A stretch of 64,000 nucleotides of DNA from Guillardia theta CCMP2712 (taxonomy: Eukaryota > Protista > Cryptophyta). Location of the stretch: positions 248,001 through 312,000 of the forward strand of contig NW_005434663.1 in NCBI RefSeq assembly GCF_000315625.1, read 5' to 3'. Below, piece after piece: positions 1 to 64,000 of this stretch (position 1 is the stretch's first letter; every line of letters begins with the position of its first letter). The notes below the pieces were generated by a model. That model searched no databases. It was not told the DNA's origin and saw nothing but the letters and a program-made list of their open reading frames with translations. A program made the translations under genes and the position numbers.

Positions 1-101
1 AAAGATGAGGAGGCGAAAGACGAGGGAGGAGGAGGAGGAGGAGGAAGGGGAGGGGGGGAGGAGGAGGAGGAAGGAAGAGGGAGAATGTCATTGTGATGTA
101 G

Positions 102-237
102 CAGCAGACTGAATGAGTTCTGTGAGTGCTTCAATACAGCAGGAGAGCTGTTGATGTGGCAGCGTGAGATTATCGAGGCAGGTGCAGCTAATGCCAGAAG
201 ATCATACGAGAAAAACGTTTCCGATGTGACAGGATAA
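102..237 (+). CDS. Probable last exon of a gene that starts upstream of the window (SRLNEFCECFNTAGELLMWQREIIEAGAANARRSYEKNVSDVTG*)
   Basis: GA-rich intron-like tract at 1-100 ends in AG, followed by an open frame to TAA at 235-237. No recognisable domain. Confidence 0.35.
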
Positions 238-927
238 TAGAAGTGGTGACCCAACAGTGATTGCTTCAAGAGCCTAGGTGTTGCAGCTAGATGGAGGAGT
301 CTGAATCAGATTCCGAGTGTGGAGTGAGGTGTGAAGGTCAGAGGCAGTGAGGATGCGAGGGCAGCGACAAGACTGAGGTGTGGGCACAGGAGATTGGGAA
401 CAAAGAGATATGGAAGGGGTGGGGGACAGGGTAGGTGTAGCATGGGAGCTACACAGAAAGGAATTGCGGGACGGAGAGGGAGGAATAATGTGGGAGGGAG
501 TGAAGGGAGCAACAAAGTGAAGTACTTAGAGGTCAGGAGCTGTCCTCGTGATCATAATTGGTTCGTAAGAGGTCGAGGAATGTCGGAGGGCACTAGAGAA
601 TGAACAAGTCCATGCACATCACTTTCAAAGGAATTGTCGATGTGAAGTTGCCCAAGACTTTCTTGCAATCGCATGATAAGCTCTCATGCTTCATGAATCT
701 TATTGAATTAGTTTTTTTGATTTGTTGACGAATCTCTATCATCTGTTTCGCTCACAAGAATTTTCTTAACAGGAGTCGCTGAAGTTATGCCCACAACACG
801 TGCTTCACATGCATGATGAGAACGAGATTCAGATTGAACTGGTGAAAACGCACAATATTTTGCTTCGAGAGATTCCTTAAAAACGCTGGACACTTCTGGT
901 TTGTGTCTGTTCAATTGAAGGGTCAGG

Positions 928-3582
928 ATGGGGAACAAGCTGAGCAGAGGCAAGTCTGTTGATAGCAAGTTCACAAAACCTACTGGCCTGTACCCGACGT
1001 GTGATTGGGACGAGAAAACAGTCAAGAAACTCATTAACAAGAAGAAGGTGGCTCCGCGATATCCTGGTAGAGAAGAACCAGGGCCAGATCTTGATGAGTG
1101 TCCTATTTGCTTCTTGGTGAGAAACCCGCAACAGGCTGAAGAGCCTTCTCCTTGTTCTGACGAAAGTTTTCTTGATAGTGGTATCCCGGGGGTTTGAATC
1201 GCTCAAAATGCTGCAAAAAGCCGATCTGTACAGGTAAGGAATCGCATCGTAACAAAAGATTCAAGATGTTGACTGGGAGCGTACAGAATGCTTTCTGCAG
1301 TTCAAAAAGCCCAATGCTCAGAAAGCCATTCAATGTCCATTCTGCAATTCGTTGAATTACTCTGTAAAGTACACCGGCCAAATGACAAAAGAAGAGCGTG
1401 AAGCATTGGAAGCTGTGAGGATGTTTTCGTGTTTACCCTTGTCTTTTCACTTTCCTTCCTTGTTCTCTTCCATGTTGGCATTGTTGACTCACGTTTTTTA
1501 ATACACAGGAGGAGCAAAAGGTTATTGAAGCCAAGATCAGAGCGCGAAAAGCAGAGTTGTCAAGACAAATAGAGCGTGAGAAGGAGGTTGCTTTGGAGAG
1601 AGAGCAGAAGAAGCAAGAGGCTGCGGCAGCAGGCCCAACTCAACCACCACCTCCTCCAGAGAGTCATGACTCAAATCCCGTAAATCAATCTGCAAGAGAA
1701 TCCGAAAGCGGTTCTCGCAGATGGCGTCCAAGCGCGAATTCTGAAGGTGATGGTTGGTCTTTCGTTGAGAGTTTCAGAGACTCACTGATGATGCTTGTTT
1801 TCAGTGAATGATGACGAGGAGCATGACAGAGCGAATACTGATATAGAAGAGTTGATGGTAATGGAAGCTATAAGATTGTCTCTACTCGACATCAAAAATG
1901 GAGATTATGCAGGTGCAGTGCAGATGTAGTTTGTGCGAGTGCTTACAATCTTTTAAGATCAAGGTACTGAGAATGCTTCAGATGAGGACAGCAATACATA
2001 TGAAAATGCGCAGTCCATATTAGCAGCGGGCATGGATGCATCGTCTAGTGACGATGAAGGTTGTTTTCTGGCAGGTCCGACGCAACGAGCTGCTTTGTAC
2101 GAAGACGATGAATCTTATGGTGGGGGAAATGGCGGATATCACTCCGATCGAACTTTAGACAAGCGGGTCATCGCTCGTCGACTTCATTCGGAACGCAATA
2201 TGGCAGCAGCAGAGGGAGGCTTCAGATCCAGTCAAGACGATCTTGCTTTGGAAAGCAGGTTGAGATATAGATCTTTCGATCAACGTCACACGAGTGGACG
2301 CGCACATGTACATTCTCATATACACTCAGGTACTAAGTCAATGTCTTGTGCAACCTCATTTTATCATGTGACGCTTGGAATGATAGAGTTCGAACAACTG
2401 ACACGCGATGATTTGGACGATGTAGAAGCGAAGCAAGAAATTGCAAATCTTCTGGAGATGAATCTTGAATGGTTTGCTGAGGAATCGACTCTAAGGAGGT
2501 ATTGTCCTTGGGATTATGAGGAAAGAAGCATCTCTGAATCCGAGGAGGCTGGCTCTCCAAACCCTCGTCCGTCAGTGGATAGGATGAATCCCTCCATGTC
2601 ACCTGTGGCCTTGGAGCCTTTGTCAACGGTGTCTCCTCCAGCCTTTGGTACCTCGCCGGCCGACGCCATTCAGCGTGAAGGTCAAATGGAATCTGATTTA
2701 GCACATATGATACATGCTCCACGGGAGCTTGATGGTCAATTTGCCAACGGTCCGACGCACGACCGATCAAGGGGAGGTGCAGTTGATGAATTCGTCTCAT
2801 TTCAAGCGGAAGACGATGCACGCATGGGCATTCACCAGCAGGAATCTACTCCTCTAGATAAAGACTCTGCGACTCATGAAAGCAGCACGTTGATTGAAGG
2901 TGCGATTCAAGGGGAACAAGCAAGTGCAGAGCTCTCAAGTAACTCGAATCTGGACGCTATCAGTCAGGAACCTTGTCCTTCTCCTCAGTTGGTCGGGTTC
3001 CAGGTCTCAGGGGGGGACAGAGCTGCTCGTGAACCTGTCTCAGGCGGGGAAACCATCCGAAGGGAGGAAAGCTCTCCCACCAGTGAGGAGCTGCCCACAC
3101 AGCCTGAGCAGAGACGCGAGTCTGCAGTGCCAGATTGTCAGATAGAAAGCCCAAGTTCGAATGCCTGGGTAGAAGGAGAATGCCAAATAGCCCAAACACA
3201 AGGGACTGAATGTGATATGAGGGACGGAGAAGAAGTCTTAGATGATGATCGAGGGGATAACGGTCAAAGTACTGATGAACTTGACAAGGACACACAAGGC
3301 AGCCAGGAAATAGAGGAGAGTGATGGGCAGGTACAAGACCAAGGTGGGAATGAAGAACTGGTACAAGACCACGATACACAGAAGCTCGAGCTGGAGCCTT
3401 CTTCCGATCAGGGCGAGGAGTTGAAGTCCAGCGGAGAGGACACACAAGAAGGCTTGTCGAACGACAAATCTATGGCTTGTGACGCACCTGAAGAGCAGTT
3501 GCATGGAGAAGACGATGAAACTTCATCGAAGAAAATTCTCGCGGTTCCGACGGAGGAACTTGGATGCGAAGAGTTGAGATGA
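928..3582 (+). CDS. RING E3 ubiquitin ligase of the GW2/DA2/Sip5 family with a long acidic C-terminal tail
   Basis: Splicing introns 1117-1178, 1234-1286, 1415-1508, 1747-1804 and 1912-1957 gives MGNKLS (myristoylation-type start), [39 protein letters not shown]...[15 protein letters not shown] and the UIM-like [15 protein letters not shown]. The frame then runs into the 2032-3582 ORF. Confidence 0.85.
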
Positions 3583-3800
3583 TTGCTGTTGGCGTCTCGT
3601 TTGTACTATCATGGAGGGTTTTGGCGTTGTTAACAAGAAGATGCTTGCTGTTCTACTTGAAAACGTTGAGTTTCGAGACAAATAAATCTGTTAGAAGACC
3701 CACAAACAAGCTCATCTGACCCAATTTGAGCAGCTGGGATCATGTTCAGAATGCCATAAGAGAAAGTCTTTTCGTCAAACATAGCGTTAGTTCTACGCGT

Positions 3801-4938
3801 CTACATTTTTCCGCTTTCTCGTGCAAGTTCTATCACAGTCTTCTTCTTGGCGGGCTTCTCTTCGGTCCTGCAAACAAGTCAAACTGGCAGCACTGAGAGC
3901 ACAAGGAAGTCTCACTCGGCTGGTTTGGGAGGTGCCTTGGGAGCATGCAGCACGTGCGGCGCATGATGCGCATGAGTACGAGTGAGGATGGGGGTGAGGA
4001 CCGGTAGCACTCCATGCGGCACTTTCACGAGGCTGCCGACGAGTGTGCCTGAGAATGAAGTGAGGCGAAAGTGAAGGAGCTGTCAAAGTAGGGGAGATGA
4101 CACCTTTCTTCTTCCGCTCAAGGGCTTGCTGCCTCAGTTTCCGAAATTTCTCCGGCACGTTGGTGCCATGGAAGGAGCGGATCACTTCCCTGACATCCTG
4201 GATGTCTTCTTTCGCAATCGCCTCGAGGAAGGGGATGAGGTCGATCAGTTCCGTGTCGTTCAAATCTCCGTTCCAAGGTTTGATGGCGACAGCATTGTCA
4301 GGCTGGTAGGAGTAGCTGACCGAGTTCGTGTCGACAATGATCACCTTGCGGAGGTCTCTGTTGAGGAAGGAGAGATCCTTGATGTGCTTCCCGTTTACGT
4401 ACTTGGTGTGCTCCCTGTACAGGGAATGCTCAAAGTATGGCTGCTGTTCCGCTAGCCTCATCACGATCGGCTGAGCATAGGAGCTCATGGCACTCGTGAA
4501 AATAACAATCTCGTAAGTCTGGGACATGTGCGCAAGGAAAGCATCGAGCCCTGGTCTCTTCTTTGTCCTATGTCCCCTTTTCCGGTCCCATTCTGTGTTG
4601 ACCAACGTGTCTTCCAGGCTCAGAACCAGCGTCCTGTGTGTGAAGGAGGGGCCTGTTTCAGGAGGATCAGGGAGAAGTTTCCCTGGAGGAAGTCCTGCTC
4701 TGTCCGCTGGCTCCACCACCCAGTCGATCCAGCTCTTCAATCCCAGCGTCTGTACCATCCTGTCACTCAGGCTCTGCGTGCTCAGAGGCTCCTGCGCCTC
4801 AGCCCTCACGGGAGGCTTCAAGGTGGTGTAGAGAAGGGATCCTCCGAGAAGAGAGGAGGAGGCAAGCAGAGCTCGTCCCCCCCTCCTCCTCGCTCCCGCT
4901 GCCATCGCTCGTAGCATCGCTTGCATCTGCGCCTGCAT
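3801..4938 (-). CDS. TIM50: Mitochondrial import inner membrane translocase subunit TIM50 (FCP1/SCP-like domain)
   Basis: Arg/Ala-rich presequence, KLLPDP, TLVLSLEDTLV (degenerate DxDxT motif), KKRPGLDAFL, YEIVIFTS, KDLSFLNRDLRKVIIVD, QPDNAVAIKPW. ATG at 4938; the spliced C-terminus ends at TAG 3801-3803. Confidence 0.92.
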
Positions 4939-4957
4939 GCTGGTTTGAGGGTGTTGT

Positions 4958-5018
4958 TGTAACTGCTGTAACGTATATATAACCGATTTGTAACGTATTA
5001 TGTAACCTTCATTGTAAC
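4958..5018. promoter_or_regulatory. Array of TGTAAC (GTTACA on the TIM50 sense strand) with about 11-bp spacing
   Basis: TGTAAC at 4958, 4967, 4989, 5001 and 5013 plus TATAAC at 4978, lying 20-80 bp upstream of the TIM50 ATG. Confidence 0.5.
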
Positions 5019-5301
5019 GCTCAATCGAAGAGACATGCTGAAATGACTGCACTGTAGCGATAGGCGAGGTCATGCAGACGGATGGAGGACGGAGTAGGAA
5101 TGAGAGACATGGACAAGGAGTATTATGTTGAACTGAGTGGAGAGAGAAAGGATAGAGACGGAGGAAAGATCTTGTGACCCTTGAAACACAGATTTTACTC
5201 AGGAGAGATGGAACGTTTCAAAAGAGAGATAGAGAAGAGGAGAAGAGATACTCTGGTTAATCTTTCATCTTACTCTTTCTTTTCAAACAGGGGACAGTGA
5301 C

Positions 5302-6179
5302 ATGATGCGTGTGGAAGCACAACTTGTGTCGTTTTCTCTGCTGCTATGCTTCATATGTGGACTGGTCGTCGTTTTCAGAGGAGAGCGTACTCAACGTTCT
5401 GTTTTGATTCAAGATAACAGAGTCCCGACTTTCGATTGGAGTGACAAGAATGTTGACCTATTTTACAAAGCCTGCCAAGAAGGAAACGAAGGGGCTTGCA
5501 AGGATCTTGTCAGCAGTGACGCTGCGCTTGCCAGTTTGAACAGAAGATCCTTCAAAGGACGAGTCTTTCTTCAACCCCAGCCATCTCAAGGTAACCCTTT
5601 CTTATCCGGTTCGTTTGTATGATGAAGGGGCTTCTCAGAAGAAAACTCTTATGATAAATTTCGTAAGGCCGGTGACAACATCGTTCCATTGGCCGGCCAT
5701 TATGGCGTCAATGAGATGTCGGGTTATGATCTGGGCTCCACTCTTGAACCGGTTGAGGTGGAACAGAGAAGCATCCTCACTCCTGGAGCAACCATGCTGC
5801 GTGGAATGGGAGCGGGAGGGGCTCATTCATTTTCGAAATACCCCCTTGCTTTGCTAGGTAATCATCCCTTGCCATGGTGCTGTCGATCTTACATGTGGTA
5901 GTGTCTCAAGGCTTCCGCCAACAGCGTGGCATCCAAAGGTTGGCTGCCTTTCCCTCTAACTGTGACCCTGATGGGCCGAACTGTGGGCCAACGAGGCCAG
6001 CGGAAGATTTCATGGCTGATGTACAGCTTCCCCCGAGGGACTGGCTAAATATGCGATATGAATGTTGTCCTTGCCTTGGAGAGGGCTCAAGAAGAATCGG
6101 ATACGACCAGTTTGATAACAGCGGCTTCTACAATCCCTACACTATGAACCTTTGCCACAACTGTGGCTGCACAGTGTGA
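5302..6179 (+). CDS. Secreted or signal-anchored hypothetical protein with a Cys-rich C-terminal module (3 exons)
   Basis: N-terminal hydrophobic segment LVSFSLLLCFICGLVVVF. Introns 5591-5638 and 5858-5901 join the three ORF pieces in frame. The last exon encodes 8 Cys. Confidence 0.75.
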
Positions 6180-6406
6180 TGAAAGGTCTTGTATTTCTGT
6201 ATTGTATTAGAATCATCGATTGAATAGAAAGAGTCCAAGCATTGTGCTGGAACGGCCAAAGTTGTAACTCAACTAGAAGATGATACAAGTAGGTCCAATG
6301 TAAAGCCCTACTTCCTATGCTCTTGCAAGCATATATTCAGCACCGTCCCAGAGGAAACAATACTCCTGTCATGCGCTACACGCCAGTGCGGCGGTTGGTA
6401 ATGATT

Positions 6407-7288
6407 CTATGACGTTATTGTAAGGCATTTCTTGTTCCCGAGATTTGACGCGCAGCTTTTGCTCAATGAAGTATAAAATGCCTTTGAGAAAAGAAGGACT
6501 TTCAAACGGTCTTTGATCCATCTGCCTACCTTATAGAGCAGAAAGATTTTAAGCAACTTGAGCACCCATCTTGCCACAGCCATGACAAACTTCAAGTTCT
6601 GTACGTAGGGTTGAAGCTTGCAAATACCTTGACCCCAGGTCTTGACCAGTTTGCCCACTCTTTTTGGTGAACAAGTTCCGAAAGAAAACCTCGCTGGCCA
6701 ACTGTCGCTTTCCCTTCTTGGATCAAGGAATCCTTCAAGTGAAAACCGTGAGTTGATCGTGTATTCCAAGAATGAGACTCTTTTTGATCCTCTGTGATTT
6801 TTTTCAATTATGCTATCATTTTTCTGAGAATGCGGTGATGCGAGATCATTGCTTTCTCCTATAGTGCAACAAGTCTCATTCATCGACACCATGTTCGTGT
6901 ACTTATCTTCAAGAGAGTGCTTGCTTCCATCGGAGATCATGTTTGTTTCCTGTTGAGTGTTCACCAACGATTCGTGGCGTTGCTCTCTGTCGCTGCGTTT
7001 GCTCCTCCTCCGCCCTTGGCTCCCTGCTGGCTCCCCCGCTTGTTTGAAATGCCTGCCTGCTTTCCACACGCTACCCGGCAGAGTGGCTTGCAAAAGAGTT
7101 GCAATTATTTCCTTTAATTCAGAACTCTTACAGAAAATTCCAAATTTCAGTGAAAAATTACATGGGACCGGGCAATACATGGGACCGGGCCATCTCACTT
7201 GTGCAACATGCCAAAAGTGACGGTATGAGGGGCAGAATCTCAGGCGGTTGACCGTGGCCGACCTACTGTATGGCCTTCCGACTGGCAT
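6407..7288 (-). CDS. Hypothetical protein with a possible C-terminal membrane or amphipathic segment
   Basis: 301-codon ORF with a hydrophobic/basic C-terminus (FVMAVARWVLKLLKIFLLYKVG). No recognisable domain; start and introns uncertain. Confidence 0.45.
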   Translation of the reverse strand: MPVGRPYSRSATVNRLRFCPSYRHFWHVAQVRWPGPMYCPVPCNFSLKFGIFCKSSELKEIIATLLQATLPGSVWKAGRHFKQAGEPAGSQGRRRSKRSDREQRHESLVNTQQETNMISDGSKHSLEDKYTNMVSMNETCCTIGESNDLASPHSQKNDSIIEKNHRGSKRVSFLEYTINSRFSLEGFLDPRRESDSWPARFSFGTCSPKRVGKLVKTWGQGICKLQPYVQNLKFVMAVARWVLKLLKIFLLYKVGRWIKDRLKVLLFSKAFYTSLSKSCASNLGNKKCLTITS

Positions 7289-7445
7289 GCTCGCAAGAAC
7301 TTGGGAAGGCAAGGACGAGCGAGAGGGAGCGAGAGGGAGCGGAGGGGAGAGACAGAGCTGAGGGAGTGTTAGTGACAGTGTGCGGTGATCAGATGATATA
7401 GCCTTGTGCTCGTCTCAGCTTTCTCAAGTTAACAAGCGTGAGGTG

Positions 7446-9595
7446 ATGTCTAGAACTAAACAATGGTCGATCCAAGGGGGATTGAGCTCTCGCCCAAGAC
7501 CTAGAACAGTCCTCGGCAGTTCTGAGGTGAACAGCAAGGGATTGCCTAAGGTGGTTTCCTTTCAAGATGCTAGGATGAAACATTCGCACGATTCTTCGTC
7601 AAACTCCTTCGACTCGAAATTCATGAAGTATGTCCGATCGCGATGTCCATTTCCTACAACCCCGATGGTGGTGTCAGGGTCCTACTCGCAAGGAGAACAG
7701 TCAATGCTGCAGCACGCGACTCCTGATTCAACTCTCTCCACAGAATCCATTGGCAGTGATGCCCTGACGCAACTCACACCTCAGGATTATGACGCGGCAG
7801 AGTGGAAGCAGAGGAGAGACAGGTCCGGAAGACGCTTCTATGTCAACCGCAGGGACGGCAGGTTGTCGTGGACGCATCCCAACTCTCCGGATCCAGAGGA
7901 GGAGGTCGGGCAGGAGTATGGCCTTGTGCTACCTGGAGCTTTGAAGTCACCCAAGAGCGAACGAATCAGGAGCGTATTTAGACGATCGAGTCCCAGGGTC
8001 TTGGAGGCAGGAGAGATTGTGAGCTGGCCGGTAGGAACACACATGGTGTTGAGATCAGAACCAGAACGTCGAAGACATTCACAGAGTTCCAACCCAAACA
8101 GCCCAGTTGTCATGCATCAACCCTCCTCGATGAGCCAAGACTCGGCAGCCAGCGCCAACAGGTTTCATCGAGACTACCTGAGGGGGTTGAAACTTAATTT
8201 CCCTCCGCTCGATGTCGAAAGAGCGCGAGAGGGAGTTTTGTCTCCCAACCTCGCTAGAGGTACATCATGGCGTGATGTGTTGGCGTTCTCATCTTCCTTG
8301 TTGCAGATCAAAAAGCCAACGAGGCAGCGAGTATGACGGCGCTGACTCCCTTCGGATATGTGACGCTTGCAGAAGACGCAGCAGGCTCCAGCCCGAATGA
8401 GATGCACGGCGAGCAGGTCAAGATTGTCAGGGAGGCTTTGATGGCAACAGGAGAGGGGCACGACAAGCTGCAAGGTCTGAGAGCAGCAATCGTCGACCAC
8501 TTCCATCCAGAACTCTTTGTTGAAAGCTCTAGCAACACAAGACTACTGCAACAAGAAATGTTTCGAAGTCATTCGTTAAACGAGAAGCTGGAGGTACGTG
8601 GGCTCATAATGATCTCTCGTTCGTTCATGCCGTGTTGTCACAGGCGCTGCGGTCATGTTATGATGCTGGATCCATCAGTCTCCAAGCTTTCAGATTCTTG
8701 AAGCAAGCGTTTCTCGACCTCGAGGATGCCTCAGCAGGGCTCCAGAGAGGTTGGAAGAACGATATTGCCTCTCGCCCTTCATTGTCCTCGTTCTGTTCCA
8801 TGACTTGGTTCTTGTTGACCCAGCAGTCCCATCGCGTGGGAAGGAGGAGAAGCGGAGACAAGAAGTAGCATCTTTATTTCCAACAACTCAGGCAGGCTTC
8901 TCTTGGGAAACGACCAAGCAAAGCAACGACCGAAGGTTGAGCACAACTTTCCAACGACGTAGCACAAGGTCTGTGCTGAAACTCGATTGCCGGTCGTGTT
9001 GAGATTCATTCATTGTGGACAGGCAGGCAACATCTACAGCAGGAACCGAAAGTGAAGAGAAAATGATGAGATCTTACATCCCGTTCGTTTATTCTCTTGG
9101 GCATCGGCCAGCATTGACAGTCAAACAGGCGAAGGAGATCGGATGTGAGCATCTGTCACTATGGAGCCTTCAACGGCACTGAAAAGGCGACTGAAGTTCT
9201 TGTGTTTTCTCCTCTCTCGAGCAAGTGATGCTCACAGACTTGAGATGCGCGTCTCTGACGCTCCTCTCAGCTGCAGTCCTCGCCGACATTCACCTGTTGC
9301 CGCTGAGGAGGCCATGGACACGAGCAGCTTTGCTTTGCGATCCCAACAGGTAGGATCTCGTTCTAGTGTGCATGTATCGGTCGTTCGACAGTAGCATGTA
9401 TCTAGTGCTAGTTTGACTACAGTTTGCATCTGGCGCTTCTGAAGCTTTGTTCAGGAACCGCGGATGTCAACGACTCAGATGATGCAACAAGCGTTTGCGC
9501 GAGAGCGATGGATCACTTCGGCTGACAGCATCGTCTTGTCTCCTGGTGAAGTGCCGCAGCAGTACCGCATGGTCCCTGGCAGGAACTTGCATTGA
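7446..9595 (+). CDS. WW-domain protein, largely low-complexity
   Basis: AEWKQRRDRSGRRFYVNRRDGRLSWTHP matches the WW consensus (W..x..GR.YY.N......W.HP). Exons can be traced through short introns to TGA 9593-9595. Confidence 0.7.
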
Positions 9596-9825
9596 TATAA
9601 AAGCATTGAGCTAACAAGGGCGCTACCTTAAAAAGGGTAAGCCGGTCTGACGAACCTCCTACCACCCCAGGCTCTCTTACCGTACCCCCCCTCCCATCTC
9701 TTCTTACTACCCCTCCTGCCCTGTAGCGATGCTAGCACCACCAGTCCTCCTAGCTAGCTATCTTCTGTTTGTTGATTCAAAAAAAAAGTCAAGTCCATCG
9801 TCAAAGTCTTCGGGTTGCCCTCATC

Positions 9826-12800
9826 ATGGGCGGGGGATCTTCGCTTCTTGTGGGAGCAGACGATGGAAGGTGAGTCCGCTGCTGCTGGGCTGCTGCTGGG
9901 CTGCTGCTGGGCTGCTGCTGGGCTGCTGCTGGGCTGCTGCTGGGCTGGTCTCTACTGACAGGTTGCGCTGCCTCAGACGCTTTCGAGCTCTACTGGCTCA
10001 GGCGAAAGGCAACCTGGAGAATACGAGGCTATGGAACGCAGTCGAGGAGACGCTGCGAACCATCGAGGAGAAAGCGCTAGACTACGTGAACATGGCGCTA
10101 GAATATCATGATGGCAAAGACTTACCTTGCATATCACGCGAGCGAAGAGATGCGCGGAAGGCGTGGAGTATCGCGTTTGGAAACGGCCTCACGGTCACGT
10201 TCACCATGAACTCTGAGCATGAGCAGATGCGAAGATGGCATAAGTCGGTGAGTTTGAGAGCGAAGATGGAGGATAGAGTGACGGTGTCCTCAGGTGGGTC
10301 AAAGAGTGAGACACAACAATATCTTGCGGAAAGCCTGCATGAGGGCGGGAGGTGTTGATGTGCCGCTGTCCCTGAGCTTCGACTACATGGGTTTGCGAGT
10401 CTTGATAGCAAGCAAGTACTAGAAGACACTATCTCCGACTTCATCCGCTCCTTAACGGCAGTGACAGGTCAGAAGAAGAGCTCATCAGCAGCTGCTTGCC
10501 CAGCAGATCAAGCTTGCTGGACTCTGTGCTGGCCGATGCTCGTCTTGACCCTCAGGTTACTGTCTATTTGCGGTCTATCTGTGACAACCTTGACAGGCGA
10601 AAGTCAAGGCCATTAACGTGGAGAACGGCAAGATTCTGATCGCAGACTTCCAGGACTTGGCAGAGCAGGAGCCCACCTCAGATCTCTCCTTCCACGTCTT
10701 GCGACCTGAGTTGCAAGTGGGTCAAGGAAGCGACAGCGAAGCAAGTTTCGAGGAGATGTACATCACGGTATCAACGCTGATGAGGAAGCCCGGACGCTGA
10801 CGACAGTCTCAAGGCTGTCCATCATCAACTCCAAGACTTCAGCCAAGAACTTGGAACAGAAGCTTCTGACGACCATCAGGTTTTTTGAGTCCGGTCTGTC
10901 GGGGCTGACACTGCCAAGTTGATAGGAAGCCAGTGGTTGTCGCAAGTTGTACGTCGAATGCACGTGAGGGGGTTGAACGCGCGACATCTGCTGCTGCTCG
11001 TTCAGTACATGTGTCACAATCCGTGGAACTCGCAAAGTTCATATGAAGCGACCGAACGGCTTGTGTTCGCTTTGCTTGCAGAGATCGTTGCCAGGTGTTG
11101 CTGAGGGATGATGGTGACGGGACTGAGTCAGGCTGTCAGATCCTTGAAGACTTGTTTTCGCCAGTGCCTTGCGAAAGTTTCTTGTTCCTATGTGACGAGA
11201 AGACATGTGTGTTGCGCACAGAAAGCTGGTTGAGTTTGCTTGTCATGGGGGAGCTTGTTCTGACCTCGAGCGCTCAGCTTCCTTTTGGAATGTGATCTTC
11301 TTCAAAGGAATGTCAAACAATCTGATTGTAGTGAATGATAGCAATGAATTGTCTTTCTCTTGTTCTGAAATCAACAATGCTCAAGGTCTGCAAGATTTGA
11401 TCAAAAGCGCGATTACAAATGTTTTCGATTGCGACATCACCGAATTTATGCAAGACATTCTTCATTTGCTACAAGGAGAACAACAGGTCTTGGATGAATC
11501 TTGGATTTTTCAAAGACTCGACTGGAGCCTCGTAGAGTCAAGGCTTCGCTCAATGGTTGGCGTCGAGCTGTCACAAATGGCAGCCAAGCAGCTGAATCAG
11601 GCGGTGAATGCACGGAAGAGAGGAGGCGGAGACGTTGTTGGCATCAGCAGCATCGATGTTCGGTTCATTCCTGTCTCGAAGCCTTCGGTCCTGTCTGTCT
11701 ATGCGAAGACTGTCCGGCTTCTGCAGACGATCGCGAGTTCGAGGAGATCTTTGTCAGGCTAGTCCGTATGTTTCAGGCTCTCACGGCCATGCAGGAATTC
11801 GGATCGCACGACGTCTCGGGTGATGCGAGAGCTGACGAGGGTGAACGAGGCAGCTGGTGAGGGAGAGCGACGCTTGACTCGCTTGACTCGCTTGACTCGC
11901 TTGTCTCGCTTGACTCGCTTGTTTCGCTTGTTTCGCTTGACTCGCTTGTTTCGCTTGTTTCGCTTGTTTCGCTTGACTCGCTTGACCCTCCTGCAGTCGC
12001 TGAGGTTGAGCTTGTGCTCCAAGAGTCCCCGGGTGATTGGTTTGTCCTCCGAGCCAAGGGTCTCTTGCATCTCGCTCGTTCGAAGCTGCTTGGATCTCCT
12101 TCCACTTCCTCCGTCCTTGCGGTCCTGATCGCGATACGTCCGCCTCTTCTTCAGCTGACCTGCTGCTCAGATCTCTTCATTGCAGCAGGCAGCTACATGC
12201 ACTCGCTCGCTCTCCCGCCCTGACAGCGTCGACCTGATGGAGGCGCTGTACGTGGCTGCTGCGAGGTACCAGAGCTGCATGGGAGCTGACCCGAGCGACT
12301 CGATCGAGAGGCGACTGGAGGAGGAGGAGAGGAAGTTTGCTTCTGTGTTCGGCAAGGAGATGCGAGAGGAGGAGGAGGTGGCAGAAAGGCTGTGGGAATG
12401 GAGCCAAGCGGTCTTCGAGCAGGCGACCTGTCACTGTCGAGATGGGAGCGAGCTTCAGGAGCGACTGCTGCAAATTGCTGGGAAACTTTTGAGGCAGCAC
12501 ATGACGAGGAAGTTAAGCGATGAAGGGAGCGAAGAGAAGTGGTTGCTGGAAAAGACTAAAAGGCTGTCGGACTCAGAGTTCGTCTCAGTGTTTCATGTCA
12601 TTCATTCCTACCGCCAGTCAACCTTGAGGTTTGTTTTCTTCTGTCTCGTCTCTCGTTCATCTTCCCACAGAAAAAAGATCGAGGAGCTGCAGGACGTGTG
12701 GACCAAGAGCTGCAGGTCTCTCTTTGTGAGCAAGAAGAACGTGCGAGCTGGACCGAACAGGTTGGCGAGGGAGAAAGAAAGGAGAGCTGACACAAGGGGG

Positions 12801-15800
12801 CGTAGGTTGAAGGAGAGCGGTATGAAGGACTTGGAAGACCTCGCAAGGAAAGTTTCGTCCCTCAACTTCGACCTCGAGTTGCCTGTCATGAGAGCCTCCA
12901 CGTTTGAGATGTTCAGCTACTTGAGCTCCCGCGCGGTTCTCTTCCTCCTTGACCCCTCCATCCATTCGTTTGTGACGTCATTCGAGAGGTCTCCTCCTCC
13001 TCCTCCTCCTCCTCCTCCTCCTCCTCCTCCTCCTCCCCCTTCTCCTTCCCACCCCTCCCCTCCCCTCCCACTCTCTCCTCTCCCTTCTTTTGATTCTCTC
13101 TGGCAGCCGAGGAGTAGACGAGGAGGGTCAGGGGGCACACGGAGGCGACAAACTTCTCAACACGGACGTGGTTGATGCTCTCCGCGAGCATCATCGCGTC
13201 ACTCTGCGGCATCTCAACCTGAGGCTCAACAAGTCGGTCAAGATGGAGGCTGTGCTCGCTCTCATCAGCTCCTCCTCAACCTTGACCTCCCTCTCTCTCT
13301 CCGACGTCTCTGCTGCTTCCATGGACCTCGCAGGAGGCGACAAAGTTCTGGGTCATGAGCGCGTCGACGCCTTGCTGGGGGAAGTGAAGTGGTCGAGTCT
13401 CGTGCTGCTGACCTCCTTGTCCCTGCCCTTCCAGCCCCTCTCCGACTCCTCCCTCGTCCTCATCGCCAACGCGTGCCCTCAGCTCTTGCAGGTCGACTTG
13501 AGCTACTGCGTGCGGCTAACGGACGACAGCTTCTGCTTCTTGTTTCAGCGAGCAGAGCTGCTGGAGGGGGTGAAGATGGGAGGATGCGACAAGGTCGGAG
13601 ACGCGTCGCTGATGACGCTGTGCGCGAGGACGTGGAGGAAGTACAACCCGGAGAGGAAGCAGCACCCGGTCCCTCAGATCTACTTCGAGAAGTTCATGCC
13701 CGAGAGCTTCAAGAAGAGCGCTCTCGTCAACGTGCAGAAGATTCGAGCTGCCAACCCCAACCAGAAGCAGACGGAGAGCCTTGACAAGATGGACAGCGTC
13801 TGGATCAAGACTGACCCTCTCGGGACGCAGAGGGCCAACGTCGAAGAGCTCCTCCTCAGCCTCTCGCAGCAGCAGTTTCCCAAAGGCTTCTCTCTCGCCC
13901 TCTTCAGCTTTGTGCTGCAGGAGACAATCTCAGAGGAGGAGGCGGCCAGTCGCTTCATGACCTACACGCAGTTCCAGACCATGTGGAAGCTGCTCGACAC
14001 CTGCGGGGAGCACGAGAGCTACCTGGCGCTGTGCGGCAAGTTGGAAAAGCTCTTCAGCTCGGAGACGCAGGTAGAGACCGTTCAGTTCTTCCTGCAGGAG
14101 AAGATGGAAGAGCTCAAGGCCGTCGGATGCGACGAGGAGCTGCTGGAGTTGGGGCTGTCAGAGCCTGCTATGGATGAGACGCGCTACGACGTGATGAAGA
14201 GGATCACGAGCTGCAGGCAACAGCTGGTGTCCCTGCTGAAGGAGAAGCAGGGGAGGTACAAGCCGCTGCTGGACAAGCTGACGAAGCTGCGGGTCAAGTT
14301 GGTGATGGTTGCGGATCTTGATCTCGAGAGCTTTTGCATGGCGTGTGTGCATGGCGAGCTGATGTCAGAGCTGGTTGAGGCTGGCTGGAGCCATCGGTCC
14401 CTGGAGAAGAAACTCCAGAAGCTGAGAAAATCTACTGAGACGTTCAAGAGCAAGAAGAAGACGGAGGAGTGGGAGGCGTTCTTCCAAGACTTGCTGCACG
14501 TGCTGATTCAGCATGTCACGGTCTTGCAACAGCTGATGACCATGATTCACAACGAGATCGGCATCCTTGTCAAGTTTGCAGACATGAAGCCTGTTGTCCT
14601 CGAGAAGACTTTCATCAAGGTGAGATCACCGTCGATCCTGCTAGTCTCACTCCGTCTCCTCTTCTGTTTCTTTTTGTCTTCCTCCTCCGCAGGTTGAGAT
14701 TCTTTCTGCCATTGTCTCCAAGGAGAACCTGCGAGATCCGTTCCCGGGCGACGACGAGGGGAAGCCGATCAACGTGTCTGACATCCGACTGAGAGCCTCG
14801 GTTACCCTCCTGCCTGCCGCACGTGCGACCCTGACGCTTCTCAGCTCTCCCTCCTCGCGCGCGACTGCGAGCTACCGGACCAGCACACGTCGCTGATCGA
14901 AGAGGTCAGTCGAGTCCCGATGCTGCCAGTCTGACGGGTGAGCAGACGAGGACCCCCGAGTGGCAGACGGTCTTTTTCTACGAGCTGCGGGAGGTGAACG
15001 AGGTGGCGGAGATGATCGCGACTGCTCGTCGCATCGACATGACGCAGCTCCCGGGCCTCGTCGTCTCCCTCAAGCTCAGCCTCAAGGGCAAGGGAACAGC
15101 AACCGTAGCCAACAGCCTCCTCGCCTACCCGACCTACTACGAGCGAGACGGAGAGATCCGTTACTACAAGCTCCTCTCCCCCGTCCGCTACCTCCGCGAC
15201 CTCCCCAAGAACCAGTATCCTGCCGCCATCCCCCAGCTCGGCGCCATCTTCGAGCAGCGGCACATTCCTCGTGGACACACGGAGCCTGTCTTCGAGGAAG
15301 GCGTCATCGGCGAGCTCTGCGCGAGAGTGTCGCTGATCTCTAGGTCGACGCTGATGAGCAGAGGGCAGAAGAAGAAGTCAAAGAAGCGTCAGAAACAGAA
15401 GCAGGAAGAGGAAGACGTTGAAGATGAGGAGGGGGATGACGAAGACGGCAACCCCAAGCAGAAGAAGGGCAAGGGCGCCTTCTTTTCAAACTTTGTTGAC
15501 AAGGTCACGGAAAACGCCAAGAACTTGATCGAGTCTGCGATGCTGAACAGCGCGGCCATGGTAGAGAAGGTTGCGGAGGAGGTTGTGGAGCAAGTGATGA
15601 ACAAATTACTCGAGGAGGTCTTCTCCTACAAGATCAATATGAACGACAGCGCGTCGAAGAGCCTGGGAAAGTCCTTGGACTTCTTCATGAACGAGAGGAA
15701 ACTTGTTTGCATCGAGCTCGATCGCATGCAGGTTTCGACTTGTGTGCTGCAAGGCATGAGCGTGTGTTTCTGCGGTCACCTAGTGCGAGTCTCTCTCAAC

Positions 15801-16856
15801 TCCTGCAGTGGAGTCACGGACGAGTTTCTTCGGAACCTCGCGGAGCTGCATGGCGACGTGCTGCAGGAGCTCGAGGTTGAGAGATCTCCCCATCTCACTG
15901 ACTACTCCTTGTTCTACGTCACAAAGTGCTGCCAGAGGCTCAGAGTTCTCAACATCTCCGACACTTCAGACAGAGTCTCGGACGCGACTGTCCTCTCAGC
16001 AGCGGAACTTCCTGACCTTGAGAGGTTCTCTGCCGCCTATCTCAGTACCGTATCCAACATGTCGCTGGTTCTTGTTCTCAGCGCCCGCAAGCTAAGGCAC
16101 CTGGACGTCTCTGGTTGCGAGCGGATCGACGACGGTGTCTTCTACCAGTCCTCCTCCCTCACCCCAGCAGGCTCCTTACAGCTCGACCGCTTCCAGCACC
16201 TCACCTCGCTGGCTATGGACTTCTGCAACGTGGGAACGGAGGCTTTGAGGTCGCTTGCAGGCGCGTCCTGCCCCCTCAAGAGCATCAGCTTTGCGCACTG
16301 TAGGAGGATCACGGATGAAGGAGTCGTGCTGCTCGCCAGCAGGACGCCGACTCTAGAGCTTGTCAACTTTTCCTCCACCATGGTGGGAGACGAGGGCGTC
16401 TTTCACCTCCTCGACTTCTGCCGCCTCCTCTCCCGCCTCAATCTCTCGCTCTGCCCTCGCATCACCCCCGACTCTCTCACCTACATCCTGGCTCTCGGGC
16501 TCAGGCTCCGCGAGGTCGAGATGATCGGAGCAGGAGGAGAGGAGCAGGCATCCGACGGGTCGCTGCTGGACGTGAGCAGTCTGGAAGACTTTGCGGAGTC
16601 TTTCAGGGCCCAAGGAGGAAATCTCATCGCCGACCTCCGCCTGCCGGCTCAGCCTCGAGCTCCCCGCAAGGCTTCAAGGGCGAGGACGAACGTGAGTTGC
16701 TTCGCTGCCTCTCATCCGAACTCGCTGACTCGCTTTAAGCGTCAGATCTTCTCCCGCATGGCTAGAACAGCCTCCACCGTAGGAACCGCGCACTCTGAGT
16801 CCAGCTACTCCCCTATGATCGCCGCCCAGAAAGCTCAGATCAAGTTTGCCTCCTAG
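9826..16856 (+). CDS. Large protein: N-myristoylation motif, Clu (clustered-mitochondria)-like domain, two blocks of F-box/AMN1-type leucine-rich repeats separated by a helical/coiled-coil region
   Basis: Start MGGGSS; intron 9870-9961. Clu hallmarks: LIADFQDL, FHVLRPEL, MHVRGLNARHL, LAEIVAR, SASFW. LRRs such as LLQVDLSYCVRLTDDSF, LRHLDVSGCERIDD and LSRLNLSLCPRIT lie in the 13090-14697 and 14994-16856 ORFs. Confidence 0.7.
9878..9947 (+). repeat. Intronic tandem repeat (GCTGCTGCTGG) x6
   Basis: 11-bp unit read directly, inside intron 9870-9961. Confidence 0.9.
11871..11987 (+). repeat. Intronic 9-bp tandem repeat CGCTTG[ACT/TTT/TCT] x13
   Basis: Read directly; lies within predicted intron 11857-11996. 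Confidence 0.9.
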
Positions 16857-16913
16857 CAGAGCAGAGTGAAGTTGAGGGAAGGGAAGTGTAAGGCGGACCA
16901 GCCTAGAGCCGCC

Positions 16914-17078
16914 GAGGGGAGGGAGGAGGGAGGGGAAGTAGAGGGGAGGGAGGAGGGAGGGGAAGTAGAGGGGAGGGAGGAGGGAGGGGAAGTAGAGGGG
17001 AGGGAGGAGGGAGGGGAAGTAGAGGGGAGGGAGGAGGGAGGGGAAGTAGAGGGGAGGGAGGAGGGAGGGGGAAGTAGA
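16914..17078 (+). repeat. 27-bp purine-rich minisatellite (GAGGGGAGGGAGGAGGGAGGGGAAGTA) x6
   Basis: Read directly, just downstream of the LRR gene stop codon. Confidence 0.9.
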
Positions 17079-17493
17079 CGGGAGGGAGGAGGGAGGGCGA
17101 GTACGTGCGACTTCCCAGTTTGACGTCCGACGGTCCGGCGTCCGACTGAAATGGATCTGCTGTCCTTTGGTCGACTAATAAAAGGGGTAGTAGATGATTG
17201 CTGTCTTTCATCACGTAGCTAGGGGGGTTGTAAATTTGCAGCAAAGGCGGGAGGTGGCGATGCGAAAGCGAGGGGAGGGGGAGGAGAGGAGCGGAAGAGA
17301 AGGTGGAGGGGGAGGAGAGATCTGAGGGAGGGATAGGAGAGAGACACGCCAAGACACGGGACGAGACACAGTACGAGATACAAGAGGAGACACAGTTGTG
17401 GAGGAGGAGTAGGAGTGAGTAAGCGGAGGTCAACAGAAAGGAGTGGAAAATTTGTGCAAGTGGGGATCAAACCCGGCAGGAGGTCGACAAGAG

Positions 17494-20400
17494 ATGGAGA
17501 TCGAGGTGGATGGTGCACCAAACCAACAGATTGCGTCTCCTGACGAAGCATCCGACAACGTCATGTACTTTCGGACCATCATGAAATCCCCTGTCCGAAA
17601 AGCTTCGACTGTAGTGAGGAGCAAGGAAGCAGGGCAGAAAGCGGTCCACTTGGTGGTTTCATCCAAAGAGAGCTGCCTGGAAGTTATAAAAGACTCAGCT
17701 CACGAGTTGATTCATCTCTTCGACGAGAACGTGTTCGGAACTATCTGGGATCTCAAGGTTCACAACTATGACTTTATAGCTCGGGAGGATATCGAACTGA
17801 TGGTGGTGAGACAGGCGATATCTGTTGAGCATGTCACTTCAGCGCGTCTTCCGGACGCATTTCAAGGTTTCCAAGCTCTTTGCATGTCCAATGCGTTGAC
17901 TCTCAGGGCTAGGCATGGACTCCGGTCAAGACCTGGTCCTGGTAACCTCCGACTCCGGACGATTGCTCGTGCTGCACGTGGATCTCGCACGATGTCACTT
18001 TCAGAAGGTGAACGAGGTCTTCTTACCCCGAGCGGCCAAGTCGAAGAGCCTGTGGGTCGACATGAGGTTCGTGGCTTCTCTGACTACTTCCGCTCGTCAC
18101 TTCCCTTGAATCTAGCAGCAGCGACTTCGAGGAGCACAGGGCATACGGACATCGGATCTCTGTGGCCCCAACAGGCTCAGCTGTGGTAATCTCAGCGCTG
18201 GAGGACAGGATGTGCATACTGCCTCTGTCTAAGCGGTTGGAAAACAAGGGACAGATCTTCGACGCAGAAATGGACGCGGTTGTACAGCAACTTGTAGCAA
18301 AAGTCATTCCAGTCCCTGGTGGCAAGTTGGGAGCGATCGCTGATCTTCAGTTCACGCACAACGATGAGTCAGGAGATAACATTCTTCATTTTGCAGCTCT
18401 TGTATGCATGAGATCATCTTCACTTCGCGGATGATTGAGTTTGCAGGTCTTGCGTAAGGGGAAAGGAGGTTTTTCCTCGGTGTTATTGTTCAAAGCAAAC
18501 CTGGAATCTAGAACCTGCTTCCTCATGCGATCTTTTAACACTCAGTTTTGCCTGACGACGGTGTCCTTGCTTCGTGTTGTATCGCAGGTCTGATGTATGT
18601 TTGCTCAGTTTGTTTCGAGCGTGTCCGCTTCAGATCAAATTCTGCTGGGAGGGGAAGGAGGGATTCTTCTGCTTGACACTTCAAGGTATAGGTCTAGTCT
18701 GAGGTCTTCTTGACGCTTGTACACAGTGCGTCAAACTATCCAAACATAGGGAGTGAGGGGATGTTGGCGACTGACATGGAAATTTCACTTTCTGAAAGAC
18801 GGATTCCACCATTGAATGAGTTAGGCGGGCCAAACACACTTGTCACGTGCATACATGTCGCTGATTGTAAGGAACATCACGGAAATATCAAGCAAAGGGA
18901 AATTATCTTGATAAGTACAGAGGAAGGGAAGATTTGGGTTGCTGAAATATTTCAAAAAGCATCGTTCGAAGTCAAATTGCTCGGGAGTATCGATTCACCC
19001 ATAGTTCCTAGCAACATTGTTAGTATCCTGGGGCAGGGAGGCTACAGAAGGTTTCTAGTAAACGGCGACAATGGAGACAGTGCAGTAATGATGATGAGGC
19101 TGAATGGGAATGAGATCGAGATCGAGACTCTCGAAAGACTTACCATGCTCGGAGTCACGACAGATTTCACCGTTCTGTCGGACAAAAATGTCAACGGGGG
19201 AGACGAATTCGATGTCTTAGTCTGCTCTGGTACGGGAAAGCATGCAAGCATTCGGCGGCTCAGGTACGGTTTGCCTGTAGAAACTCACGTCCGGTCAGAG
19301 AAAGGCTTGTGCGATGGCATCGTTGGGTTGTACACCATCACATTTGAGCAGAAGCACGATCAATCGTTCCTCTTCATGGCCTTCACTACTGGCTGCAGAG
19401 TTCTCACAGTTGGTTCTGAGCTGAGCGATGTAACGGATGACCTCGGACTCAACCCCACTGCACTCACTTTGCATGCTGCAGCGAACTCAGACGGACATCT
19501 CATTCAAGTGTCGGACGAGGAGGTCATAGTCATCCAGCAACCCGTCTTGGACAGCATGGATCTCGACGTCATTCCTTGCTCGCAGCCAGAGAGAGCAGTC
19601 TGGAGACCCGCAGAGAGCACAAAGATCAGCGTCTCTGCCTCTCTGGGGAACCTCGTCATGTGCTGCACCTGTGGAGGGACCAGCATCCACATTCTCGACA
19701 CCACAAGAGATCAAGGCAGTGCTGGAGAGTTTCAGATCAGAGGAGAGATCACGAGCTTCAGGAGCAGCGAAGAAGTTTCTTGCATGGCCATGACAAGCTT
19801 AGGAGCCCACGGTAGCGAAACACGAAAGATCTCAATCATCGGAACTTATGCTGATGCTCTCAAGGCGAGGGCAGGCAAGATTAAGATCTATTCCCTCGGG
19901 GAAGAGAAGAGGGAAGTTGAGTTGGCTCAAAGCATCGACCTTGGGATCTACTCAGGCAGTGATCTCTCTGGTAGCGTTCCTCAATCTTTCGGCATCCTCC
20001 CCGAACCTGCTGGTGGCGTTTTCCTGGTTGTCGGCTTGAGGAACGGAAAAGTGATCATCTTCACTTTGAATGCTCTGTCTCTCCCTCTTGTCGGGCTTGG
20101 CACAACCCGAAGACTTGCTGAGTCTCCGATCACCTTTGTCAGTATCACTTCCTACGCTGGTCCATCGCTGATCGCCCTTGTGGAAGATGTAGCCTTCCTG
20201 GTGACGCCTTCTCGTGCCTCCTTGCAGTTTCAGAGGATCGGGTTTCAGCCCGGCGGTATCTCCCACGCGGCTCCCTTTATCTGCGATGCCTGTCCACTTG
20301 GGATGGCGATAGTGGTGGACGGGCAACTGAAGTTGGTCTCTATTGATCGTTGTGAGAAGTTAGACGTGAAAACTATCCCGCTTGCTTTGGAATCGGAACA

Positions 20401-23400
20401 TACTGAGTCGGAGTCGAAGCTTGAGGACAATTTCATGCCTGCACGTGTTGTGTGGCACCCTGACGCCAAGCTTGTGATTGTTGGTTGTAACTACAGCCGC
20501 AAAGTCTGCGGAGCAGAAGAGGAACCTGAGAACAAGGTGATGTGTTGTGAGCTGCGACTGATCGACCATGTTTCCTGGTCTACAGTGCATGTTCAGCACA
20601 TTGGCGAGAACGAGCGGATCCATGCTCTTGCTCTTTACCGTACACTTGAAGATGAAGTTCTCGTTTGTGTCGGGACTGGACCTGAGATTTCTCTTGTGTC
20701 CAAAGCTCAGCGCGAGGTTGAAAGTACATCCTTGTTTGAAAAGAGATCAGCAAGCTTGAATGAAAACGAGTCGGAGAGGAGTTCTGATTCAGACAATGAA
20801 GACCAAGGTGTAGGTGATGAAAGTCCGACGGGCAACGAGACCAACTTGAAGAGGAGAAGAAGGGAGAGCAAGGTCAACTCTAGGTTGCTCATATGGCGTA
20901 TTGTTCAGAAATCGGGAGCTCCCGAACTTGTTTTGGTTGCCTCCATCTCAACCAGGAACGCTTGTCGCGCCATCTGTCAGTATCAGGTAAAACGAGACTG
21001 TGAACTTGGTGGGATGACCAGAGCTGGCAGAGCTGCCTGGCGGTTGCGACAGGAGAGACTTGGACCCTTTATGAGTTCAGCCGTGTGAGATTGGAAAAGA
21101 AGGAGAGGAGTTGCAACAAGACTCGGTTCAGGCGGTTGCTTAGCAAGACTGCACGTTTCTTGATCACGAGTTTGACGTCCAACGGATTTCACCTGGCTGT
21201 CGGCGACTGTGTTGACAGTTTCAGCACTTGGAGGATTGCGTTTCCAGTCTTCTCGTGGCAGGTGATTTCAGGGGTCACTGAACTGAAATCAACACCTGAA
21301 TACTCACATTTGTTCATGATGCAAAATGTAAGTGATGGGTATTGGTAGGGGTGTTTTCTTGGTTCACAACCTTGATCAGATGAGAGCGACGAGGGGGTAT
21401 TTTGCTCGGCTAGAAGTCCGAGTCTGTACAGGTGAAGACGTCGGGTCTGCTAGTTGCTTGTTCCTTCTGATGTGCCCTTGCTAGAATCTCCTCAAGCTTT
21501 GAAGCTCGAGGACTGCGCCATCGATCTTCTTGTCGGGAATGGTTTCCTACCCACCATTGACAACTTCACTTTCAAATTCACTCCCACGTCTGGGGGTTGT
21601 GAGTTCTGGAAAGAGACTTCCGAGGGCGTTCACTTTGCCATGGTTGACTATCATGCTTGGGGCAGCGACGAAGGTCAAAAGCTTCTCGTAGTGTCCTTAC
21701 ATGACCCGCCCACGTTAACAGGTCCACCGGAAGGCACCAAGCTGAAGCCAGTCTACATTGCTATTCACGCGAAAGCATCTCAAAGTGAAGTGAAGGTACG
21801 CCAGGGCCCCGTGTGCTCTCCGTGAGGTCGAGACATGCAGGAGAGATACAAGTGGAGTTTTCAGCTCTGCCACAGGGAGCCTTCCGTGAATGCTTTCAGA
21901 GCGAGCGAGGTGAGGAAAGGGCAAGGGAATACGTTGCTGGAGATGATGCCCCTTGATCAGGAGGAGATCGAGTTGAAGTTTGCAGAAGCAGATTCAGATC
22001 GTTGGCCGGTGAATCACAGCAGTGGTGTGAAGGATTTTGATCGACTGACATCATTCAAGCGTACCATCTACATACAATTGCCTCTTGATAAAGATGCTCA
22101 AGTCTACATGAAGGATACAAAAGACGATGTGTGTTGTCATCATTTCGCTTTCTTCTTGTGACGTCCTGTGAAGCAGTTTGAGCTGCGTACAACTGTTCCT
22201 GCAGCATATCGCAACATGTTTGGGGTGTTATGATTCCTGCCTGAGCTTGCTGCCTGGAACCTGACATGCACCTTTGTCAAGCTTCTCCCTGTCAACCTCA
22301 AGGGCTTCGACGCGCTTCAAATCCTTGTGAGTGTCAAAATCGTTCCGATCGCCCTCTCACTCCTCGCCTTCAGATTCGTGGTGACTCGGACCTGTCGGAG
22401 ATCTACTACACGGTCTCCCCGTCGACTCCTCCGCTCTGACTGACGGGCTTGCAGGTTTTTGCCACCTCCCTCTGCGATGGCGCGATGCTCCAGTTCTCGT
22501 ACAAACGCGAGCTGAGTTGCGTCCGACTATGGGGGGACGTGAGGTGATGAGAGCAGAGGAGCAGGAGGAGAAGAGGAGCAGGAGGAGAAGAGGAGCAGGA
22601 GGAGAAGAGGAGCAGGAGGAGAAGAGGAGCAGGAGGAGAAGAGGAGCAGGAGGAGAGGAGGAGCAGGAGGCTTGTCTGACGTCCCTTCCCCAGGTCACGC
22701 ATGGCCGTGAGCTCAACCCTATGGGGACAGGGCAAGGGTCTGCTAGGAACGGATGGGAACGGTCAGCTTTTCTGGCACCGTGGATCAGGGGAGGTGAGGG
22801 GGAGGAGGAGGAGAGGAGGAGGAGGAGGAGGAGGAGGAGGAGGAGGAGGAGGAGGAGGAGGAGGAAGAGGATTGTGACGAGTGACTAGGTGGAGGGGAGC
22901 GAGAACGGGTTTGCTGGGGGAAACCTTCGGAGCTGCTGCGAGATGAGCCTTGACAACAAGTTGACTTGACTCACTGCAACGCTGTCGCTCATGCTCTGCA
23001 GGTTTTGGAACCTCCGAGACTTCCGCATGTCGAAGAAGGCGATGCTCGCGTCTGCCGATCGCCTCAGCCTCTTTGAGGTCTTGAGCTCATGCGTCCCCTC
23101 CCTGCTCACCTTCCCGCAGGACACTCTCAACTTGTCCTCCCCCGTCGCTCTCTGCTGCAGCCTGCAGGAACTTGCGGGAGGAGCGAGCGCCGGGGCTGAC
23201 GGAGCTGCGCAGGGATCACTGGGGCTGGTGATGGGGCTGAGAGGAGGGCAGGCAGTCAACTGCCTCCTTCGACTGCAGGAGCGCATGCAAGAGCATGCGA
23301 GGACAAGACCTCTGCTGGGCCACTCGTGAGAGAGGACCAGTGACGCTCCTTCGTCTGACTGTGCGAAGGCATCGGAGGTTCCGGAGCTCTTCCTGCCGAG

Positions 23401-23629
23401 CCACTGCGATCCTGGTGAGAGCTAGCGGGTGAGGAGGCGGAGGGGCTGACGGACGGACAGGATGGAGATTTCCTGCTGGGCTTCCTCGAGCTGGACAAGG
23501 ACTTGCAGGCAGGGAGGAGGAGAAACCTCCGGCTGGTGACGTGGGTGGCAGGAGGAGCTTTGCCAGGGGGTCGGTCAAACGTCGCACACCATTAGCGAGG
23601 TCATCGACGCCATTCATCATCTCATATGA
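17494..23629 (+). CDS. DDB1/SF3B3(Rse1)/CPSF1-family triple beta-propeller protein (MMS1_N plus CPSF_A domains)
   Basis: VFGTIWDL, DLVLVTSDSGRLL, APTGSAVVISALEDR, LVCSGTGKHASIRRLRYGL, LIQVS and the family C-terminal signature ILDGDFLLGFLELDKDLQ-EELCQ, ending at TGA 23627-23629 after a GC-AG intron at 23509-23551. Confidence 0.8.
22555..22670 (+). repeat. Intronic GA-rich duplicated tract (GAGGAGCAGGAGGAGAA units)
   Basis: Read directly, between GTGAG donor and CCCAG acceptor. Confidence 0.75.
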
Positions 23630-23644
23630 ACGCCTCTTGCACTT

Positions 23645-26600
23645 CTACCTCCCCTCATTCCCCCGATGCCTCTCCAGCCGAGTTTGCTGGTCTCTCGTCA
23701 GATCACGGATCTGTTCCCTCAGCTCCCCCAAGTCTCCCAGCACCTGCTCGGCGTCAGCTCTCGCTGCAGCTGGAGGACGAGCCCACCTGTCGCAGCTTGT
23801 CCAGTCCCAGCCGGGTCTCTCGCCGGGAGAGGAGGTTGCGCTTGACCTGCTCCCACGAGTCGAGGTCGTAGGTCGGGATGAAGTCGGGGCGGTTGGCAAC
23901 CAGGTCCTCGAGGTCGGGTCGGAGGAGGATGTAGAGCTCTACCGGCTCCAGGGCTGTTGCCGTGTGGCTCTGCTTCAGGGTCCCGTCCCCCCCGTTGACG
24001 CAGTTCTCCCCGAAAACTCCTCCCGGCCCCAGCACGCTCTCGGACTCCCAACCCCTGCTGAGGAGAACCTGCAAGCAAGTCGCGTCAAGTGAACAAGGAA
24101 GAGCACGAGAGGAGGCTGAGGACAGAAGAGATAGCAGGGGAGAGGAGGAGGAAGAAGATAAGGATGCGAAGGATAGCTTAAGCATAAGATAAGGAGAGGA
24201 GAGGGAGAGGAGGGGAGAAGGGACGGCGTTCACCTGCCCGCTCTTCACAAAGCAGAGGCCGTTGGAAGGAGTTCCCTCGATGGTAATGACGTCACCTTCA
24301 GCTGCGAAGGTCTGTGGGGAAACCTCAGCCCCCCTCCCCTCCTCTTCTCTCCTCGCTCGCCTTTCGCAGGAGCAGACAGATCTCTCCAGTAGTTCCAGCC
24401 GAGCAGCGCTTTAGGATGGGACAGGCCGTGACGAGGTTGCGATGCACGTGAGCTGCGAGATCCTGTTGAGAGTGAGAGGAGGAGAGACGCGAGCAGAGCT
24501 GCCTTCTGCATGCTGAGCGGGAGATCTTGGATGATCTTGTAGCCTTCTCGAGGTCAGAGGGAGTGGAGAGAAGAGAAGAAGATGATGGGAAGTCAAAGAG
24601 GAAGAGCAGCGCGAGAAAGCAGGAAGGGGGATGAGAGGAAGAGAGGAGGAGGATTCTCACCGTCGAAGGACCGTCTCTCAGGGTATCTGTACTCAAAGAA
24701 TTGCATGATTCTCGCTTGAAGGGCTGCTGGAACCTGCAAGCGCACAAGGAGATTAGACGGGATGAAGAGAGAGAAGTGTCAGAGAAAGGAGGAGGAGGAG
24801 GTGGTGGAGGTGGTGGAGGAGACTTGGTTGCACCTGCTTGTCCTTCATGTACTCCTTCAAACGGTTCTCAAGCTCCAGGTATCTTGCTCCTGCCTCCGAT
24901 CGCCGATCGATGATGGCAGGAACGCTGTCAACTCAGGTGACGTGGAAGGAGAAACGAAACATTGAAAACCTTCCGATAAGATGTCCGAACAAGAAGCCGC
25001 CAAGAACCATCAGGCCGATCTGAGCGACAGCATCTCAACCTTCATGTTCGTTCTTCTTGCGTGTACAAACTCACACAAAATATCCTCTCAGCTGCGTTCA
25101 AACCTGAAAGACTGATAGTGAGACAGAGATAGACTTGCTTCAGCTGCTTGCCTGCTACATCTCCATACCCCACGGTCGTGATGGTTGCGTAGATGAAGTA
25201 GAAGCTGAGGGCACGAGTGAACTCCTTTGCTTCCTGGGCTCATTCGCTTGTACCTCTTGACATACTTGGATAAACAGGACTCGTCCCTTCTTGTGTGCCT
25301 CACAACCCACCTGCTCTTCTCTTAACTTCCTCCTCCTCCTCCCCCCCCCCCCCGCTTCTCTTCATGACTTCTCGCCTGTCCATCTCCCCTCCCCTTCTTC
25401 GCTTTCTCTCACTTTCTCGTCTTTGACTTTCACTCACCCATTTAGCCTGTCTAGTTGTCCAACGAAGTACCAAGCGCAAGCAAGCACGTGTCCGGTAAAC
25501 AGCATCTGTTCGCTTGTAACGACACAAGGAGGGAGTGGGAGTGGGAGGAGGGGCAAGAGAGAAAGATGGGAGAGGAGGACAGCAGCGGGACGAAGGATGC
25601 TGACACCTGCCCAAGGAGCAGCGAGAGGTTGAACAGTCTCGATTTGTCCGGGAACTGGTGGAGGACTTAATCAGTCGGGCAACGACGTCAGCCACGTGAC
25701 CTTGTAGGCGATGAAGTTGGCGATGCGGTAGATGTGATGCAGCCTTGGTGTGACGCTCAGCTGCTGGGGGAGAGCTGGACCCTCACCTGAAGAGCTTCGC
25801 CATCCTAAAGGCCTGCCGGGCTGTCAGCTGGAGGAGTCGGGCGAGACGGGAGGACCTTGAACAGGTTGATGACCTTGTTGTCCCAGATGAAGGGGATGCT
25901 TCCCGGGATCAGATACGAGATGAGGCAAGCCATCGCCTTGAGCGGGAAGATGCCGCAAACATCCCACACAAACGCCCTGCAGGTCTTGTGGTCAACAGGG
26001 AGGGGGAGGAGGAGGAGGGAGAGGAGGAGGGAGAGGAGGAGGGAGAGGAGGAGGAGGAGGAGGAGGGAGAGGAGGAGGGAGAGGAGGAGGGGGAGGAGGA
26101 GGGAGAGGAGGAGGGAGAGGAGGAGGGAGAGGAGGAGGGAGAGGAGGAGGGAGAGGAGGAGGGAGAGGAGGAGGGAGAGGAGGAGGGAGAGGAGGAGGGA
26201 GAGGAGGAGAAGGAGGAGTAGGAGGCGCGAATACCAGCTGCTCAAGTATCGATTTCGAATGGTCGGCAGGTCGTCGACAAGGTCAAGTCGTCCGTTGCCG
26301 CGGTACTGTAGCAGGAGCGTGAGCGAGGGGAGGAGGGGGCCGAGCATCGACCTGATAGAAGGCTGTGTGCATGGAGAAGATGATGTCGGTGAGGAAGATC
26401 AAGTCGACGATCGACCTCAGAGGCCTCGCCAGGTTCTCTGCTAGCATGTTCTTGGGCAGCGAGCAGTGGTCCTGCAAGTCCCTCGTCACCTCCTCCCTCC
26501 TCCTCCTCGTCCTCCTCTCCAACCTCGTCCCAGTCGTCCATGGTGAAGCCTGCGGCTCGAAAGGGGACGTTGAAGGCTATGTACATCATCGCCAGCCACA

Positions 26601-27152
26601 CTGTCCCGTCCCACACCTGCCACCCTCGTGAGCTCTAAGCCCAGCCTCTGCTGCAGCACCTGCAGGAACATGGAGCCGGGCCTGAAAACGTTCTTTCGCC
26701 CCCACGGAGGGTCGGGGTAGAACCAGGCGTACTTCCCGAGATCGACGATCTCTTGAGACTGGCAGAGGAAGCGAGTGAAAGAGTGCAGGGCAGGAGGAAG
26801 GCAAACCTTGCTCACGTGCAGATCCGTGCTGTTCTTCCTGCCCACAGTCCCGCGATGTGGTGCTTCCTTGGGAACAAATGCTTTGATCTGAGCGAACTGC
26901 GGATTCGCCATGGTGGAGAAGACGGAACCGGCCTCGATGGCTCCAATATCGTTCATGCCGGAGCTCCCACCTCTCAAGAGCATTGCGCCCTGCTGCTTCA
27001 AGCTGCAGGGCAGGCAGGTGCAGAAGGAGGAGAGGAGGGGAAGCACGAAGAAATGTCGTCCTCTCACCCGAACGATCATCGGGACGTTTGTGGCTCTCAC
27101 GATCTAGTCCCTCCTGGTTATCTCACATGCTCTGCTCAATCTCGCTCCACAT
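23645..27152 (-). CDS. Cyclic-nucleotide-binding-domain K+ channel (KCNH/EAG or plant Shaker-like, 6TM)
   Basis: Spliced: S1 WDGTVWLAMMYIAFNVPFRAAG, S2 IVDLIFLTDIIFSMHTAFY, S3 WDVCGIFPL, pore YVKSFYFIYATITTVGYGDV (about 25155-25200), S6 IGLMVLGGFLFGHLIGS, C-linker, and cNMP domain LGPGGVFGENC...TATALEPVELYILLRPDL. 5' start uncertain. Confidence 0.88.
26001..26222 (+). repeat. Intronic 12-bp microsatellite (GAGGGAGAGGAG)n, about 17 copies
   Basis: Read directly, inside a channel-gene intron. Confidence 0.9.
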
Positions 27153-27490
27153 CTCATGCTGATCCAAATCAAAAGTCCCTCACTCTCCATCAGCGGCTCT
27201 TTTGCTCTTCATCTCAGTGATACTCACTCAAGCGCTTCTCTTCTCTATCCTCTCCTCTCCTCTCCTCTCCTCTCCCCTCTCTGCTTCTCCTGCGTCTCCA
27301 CCACCACCACCACCAACTCCTCCTCCTCCTCCTCCTCCTCCTCCTCCTTCTACTCCTTCTCCTCCTCCTCTTCCTTCTCCTCTGTCGTCTTCTTCTCCTT
27401 CTTCTCCTTCTCCTTCGTCGCTGTCTTCCCTCCCTACCTGGTTAAAACCTCAAGCCATGATCTCTCCCAACCCGCCTCAGACCCGCCGCG

Positions 27491-30400
27491 ATGCGCCTCA
27501 TGGCGATCCTGGCGGTGCTACTGAGCGTAGGAGGAGGGGGGACGAGCGGAGGAGGAGGAGGAGGAGGAGGAGGAGAGAGGACGAAGCAGGTGCATGAGGG
27601 AGAGAGTTTTCAGGGCTCTGCTTGCTTCAGGACATGTTTGCGGTTGGATAGAAGCAGATCCTTGCTTCTGCCCCGGCTCTCGTCTCCCGGTTGGAACCAG
27701 CAGGTTGCGAGGCTGCGAGGTGGACATGACATGTTGTTGTCGCACGAACAAGGTGACCTGACATAGCATGACATGCGAATGACATCGCCGCAGATTCTTA
27801 TCCTCCATCGTCGGCGGGCGAGATGGCTGAGTTAAAACGAGCTAGCGAGCTTGGAGAAGCGAGCGTGAGCATGAAGAGCAAGATAAACACAGGAATTTTA
27901 CTTCCTTGTAGTGATGTGATTGACTGTGACTCGTCTCCGAAAGCAGTCAAGGAACTTGAAGCGTATCTTTCGGATCGTCGTGAAGTAGTATCCGGCGTTT
28001 TCCTAGAAGGAAATTCTCATTCAGCAAGGGGGCGACGGCTGACATGCGGATGGTTTTACAGGGCTACTTGCCTCTATACTGAGAGTAATATACCCGAAGC
28101 AAGCTGGCGGAGCCAAGACATCTGATGCGGGGTCGGTTGTTCGAGAGGTAGGCGATCAGTGGTAGAGGTGATTTGAAACTGAAGGGAATTCAGCTGATCC
28201 ACGCGGTTCTGGAGTTGATTCGTCTCGCCTGCAGCATTGTGAATGCAAGATCGTTTGAGAAATCCTTGACAGAGAGAGCGTTGCTGTGCATCTCCATGTG
28301 TTTAACAAGGCAACTGTTGCTGGCTGCTTTCACAGTCGTTGATATCGCCGCAGAATCATACCGGACGTGAAATCTCTCGAGCACTCCATGCGTTGTGTAA
28401 GCGAGCTGTACAAGAACGAAATCTTTCTTCGCAAACGTAGAGGTGTTCAACTTTGTTTGAGGAGATAACAAGTTAAATTGCAGCATACCTTAACGAGGTA
28501 GCAAAGACATTGAGCTGGAACCTCGAGAAGAATGTATCTATCCACATGAAACAACAGATATTCAAGTGAAGATGGTTTCGTCTTCTTTCCTCAAATTACT
28601 TGAATTCTTATCAGGATAATACTTGTATCCATGGAACAAGATACCAGTTATTTGGATGACTTGGTACCATGTTGGCTGAGCATTGCTGTGGAAGAAGGTT
28701 GATGTATTAAACTAACGGATCCTGTTTTGAGAGACTAAATTCAGATGGAAAGCTTCAAGACATGATCAGCAGAGCAGCGAAAGAATGGATGCTGCATGTG
28801 TATCCAAGTGATCTCACGCGGTTTCAGCGACCAGCGCGAGTTCTACTGTCCGTTGCGTTTGCTCAACTTGTCCACGGAGATCCGGTGAATGTCGGATGAT
28901 TATATATGAAGTTTTGATCTTCCTCAGGCTATCAGAGAAAGGGCAAACAAGGTTTTAGAAAAGTGTACAAGGTGCACTTCAAGTGTTCAGAAGAAATGTT
29001 TTGTTGACGAATGACAGGAAATTTAAGAAGCATGTTTCAAAAAGGTACAATTATGCTTTGCAACGTCTCCTTCGTTGATGGCTCTGCTCTCCTAGTTGGA
29101 GATCTGAAACGAATTCCTTCCAAGTATACAAGACTGGTCTAGTTGACGTGATTCTTTCCCTCATTGGGGACCCACACAGTCACCAGCAACTCCCAGGAGC
29201 AATTCGCCGGGATCATGTTCGAATTGGATCAGTTTCGTGACAAGGAGGGAGAAAAGTGCAAGGCGTACGTGGCACGAGTACTTTTAGGGATGCTTTCGTT
29301 CTGTGGAGAAAGGTAAGTCATCGGCAAGGGTTCATGGATGTGACAGGCCGCAGGGTCAGTAGAAGGACTGGGGAGAAGATCTTTGACCTTGTCCTCATGG
29401 AACTTCACACGGATACTGATCTACATGATGCCTTCAGTCTCGACTCCACTTGCACTGCTGCACATCCTGCTGTAGCCGCCTCTACAGGCCGTCAAGACAT
29501 ACTGCATTTGGCCATGCAGAAGGTGGTGTTGTGAGCTCGGCTCTGGCTGTGTTCTGACTCCTGTGCCGTTAGCTGCTCTGCTGCCTGGACTCTCGTTTTG
29601 CACTTCACATGGTCCACCAGGGGAAGTACATAGAGGTGACCTCTTTCCCTTCGGCTCCCGCTGACCTTGGAACTCAGAACGTGTGGGGAAAGTCCATCTC
29701 TCAATCCGCTAAGGATTTGATTTATGGTGATGTCTTGAGCTTCTCATCATCAGCGTGAGGATATCTTGCTTGTGGCAGCTTGCATCTGTTCTGGAGCCTT
29801 CATCATCGAACAGCAGAGTCGAGCTCACCCCCAGCAGCGCAAACTTTCCCTCCATGAGATCGAGCGGACAATGGTGACTCATCGTATGCGGCTTCAATGC
29901 CTGAGATGCTCTCACATGTGCAGCAATTCGCACGCGTATGCGAGGTGATGTTCTCGCCAACAAAGAGATACAAGGAAGCTGTCCTGTTGCTTTGTTGGCG
30001 AGTCTTCGAGTTCATAGTCAACTCCGCCAAGGCTGTTGGGCCTTTTGGAGAGTTTTCCTTTGACACCCTTCCGACGAAAGTCTTGCTGCAGCGGGTCTTA
30101 GTTGCGTTGGTGAGGAACCCGAACTCATTTCAAGGGGTTGTTGAATCTTGCATCAGTACTCAGCCCTTGGCGACAACACTTTGCTAACTAACCGCGAGGA
30201 CATCTTGATGAAGATACAAACCTTCAACGGTGAGCCTGCCCTTGCACTTCGAGTTGAATGACAAGTAATCGAAGATGAGATGCAAGACATCGGCGGAGTG
30301 GGAGTGCTAGAAAACCTCTATGATGAGGCTATATCTTCCATCTGGAGCAGAGTACGGCTGCACCTGGATCAGAAGTCATCGGAGCTCAATGCGGGGCACA

Positions 30401-30864
30401 AGTATGACTGCTGGGTCTTTCACGAGAGCTCTCGAGCTTCACTCTTTCTGCGAGGGATTCTTCAAGTAGCCTGCTACGTGATGCTCCTCGTTGTGTTGAC
30501 TCGTGATTCATTAGGAAGGGAACCAAGGTCGACTGAAACGACTCACTTCCTTGCCTGCCACCGTTGAGGTATTCCTCCTTATTTGCGCGAGTCGAGGTTT
30601 GATGGCTTGTAGTTGTTCTGTCACGAGGACCTCCAGGCATTATTTCGCCGGCTACGGGCAGGCTCGAGAGAGATACTGCTTGGGTGGATGAAACTGGGAG
30701 GTTTGCACTTGCTTCACGCAGCTCTCGATTGAGTTCTTCCAACAGCTATATATTGGGATTTAGCTGAAGATCGACATGTGCACCTTAGACCTCTCGAAGC
30801 TGACCTGGAATCCCCAGTGATAGATGACAAGTGCTCTGGTTGTACCAGCACAGATAATGCCTGA
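27491..30864 (+). CDS. Multi-exon hypothetical alpha-helical (HEAT/ARM-like) protein with a predicted signal peptide and an RLRGG motif in its leader
   Basis: MRLMAILAVLLS, intron 27527-27589, then VHEGESF...VARLRGG...; many 45-55 nt introns link Leu-rich helical exons; last exon AIYWDL...TDNA* ends at 30864. Not every internal junction was verified and no family was recognised. Confidence 0.55.
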
Positions 30865-31457
30865 CCATCGTGTCTGCTATTTGTCTGGTTGCGAGTTCGT
30901 CCCTTCATTCTCTGTCCCACAAGTCACTTCTGTCCATCCTTCCCCTCCTTGCCCCCTGCTCCTCCTCCTCCTCCTCCTCCTCCTCCTCCTCTCCCTCCTC
31001 TCGCCATCCTTCAGGATCTCCATGACGTCCCAATCAAAATGCCCGACATCATTGTCGGGGAGATTTTAGTCGTCAAAAGGGTAGGGGTGGATGTTCCTTT
31101 CCTTGGACCGGGTATATTCTAATGGAATTGAAATACGTAGACAGGGGTACATGAGTATGGGGGTGGTAAAAATTGTCAGCTGAGGTGGTAGGGTGATTCT
31201 TTTTTCTTTCAAATTCTTTCAGACAGATGATTGTTGAACAGGACGGTGGGGGTAGTCTGACTTTTGAAAATAATTGAGGGTGGGTCTGTTTCATAGGTAG
31301 GGTATTTCACAGACGGGTAGTTTTCAGAGGTATATGCATATGTAAAGGTGGGTATATATTTGAAAATCAGGGTCCTTTGATCGGAATTTTGCTTCCAAAG
31401 TGGGTAGTGACAGTATACGAAGGGTGGAGGGGGTGGGACGCAGGGTCGGTGCTGGCG

Positions 31458-34400
31458 ATGGAGTTGTGTTCAGTATGCGAAGAGTACATGGCGGAATGGT
31501 TCTGCCGCAAGTGCGACCGAAAGATATGTCAGGTGAGAGGAGGAGGAGGAGGAGGAGGAGTGAAGGAGAATGGGCAACGGGTGGTGGAGCAGCAGCAGCA
31601 GCAGCAGCAGCTGTAGCAGTAGCAGAGGTAAATATTTCTGGTGCTGTAGGGGCAGTCCAGGAGGAAGTGGCCAAGGAAAGGGACCTGGACGACAAGAAAG
31701 ACTTGAGTGAGAGGAGGAAGAGAACTAAGTGAAGAGAATTTGAAAAAGAGGCGACCGCAGTTGATGATGGAGGAAAGGCGGAGAGGCGAGATCAGGAGGC
31801 AAGAACAAGTTTTGTTAGCTGAATTCATCGCCCATCTTGGAATTCTGCTGAAGAACGAGGGAGCAAGAAGCAAACTTTGCTCATGGCATGACGTAGCGCG
31901 ACGTTCCGCTCACATTCAAGGAACTAGAATTGTCGACTGTAGGAGTCGATCAGTCACCCGGAGCACGAAGGTTGGAGGGAAGGAAGAGATCCGTACAGTA
32001 GAGTAGAGATCTCAGAGTTGAGGACAATAGAACATCGGAGCGAGCCTCTTGACCCTGACTGGTGCAGGAATGCGACGAAGTAATCCACCTCATCCCCGAG
32101 AAGACCGTCCATCAACGGATCCCCCTGAAGCCCACACAGCCTGCTGCTGCTCCTGCGCCTGCTGCTGCTCCCGCTCCACCTCCTGCTCCTGTTCCGCACA
32201 GTTCCTATGGAGCGCCAGGATATCAAACCTTTGCCAACAACTTCCTACCAGTCGGGGCAGGCGGTCACAATGCACCAGTGCCATTCAAGCCCCCTGAGGT
32301 AAAATAAGAGGGCTCTATTTGTCTTCTCTTACTTTGGAGCGCTTCTTACAACGCTGACGTCTCTGTTTGCTGCAGCTCGGCGCGTTCGCTCCGATCCCTT
32401 ATCAAGCTCAACCAGCGGCGCACCAGTGAGCAGTCATTCGTCAGACGAGAAAGTCCATTGAACCTGAGCTTACAGTTCGCCTCCTATTCAACGCGAATTT
32501 CAACAACAGCTTGAGCATACTATTCATGAGCAACGCTCAGTGCTGGAACAGGTAAAAGCACATGCTTTCGCCGTGTAATCATATCTAATCTGAGTCGGGT
32601 CTTCAAGATGCAAATACCGTCATATACAATGTATCAAGACCGATATTCAGCATATGCACAACCAGAACCGCAGAGGATCGTAGCGAGGTATACCCTGAAG
32701 CAAGTCGAGCCCTTCGTTGACGTTCCCACCAGCAGCATCCCCGTAACCAAGCAAGGAAGCGAAGTGTCTGCTCCTCCCGGCTCCATCGCCCCGTATGAGC
32801 GACCACATCCCTGCTCCCTCGCAGCTCACCTCCCTCATCCAGCCCGCCAGAACCCGAGGTCTACTACGACAACGCGCCAGCTTGGGAACCCCCAGCAGAT
32901 GACGAGGAGGATGCGGTCAGTCTTGGCTCTAACCAGAACTTTTCCTGATGAACGTCATGCGTAGAATCTTGCAACGTTGGCACCACCACCGTCGCACCCT
33001 GAGAACCTTCCAGATCTCCAGCTCGCTGAAGACAGCCAGTTAAGGTCCTGATCTGAACTTCATGGTTGAAGTCTCAACGAAGCTTTAGCTCCAAGCCTGC
33101 TGTGGCTCCTGAAGGAGACAAGCAGACAGAGGGCATGCCAAAAGCTTCCGGAGCAACGGACGGCTCTCTAGGTAGGCTGCGGCTAAAAAAAGTGGCGGGT
33201 CTAATGTGCTCTTCACTTTCAGACCCTAGCGCGGAAGAATCTAAGACTGCACCGTATGCTGTAGCAGCTGGTATCACAGGGATCAACGAAACCAAGGTGA
33301 AGAAATAGCAGGTGGCACAGAGCTGCATGGTTATCCTTTGCTGTCCGTCAGGTTCCTGAAGATGCTCTGGCTAAGCTGAAAGAGACGCAATCGACCATAG
33401 TGAAAGGTAGCTTCACAACATTCCTCTTGTCAGCCTTCTGACATCACACCTCCGCTCTCGTCTCCAAGAATCGAGAACAAGTATCCCAGCTGATACAAGC
33501 ACACTGCGAGACAAGTTCGTGCAGGTACGAACACTTCCCATCGTCTCCTCTGCCTGATCGTTGGGCGATACAGAGAGGAGCGGCAAGTTTTGTTGCACAG
33601 CTTCGAGCCACGCAGGACAACGAGGCAGACATGCTTGTCTCCTTGATTCTCACAAAGGAGATGCTCCTTGTGGCCAAGAAACCGAGGTGAATGAAACGAT
33701 GGAATAGAGGGTATGTTTACAGTTGTTCGTCAGCTACAAGACCCTCTACACCCTTAAGTTTGCCTCTGGGTTGAAGGCCTTTCCTGTTCCTCGAGACCCC
33801 AATGGCGTGATCGTAAGTCAAGCAGCTGGGCAGGGACGGAGCGACATGACGCAGTCAAATTCAGGTTCTCAGCTCGGACCTCGCTGAGCCTCTCGTGTTT
33901 GGTTGTGGCCAGGTGAGTGTCGGCACTTGACACCCTCCAGCTGAGCCCGTCCAGGCGCATCTCCTGCAAGAAACTCTCGAGGCCTTCGTCAAACTCGGAG
34001 GCTTCTCGGGTCCAGCTGCAAGGCTCCCGGCAGGTTGACAAGTTCGATGACGTTCGAATACAACCTGAGCTCCCCCAGGTCAACCAGCACCAGGTCCAGC
34101 ACAACAACAAGGTGACGAGGATACGAACTTCTCTTCCTAGCCTCACTCCAGCTGTCAGATGCCAAGACTCCTGCTCCTCCTGCCCCTCCTGCTCCCCCCG
34201 CCCCTCCTGCCCCTCCACCTCCACCCGCTCCTGCAGGAGGAGCCAGCGGGCCGCCTCCTCCACCCCCTCCTCCTCCTCCAGGCCTGTCTGGAGCACCACC
34301 ACCTCCACCTCCTCCGCCAGGAGGCGGGCCTCCGCCACCACCTCCACCACCTCCTCCTGGCGGCCAAGGCCCTCCGCCCCCCCCGCCTCCTCCTGGTCCA

Positions 34401-37400
34401 TCCTTGTTGTCAGCTAAGTCACCTCTGACTCTTTCAAGGTGGCGGGCCTCCTCCTCCACCTCCTCCACCTGGCAAAGGAGGGCCTCCAGGTCCTCCTCCT
34501 CCTCCTGGCCAAGTCCTGTTGGGAGCTGCAGCGCCAGCGGTCGCGGGGATGCCAGCGAAGAAGAAGCAGCAGCCTGTGAAGAAGCTGAAGCAAGTGCACT
34601 GGATCAAAGTGAACGAGAGGAAAGTCAAGGACACCATCTGGGAGAACATGAAGGATGACGAGGTGAAGGACCGAAACTTGTGCAGCTTATCTCTTCTGAG
34701 AGATTCGCGTGCAGGTCAAGATCGACAAGGATGAGTTGGAGAACTTGTTTGCGGCGAAGACTCTGGCGAAGGAGACGAACGCGGCAAGTCAACCATGCCG
34801 GAGAGGGGAGAGCGTGATCGACTTGGTCAGGACGAGGCGCAGGAAGGAGAGGATGCAGCACTAGGACAGCCAGGCGGTGAGGCTCTGGCCCTTCTGTCTT
34901 GCTTCATGACCGTAGCATCAGGGCTCCGCAAGAAGAGAGTGGTCATCCTGTTGAGCGCCAACAGGTAGGAGGAGCCAGCAAGGAGCTGCCGCGACTGACA
35001 GGGAGCAGATCGCAGACCATCGGAGTTCTGCTGTCCCACCTCAAGATCCCCCACGAGGAGTTCAGGAGAGCCATCATGGCGCTCGACACGAGGACGCTGC
35101 AGGTGAACAAGAGGAGGAGGAGGAGGGCAACAACTCACACTGTGGCAGCCGAACTTCGTGGTGCAGCTGATGAGGCTGCTGCCCACAGACCAGGAGGTCG
35201 CGGCCCTGCAGTCCTACACCGGGTCTGTCTGCTTCATTTGTTCCCTCTCAATTCACCTTCCAGCTGGACAGGCCCAAGGAAGAGCTGGGAACGGCCGAGC
35301 GCTTCCTCTTCGAGCTCCTCTGCATCCCTCGCCTCAAGCCTCGTCTGCAGGTGAGCGGCAGGCGTGCAGGAGCCTGAGCGTGCTGAGGCGGCTTCCAGTG
35401 CTTCGTGTTCATCCTCGAATTCAACGCAAGGTTGCATGACCTATCGGAGAACGTGGAGGTAGCGCAAGACTCTGCTCCTCCTTCTGCTCCTCCTCCTCCG
35501 CTCACCCCAGGCAGGTCCTCAACTACGCTCTTCATGATATCAAGCGCTGTTCGAAGCTTGTCAAGGTGACAAGAGAGGAGACCACTGCTGCTGCAACTGC
35601 CGCTCAGCCACCCGCAGGTCTTCGAGCTGATTCTTGCCATTGGCAACTACCTGAATGGGACGGGACCGCGAGGAGGAGCGTACGGGTTCAAGCTGGAGGT
35701 GCGAGGAGCTCGTCCAAGGAATCAGGCTCCTCACTCGCTGCAGGTCCTCACCAAACTTGCGGACACCAAGACGACCGACAACAAGAGCACGTTGCTCCAC
35801 TATCTCGTGCGTGAGAACGAGGGAGAGGATTGGACGTGAACGCTGCTGCGTGTAGGTGAGTTTCATAGAGCGGGAGAACAAGAGCCTGTTAGACTTTCCG
35901 CAAGAGCTCAGCAACGTCGAGATTGGAGCAAAAGTCTCGGAGAATGTGGTGTGTGATGAGGAGGAGACTGTTGTGCTCCTTTGAATGGCATCAGGTGGAG
36001 GAGATTAGCAAGTTCAAGAGGGAGATCAAGTTCATTTACGAGGAGATGAATCGTCCCTACTACAAGTAGCAGCTCCTTCTCCTTGTGTGCTTCGACCTCT
36101 GCCCTCACTTCCCTGCCAGGAGCAACGCCAAGAACGACCCGTGCGGAGCGAAGCTCGAGCAGTTCTACCACACCGCGTACAACGACATGGAGGTGCTGGA
36201 GCAGAACAAGAAGGACGTGAGCATGAGCAGGCGCTGCCGCTTCACCTCGATGACGTTGCCACAGGCGCTGAGCTTGTACAAGGAAGTCTCAAAGACGTGA
36301 GAGGTGCGGTTAGACGCGAAGAGAGCTGACGGAGGTCGCCAGGTTCGGGGAAGAAGATCTCAAGCCAGACGAGTTTCTCACGCAGATCCATCAATTCGCG
36401 CAAGCCTTCAAGGAAGCGTACAACGAGAACGTCAGGAAGAAGGTCAGGTGCTGAAACCCTCCTGCTCTCGCTCATCTTCTCACAGGAAGAGGAGGAGAGG
36501 ATTCGAAGCCGGCGGGAGGCCTTCATCAAGCAGATGGCAGAGCGCGACAAACAGGTCGAGGCCAGAAAGAAAGGAAAAGCAGCTCCACACAAACCTGCCA
36601 ACGACGCTCGATCGCAGAATGCAGTGAGTGACCACCCTCCTTTCCTCCACCTCCTCCCCTCAAGACCTCTCTCTTCTCTCCTTGACCCAAATCAACAGCC
36701 GAACCAGTCCAAGGAGAACGCAGCAGCAAGACCAGAGCAGCGACAGCATGAGCAGGCGCCTCTCAAACAACCTCCCTCCTCCTTCAACTCTCGCGCAGCT
36801 CCGAAGAACGCGCAAGGGGCAAGGGCTTGTTCTGCGTTCTATCGCCCTGCTGATGAAGCATGCAGGACTCCGACGACTCTATCGCACAGATGATCAACAC
36901 CATGCCCAAGAGCGGCAAATTCGTGATCAAGAAGCAGGTGGCTGACGCCTCCTCCTTGTCCTCCTCCTCCTCCCTCCTCTTCTCTCCTCTTTTCTCTTCC
37001 TCCTCTCCTCTCCTCTCCTCTCCAATCCTCCCTCTTCTTCGTTTCTCTCTATCGACCTGTAGCTGACGCAAGACATAGGCTACCAAGGAGGGCAGCACCC
37101 TCCTTCGCGACCACTTGCAGGTGAGGCAACCATGCGCGTCATGCTCGAGCGATCTCACTCCTTGCCAGCAAAAGAAGGATGAGCAGCCCTCGCAAAGCTC
37201 GTCCAGTACTCCTCTCTCCGCCATCGCCCCGTCCAATGGCACCTCCTCCTTCTCTGACTCCTCCACCAACAGCCTCGAGAGCTCGGAGGTCAGCGGCTCC
37301 TGCTCGTGTTGCTCCTGACGATTCAACAACAGCAGGCTACATCTGGCAACCGGATCCGCTCGAACCTCAAGGACCTGGGGAGGTTTCTGACACCAGGAGG

Positions 37401-37416
37401 AGGCAAGCGCAAGTAG
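31458..37416 (+). CDS. Formin (FH1 plus FH2) with an N-terminal B-box zinc finger
   Basis: [22 protein letters not shown]|[17 protein letters not shown] (intron 31533-32067). Polyproline FH1 at about 34160-34510. FH2 motifs [65 protein letters not shown]. Frame traced exon by exon from B-box to FH1. Confidence 0.88.
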
Positions 37417-37522
37417 ATAAACGTGATTATGCCCTATACGACTGAAGGTAGTCGTACCACAACCTCTTTGTCTGCAATCATGGTTCTGATGCTACATCAT
37501 TTCCGTCTCTTCTTGCTTTATC

Positions 37523-37612
37523 CCTCTCCTCTCCTCTCCTCTCCTCTCCTCTCCTCTCCTCTCCTCTCCTCTCCTCTCCTCTCCTCTCCTCTCCTCTCCT
37601 CTCCTCTCCTCT
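37523..37612 (+). repeat. (CTCCT)n pentanucleotide microsatellite
   Basis: Read directly; intergenic. Confidence 0.9.
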
Positions 37613-37875
37613 CGCTCGCAAAGACATTGGTTCATAACATTTTGCAACCACCCCTACCCCTACACTTTACCTTGTTACGTACCCCCTTTCGCCAACCCTG
37701 TCTACAACCTTTACGGTACAAGAACCCCTATGACTCACTACCCCTGAACTAAAAGAATAACACCCCTACCCCCTCTACTAGCACACACCACCCCCATTCA
37801 AGCTAACACCCTACCTACCCTGTCATATCTCATTTTAAGTACCCCCACCGTTTGCCCTCGCTCCTCTCCTCTCCC

Positions 37876-38617
37876 ATGCCGTGGCGCGCGCGGCTTTCCC
37901 GCAACATGGCCGAGCTTCGCTTCCTCATCAATCCTCGGGCTCCGCACACGGAAGGATGCAGGTGCCTTGACTTGCGTCTTCCAGCACACTCTTCCTCCCT
38001 TACCCCCTCCTTATCTCATTCTCCTCCTGGTTGAATGGCCTGACTGATGTGGTTTTCATTCATTCTGTTGTGTTTTAACTATCTTCCAGTGATTATGCGT
38101 GTTTTTTCAATGTCTTGACTGCTTCTGATATCTATCACATATGAAATTCAGTGTTACTTGCAATTTTCTTTTTGTTTCCGTCAGTTTTCTGAATGATAGC
38201 TTTCGTGACCCACAGAAAGTTGTTTATCGTTTTGCTTGTGCTTTGTTTCTTTCTGTGACGATTGGTTCATTTCCTATGGAAAGAGTTGAATCAAGACTGA
38301 ACTCTGATTGCAGCAAGTTCATTATCAAACACTATGCTTTCTTGAAAGGGCTTAACCCCGAGATGACTTTTCTGGTTCGTGAAACGGCCAACACGTCCTG
38401 GGAGCCTGTGGTCGAAGCTGTTTACCAAGGTTTCAAAGCCAACGAGACCACCAGGGTCACCAACATGACCGAAGAGCAAATCTTTGGTATACAATTGCAT
38501 GTTGACGATTGTGTTGCTTTCTGACGCGCTCGTGGTACAGCCGAAGTGAAAAGGTTCAATGATGTTGGAATTGAGCACAACAAGCATGTGGAATATTTGT
38601 TGCCTGACATTATTTGA
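37876..38617 (+). CDS. NDUFA2: NADH:ubiquinone oxidoreductase subunit B8 (NDUFA2)
   Basis: Exons 37876-37961, 38314-38486 and 38541-38617 give MPWRARLSRNMAELRFLINPRAPHTEGCSKFIIKHYAFLKGLNPEMTFLVRE..., matching the B8 pattern (W...LS....ELR; F....Y..LK.LNP...L.RE). Confidence 0.85.
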
Positions 38618-38781
38618 ATGCAAGAGTAACACAGATTGAACCAACATCTTGTGTAATGGCGCTTTGTGGTCCTTCTTTCCCTCTTCACAAATAGATTCCC
38701 ACAGATAGATTCACTATCGCATGTCTGCTTAGATGCAGAGCTGTGCAAGCACAAAGCCATTTCTTACATGTCTTGTGTGAT

Positions 38782-40702
38782 TTACATGTGCGAGTCCATG
38801 TAGTCTTGGCGCTTCGAGTTGGAACTTCGGTTTTTCTTCCCCATCCAACGATCCGCCGTCTTGTCCCATCGCTTGCCAACCTCCGCCTGACGTCGGGAGG
38901 GGACCCGGCCTGGCTGACCATCATCGAAGTAGCGGCCTGCAGCCAGTCAGTGGGGACGCTCTTTGTGCTTATGCTCACCTGGATTCTTCTCTGAGACGGG
39001 TTTCGGGTAAAGCTGCACGTTGGCCGACATCTTGTCCCTGCTGTCATGTCAGTGACGGCAAGAGGAAGCGCATCAAGAAGTATGAGATTGACCTCAGCTC
39101 AGAGTAGGAAACGATCTTCACGTTGCAGTCAAGCTGCTCCTTCTCGCTCATTTGCCATGGCGAATGAACTTTGACCACCGGAACGTTTCTGAGCTCGGGG
39201 CACCAGAGGCGGCAATACTCGCCATCTTCATCGTAGTCCTTGGATTGCTTCAGGATGTTGAACTTGTTGATCCTGCCCCCTGAAAGCCCAGCAGCGAACA
39301 TCCAGTTCCCCCAGTTCGCCGTCACGTCGTGATCAAGCAACGTCTCCTCGAAGTACGCTGCCCCGAGTCGCCAGTCAACGTTGAGGTTCTGCGTGAGGAA
39401 GCTAGCGACGTTCTGTCTTCCTCTGTTGGACATGAAGCCGGTGTACTTCAACTCGCGCATGTTGGCATCCACAAGAGGCTGGCCGGTCTCTCCGTCCACC
39501 CATCGCTGAAACGCTTCTCCTTCACCCTCCCACTTCCACGACCTGTGCGCGATGCCTCCGATCTTGAAGACTTCATTGCCATGCTTCATGCAGATGTAGC
39601 GGAAGAAATCTCTCCAGATGAGCTCGAAGATGAGCCAGTAAGTCGACTTGTTCTTCACCCGCTGGGACTCGTACCGCTGCACTTCCTCATAGATGAATCG
39701 AGGAGAAATGCATCCATGCGCCAGCCAAGCCGAAAACTTGGAGCTGTAGTCAGCTCCGATCATGCCGTTTCTGGTCTCGAAGTAGTCCTTCAGACAGTCC
39801 TGCTTCCAGATGTAATGCTGAATCCTGTCCAGTCCAGCTGACTCGCCTCCCACGAACTGAAGGACAGAGCGAGGGTCCGGCTTTGCCGCTCCTTCGACTT
39901 CCTGAGCTGAAAAGCCCAGCGACTCGAGAGACGGAAGCCCTTCGTCGAGCTTCTTCGCGTCTTCGGGGACGACGCCAAGGTTGCCCTTGACCGGGTATGG
40001 GAAGCACTTGCGGACCTTGGACTTCCTCTCACACGCCTCCTTGAAGGGAGTGAAGACATCAGGCATGTCCGTCAGCCCCTGCCTGTTCGAGAATCACGTG
40101 AGCAAACCACGGAGTGAAGGAGAAAAGAGAGGAGATGGAAGAAGAAAAGAGGACAGAAAGGATGGAAGGGGGGGGGGGGGGGGGGGGACATCCGCAACCT
40201 GTAAGGAAGGTCGTCCCGATGAAACAGAGTGTGACCCCAGAGCAGGTGAAGTTTGCCTCCTATGAGCGACGTAAGACTAGCGCAACAGAAGAGAAATGCC
40301 GTCACCCAAAGGAGCGATGGCTCGCTTCACAGCACGATCAACGCGAAGCTCTTCGTCCGTCACTTCCTCTTGGGCCAGCACTGTGGTGTCTTCTCCGCTC
40401 TGCATAAGGCGAGGAATGATCACTTCTGGCTTGCCAGAGAGCACCAGCAGATCCGAACCAACTCCTTGCAGCCTCTTCTTGAGGTCTGCAACGGACTCCA
40501 GCAGAAACTTGGCACGAAGTACGCCAGTTTTGCGAGGACCATACTGACTCTGAGCGAAGAACCGTGGATCGAAGCAGTACACAGGGAGGACACTGAGAGC
40601 GCTGTTGGAAGCAAGGAAACGCTTGCTTGCCTCTGCAATGAGCACGTTGTCTGTAAGACGAAGATCGTTCCTGAACCAGAGGACAACACGTCCTCCCGAC
40701 AT
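38782..40702 (-). CDS. Cryptochrome DASH (photolyase/cryptochrome family)
   Basis: LWFRNDLRLTDN, LPVYCFDPR, RAKFLLESVADL, LWGHTL, YFETRNGMIGADYSSKFSAWLAHGCISPR, NKSTYWLIFELIWRDFF, TGFMSNRGRQNVASFL, ANWGNW, FNILKQSKDYD. Spliced C-terminus ...YPKP...MDSHM*. Confidence 0.95.
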
Positions 40703-41479
40703 CTTCAGACTCGTCAACGGTTTGTTCACCTGCCTTGCTTGAATCGAGGGAAGATTGAAGCTCCCGACGAAGGCAGCAAACGAAGAAGAGAAGAGGGAGA
40801 GGAGGAGGAGGAGGAAGGGAAGGGAGGGATACAAGGCAGGCAGCTTGAGCGGCTGAGGCTTTAGGGGATCCTCCTCCTCCAACTCTCAAAACCACACGCT
40901 TAAAGGCCCTGGTCGTAGTAGAGTTTACTCAAAGTTCAAGGCCTTGAGCAAACTACCCCACCTATTTCAACCCTGATTTCGCATCACCCCCTACTCACAC
41001 CCCTGCACCTCATGATGAAAGGCTATCTTTGTGGCATTATACCCGGTACTATAGTACCCCTACCCACCTTAAACACACCTACCCCCAAATTATCGCATAT
41101 GACACCCTACCCTGTAGTTTACTGCATGTCACCTAGCAACTGCCCACTACCCCTGTGGTTTACTTTAGTACCAAGAAGTCATCAGTACCATGAATTCCTT
41201 CGAGTACTGATAACCTATACCCTCATCCCCGCTATATCACTCATCGCCCTCGCACCCGAATTTCCCGCGCTGGCATGAAGCTCAACGCGAATGGGCTGAA
41301 GGCATGAGGAATGGGGAGAGAGGACGAGGAAGAGGAAGAGGAAGAGGAAGAGGATAAGGATGATGATGAACAAGAAGCGATTGAGAACATGAAGTTCGAG
41401 ATGGGGTGAAGGGTCAACCTGGAAGGTGACTTGTTGACATGGCTATGTGGAGTAGGATATTCAGGAAAGACGTACAGAA

Positions 41480-44400
41480 ATGAGTAACCCAGGGGAGTCA
41501 GGGATGAAAGGACAGAGGAATCAGGGAGCAGCTTATGATGGGCAAATACTATGCTCACGGACCTATCTTCCTCTGCTTGACGGTTGTGCTCTAGTTGGGG
41601 AATGGAAGGATTTCCAGCGCTCGTTCGAGGGAATCGTGCGTTCGCACAACAGGTTTCACGCTCTTGGCTGAGAAAGTGAGCTAATGTCCATCTCCGCCAT
41701 GGCAGGATTGGAGTACGGCGATCAGTTGCTACACGGAAGCGCTTGGTAAGGAAGCTGCTCCTTGAACCATGATGTCCTGACGAAGAATGAAGATGAAGAT
41801 GACGACGACGTCACTGCATTGTGGTATGCTGCTATGCTCCTTGCCTGCTGGTTCGGTAGGATGTTGACGCTAGACAGCAACCGATCAGCAGCGTATTATT
41901 CCATGGAGTTGTACAAGACCAGCCTGAAGGTTGTCGGGGAGGTCTGCAAGGTTTCTATCTACTCACCTCGCATTCAGGATGCGAACTCAGTCCTCGAGAT
42001 TGAGCCTGAGAACGTGAAAGCTTTGGAGCGCAAAGGTGGATCTCGGCATGACATGGCACATGAGGAAGTGATGCTTCGATCAGGATTGGCTCTTGCTGCC
42101 ATGGGAAAGCGCAAGGAAGCCGAGAATGCGTGGAAGGCGGCCTTGATGATTGGGGGCGACTTGGATGTCTACATGAACGTTCTGAGCCATCTGGGTTTTG
42201 CTTCGCATGCAAAGCATGTGGAATTCAATGGTTCTGAACCCATTCAAAGTCAAACCCCTCGCAAACAAGAAAAAATGGGTGAGGGAGACCTGAATCAGTT
42301 TGTTGACCTGATTGACTGCCAGCCTCTTACTATCCTCACTCGAGCTCGAGTCCGGCAAAGTCTCCTCCAAAGCAAGATACTGTTCAAGCCTCCGCCAAGC
42401 ATGTACACGGGCATAAGAGTGACAACCACAGCGGAATTTCCTTGGGCAAGAAGGAAAAGAAGGCAGTTCAAGAGGTGGAGAAGGAGACGTACGATCCTGA
42501 CCATGAGCATGACAAAAGCGCTTCAAACCGAGGGGTTCTGACGATTTCAGCTTCGAAATCGTCGGAAACCAAAGATCCAGCTCAGGTACCCAAGCGGATC
42601 ATCTGACAGCGATGTCATCGCTGACGGTGCATGTCAGGTCGCTGCCCTTGCAGCCGCACAAAATTTGATTGCGCATGGAATTGGAAACATATCAGTGGAT
42701 CAGAAGATTGCATTAGGTTACCTACAGGTATTGATACGAGATGCTGTCCATATTATACTCTTTGATGTGCATTTGCAGGTGAACACTGGGAACTACAAAG
42801 CAGGAATAGAGATATTTGATGGGATGCTGAGAGAAGACGATAAACTAGTTGCTGCATATCTTGGGAGAGGAACAGCCTATGCACTCCAGGCAATTACTGA
42901 GAAGAGAATTCTTCACTTTACCTCTCATCACCATGCAGGGAAATCTCGCAGCGGCAGCAAAAGACTTTTCTCGGGCCGTGGATGCTGATCCGAATGTTGC
43001 GGACGCATGGAAGCGTCGAGGACAGACAAGAGCGGCGTTAGGCTTTGATCAAGTGCAGAGAAGGGATGGAGCGGTGCTGGATTTAATTTCAAGTTGTCAG
43101 GAGGCGATCAAGGACCTCACCAAGGCAGCAAGTTTATCACCAGACCACGAGTGTTTCCACCAGGTATGCTCACATCGAACTTGTCCACTTGTTTCCCGAT
43201 TGGCTGACATTGAAACTGAGATGCATATCTGACGTGTGACTTTTTTTTTCAGAGAGGGATTGTTTACCACAAGATGATGGACTTCCGCAAAGCTTTGACG
43301 GACTTTCGCAAAGCGCTCAACATAGACGGTAGCAGCCCCATCACATGGAACTTCGTCGGCCTCTGTGAAAACTCACTGGGTAGAACGCGAGAAGCAATCA
43401 TCGGTGAGTAATGCCATGCCATTGGTCTCGTCTGCCCTTGATGAGTCTGTTAGCCTACGAACGAGCCACCCAACTCGATCCGAACATGAAAGAAGCATGG
43501 GCCAACTTAGGTCAAGCGTACAGGGACGCAGGAGATCGACAAAATGCGGAGAAATACTTCGCAATGGCTGAGAAGCTAGACCCGAACTATGTGCACTGCT
43601 ACCATCTCCGAGGTCTTCTGTTCTACGGATGTGGTGAAATTAGACTCGCGCTGCACGATTTCTCTAGGGGTCATGAATGCGATCGGAACGACAAGAATTG
43701 CTTCCTGATGAAAGCTGTCTGCAAGCACAGTCTCGGTGACATGTCTGGTGCAATATCCGAGTACACTCTACTCTTGAAGATGGATCCAGGTGAAGATCTT
43801 TGATCATTCTTGTCGATGTAAAATATATGATTCTGTGATGGTGGATGACCTCTCCTTTACACCATTGTCTTGACGATGTTTCATGGTCATAACATCTTTT
43901 CCAATCTTTCGACTTCCAGTCAGAAAGGAACTGATGGTTGCTGCAGGACATCTCTGCTACTATCAGAGAGAGTTGGCGATATACTTGCAGAAGCATCTTG
44001 ACGTCAATCTCATCTCCTTCAATGCGGATGTCGAGTTGGATGCCTACTTCAAGGAGTCTTACTGCAAGCGAGACCCGACCAACCATCCTCGACTCTGCAA
44101 CTATATCCCGCAAAAGCCTGCGACATCAAAAATCCCTGACGTGAAGATGGTGGACAAGACGGGGGTGAAAGAAGTCGACGAGCTTGTGGAACTCTCGCGG
44201 AGGTTTGGGCCTCTGATTCAACTCAGGTCTGCTGGCTTCTTGAGCAACCTCAGACAGCATCGAATGTGCGGCCTCGCCATCCTGCACATGGCACAACAGG
44301 CAAAAGCCTGGTGGCAGAGTGGAAGCACAGCAGAGACTGTGGCAAATGGGTCTCGGCGCTATGACCTCTACTTCGACGTCAAGGGCAGCTCCAAGGACTG

Positions 44401-45320
44401 CGGGAAGAAGCATGCCTTCGGCTGGCGCGACTTCATGGACATCTCAGTGAAATGGCGGCAGATCTCCGAGCCCAACGACCCGGTCTTCTGGATAGACCTG
44501 ATGGCACCTGAAGTCTTCGCCGAAGGGTTCGGTCTGCAGACCCCCATGGTAACCGGGCAGATGAACGTGGTGAGGTACTACCCCTACTTCGAGCGAGCGA
44601 GGGACGTGGTGAAGAAGCTCATCGAGGAGAGCGGCGCATGCAACGTGCACGACCAGCGGTTCATGCTCCCTCCCAACAAGATCGACCAGCTCAGAGAGGC
44701 CAAGACTTGCCAGGACCTGTGGGAAGTGATGCAGCAAGGCTTCTACGTCGAGACCCCTTGCCATAGTGTTGCTCGGCCCGGCGAGATCATGGCAGGAACA
44801 AGGATCACCCTCCTTCAGAAGCCTCCCGATGGCTTCGACTTCACCATCCGCACCCCTGGCACGCCGCCGCGATGGGTGGAGATGGACAAGGAGATGGCGC
44901 ACGCGTGGTCGCTGCTGACGGAGGAGGCGAGGAGACAACCCGAGCCAGACCTCGACAGGTTCACTGACCTCGCGCTCACCTTCTACTTCTACTGGGTCAA
45001 CTTCGGCCCTCTCTCGCGAGGAACCGCAGCCTGCGGCTACATCGCCTTCTTTGCGCTCATGCTCTCCATCGGGATCGAGGTCCAGACCTCCCCGCCCGAG
45101 GGCACCCAGGTGAAGCACGAGCCTCCCTTGCTCGCTCCTGACAGACCGACAGGTGGACTGGCCGGCCATCCTCTCGCCGACGCCCGCAGGCTTCATCGAC
45201 GAGGTGAAGAGCTGGATCTACCCCTCTAGGAAGCGATGCGACATCCTCGAGACCGCCCCAGCCGTCGGTGAAGTCCTCGCGACCCCGCGAAGGATGCTGG
45301 AGGCTCTCAACTGTAAGTAG
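41480..45320 (+). CDS. TPR protein of the SRFR1 (suppressor of rps4-RLD1)/TTC13 family
   Basis: Multiple TPRs (AYLGRGTAYALQ, DAWKRRGQTRAALG, EAWANLGQAYRD) plus conserved C-terminal motifs WRQISEPNDPVFWID, FDFTIRTPGTPPRW, YWVNFGPLSRGTAACG and QVDW. Stop TAG at 45318-45320; start approximate. Confidence 0.88.
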
Positions 45321-45621
45321 CCCGGGGAAGGTCGGAGCTCCTTGACAACAACATGTACTGCCTGCACTGCCTGCTTCCTCTAGTGCGTCACCTCCTCCGT
45401 CGGAGCCTCCAAGGGAACCTGCGCTCAATTTGTGAGGACCATTGGGGCAACGGGTAGGGGTCAGGGAGGGGAAGGGAGGAGCAGAGGAACGAATGTACTA
45501 GGTTGCGGGAGCCAGGACGGGGTGCGCGTACCAGCAGACATTCCCTTTCATCTCCCTCCTCGCCAGAATCTCCATCCCCTTGCAGCTGTCATGAGAGTCA
45601 ACAGAGGAGCGAGGAAGGAGC

Positions 45622-48600
45622 TCACGCCGTCACCTCGCTCTGCACCCTCTCGATCTGTTCCTCGCAGTTCCTCTTGATGCTACTCAGGAGTCGCTCCATC
45701 ACGCCCATCAACGCCGCGAGCTCCTCGGGCGACTTTCTCGCCTGCATCATCAGCTCTTCCAGCACGTCCTGAAGGTTCATCGCCACCAGCCCGTCCAACC
45801 TCCACTGCATCGTGGCCCCAAGGTTGTACAGCGCGTAGCAGACGGTGCAGCACAACTCAGAGTCTGATAGTCCGCTCCTCCCCAGCGCCTCCATGAGCAG
45901 CACAAGCGCATCGCTCTGCATCTGAATGTCCATGCACGAAGGGTCACCTGCGAGGTTCACAACTACCCCAGCAGCCGCGGCGAGAACGTCACGGTCCGAG
46001 TGATCCAGGAGGAGAACGAGAGCCTCGTCGATGCGGGAAGAATGCATGACCGTGCGTGCGTCCTGATCCCTCGACAGGTTTCCGAAAGCCCTAGTGGCCT
46101 CAAGCACAGCCTCCTGGTTCTCCACGAAGAGCATCTCAGACAGGATCTTGATGAGGCCCATGCGGGTCTGCCAGATGACGGAGTCCTGCTCGGAGTAGTA
46201 GCTGAGGTTGGTGATGGCGCTCACGACGTTGAGGATCAGCTCCTCACAGTAGGCGATGTGGATGGTGCTGGCGAGAAGAATGAGCATCTCGATCTTCTCC
46301 TTCTTGGCGAGGACTGGTCCGATGCTCGGAGAGATCGCAAGATGAGCGAGCAACCGAACTATCTTGACAAGGAGGTCCTGAGACGCATGCTTGCTAAGCT
46401 CGCTGATATCTGACGCAGGGACTTCGTTGTTCTCGCCAAGGTTCTGCTCAATCTTCGTCTCCAGCTCCTCCGCAGCTGCAAGGAGAAGCTGTCCATGGGT
46501 GTACAGAATGTCCAAGAGAACGTCGAGGCTGTTCCTGCATCGAAAGATCTTGATTCGATGATCCTCGTCAGAGGACGTGAGATTTCCCAGCACGAAGGTC
46601 AGGCGAATGAGCAGAGGAGTCTTGTCCTGGTTGCAGGAGATGACTCGCATGAACGATTCATGAAAGCCAGAGATGCTCGCCATCTCCTCTTGACAAGACT
46701 TGGTCAGAGACAACTTGCTTATGACCCGAGACGCATTCAGGAGAAGTTCAGCGTCGTTCTCCCACAATGCGAGGATCTCAACGACGGCTCTCAGGGCTCC
46801 GAAAGCGACGAAGTCATCTCTGATCTTGCAGTCAGCACGTGCAGGAGATCGACTCCTTGACTTGCCTGTAACTAGAGACCGTGGATAGGTTGCGCAGCAG
46901 AACTAAGATCGTGTCAAGATACGAAGCGCATGGGCGACATGTACCAGCGGCTTGCGTTAAGAAGGATGTGACATGGTCTCTCATCTTACGGTTTCGTCCC
47001 TCACTTTCTTCTGATCTACCCGCGATGCCATCGCTTGCAAGTTGATCCTCGTGACCTGCAGCTTCAGCCTGATGGTTCGATGGTGTGAGATTGGGCTCCT
47101 GCTTCTCCAGCAACATCCCACCTGCCCGATTTGCCTGTCGAGCCTTGAGAAAGCTCTGATCCACGCGGTCACGACAGGAAGGGCCCCTGACTTGAGAATG
47201 GAATTCCGGTTCTTCGAGAAAGACTATCAACCCAGCGAAACCAACAATCATCGTGTCTACCTCATCGCTCTCGCTAGAACAGTTCTTCAACACCCCAATA
47301 AGGTACATCAAAGCCTCAACCTGCCCGAGTAGTCGACAGTAACAAGAACAAGAGATCAGATCCATAGACAGAGGCATGCTGCTTCACCTCTGCTTCACAC
47401 TGATCACTCAGACGAGAAATATGACCGACAACTGATTCAATCTTCCCTGAAGGAAAACTGTCAAAATCATCTAAATGCCCTGTACTTGCAATGTACCTGA
47501 GGAGCCGAGAGTTTGCAGAATCGTATCGAAGATTCCATTCGCTCGGAATATTTGATCGTTGTCAGGAGCCTGCAGAAGAGAGTTGGTTCTTGTGTGTTGC
47601 CAAAAACATGTAAGGTTGCTACCTTGCTGAGCCTGAACAACAGCTTTGACGCAGAAAGAAGGTTCGAGCCTCCCTTGGTAACAATAACAACAACTTTTGC
47701 TAACTTTGTAAGAATATTCGGATCTCTCGAGTCCATATGCTTTGCAACACTTTTTACAATTTCGCTCCGCTGAAAGAAATCGTGTTAGATTGGACAGTCA
47801 GAAACCAGGAGAAATTTGTACACCTGAGCCGTTTCAAGCGACATCACTACCTCCTGTGAGACAGAAGTCAGGTTCCGATCGTGAGATGCCACATCCTCAC
47901 AACCTTGTTAGGAAGAAGTTCGCATATCTCATCGCAGGCGTTCGACCTCAGATTTTGATTTTCCAACTGTAGCGATGTCACGATTCCATCAACGAGCTCT
48001 CCGCCCCTTACAAGACGCAGTTTGCTTCGCAAAGTTTGCCACAAGGCAGAGCTTGCACTTGTCTCTGAGGACGATCTCGGTCTACGAGTGGATGAAAACA
48101 CTTCCTGCTCCACCCCCGGCACATTTGTGTCCTGCAAGTATGCATGTGAACATTTGCTTCTCAGCAAGTTTTAACATCACGTCTAGGATTGTGAGAACTT
48201 CAGTCGATTGGGACCGACTCTCTTGAGTCTTTTTGGTCTCAATGACAGATTGATCCGATGCCGTCCTCGAAGAAACAAGCGAGCTATCCAGAGCTTGCCT
48301 TGTGGAAGGAAGGGGTACTTTGCCGATACCAGTGAAAGGTCGTTCCAATTCAAAACTAGTTTTGCAAGGATAAGAACAGAGCTGATCGTGCTGAGACCCA
48401 AAGAGAGTCCTGTACCTTCCAGTTGACAAGAGCGGGGTTGGCAGAGGGATGACAGAGTCGCCAGGGTTCAGCTGTAAGACAATCAAACGCTTCTCACCGC
48501 TTTCGCAAAGATTTGCTCTGACCAGTGTATGAGAGTTCAGACGTCGGAGAGGGTCTGCTGGAGTGAAAGGTCTAGAGGGATTCTTCAAGGAAGCTCTCTG

Positions 48601-48929
48601 ACAATCCTGTTGTGAGTATTCCCTACCTTAACACAAGGATCGAAACTCACTGCGCTCGCAATGGTGTCAGCGATGGTTCCTCGTCCAGTGTTCACTGCCC
48701 TCCTGTAGCTGTCGACGAATCCTGGGACAAGGTCACTATCCTTCTCCTCCTTCCAGTGCAAATCACTTGATGATCGGTTGAAACCTCTTTCGGGGACTCG
48801 TCCCGCTGGAGATTCGGGCCCTGGCATTCTCAGTTTACGGAAGCTGCATCTAGCAGGGCAGGGAGCTCAAATCTTACCATCGTCCTCACTCAGCCTCGGA
48901 TGGCCTTGCATGAAATCCGAACCGGGCAT
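45622..48929 (-). CDS. ARMC2: Armadillo repeat-containing protein 2 (ciliary radial-spoke transport adaptor family)
   Basis: N-terminal PSRPFTP motif; ARM segments ELLLNASRVISKLS, RLTFVLGNLT, DLLVKIVRLLAHLAI, EELILNVVSAITNLSYY, EATRAFGNLSR, LLLDH..RDV...AAGVVVNL. Start uncertain. Confidence 0.82.
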
Positions 48930-49951
48930 GCCCTCCAATTCTGGAACACCTTTGCAGTGAACGTTTCAGAACAGCACACAACACCAAACTTGCAAATATC
49001 TATCATCATGAACTCTCTGCACTTTGTAATTAGCCAATCAATGATGCTCCGCAAGAAGAAACACTGCCACTCTGCAAGTATCCTGCTCCCGCTTCCCACA
49101 TCTACATTTCATCTAGCTATTAATACCTCTTGATTCGACTCTTTCCCCCCTTGAGCCCGCTCGTGCTTCGCAAAGCATCATGGACTACAACAATCGCTAC
49201 TCTCGGTCAATGCCTTTCTTCATGTACAGGTGCGTATCTTCCTCCTGCTTTAGAAACCATCTTTCTTTCCTTTTTCTCTCTTCTCCCTTCTTGAATTTCG
49301 TTCAACTCTGTCTTGCTGTCTCTACCTCCACCCTTCTCCTCATTCTGGACCGAAGTTTGACCCGTTCATACCATCTAAGGTGTACTTGTCACCTTCCTTT
49401 GAATAGCCTTTCGTGCTCAGCCCACCCCTCCCTTGTCCTAGGATGTCCTGTACTGTCCATTCATAACTTTCACGTCACATCCCCCCCACCCCCCCCCCTC
49501 CGCTCCTCCCCTTTCCCTCTCTCCTGCTCCCGCCATTGTGGAGGCTGATGCTGGGGGGTGATTGGGGATATGACAGCCTAATAGAAGGGGTAGGGACATG
49601 GAAGAAGAAGGGGAGGTGCAAAGAAGGCAAAGGGCAGGGTAGGGTGACACACCCCTAGTTGTATCTTGATAGAAAATTGGTGGATTAAATGGGGGTGTTG
49701 ATAAACAATATCCACAAAAATAGGGGTAGGGGTATGTTGTGTCTGCTAGGCGTAGGGATACATTGGGGTGCAAGTGAATTACCAGGGGGTCTCGAGCAAG
49801 AGGGTGGTTCAAGAAGGGGGTAGGGGGTGGGGGTTGATCGAGTTTCGAAAAGTTGATCTGAACTTTTATAGTCAACATGAAGGTCTCATAGTCAATAAAT
49901 AAGGTCGAAACGAAGGCTCTATAGTCAATATCCTAGTTGACCAGCCTATGA

Positions 49952-50140
49952 ACTGAGTGACTTGAACATCCGATGGGCGCGGACTCAGTCCCGGCCGCCG
50001 CCCGGCGGGCCCGGGTGGCACGGCGGCGCCGCCGGACAAACTTTCTCGGCGGCCTCGCGGCGGATGTTCCGAGCCCGGCGAGTCCGACCTCGCCCGGCCA
50101 GGCGGCGGCGCCGGGGGGCCGGGGGCTGGTCCTCACTGAG
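49952..50140. repeat. GC/CCGG-rich quasi-palindromic intergenic element
   Basis: Dense CCGG/GGCC/GCCGCC, preceded by CTGAGTGACTTGAA. A similar element lies at 54056-54140. Confidence 0.55.
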
Positions 50141-50395
50141 TACAGATGAATCATGCAAGACTGAGGGTATCATCAAAGTTTCGGATGAGAAAAAATGTTT
50201 CTAAAGAATAATTTCTAAAAAAGAATAGACAGAGAATGCTAACTCATTCTTAAAGAATATCCTCCTCACTCCCTGAGGCTTCCCGGCTTTCCGGCGCCGC
50301 CGGCAGTGGCAAACTTTTCACACGGCCAGGGGCTTTGACTAGCGAGGTAGTCAAGCCTTGCAGCCGTGCTGGCATGGTATACGGGCAGTGCCGGG

Positions 50396-52136
50396 TCATC
50401 CAACACTCATGACCGGACTTCCATGATCCTCCTCTTCTTGGCCCCTCAACTTTTTCCTGCCACTGCTACTCGAGCGAGCGAAGGGCTTGTACGTAGCAGG
50501 ACTGCTTCCTGAGGGCTTACATCGACCCGAGTTTGACCCTGTCCGTCCCATCAGATCAACTGCGATCTTTGTCGTGTGTTGTCATCACAAAAGGACTGAC
50601 CTTGAAAGATTGGCGTCGTTGCGCACCATTCCTCTTCTTCGCCCAGCTTGCTGCAACTGTCCACATAAATTCCTGTCACTTAGTCAGAAATGGAATTGAA
50701 CCATCCATGTGGAAATCCTACATACCCTGCGATTGTGAGCTGTTGCAGCCACCTTTGCAGTATTTGAATGGGAAAGAGCATTTCTGACCTTCAAAAGTGT
50801 ACGAATCGTGAAGATGTAGAGTTCGAAAGTGCTGACATGACATGGCTTGCAACGTCTCCTTCTGAAAGCCCAGTGGTTTTCTCAAGTAAACGTTGTATCG
50901 CAATGCAGCGTGAAGATCATAGTGTGAAAGCTGTGGGAACACACGTTTGGAATATACGTTCTCGCCCCCGACGACTTCAACCTTCAGTCCTAGGAGGTAA
51001 GCAAAGCGATACCAGTACCACCTCGGAATATCCCAGTTGCCCTCAGGCCCCTTGGGCTTGAAGACGCTCATCTCTGGATCATTTAGCTGTCCCAGAAAGA
51101 TCGAACCGCCAGGACGAACGATTCGCACAAGTTCACGAGCGATCTGACAAGCCTTGGTGACTCCAGAAACGTACATAAGGACAGCAAACGAGACGGCATG
51201 ATCGAATGATTCATCCGGGATGAAGTCCAGATCGGTAGCTGAAGCAGCACAGAACGTGCCGTTGACACGACTTCTGCTTATGACAACAAGACCCTGAGAA
51301 ATGTCTACTCCGGCAACTTTCACTCCATACTGCCTTGCAAGGGAGTCAACGAACGCCCCAGCAGCAGACCCGCTTTCAAACACAGTTTGTCCCTTCTGCA
51401 GATGCAGTCTGTCGACATGCGCTCTGACGATATGGTCCCATTGGCTCAGACTTGTATGCCCATAGAAGCTGTAAACATGCAGAGGAGTCGTGGTAGGGTC
51501 CAACCCCTTCATGTTCGAGAGCCTGTCGTACTTCTTCCGTGCTCTCGCAGATGCCGCATCGAGAAGGTACTTGGAGGGGCATCGGAGGTCTTCCACCCCT
51601 TCCTCCTCTCCCTCTCCTCCTCGGAGAATCTCATGTACACTGACCACCACTGAGTCGCTGGTGCACATGGGGACCTCACAAAGCTCTTTCTCAGGGTTTC
51701 GTTTCTCTCCGTTGTAGCACCACGGCGCGGCATCGTCCGATGGGTTCCGGCAAAAGTTCTGGATCAATCCTGAGAGAGGATAGTTGTCAGGGCTGAACTT
51801 GTGCCTGTTGGGCCTCTGTGAAGACCAGTGCTGGCAGACTGCCCCGCTCCTGGTTCTCCTGACCAAACCTCTGTAATCTTCCCCGTTCAACACAAAGCAA
51901 TCTATGTTTTGCAAGGTTGTGCTGTAGGAGTTTTTTCGTCTGTTCTTGGAAGGATTGAATCTCGTTGAGTTCTTTTGTAATATATGCTTCGAACCTTTTG
52001 CTGCCCAGAAGAAAATGGGAGTGATAGACCATAAGGTAGCAACCACCATCAGCAATAACAACCTCCTAAACATAACACTTTGTTTCCGCGGGGCTGGATT
52101 TGCGGCACGAGTTCGCAGAGCTTCACGGTATTCCAT
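50396..52136 (-). CDS. Membrane-anchored protein: kringle domain, class I SAM-dependent methyltransferase, fibronectin type II domain
   Basis: TM segment LLLLMVVATLWSITPIFFWA; kringle CFVLNGEDYRG...SGAVCQHW...NFCRNPSDDAAPWCY...ELCEVPMC; MTase VFESGSAAG, AGVDIS, ESFDHAVS, ELVRIVRPGG; spliced FN2 CSFPFKY...YVDSC...WCATT...GRC. An upstream ATG at 52274 may extend the N-terminus. Confidence 0.85.
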
Positions 52137-52733
52137 GTTAACACGTGATCGATAGAAATCAAACTTTTTCACACTCCATCCTTCGTGAACTCTACCTTCA
52201 CCCAAGGCAAGTTTGGTAGAACCATTCTACCAATCATCACAGCCTTCCTCTATCGAAAGTCCAGGACCTGCCATCTTCGACCATCTCAATTCCCTTGACT
52301 CTCTATGATGTCGAGACATCGCTCACCACCTCTCACCATCCTGCCCCATTCTTGTTAGTTCAACCATGAAAGGCATGGCCAGCCGTTTCTTTTGTAACGA
52401 GCCGTTACGAAGAGGTTTCAGGTGGTTACTCACCGTTTTCGCAGCACCCGCCTCAGGCAAGAACCCTGACCCACCTCACAGATCGCTCACTACCCTACCC
52501 CCTTCCATCGAGGGAGTTTTGCACGCGACTCGTACCACCCCCCTTTTCCGACCCATCACGTATTTTTGGGGGTACATATTCAGCAAATTTGAAAATGAAA
52601 TGATGGGTACTTTAGTGGACACCCACCATGAAATCAACTGGGTAATGACCCCCACCAATTTCTTCCAACCACCCTACCCTCAATCTATAGTTTAAAAAAA
52701 ACAGCCGCCTGCACGAGCTTGTCCACCTCCGCC

Positions 52734-53901
52734 ATGCCGCAAGCAGTGCCTGAGCATGTCGTCAAGAAGCGCAAGGCCCAAGAGGCCATCGCCGCTGACA
52801 GACAGGCTACCTTGATCAAGGAACGCAAGGAGAACAAGGAGGCTAGAAAGGCCATGATTGTTAGGACCGCGAAGTACCACAAGGAGTACAAACAGGCTGC
52901 TGCGGATCTTGTCAGGTTTCGCCGTGAGGCGAAGAAGCACGGAAACTTCTTCATGGAGCCTGAGCCCAAGCTTGTTCTTGTTGTTCGCATCAAGGGTATC
53001 AACTCTGTTGATCCCAAGACTCGCAAGATCTTGCAGCTCATGCGCCTTCGCCAGGTAACGATAAATAGCAGATCGATTCGTTCATGGGGGTGATAGCTAG
53101 CTCTGACTTGTCGTTGTCCTCGGACACAATGGTGTTTCATATTATCTCTATGTTTTCTGGTGATTGCTCTCGGTTCTGGCGAGTTGTTGTTGCGTTCTGT
53201 GAAAAGCAATGATGTACAACCGACTTGAATAATCTGGTGGAGTCGAGGCGAGCTTTGGTAGTTTTCCGTGTTCAAAGGTCATGGACAATGAGATGCTGTA
53301 TACTAGACCTGTTAGTTTTGGTGTCTTGATTTTTGTGTTTACGTCTCTGTTCCCCCCTGATGTGGAAGCGTTCTAACGACACCTGCAGATCAACAACGCT
53401 GTGTTCATGAAGGTCAACTCTGCCTCCATCAACATGCTTCGGCTTGCGGGTGAGTACGTCACCTACGGCCCTCCCAACCTCAAGACTGTGAGGGAGCTCA
53501 TCTACAAGCGTGGTTTTGCGAGCGTGAAGAAGCAGCGCATGCCACTCACCGACAACAAGATCATTTCGGAGGCCTTGGGGGAACATGGAATTACTTGCAT
53601 GGAGGACCTCATCCACGAAATCTACACCGTTGGACCGAAGTTCAAGGAATGCAACAGATTCCTCTGGCCGTAAGTCGATTTTTTTGTGGATTGATCTCTT
53701 TTGATGAATCATTCCGTATTTTTTATGCTTGTTATATGTGTCTTCTGTGATGCCTGTTTCTGCCTCTAATTGTCGTTGGACAGGTTCAAGATGTCTTGCG
53801 CCAAGGGTGGCATGCCCAAGAAGCGCTTACATTTCATTGAGGGTGGACAGTATGGTGACCGTGAGGAGTTGATCAACAGCCTCGTGCGCAAAATGAACTA
53901 A
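52734..53901 (+). CDS. RPL7: 60S ribosomal protein L7 (uL30)
   Basis: Exons 52734-53054, 53389-53669 and 53784-53901: [93 protein letters not shown]. Confidence 0.98.
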
Positions 53902-54055
53902 ATCTGAGAAAGTATTAAACCACTCCCAGGAATTTTGTTTTATGAATATCTGTATTTCGATAGATATCATGAGTTCAGCAGATATTCTCACCATGACGTG
54001 ATGCCAGTCCGAATCGGAACCGGATATCTTGCGATTTGTCAACGGTTCGTCGTTG

Positions 54056-54140
54056 TCAGTGACTCTTGAAGGCCCGGTCTGGGCTTGGCCCGGGCCGGGC
54101 CCACCAGCGAGCGGCCCGGCCGGGCCGGGCCTGCCCTCGG
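54056..54140. repeat. Second GC/CCGG-rich element (GGCCCGGGCCGGGCC repeats)
   Basis: GTCAGTGACTCTTGAA followed by GGCCCGG, GGCCCGGGCCGGGCC and GGCCCGGCCGGGCCGGGCC. Confidence 0.55.
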
Positions 54141-55563
54141 AACCAAAATCAAGTCTTGAGGTCAGTTACACCCCATCTCGCTAGGACTGATATGGGGGTG
54201 GAGGGTAGTCAACGTGGTACCACCCCTTCTTTTCAGTAACATTTGGCTTATATACAAGCCTGGGTCGTTGTCGTGAAAAGTCAAGTAGGGGTGTGGGTGC
54301 TTGTGGACTAGGAAGCTGGGGGTAGGGGTAGCAGACTTGAGACATTAAGGGTGGTAAAGATAAGTGATCAGTGAGGTGTTGAGGAGGTGGGGTACTCCAA
54401 AGTATTCAATGAAGGGGTAGGGGTATTGGTTCAAATTCGTAAGGGCCGGTGGGGTCAGGAAAGGGCAGGGGTGGTACCATTTGGTATTGGTGGGTCCATC
54501 AGAAAGCAAAGGGGGTGGAGGAGGGAATTACTAGGTGGAGATACACAGAGGGTGGGTGAGAAATAATGGGGTACTCAAAACAGTCAGGAGTTACTTCAAG
54601 AAGGGGGTACTTTTACCAGTTTCAGTAGGGTACTTACCCAATCACAGGGGTAGTACTAGTCAAGAGGGGGTGGTCGTGTAGAGACGGGGGTAATTACTGA
54701 GTGCTGCACATTTGGATTACTGGAGGGGGGTGGGGGGTGGGGGATGTGGGGTCATTTGGGTTTGCGAACGTTTTGATTCAACGCATGGCAGAAGATGAAG
54801 AATACAGGAGGAAGAGGAGGTGGAGGAGCGACTATGGTTCTGATCGCAATGATCAGAATGGCAAAGGATGTTGAGAAGGAGGACGAGGAGGACGAGGAGG
54901 AGAATAGAGAGGAGCATATGGTTGAGAATCAAGCAGAGTAGTGCAACTTTTGAAGGGCGATCAAAGAGATCAGTTGAGCAGCATGCACGGGAAGTGAAGG
55001 AATTCAGGGAATATGTTTTTTGACGAACAGATATTGGGCAAAGTAATCTGAAACATCAGAATTGAGAGCGAGAAACGGAAATGAGGTGTCAGTTACCGGA
55101 GTGAAGCACCACTTTCAATCCACAATCAAGTATGAGAAAACATTGATAAATATGGACGATTGTGGAAAGAGATATCAAGGTCAGAAGAGAGTAGAGAGAC
55201 TAGGAAGAAACTGAGCAGGCTCGAAATGGAATTGAGATTCTAGAAAATTGCGCAGGTATAAGGATGAGCAATTCAGTGCAGGGCAGGTCGGGGCTGTGAA
55301 AGGGCGAGTAGAGCTTGCATGGAAAGATGTTGCGCAGATGTGTGGCACTGATATGGCAGAGTGACAGAAAGTAACCAACCATCTCAATATTCCTTGTTGA
55401 TGATCGAAAGAACAGATGAAAACTTACTACTATTTTTGTTCATTCTTGTCCACGATTTCGAAAGTAACCAATATTTTGCCTTAGACTCGAGGTTGACCAA
55501 CAATGAGGGAGATGGATCTAGATTGACGAAGATCGCTCAAGTCTCTGTTCCGACTTTGCGAGG

Positions 55564-58500
55564 ATGGCCCAAATTTATGTCAACACCTCTGGTCGAGCGA
55601 ACAAGAGCCGGCCAGTCTCTGCAGTGGAGAAAAGCAGGATTGGGAGGTCGGGACGCGATGGCGGTCGTCCATCTTCTGCAGGGGTTCTGCGCTTTGGTGC
55701 AACATTTTCCGGGAACCAATCCAATTTGATCTCTGAATCCGACAGCTCCAGGGCCTCGGAAGCTCCAAGGGGAATGCGACTGACAGACACAGCAAAGGCA
55801 GAGAAGATCCTGAACCCGTATTATGCAAGCAGTCGTGCCTCGTCATCTGCATCGTCCACGAGCAGCAGGCTGAAAAATGCAAGTCTGAACTCATCGAAGA
55901 CCAGTGGCCGCCACCAGCTGTGGATGATCGGGCCCAAGACCACAACGAAAGCTGCCTGGGATCCGGATGAAACTGCTCTACACCGTGATGCTCGAGGGAA
56001 AGAGATGGACTCTGCGGGTTTCAAAGGCTCCGATCGAATGTCAAAGCTTGCTCATTTTGGTGACACCAGCGACAAACAAAGTCTTTTAGAGGTCGAAGAA
56101 CAGTTGAGGCATCTCGCCAACACGTTCGGATCACGTTCAAAGCAGGCATTGCAAACCAGCGAGAAACTAGGAAGACTTTACAATTCGAGGGCGATGGTCA
56201 ATCTGCAAAGAGGAGAAAATTCCATTGCATTCATTCTGCTGCAATGTGCTCAAATGGTGATTTCGGATTTTGAAGGCTCTGTAGATCTAGAGAGCTTGAA
56301 GGCTTTGACGTATAACAACCTGGGTTGCTATTTCCGTCGTGAAGGAATGCCCATGGAGGCGTTGAAGTGGTTACGTCAGGTCAGGTCGGAATGAGCTCTC
56401 ATGTAAGTTGACGTATGCGCAGGCTCATGACATAGAAGAACGAATCGGAGAAGTCTCGTCTCGTGGTTCAACCTTCCTCAACCTATGTGCGGTTTACTCG
56501 CTCCTGGGCAAACATCTGAATGCCCTCAACTGTGCGACCGAAGCATTGAAGTATCTGGACGTCCAGTCTCGCAAACCAGAAGTAAAAGGACATGGGTCCG
56601 AGAGAACCGATCGGGCTTCCATGCTGGCAATAGCTTACCACAACATCGCTGTGGAACAGGTTTCACTATTCCTCCAGTACAAGGTCAAGGTTGACGAATT
56701 TCCAGGAATACTTGAATCGGTACGAGGATGCCATTCGGTCGTATCAGAGCGCACTGAATGTAGTTTGATTTTGATTTTCCACTGCGATGGGACCCTCCTG
56801 ACACGATGCGGTTCAGGTGTTGGAAGTCCAAGGATTGGATAAGTCTAGCCTTGCAGGGAAACTGAGACTTGCCTTGACGTCTGCTCAAAATTCCTTTCAC
56901 GTGAGTTTCTTGTCGAGGAATCGGTTCTTTAATCGATGAGTGTGTTCCTTGCAGGCAAATGCAGTCGATGATGACTCTGTGGACTCTCGGAACAGCACTG
57001 GTATTCATAGATTGTCTGTTTCACAGGGGTTAATTTTTGTGTTTCAAAGTAGCCATGGAGAAACATCTCTTGCACCGGGGAAATCCAAAACCAAGCAAAG
57101 CTCCTTCTCAGGCATATGTAGCAAAGCCTGCCCTCGGCTCGAACGTTGGGATTGAGGAAGCGAGGTCACCCAAGAAGTCGCGTGCAAATCGAACTCCGAG
57201 CGGTTCCTCGGATGCGAAAATTAATCGAGATGGCGATAGAGATATCAAGTATGCAAATGCAGGACGGAAGGACCCCAGTCCGACCACCAATTTTGTTGAT
57301 GCAAGTTCAGCAGAAGTGCAGAAGAACAGTTTTGCCTACGATTCAAACATCGATTGGCACATCAAGGCAGGGGCAGTGAACGAGCAACACAGACTGGATC
57401 CTGATGACTCAAGAAACGACGATCCATCACACTCCAAGGAAGTAAAGAAACGAGAGAAATCACCCGACTCTTCATCGAGCAGGTAGGACTACTCCATCTC
57501 TGCAACAGGATTGTGAATTGTGCTGAAACAGGGAAAAGGGAAAGAGGCCACTCTCTGCTGCTAGACTCCCACTGGCCGAAGATGAATCGAGCGAAAGTCT
57601 TATCCGAGAGGAGCCGAGCAAAGTAAGGAGGCACTCACGCAAGACAGCACGACCCCGGACAGCCGGCAGGGAGAGAATGGCTGACGATGACCGTGAAGAA
57701 CTGCTGGCGATGACCGACCCATCTTCGACTGATGCTGGTACCTTCAGTCCAACCTCTTGTGTTGCAGCTGATTCAATTGGCAGGAGAATACGAAAATGTT
57801 GAAGGGGACGCGGAGGCTGAGTCGGATGCAGAATCAGCGCTGCCGGGAGCGAGCAAGAAACATGAAGGGGACAGGCACGATGAGTCTTGTGACTTCGACG
57901 TGGCGTGTGCCAACGATGACTCGCAAGACGCTGATCTCATCAACAAGAATCGCCCGCTCTCAGCGGCTCGGCCAGCCAACGGAGCTCCTGAGCCAGCCAG
58001 TCGAGCTCGACAGGTGACTCCCACATCAGCACTCAACTCGACTGACATCCTGCGCAGTCTCGCAAAACTGCAAGACCGCGGACAGCAGGTCGAGACAGGA
58101 TGCACCAGGAGGACAGGGAAGATCTCCTAGTGCTGAGCAGCGCGTCTGATGAAGGCGATGCCTACGAGTACCTGTCGGGCGATGACGACGATGAGCCATC
58201 GGTGGTGAATGCAAGGAATGGGAACGAAGGGAGGGCGATGAAGTACGAGAGCTCTGATGTTGTCAAGGAGATGAGCAGCAAGCTCTCGGGCCACTCTCAG
58301 AACTCGGCAATGAAGGAGAAGAGGAACCCGTCCAGCCGTCCCCTTTCTGCTGGAGTCTCGTTCGGCTCCATCTCGAGCAACTCTCACGCCTCAAGGCCGC
58401 AGTCCGCTCCCTCTCGTCGTCCTGGTCGGTTTCAGAGCCAGAGGGACAGAAGTCACAAGGACAAGGGCCTCGAGAAGGACGAGGAAGGCTTGAAGAGAAG

Positions 58501-60011
58501 CCTCGTGCAGCCTGCTCCAGGTTCCCTATCCCTGCCTCCCATGTGTCACCTGAGACTCGACGCAGGCACAACCAGCAAGGATCGAGTACGACCAGCAGAC
58601 AGTGGACAGCACAGGCTCACGAGCCGCGAATCTTCAAAGGGGGAGGAGGGCTTCGTAGACGCTGAGGGCCCTGAGACGAGTTCGCAAGGGCACTATAGAG
58701 ACGCTTTCATAGAAGAAGCTGAGGAGAGTGACGGCGACGAGCTGGACACGAAAGGTATTCCCGGCTCTTGGGGGACTCTGAGCTCACAACCTGCTTCAGG
58801 TATCCTGATGGAACAGACCCGCGCATTGAGCGAGGAGCTGCAGAAGGCAAAACAGCGGGAGCAGGAGCTTGAGCAGCGTCTGGCGAGACTAGAAGCAAGC
58901 GCCGTGAAGGGGGGGAAGGAGGAGGCCAAGGTTGAGGATGGAGCGAGGGCGAGTCGAGCGGGAGTTGACCGCGCAGAGAGTCAGGAGAGCAGCAAGACCT
59001 TCTTCGGTCTTCCCGAGATCGGTCTTGACTCCATCGACGAAGACAGCAAGTGGCCTCGCAGCAAACCTGCACACCACCTGCTCGTCCACGCCAAGCCTCC
59101 GCTGCCATCGACCACCTTGAGAGTTCCGTCCAAGTTCCCAGCAGCATGGTCGTCACCGCAGGAGGATGTGGATGAGATCCACGCACTATCCGCGTCTCTG
59201 CGAATTCTGGCCAACAAGTCGAAAGATTCTTCTGGCACTCACTTCTTCCGCTCCGGCACTTCCTTCACTCCCGTTATGAGCGCGTCGGAACAGGCATGGA
59301 GCACACCAGTGGCCACAGACAGCCTCAGACCTGAGGGAAGGAGCCCGTGGGGGGACGCATCACTCGGTCCGAGCGCGAGGAAGAACTCTGATCCCGTACG
59401 GGAGGAGGGGATGGCAGAGCTTTCGGACACGTCTTCGCGGGCATCGTCGCAATCTACGAGGCTCGCTCTCCGTCCCCTCCCAGCGAGGCGGAACAAGCGG
59501 TCTGTCCCTTGGACAAGGCCGATCGATCTCTGACTTGTTCATGCTCAGGCGGACAGGAGCGCAGCAACAGCAGGAGACAGAGAGAGAGGAGGAGCTGGCG
59601 ACACAGTTTCGAGGAGTCAGGAGTGGGTGGGAAGAGGCAGGGACTTCGAAAGGAACTTTCAGCGAGGTGAGACTTGCCTGCTGCTGCTCTTCCCATGATG
59701 ACTCAGGGATGGCAGGAGAGGACAAGGAGAGCTGCTGCTGTTCATGTGCAGAGAGTCTTCCGCGGTCACCTGGCTCGCAAGGTCTGACTCGCTGCTGCTT
59801 GCGGCTCAATTGACTTGTCCTGCAGTGGGTGCATGCGGAGGAGGGATGGGATCTTGTGAGAGAGATCAGGGGGAGAAGGGGAGAAGGGGGGCTTGAGGAG
59901 GCCGTCGCAGAACATGCGAGCAAGAGAGAGGCAAAGGAGGAGAGGGAGGGGGCGAAGGGGAGGAAAGGGGACGAATCTCTGGAGCTGCTGCTCAACGACT
60001 TGGGACTTTGA
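55564..60011 (+). CDS. TPR-repeat protein with a long disordered region and a C-terminal IQ calmodulin-binding motif
   Basis: TPRs LTYNNLGCYFRREG..EALKWL, TFLNLCAVYSLLGKH..AL and AIAYHNIAVEQEYLNRYEDAIRSYQSAL. IQ motif AAAVHVQRVFRGHLARK at 59731-59781. Last exon ends at TGA 60011. Could be split if internal junctions differ. Confidence 0.72.
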
Positions 60012-60225
60012 GAATTAACGGGGGAAACCAACACCTGGCGCTAGTTGTAATGTAGATGAAGATAATTGAATTTCCTGTATAAAGAATCTTGTTAATTGGC
60101 TTCAATAAAATATCAACAAACTTGGCGCGATTCCCTACTCTTCAACCAATCACCGAGATTCAGCGCTTACTCATTCAACGTCTAGTGTAACGTCCAACAA
60201 CGCCCCGTGTAACGCCTCAAGTCCA

Positions 60226-62055
60226 TCAGTTCACCTCATACACAGGCTCGAAGTCCTCCACGTACGGCTCCTCATCGAGAACAACCCCCGAGGCGCCTCC
60301 CAACGAGCCAGCCGGGACAGACAGGCGAAGGCTGGGCTGCATGGTCTGATCGATCTCCCGCTCCTCAGCTCTCTCCAACGAGATCTCCCTCCTCTCAGCT
60401 GCAGAGATGTCTTGCTCGGCGGCCATGTGAGCGGCCTTGGGGTCGGAGAGGATCTGCTCAGTATTCAAGCGAGCTTGATTGAGAGCGCTGACGACCAAGT
60501 TGGTCTTAGAGACTTGGTCGTGGGCAGCAGCCAACTTGCGCTTCAAGGCGGTGAGCGGCTCAGAGATACCTCTGTCAAGAGCCAACACAAGCTCGGAGAT
60601 GTCCCTCGATTCCGTCTGGCCCTTGAGCATCCCGATCTGAGACTTAGTTGCCGTGGACGTGCTGTTGCCAGTGCTGTTCCCACGAGGGATGCCAGTGGCC
60701 TGAGCCGCGACCTCGTCGAGGTACTTCTTCAGCGCCTCGTAGTCCCCAGCTGCGATGTATCTCATGTGCTCTGGAGCATCTTGAGGGAGGTTTCCGTAGG
60801 CAGTGAAGGCCATGTCCCTTAGGTCATCGAGCTCCTTGATCATTGCGTCATCGGAGCTGCTGCTCAGACTCTGGGTCAGGACGGCCTGAGCCGCGGGGAT
60901 CTGAGCCAACATGGTCTCAGGCGCCTTGAGGTTCTCGATCTGCACTCCGATGCTGTTGTCCTTGACGTAAGACCCCTGGTAGTTCCTCTCGTGATCAGCG
61001 TCGGTGCGAAAGGTGCGGTGGAGGCTCGGGGAGGGGTTAGACACCCAGTTGTGCATCTCAGCGTCGTCTTTCTGCTTCGACAGCCACTGGATGGGATGGT
61101 AACCTCCGTGGCTCTCCTTGAACCCAGTGAAGTGATCGTCGTTGGCTGCCGCGTTCCACAGCTGCTGGAACCTTGCCGCCTTCACCGGTGCCAGCGCCAC
61201 CTTGTGGTGCTTGACCGCACCCGGCTCACCCTGCTCGTGCATCCACTTCAAGGGCTCGTAGTCCATGTGCATCTTGCTGGTTATGTGTGCATGTTTGCGC
61301 CGGGTCTTGAACTCAGGCGACTTTCTCGCGATCTCGTCCATGTCCGAGGGATGCAGGTGCCCGATGTTTCTCAGGGTGATCTCGTCGTTGTGCGCAGCAT
61401 TCCACAGCTTCTGCATGCGAGACTTGGTGGAAGTGCTTGGCACCTGCTTCTTCACCACCCTCTTGCGCCAAACTTGCGCTGCTGCCTTCTTCGCTGCAGC
61501 AGCGCTGGGGTCAGGGAACGACTTGCGAAGTTCCCTGGTCTCCCACGCCTGCACCTCAGCAAGGGCCTTGGCCTTCTGCTGGGCAGAAAGCTGGGGGTAT
61601 CCAGGGCTCTTCTGGAGGAGAACCTGAGAAACCTGAGGAGAAGAGACGCTCAGCTGCGCTGCATGCGCTTTGCGCTTCGGAAGCCCAAACTGGTCCCTTC
61701 CGTCGTTGTAGTCCTGGACCCAGCCCATGGAATGAGCATAGAAGCGGGGATAGCCGTACATGTATCTCTGTCCGTCTGCAGGCGATGCTGCAACTCGTCG
61801 TGCAACTTTCTTGCCCATGCTGGACGCCTTCTCGTCATCCGCCGCTGCATTCCACATAGCGGTATGCCCATCGTCGTTCTTGAAGGAGAGGCCCTTGGTG
61901 GAACCGTCCTGCTGCTCAGCCTGGGTGATGAAGTCGATCTCAGCAGAAGTGACGAGAGAAGAAGTCAGAGGAGGGCGAGAAGAGGAGTGAAGGAGGACAA
62001 GGAGGACAAGGAGAGCGCCGCTCATGCATGGCAGCAACAGCTGCCGAACCAGCAT
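60226..62055 (-). CDS. Intronless secretory-pathway protein with repeated WNAAxxD modules (putative polyprotein precursor)
   Basis: Single ORF with strongly C/G-ending codons; signal or anchor MLVRQLLLPCMSGALLVLLVLL from ATG 62055; three internal repeats; C-terminal coiled coil. Confidence 0.8.
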   Translation of the reverse strand: MLVRQLLLPCMSGALLVLLVLLHSSSRPPLTSSLVTSAEIDFITQAEQQDGSTKGLSFKNDDGHTAMWNAAADDEKASSMGKKVARRVAASPADGQRYMYGYPRFYAHSMGWVQDYNDGRDQFGLPKRKAHAAQLSVSSPQVSQVLLQKSPGYPQLSAQQKAKALAEVQAWETRELRKSFPDPSAAAAKKAAAQVWRKRVVKKQVPSTSTKSRMQKLWNAAHNDEITLRNIGHLHPSDMDEIARKSPEFKTRRKHAHITSKMHMDYEPLKWMHEQGEPGAVKHHKVALAPVKAARFQQLWNAAANDDHFTGFKESHGGYHPIQWLSKQKDDAEMHNWVSNPSPSLHRTFRTDADHERNYQGSYVKDNSIGVQIENLKAPETMLAQIPAAQAVLTQSLSSSSDDAMIKELDDLRDMAFTAYGNLPQDAPEHMRYIAAGDYEALKKYLDEVAAQATGIPRGNSTGNSTSTATKSQIGMLKGQTESRDISELVLALDRGISEPLTALKRKLAAAHDQVSKTNLVVSALNQARLNTEQILSDPKAAHMAAEQDISAAERREISLERAEEREIDQTMQPSLRLSVPAGSLGGASGVVLDEEPYVEDFEPVYEVN

Positions 62056-62827
62056 GGTATGAAGAGCCGCGGGGTTAACCGGTATCGTACCCCTTTCAAG
62101 AAAGCATGATATGTGGGGTAGCCAAGCATGAATTGTTGTACTTGGAACGCTGTCAAGGTACCGGTACTCCATGACCCTGAAGGAGGTGACTACCCCACTA
62201 TTCTCATAACTTGAAGATGATTAGGGGGTAGGGGTGCAAAATTGAGTGGTCGACGGGGGGTAGTGAACTGAAAGAATGCGTTGACCCCATACCTCTTGAG
62301 AGCGAAGGACATGGCGTGATGGCGACAATGGCGAAGCTGCTGCTGCTGGCAGCGCTGGCGGCGATGATGGCGAATTATGGTGAGATATGATACAGAGGAA
62401 AAGGAAGAGGAAGATGTGTCAGAGATCTGAGGAGGGGAGGGGAGAAAAGTAGTCAAAATGAGGGGAGAGGAAAGCCGGCAGGGGAGTTCAGTGAACTGGC
62501 TGGTAGCGTTTCTGGCTAGAAAGATGTGTGTGGAAACGTTCAAGGAGAAGGTCTTTTGAGAAAATGGAAACAAAGATTCCTGTCCGAGCAAATCATATGA
62601 TATATCATCTGAGATTCTCCAAAAATCTCCTGAGATGAATCTGATTGATTAAGTTCGAAATTTCACGATTTCACGATCCATGGTGGCTTGAGAACCATGC
62701 TTGCTCGTCTAAGTCCTTGTTTGTGACCCTGTCTGCCATCTGCTATCTTGCACCTTGTGCTGTATTTCGTCCTGACCTGAGTTTGGTCCTACTCTCGTTT
62801 CTTTCCTCATGCAAATGATTTGTTGCT

Positions 62828-64000
62828 GTGGTTGTCTTTAGCCCCTTTCTTGCTGCTATCAAAGCCGGCACTCTGAGATTTTTCGCAGTTTCATCCTTTG
62901 AGTGTCGCTCGATGGTGCCAACCAGCGGGGACCCCTTGAAGGGGAGCTTCCTCTACGGTCACATTTATTGGACAAGGACGGCTGCCAATTCGGTTGACTT
63001 TGTTATCATCATCGCGGTGAAGAGGAGCATCTCAGTGGCAGCATACCAGAGCGCGGCAGTTGGAGATGCGGTCTACCTTCAGGGGAAGGAGCCGCCGGAG
63101 TTTCTCTTCGGAGACTCCACTGTCGCGCAGAACCTCAAGATGGTGGTGACCGACGTGTCGCTGTCTGAGGACTGGCTGCAAGGTGAGGTCAGGCTCTCGC
63201 ACTCGTACGCCACTCCGACCAACGGGGGGAAACCATGGAACGCACAGCTGCTGGGGTGCTGCCGGACGGGGGCGGTGAAGAACAACGCGAACCTCGCGTA
63301 TGCCTTGAAGACTGAAGTGAACCTGATCCAAGTGTGGAGGTCTGTGAAGGCCGTGACGCTCCCCTACGTCACTGTGGTGTGTGACTTCAGCACACCGCAG
63401 CCCAGCAACTGCACCTCCTTCTCACTTCCTGTGGCAAGTGGGGAGAACGGAGAATGGCAGGTGACGCCCCCGTACAACGTGGGTAACGCAGCAGCCTTTG
63501 AGGCCAGCCAGCATTCCAAGCTGTCAGTGACCGCAATCTCGGCTGATGGCGCTGTCTGCGACAGTCAGCAGAGCTCTGGGAAGGCCTGTCTGATCGATCT
63601 TTTAACGGCCCAGCTGCCGAATTCAGCCATCACGGTTGAAGGTTGGGTGATGATCACCCAGGAAAGTGGGGGATATGTTTTCTCGAGCTCGAACTCATCG
63701 ACGGGAAGAGCTACGATGTAAGCTTTCAATTTGAGCCTTCCGGTACCTTGTACTCACATCTTGCCAGGTTTGTACATATCAATTCTACTCATGTCAAGGT
63801 CGGGCATGAGAGCCTTACTGACACGACTTCTTACACCTCAACGTTTGTGATTGGTAGAAATGTCACCATGCAATGGGTTCACATTACTGTTGTAAGGGTC
63901 CACAAGCCATGCTCAGGCTCAACTTTGTCCTGCTGCACGTCGTCAACCAATACTGTTGAATACGAGGTGTACGTGAATGGCGTGACTGTGTTTACTGTTG
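62828..64000 (+). CDS. Partial (3'-truncated) probable extracellular protein: N-terminal 'GHIYW...FGD...GCCR' domain followed by a LamG/ConA-like domain
   Basis: GSFLYGHIYWT, FLFGDS, SHSY, LLGCCR..V.NN, then SAITVEGWVMI...GYVFS (LamG-type). The gene continues past an intron near 63717 toward the window end. Start uncertain. Confidence 0.6.

Follow-up and report, generated by a model that had tools for sequence, protein, structure and literature searches.

A cryptophyte-restricted secretory-type protein of Guillardia theta with two-part WNAA heads and a portable Leu-ending prefix motif

Gene model and layout of the locus

The window analysed here is a 64,000-nucleotide stretch of Guillardia theta DNA. 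On its minus strand, an open reading frame spans positions 60226..62172 and encodes, from the ATG at 62055, a protein of 609 aa. The gene is real, expressed and intronless. The transcriptome contigs that cover it, X1 (59824-62064), X3 (60002-62070) and X5, agree with the genome at every letter and contain no joint. Three small GT..AG introns of the neighbouring gene are spliced out in these contigs, and we conclude that the present gene is transcribed without introns. Minus-strand 3'-tag RNA reads of X22 map to 60026-60509, and the mRNA ends below the stop codon, in a stretch that also holds the 3' end of the neighbouring convergent gene. The 5' end of the transcript, at approximately 62064-62070, excludes the upstream ATG at 62172. 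Besides, the ortholog of Hanusia phi (P0001, 607 aa, 85% identity) begins with an identical M-L-V-R-Q. The reading frame, its start at 62055 and the lack of introns, all proposed in an earlier sequence-only reading of this DNA, are borne out by the transcript (60002-62070) and the ortholog. The additional claim that this is the only clearly intronless large gene in the window is not established, as other open reading frames of 477-792 aa are present. The features of the gene, with the kind of evidence that defines each of them, are as follows.

60226..62055 (-): coding sequence, 609 aa plus stop codon (60226-60228)
60002..62070 (-): transcribed region, unspliced mRNA (transcriptome contigs)
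61978..62055 (-): signal peptide or signal anchor (aa 1-26), the sole hydrophobic segment (hydropathy)
61831..61884 (-): head 1 (aa 58-75), K-N-D-D-G-H-T-x-M followed by the W-[ND]-A-A core, without the A-R-T-Q prefix (ortholog alignment)
61708..61758 (-): aromatic block after head 1 (aa 100-116), consensus G-x-P-x-F-F-A-H-S-T-G-Y-V-Q-D-Y (conservation)
61507..61587 (-): helix block A-W-E-T-x-E-L-R-K-S-F-x-D-P (aa 157-183) (conservation and AlphaFold)
61216..61428 (-): module 2 (aa 210-280), prefix S-R-M-Q-K-L and core W-N-A-A-H-N-D-E-I-T (ortholog and paralog comparison)
61054..61182 (-): module 3 (aa 292-334), prefix A-R-F-Q-Q-L, core W-N-A-A-A-N-D-D and box Y-H-P-I-Q-W-L-x-x-Q-x-D-D-A-E-M (alignment)
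60904..61020 (-): block R-x-F-R-x-D-A-D-H-x-R-N-Y-x-G-S-Y-V-x-D-N-S-I-G ... K-A-P-x-x-M-L-A (aa 346-384) (conservation)
60376..60867 (-): C-terminal helical domain (aa 397-560) (AlphaFold)
60229..60375 (-): acidic C-terminal tail, poorly conserved (aa 561-609) (alignment and AlphaFold)

A family confined to cryptophytes

Among 1.84 billion (1.84e9) protein representatives, 54 clusters matched the protein at E<=1e-3, and the named matches are all cryptophyte (Hanusia phi and Rhodomonas abbreviata, with an MMETSP source as well), showing that the family is restricted to this lineage. Pfam gave no match above threshold for the protein, nor for ten of its relatives, in which the only hit was a sub-threshold WW-like stretch in P0040. 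A PDB profile search with the family alignment returned only Hsp104 coiled-coil noise (E of approximately 0.09), a feature-based search of the ESM Atlas yielded no usable match, and neither the motif strings nor the family are mentioned in the papers found. The spliced G. theta paralogs C34, C78 and C87 were read exon by exon. We regard this as a new, previously undescribed lineage-specific family that carries a portable recognition motif.

N-terminal segment and predicted fold

The protein is rich in Ala, Ser and Leu, and a single hydrophobic segment is found at aa 2-24 (KD19 up to 2.2), with values of 2.0-2.2 confined to hydropathy windows starting at aa 1-8 and no such segment elsewhere. 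Every family member that looks complete has a matching N-terminal segment, and no cysteine follows the segment in the G. theta protein. Given this lone N-terminal segment, the protein very probably enters the ER, as judged by hydropathy alone, and is then either secreted or retained as a type II anchor. The signal or anchor of the sequence-only reading thus stands at the level of hydropathy, and the description of a lineage-specific protein with a secretory-type N-terminus agrees with the exclusively cryptophyte matches.

The first 390 residues look mostly unfolded in the AlphaFold models, and within them lie short blocks of high conservation. For the whole protein, pLDDT was below 50 across most of aa 21-400, and for aa 185-384 with a 47-row alignment it was 58, with a pTM of 0.17, so that neither run gave a confident globular fold for the half of the protein that carries the WNAA heads. 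Within the helix block, W171, E172, T173, L176, R177 and D182 are nearly invariant, and a helix is predicted at 158-179 (pLDDT of approximately 73-75). The last ~200 residues are predicted to form a helical bundle (pLDDT 74-88 at aa 401-455 and 483-540), with a conserved site, T-[TQ]-x-L (aa 395-397), in front of it. A structure search with aa 397-549 retrieved generic helical bundles only, and because the best Z score of 10.9 lies under the caution level for helical folds (Z of ~13), no fold was assigned to this domain.

WNAA heads and the conservation around them

Three WNAA heads were found in the contexts described previously (nt 61852-61854, 61402-61404 and 61156-61158), against ~0.00 in 2000 shuffles. 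The motif copies end at aa 67, 217 and 299. Successive heads are spaced by 150 and 82 residues, and the modules are not copies in tandem. Past its core, module 2 continues with a conserved stretch of ~60 aa containing N-I-G-H-x-H-P-S-E, followed by the box Y-x-P-L-[KR]-W-M-x-x-Q-x-E-P, and it is this module that is common to the paralogs at G000:C58:204191-204691(+) and C34:426184-426459(-). Modules 2 and 3 are alike beyond the motif (score 40 vs 21 +/- 4 with the 13-mer masked, P=0.002), while the aromatic block of module 1 shows no significant similarity to its counterparts in the other two modules (P=0.2-0.75). The proposal of a similar aromatic box behind each head therefore holds for modules 2 and 3 and fails for module 1.

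The first head also differs in what precedes the core, with D-D-G-H-T-x-M replacing A-R-T-Q-x-L in all orthologs. Read by eye, its D-G-H-T-x-M-W-N-A-A-x-D-D resembles the ankyrin consensus register G-x-T-P-L-H-x-A-A-x-x-G, which raises the possibility of a degenerate ankyrin-like or Sel1-like repeat. We consider this highly improbable, since no ankyrin, Sel1 or TPR profile of Pfam matched even at E<=10, heads 2 and 3 are shifted by one residue from that register, conservation over the 20-30 residues past the heads falls short of what a 33-aa repeat needs, and no repeat fold is predicted. An ankyrin/Sel1/TPR helical repeat was rejected on the lack of both a profile match and a regular 33-36-aa repeat. 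The likeness of A-R-T-Q-K to the histone H3 tail was taken as a coincidence, the protein being of a secretory type.

The conservation did not begin right after the motif, as had been supposed, but straddles the L|W junction symmetrically, with P6-P1 as conserved as P1'-P6'. In module 1 it precedes WNAA and collapses after it, and in both modules 1 and 3 the sequence past WNAA is poorly conserved. Inspection of the homologs revealed no conservation boundary at the motif, which speaks against a strict cutting model. The straddling conservation favours a different explanation, namely that A-R-T-Q-x-L-W-N-A-A-x-N-D forms one short amphipathic helix in a protein that stays whole, its repeats giving a membrane-tethered or secreted scaffold several identical contact sites, for instance to build a granule matrix or a layer of the surface or periplast; the recurrence of the prefix outside this family would then stem from common descent or from converged helix starts rather than from a shared enzyme. 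Continuous helices drawn by AlphaFold across the junction (aa 208-222 and 289-304) are in line with such an uncleaved structural or docking repeat, but they reach a pLDDT of only ~55-65. It is further favoured by the core without the prefix in module 1, and by the strictly colinear module order and C-terminal domain of the orthologs, colinearity and a folded C-terminal bundle being expected of one multi-domain protein.

Basic runs and further motif sites

The sequence-only reading had interpreted the protein as a prohormone-like polyprotein, from which mature peptides starting at WNAA would be released at x[Q/T]x[L/M] sites with basic linkers in between. In addition to the three WNAA heads and the secretory-type N-terminus, this reading is favoured by multi-module relatives tiled by the motif and by an enrichment of dibasic runs (16 vs 8.6, P of ~0.004). 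The enrichment supports the basic linkers only in part, as the runs are mostly not conserved and do not flank conserved blocks, the R-K of G-L-P-x-R-K-A being the sole moderately conserved one. Taken by itself, the protein shows no significant excess of the generic [QT]x[LM] pattern (12 vs 7.7, P=0.06), and 5/12 of the sites with this pattern are kept in orthologs, compared with 0-2 for control patterns and 4 for the overlapping [EQ]x[LI]. Of the six further segments proposed to follow the motif, 7/8 orthologs retain the sites of two, PETML|A and LTQSL|S; the other 4/6 are not conserved. The first of the two corresponds to the conserved [QT]-M-L site (381) in which the block at aa 346-384 terminates.

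A prohormone-like precursor of several mature peptides is hard to reconcile with the missing boundary at the motif, the poor conservation past WNAA in modules 1 and 3, and the unconserved dibasic and extra sites. The pieces expected would measure 80-150 aa and include a 200-aa folded helical domain at the C-terminus, unlike peptide hormones. The strict polyprotein reading thus appears improbable, and a classical prohormone unlikely.

A portable prefix and a separable core

Comparison across the family resolves the heads into a prefix, K-A-R-[TV]-Q-x-L, and a core, [WF]-[ND]-A-A-x-[ND]-[DE], which are separable from each other, and shows that the prefix is portable between module kinds. The ortholog consensus reads K-K-A-R-T-Q-K-L at head 2 and A-R-x-Q-Q-L at head 3, where G. 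theta has S-R-M-Q-K-L and A-R-F-Q-Q-L, and the family consensus of the module 2 prefix is K-A-R-T-Q-K-L; module 1, on the other hand, presents the core behind a different prefix. In a logo anchored solely on the downstream cores, [QT]-x-[LM] lies upstream of 92/112 NAA cores, with R at P5 as well in 61/112. The same prefix heads unrelated cores in relatives, [FY]IVPQANVL and APQNVL, and before the IVPQANVL cores Q-x-L occurs in 18/18, with T at P4 in 17/18. Some of the multi-module relatives tiled by the prefix have its first copy directly behind the signal segment, and the modules of P0046-like relatives measure 40-55 residues.

The prefix recurs elsewhere in the G. theta genome. The C87 gene (G000:C87:~192300-194000) contains six exact codings of K-G-R-V-Q-M-L spaced 150 nt apart, where the control gave 0; the heptapeptide heads 50-aa modules and stands before DDLSGEF. 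A C40 gene has K-A-R-T-Q-M-L followed by A-P-Q-N-V-L. QxLWNAA itself is confined to the present gene and one probable chance match. A loose genome-wide form of the prefix pattern was not enriched (80 vs 66 in the control) and was uninformative; its clusters C49 and C168/C51/C94/C170 were rejected as relatives, being dispersed or tandem repeats in short open reading frames (C49 checked).

The (R)-x-[Q/T]-x-L element is therefore real, as the sequence-only reading had suggested, in that it heads different module kinds within the family and in another G. theta gene. A prefix in front of unrelated modules is the pattern expected of a processing-like motif recognised in trans. The prefix is just as well conserved before cores of other kinds and in a tandem-module gene that is not related, a finding for which a structural role bound to WNAA would account only poorly, and the uncleaved docking repeat is a tentative alternative that we consider possible but doubtful.

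Interpretation and implications

Considering these results, we lean, by a modest degree, towards a cryptophyte-only secretory protein with two-part heads whose portable prefix is a short linear motif. In this view, some factor in the secretory pathway would recognise K-A-R-[TV]-Q-x-L. As for the WNAA core, it probably does more than provide a new N-terminus and has its own function, perhaps as a short binding helix.

What the reading factor would do is a more tentative matter. Among specific mechanisms, putative cutting after the Leu of the prefix is the leading single candidate, although one to which we give appreciably less than even credence, and its functional counterpart would be the R-x-L system by which diatoms set silaffin repeats free. 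Symmetrical conservation, the low-confidence helix across the junction, the lack of A-R-T-Q in module 1, the colinear orthologs, the unenriched loose prefix pattern and the near-confinement of QxLWNAA to this gene were counted against the proposal. Docking or sorting of the uncut protein is about as likely as cutting. In a broader and likewise speculative form, K-A-R-[TV]-Q-x-L might be the site of an undescribed endopeptidase of the secretory pathway that cuts modular unfolded precursors across the lineage, the pieces of which would build or act at the periplast surface layer or ejectisome matrix, or serve as secreted peptides. Its substrates would include this gene product, relatives of the P0011/P0046 type and tandem-module proteins of the C87 type, and in function the putative enzyme would be a parallel to plasmepsin V and to the enzyme that acts at R-x-L in diatoms.

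To our knowledge, hardly any proteins of the periplast plates, ejectisome contents and surface scales of cryptophytes have been described at the sequence level. The gene described here belongs to a cryptophyte-only family without a recognisable domain, and has a portable motif of seven residues in common with one or more unrelated modular families of G. theta. If this motif is a processing or sorting signal, it would point to a new lineage-specific maturation pathway and provide a sequence handle for listing substrates, a use already made of R-x-L with the cell-wall proteins of diatoms and of PEXEL with the malaria exportome. An uncut protein would still be a clean case of a short linear motif conserved within an unfolded scaffold, be it lumenal or extracellular.

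Comparison with known systems

The PEXEL/TEXEL elements of Apicomplexa (R-x-L-x-E/Q/D, cut by plasmepsin V, or R-R-L, cut by ASP5) are read in the ER and resemble the present motif in being short, with an Arg followed by a Leu, and in residing in proteins with a signal sequence, a putative one in the present case. PEXEL is a single copy with fixed R-x-L spacing, 15-30 residues behind the signal sequence, whereas the motif here, R-x-Q-x-L-[WFY], occurs in several copies 60-400 residues into a protein that is not an exported parasite effector. The PEXEL-type processing proposed in the sequence-only reading was rejected on this spacing and on the distance of the copies from the signal.

Prohormone and pheromone polyproteins of animals and fungi are cut at dibasic K-R/R-R sites by kexin or proprotein convertases. 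They have a signal sequence, which is putative in this protein, and share with it the repeated related heads, but here the dibasic sites are neither conserved nor flank the conserved blocks, the predicted pieces are large, and conservation straddles the putative site. The matrix proproteins of ciliate trichocysts and mucocysts (TMP/Grl), cut before assembly in extrusomes, are likewise secretory proproteins of protists. Cryptophytes have ejectisomes, the known ribbon proteins of which are Reb-like, and an ejectisome is a possible destination here; the present protein has no sequence or motif similarity to TMP/Grl and is not Reb-like.

In diatoms, the repeats of Sil1p end in RRIL or RRNL, and R-x-L is also found in frustulins, cingulins and silacidins; cleavage at the silaffin R-x-L has been shown (PMC4557024). 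The present family differs in having R at P5 and Q at P3 (K-A-R-T-Q-x-L), with Leu at P1 and no Arg at P3, in modules that are not rich in Lys and Ser, and in having no link to silica and no sequence homology, so the resemblance is of design only, with the cutting here putative. That design comprises a signal sequence (putative here), an unfolded modular body, restriction to one algal lineage, and a short Leu-ending motif with an upstream Arg at module boundaries, which in some relatives lies right after the signal.

Within the same genome, the comparison is with the C87 gene. It is spliced and encodes near-identical 50-aa tandem repeats of unrelated module sequence, whereas the present gene has only 2-3 canonical sites, non-identical modules, a predicted folded C-terminal domain and, with heads 150 and 82 residues apart, no tandem modules of 35-50 residues. 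By ortholog consensus, heads 2 and 3 fit the boundary K-[AG]-[RP]-[VT]-Q-x-L and head 1 does not. Both G. theta proteins carry an N-terminal hydrophobic segment and modules bounded by K-[AG]-R-[VT]-Q-x-L.

Gene model, expression and family

The WNAA gene (minus strand, 62055-60226) is real, expressed and intronless and has a 609-aa product, because its transcript coverage is unspliced and gap-free, an ortholog shares its start and 3'-tag reads are present. In the genome searched (669 contigs, 87-Mb assembly; the window is G000:C11:248001-312000), three independent studies supply transcriptome contigs that span 60002-62070 with no joints and no differing letters, and raw minus-strand 3'-tag RNA reads fall at 60026-60509, the expected 3' end. 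Three GT..AG introns (44-49 nt) of the convergent neighbour are spliced in the same contigs (59498/59548, 59664/59714, 59779/59824), which are therefore RNA-derived. The minus-strand reading frame runs from 62172 to 60226 (648 codons); the transcript contigs stop at 62064-62070, which leaves the in-frame ATG at 62172 outside the mRNA and hence sets the translation start at 62055. This start, proposed in the sequence-only reading, is also borne out by the closest ortholog, from Hanusia phi (P0001; 607 aa, 85% identity), with the same first residues. The gene had been called the only clearly intronless large gene of the window; intronless holds, "only" is not established, as the window has other ORFs of 477-792 aa.

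The neighbour (58100-60125, plus strand) opens with a Ser/Glu-rich ORF of 477 aa, behind which lie three GT..AG introns of only 49, 49 and 44 nt; its poly(A) site is near 60125. The 3' end of this neighbour runs into the 3' UTR of the WNAA gene, and in assemblies both transcripts come out fused in one contig.

A word-indexed protein search returned 13 relatives. When 1.84 billion representatives were searched exhaustively with an HMMER profile, just 54 reached E<=1e-3, of which 19 also reached E<=1e-30. The family is cryptophyte-only: named relatives come from Hanusia phi, Rhodomonas abbreviata and one MMETSP transcript, all cryptophyte, and the remainder are metagenomic. No known Pfam family matched the 609-aa protein or ten relatives, a profile search of PDB sequences gave no match to the family, and the ESM Atlas none to the 609-aa protein. 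The metagenome relative P0040, with a WNAA-type domain, has a WW-like stretch near its C-terminus (aa 279-297) that is sub-threshold (Pfam WW E=0.0011, 19.4 bits, cutoff 26.9). Proteins with WW domains mostly work in the cytosol, so one in P0040 would fit poorly with a lumenal topology. A profile search of the G. theta genome found, besides the WNAA gene, two paralogous loci, both with module 2; the C58 paralog has the WNAA core directly behind a hydrophobic segment, without the A-R-T-Q prefix.

Loci related to the WNAA gene or bearing the prefix (G. theta contigs)
C58:204191-204691 (+), paralog, module 2 in common
C34:426184-426459 (-), paralog, module 2 in common
C87:192595-193969 (+), six exact copies of K-[AG]-[RP]-V-Q-M-L at 150-nt spacing
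C40:~72100 (-), locus L022, S-K-A-R-T-Q-M-L then A-P-Q-N-V-L-G
C78:193174-193314 (+), loci L011/L012, isolated diverged IVP-type exon, E-F-Q-E-L then F-I-V-P-E-A-N-V-L-T-G-A-G-Q

In the C78 exon, G. theta has its own diverged version of the IVPQANVL module, which is known from Rhodomonas-type relatives.

A portable prefix in front of different cores

Judged by hydropathy, the N-terminus is predicted to be of secretory type, with the sole hydrophobic segment at aa 2-24 and no cysteines after it. AlphaFold gave a mean pLDDT of 50 for the whole protein (11-row family alignment), with confident regions limited to one helix at aa 141-180 and further helices within aa 401-455 and 483-560. For aa 185-384, a rerun that used 47 aligned rows (pLDDT 58, pTM 0.17) gave short helices and no tertiary fold. 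A structure search with the C-terminal part returned generic helical bundles alone, the best Z of 10.9 (designed proteins) being under the tool's caution level for helical folds. We read these models as suggesting a largely unfolded N-terminal two-thirds, dotted with short conserved blocks, followed by a helical-bundle domain.

The WNAA sites that open modules 1, 2 and 3 (heads 1, 2 and 3) lie at aa 68, 218 and 300 (61852-4, 61402-4 and 61156-8), in the contexts first quoted for them, with about zero copies in shuffles. Across the family, such a head comprises two separable elements, a portable prefix K-A-R-T-Q-x-L and a core [WF]-[ND]-A-A-x-[ND]-[DE], because counts anchored on downstream cores alone, avoiding pre-selection of the prefix, find it before both core types.

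Prefix residues in front of each core type
[WF]-[ND]-A-[AGS]: 112 sites; [QT]-x-[LM] in front in 92/112, 61 also with R at P5; 70/112 with A at P6
[FY]IVP[QT]ANVL: 18 sites; Q-x-L in front in 18/18; T at P4 in 17/18; R at P5 in 11/18

In relatives such as P0011, P0025, P0046, P0048 and P0052, an N-terminal hydrophobic segment is followed by tiled modules, each opening with A-R-T-Q-x-L and an aromatic residue; in P0046, P0052 and P0056 the first prefix stands directly behind the signal segment. The C87 ORFs start with a hydrophobic segment and carry modules of 50 aa, where K-G-R-V-Q-M-L precedes D-D-L-S-G-E-F or Y-D-[AV]-D-G, unrelated to WNAA family sequences; the reversed pattern had 0 copies in the genome. 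The C40 ORF joins a hydrophobic N-terminus, a core resembling the IVPQANVL type and a helical-looking tail. The prefix thus precedes unrelated modules and does not depend on WNAA following it. Searched across the genome, a looser prefix pattern was not enriched (80 vs 66 in the control), and Q-x-L-W-N-A-A is confined to the WNAA gene in G. theta.

Six identical codings of K-A-R-T-Q-A-F (C49:51235-77875, plus strand, L021), which lie in 29-codon ORFs of a tandem repeat and are for the most part spaced by about 2.6 kb, were rejected as chance look-alikes rather than relatives. An identical 20-mer coding K-G-R-M-Q-T-F/L occurs at six places on four contigs (C168:97371-105648, minus strand; C51:116953; C94:137883; C170:82932), with a one-base variant at C189:22350; the probable explanation is a dispersed repeat or a gene family.

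Conservation across the supposed cut

The sequence-only reading had proposed a prohormone-like polyprotein whose mature peptides start at WNAA, with conservation beginning at the motif. No such boundary was found: in mean column conservation over 6-residue bins on either side of the L/W junction, it is the 13-mer as a unit that is conserved, right across the supposed cut, and at head 1 the upstream side is the conserved one.

Mean column conservation around the L/W junction (-12..-7; -6..-1; +1..+6; +7..+12)
Head 1: 0.65; 0.70; 0.63; 0.33
Head 2: 0.38; 0.78; 0.83; 0.78
Head 3: 0.57; 0.82; 0.88; 0.57

This pattern counts against mature peptides starting at WNAA, and would still fit an enzyme whose recognition takes in residues on the P as well as the P' side. 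Other parts of the proposal fared unevenly. The aromatic box said to follow each head is common to modules 2 and 3 (Y-x-P-x-x-W-[ML]-x-x-Q), which are similar beyond the head with the 13-mer masked (P=0.002); module 1 has only the core in common with them, and its head keeps that core in all orthologs behind a different but equally conserved prefix, K-N-D-D-G-H-T-x-M. The recurring [QT]x[LM] shows no significant enrichment within the protein (12 observed vs 7.7 expected, P=0.06), but 5 of the 12 sites still match the pattern in 75% or more of orthologs, against 0-2 for control patterns of similar frequency and 4 for [EQ]x[LI], which itself overlaps [QT]x[LM]. Two of the six additional sites listed, P-E-T-M-L/A and L-T-Q-S-L/S, are conserved and the other four are not; [ST]-Q-x-L-L at aa 143-147, absent from that list, is conserved in 5/8 orthologs. 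Dibasic runs, taken as linkers, are enriched (16 vs 8.6) and mostly unconserved. With conservation spanning the junction as well, the prohormone picture is mostly unsupported, and in its strict form we consider it very improbable.

Possible function and comparison with known systems

We infer that the prefix acts as a short linear motif recognised in trans by a factor of the secretory pathway. Endoproteolysis after its Leu is a tentative reading, well short of an even chance: the prefix is found with modules unrelated to one another, is placed at module starts and right behind signal segments, and lies in an unfolded context, whereas conservation is equal on both sides of the junction, a helix is predicted across it at low confidence, the prefix of head 1 is deviant and orthologs are strictly colinear. 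About equally likely, the prefix would belong to an uncleaved docking or structural helix. Our literature search found no papers on the WNAA family or the prefix motif. Both the family and the portable motif are real and new to the literature, and they can be tested directly; a new processing system, the exciting part of the finding, is unproven.

The closest precedent for prefix-type processing is the diatom R-x-L system, in which Sil1p repeats lose a C-terminal RRIL or RRNL and R-x-L is also found behind the signal sequence (PMC4557024). Overall, modular secretory proteins with a short punctuating motif are a known design; new here are the motif, the spacing and the lineage.
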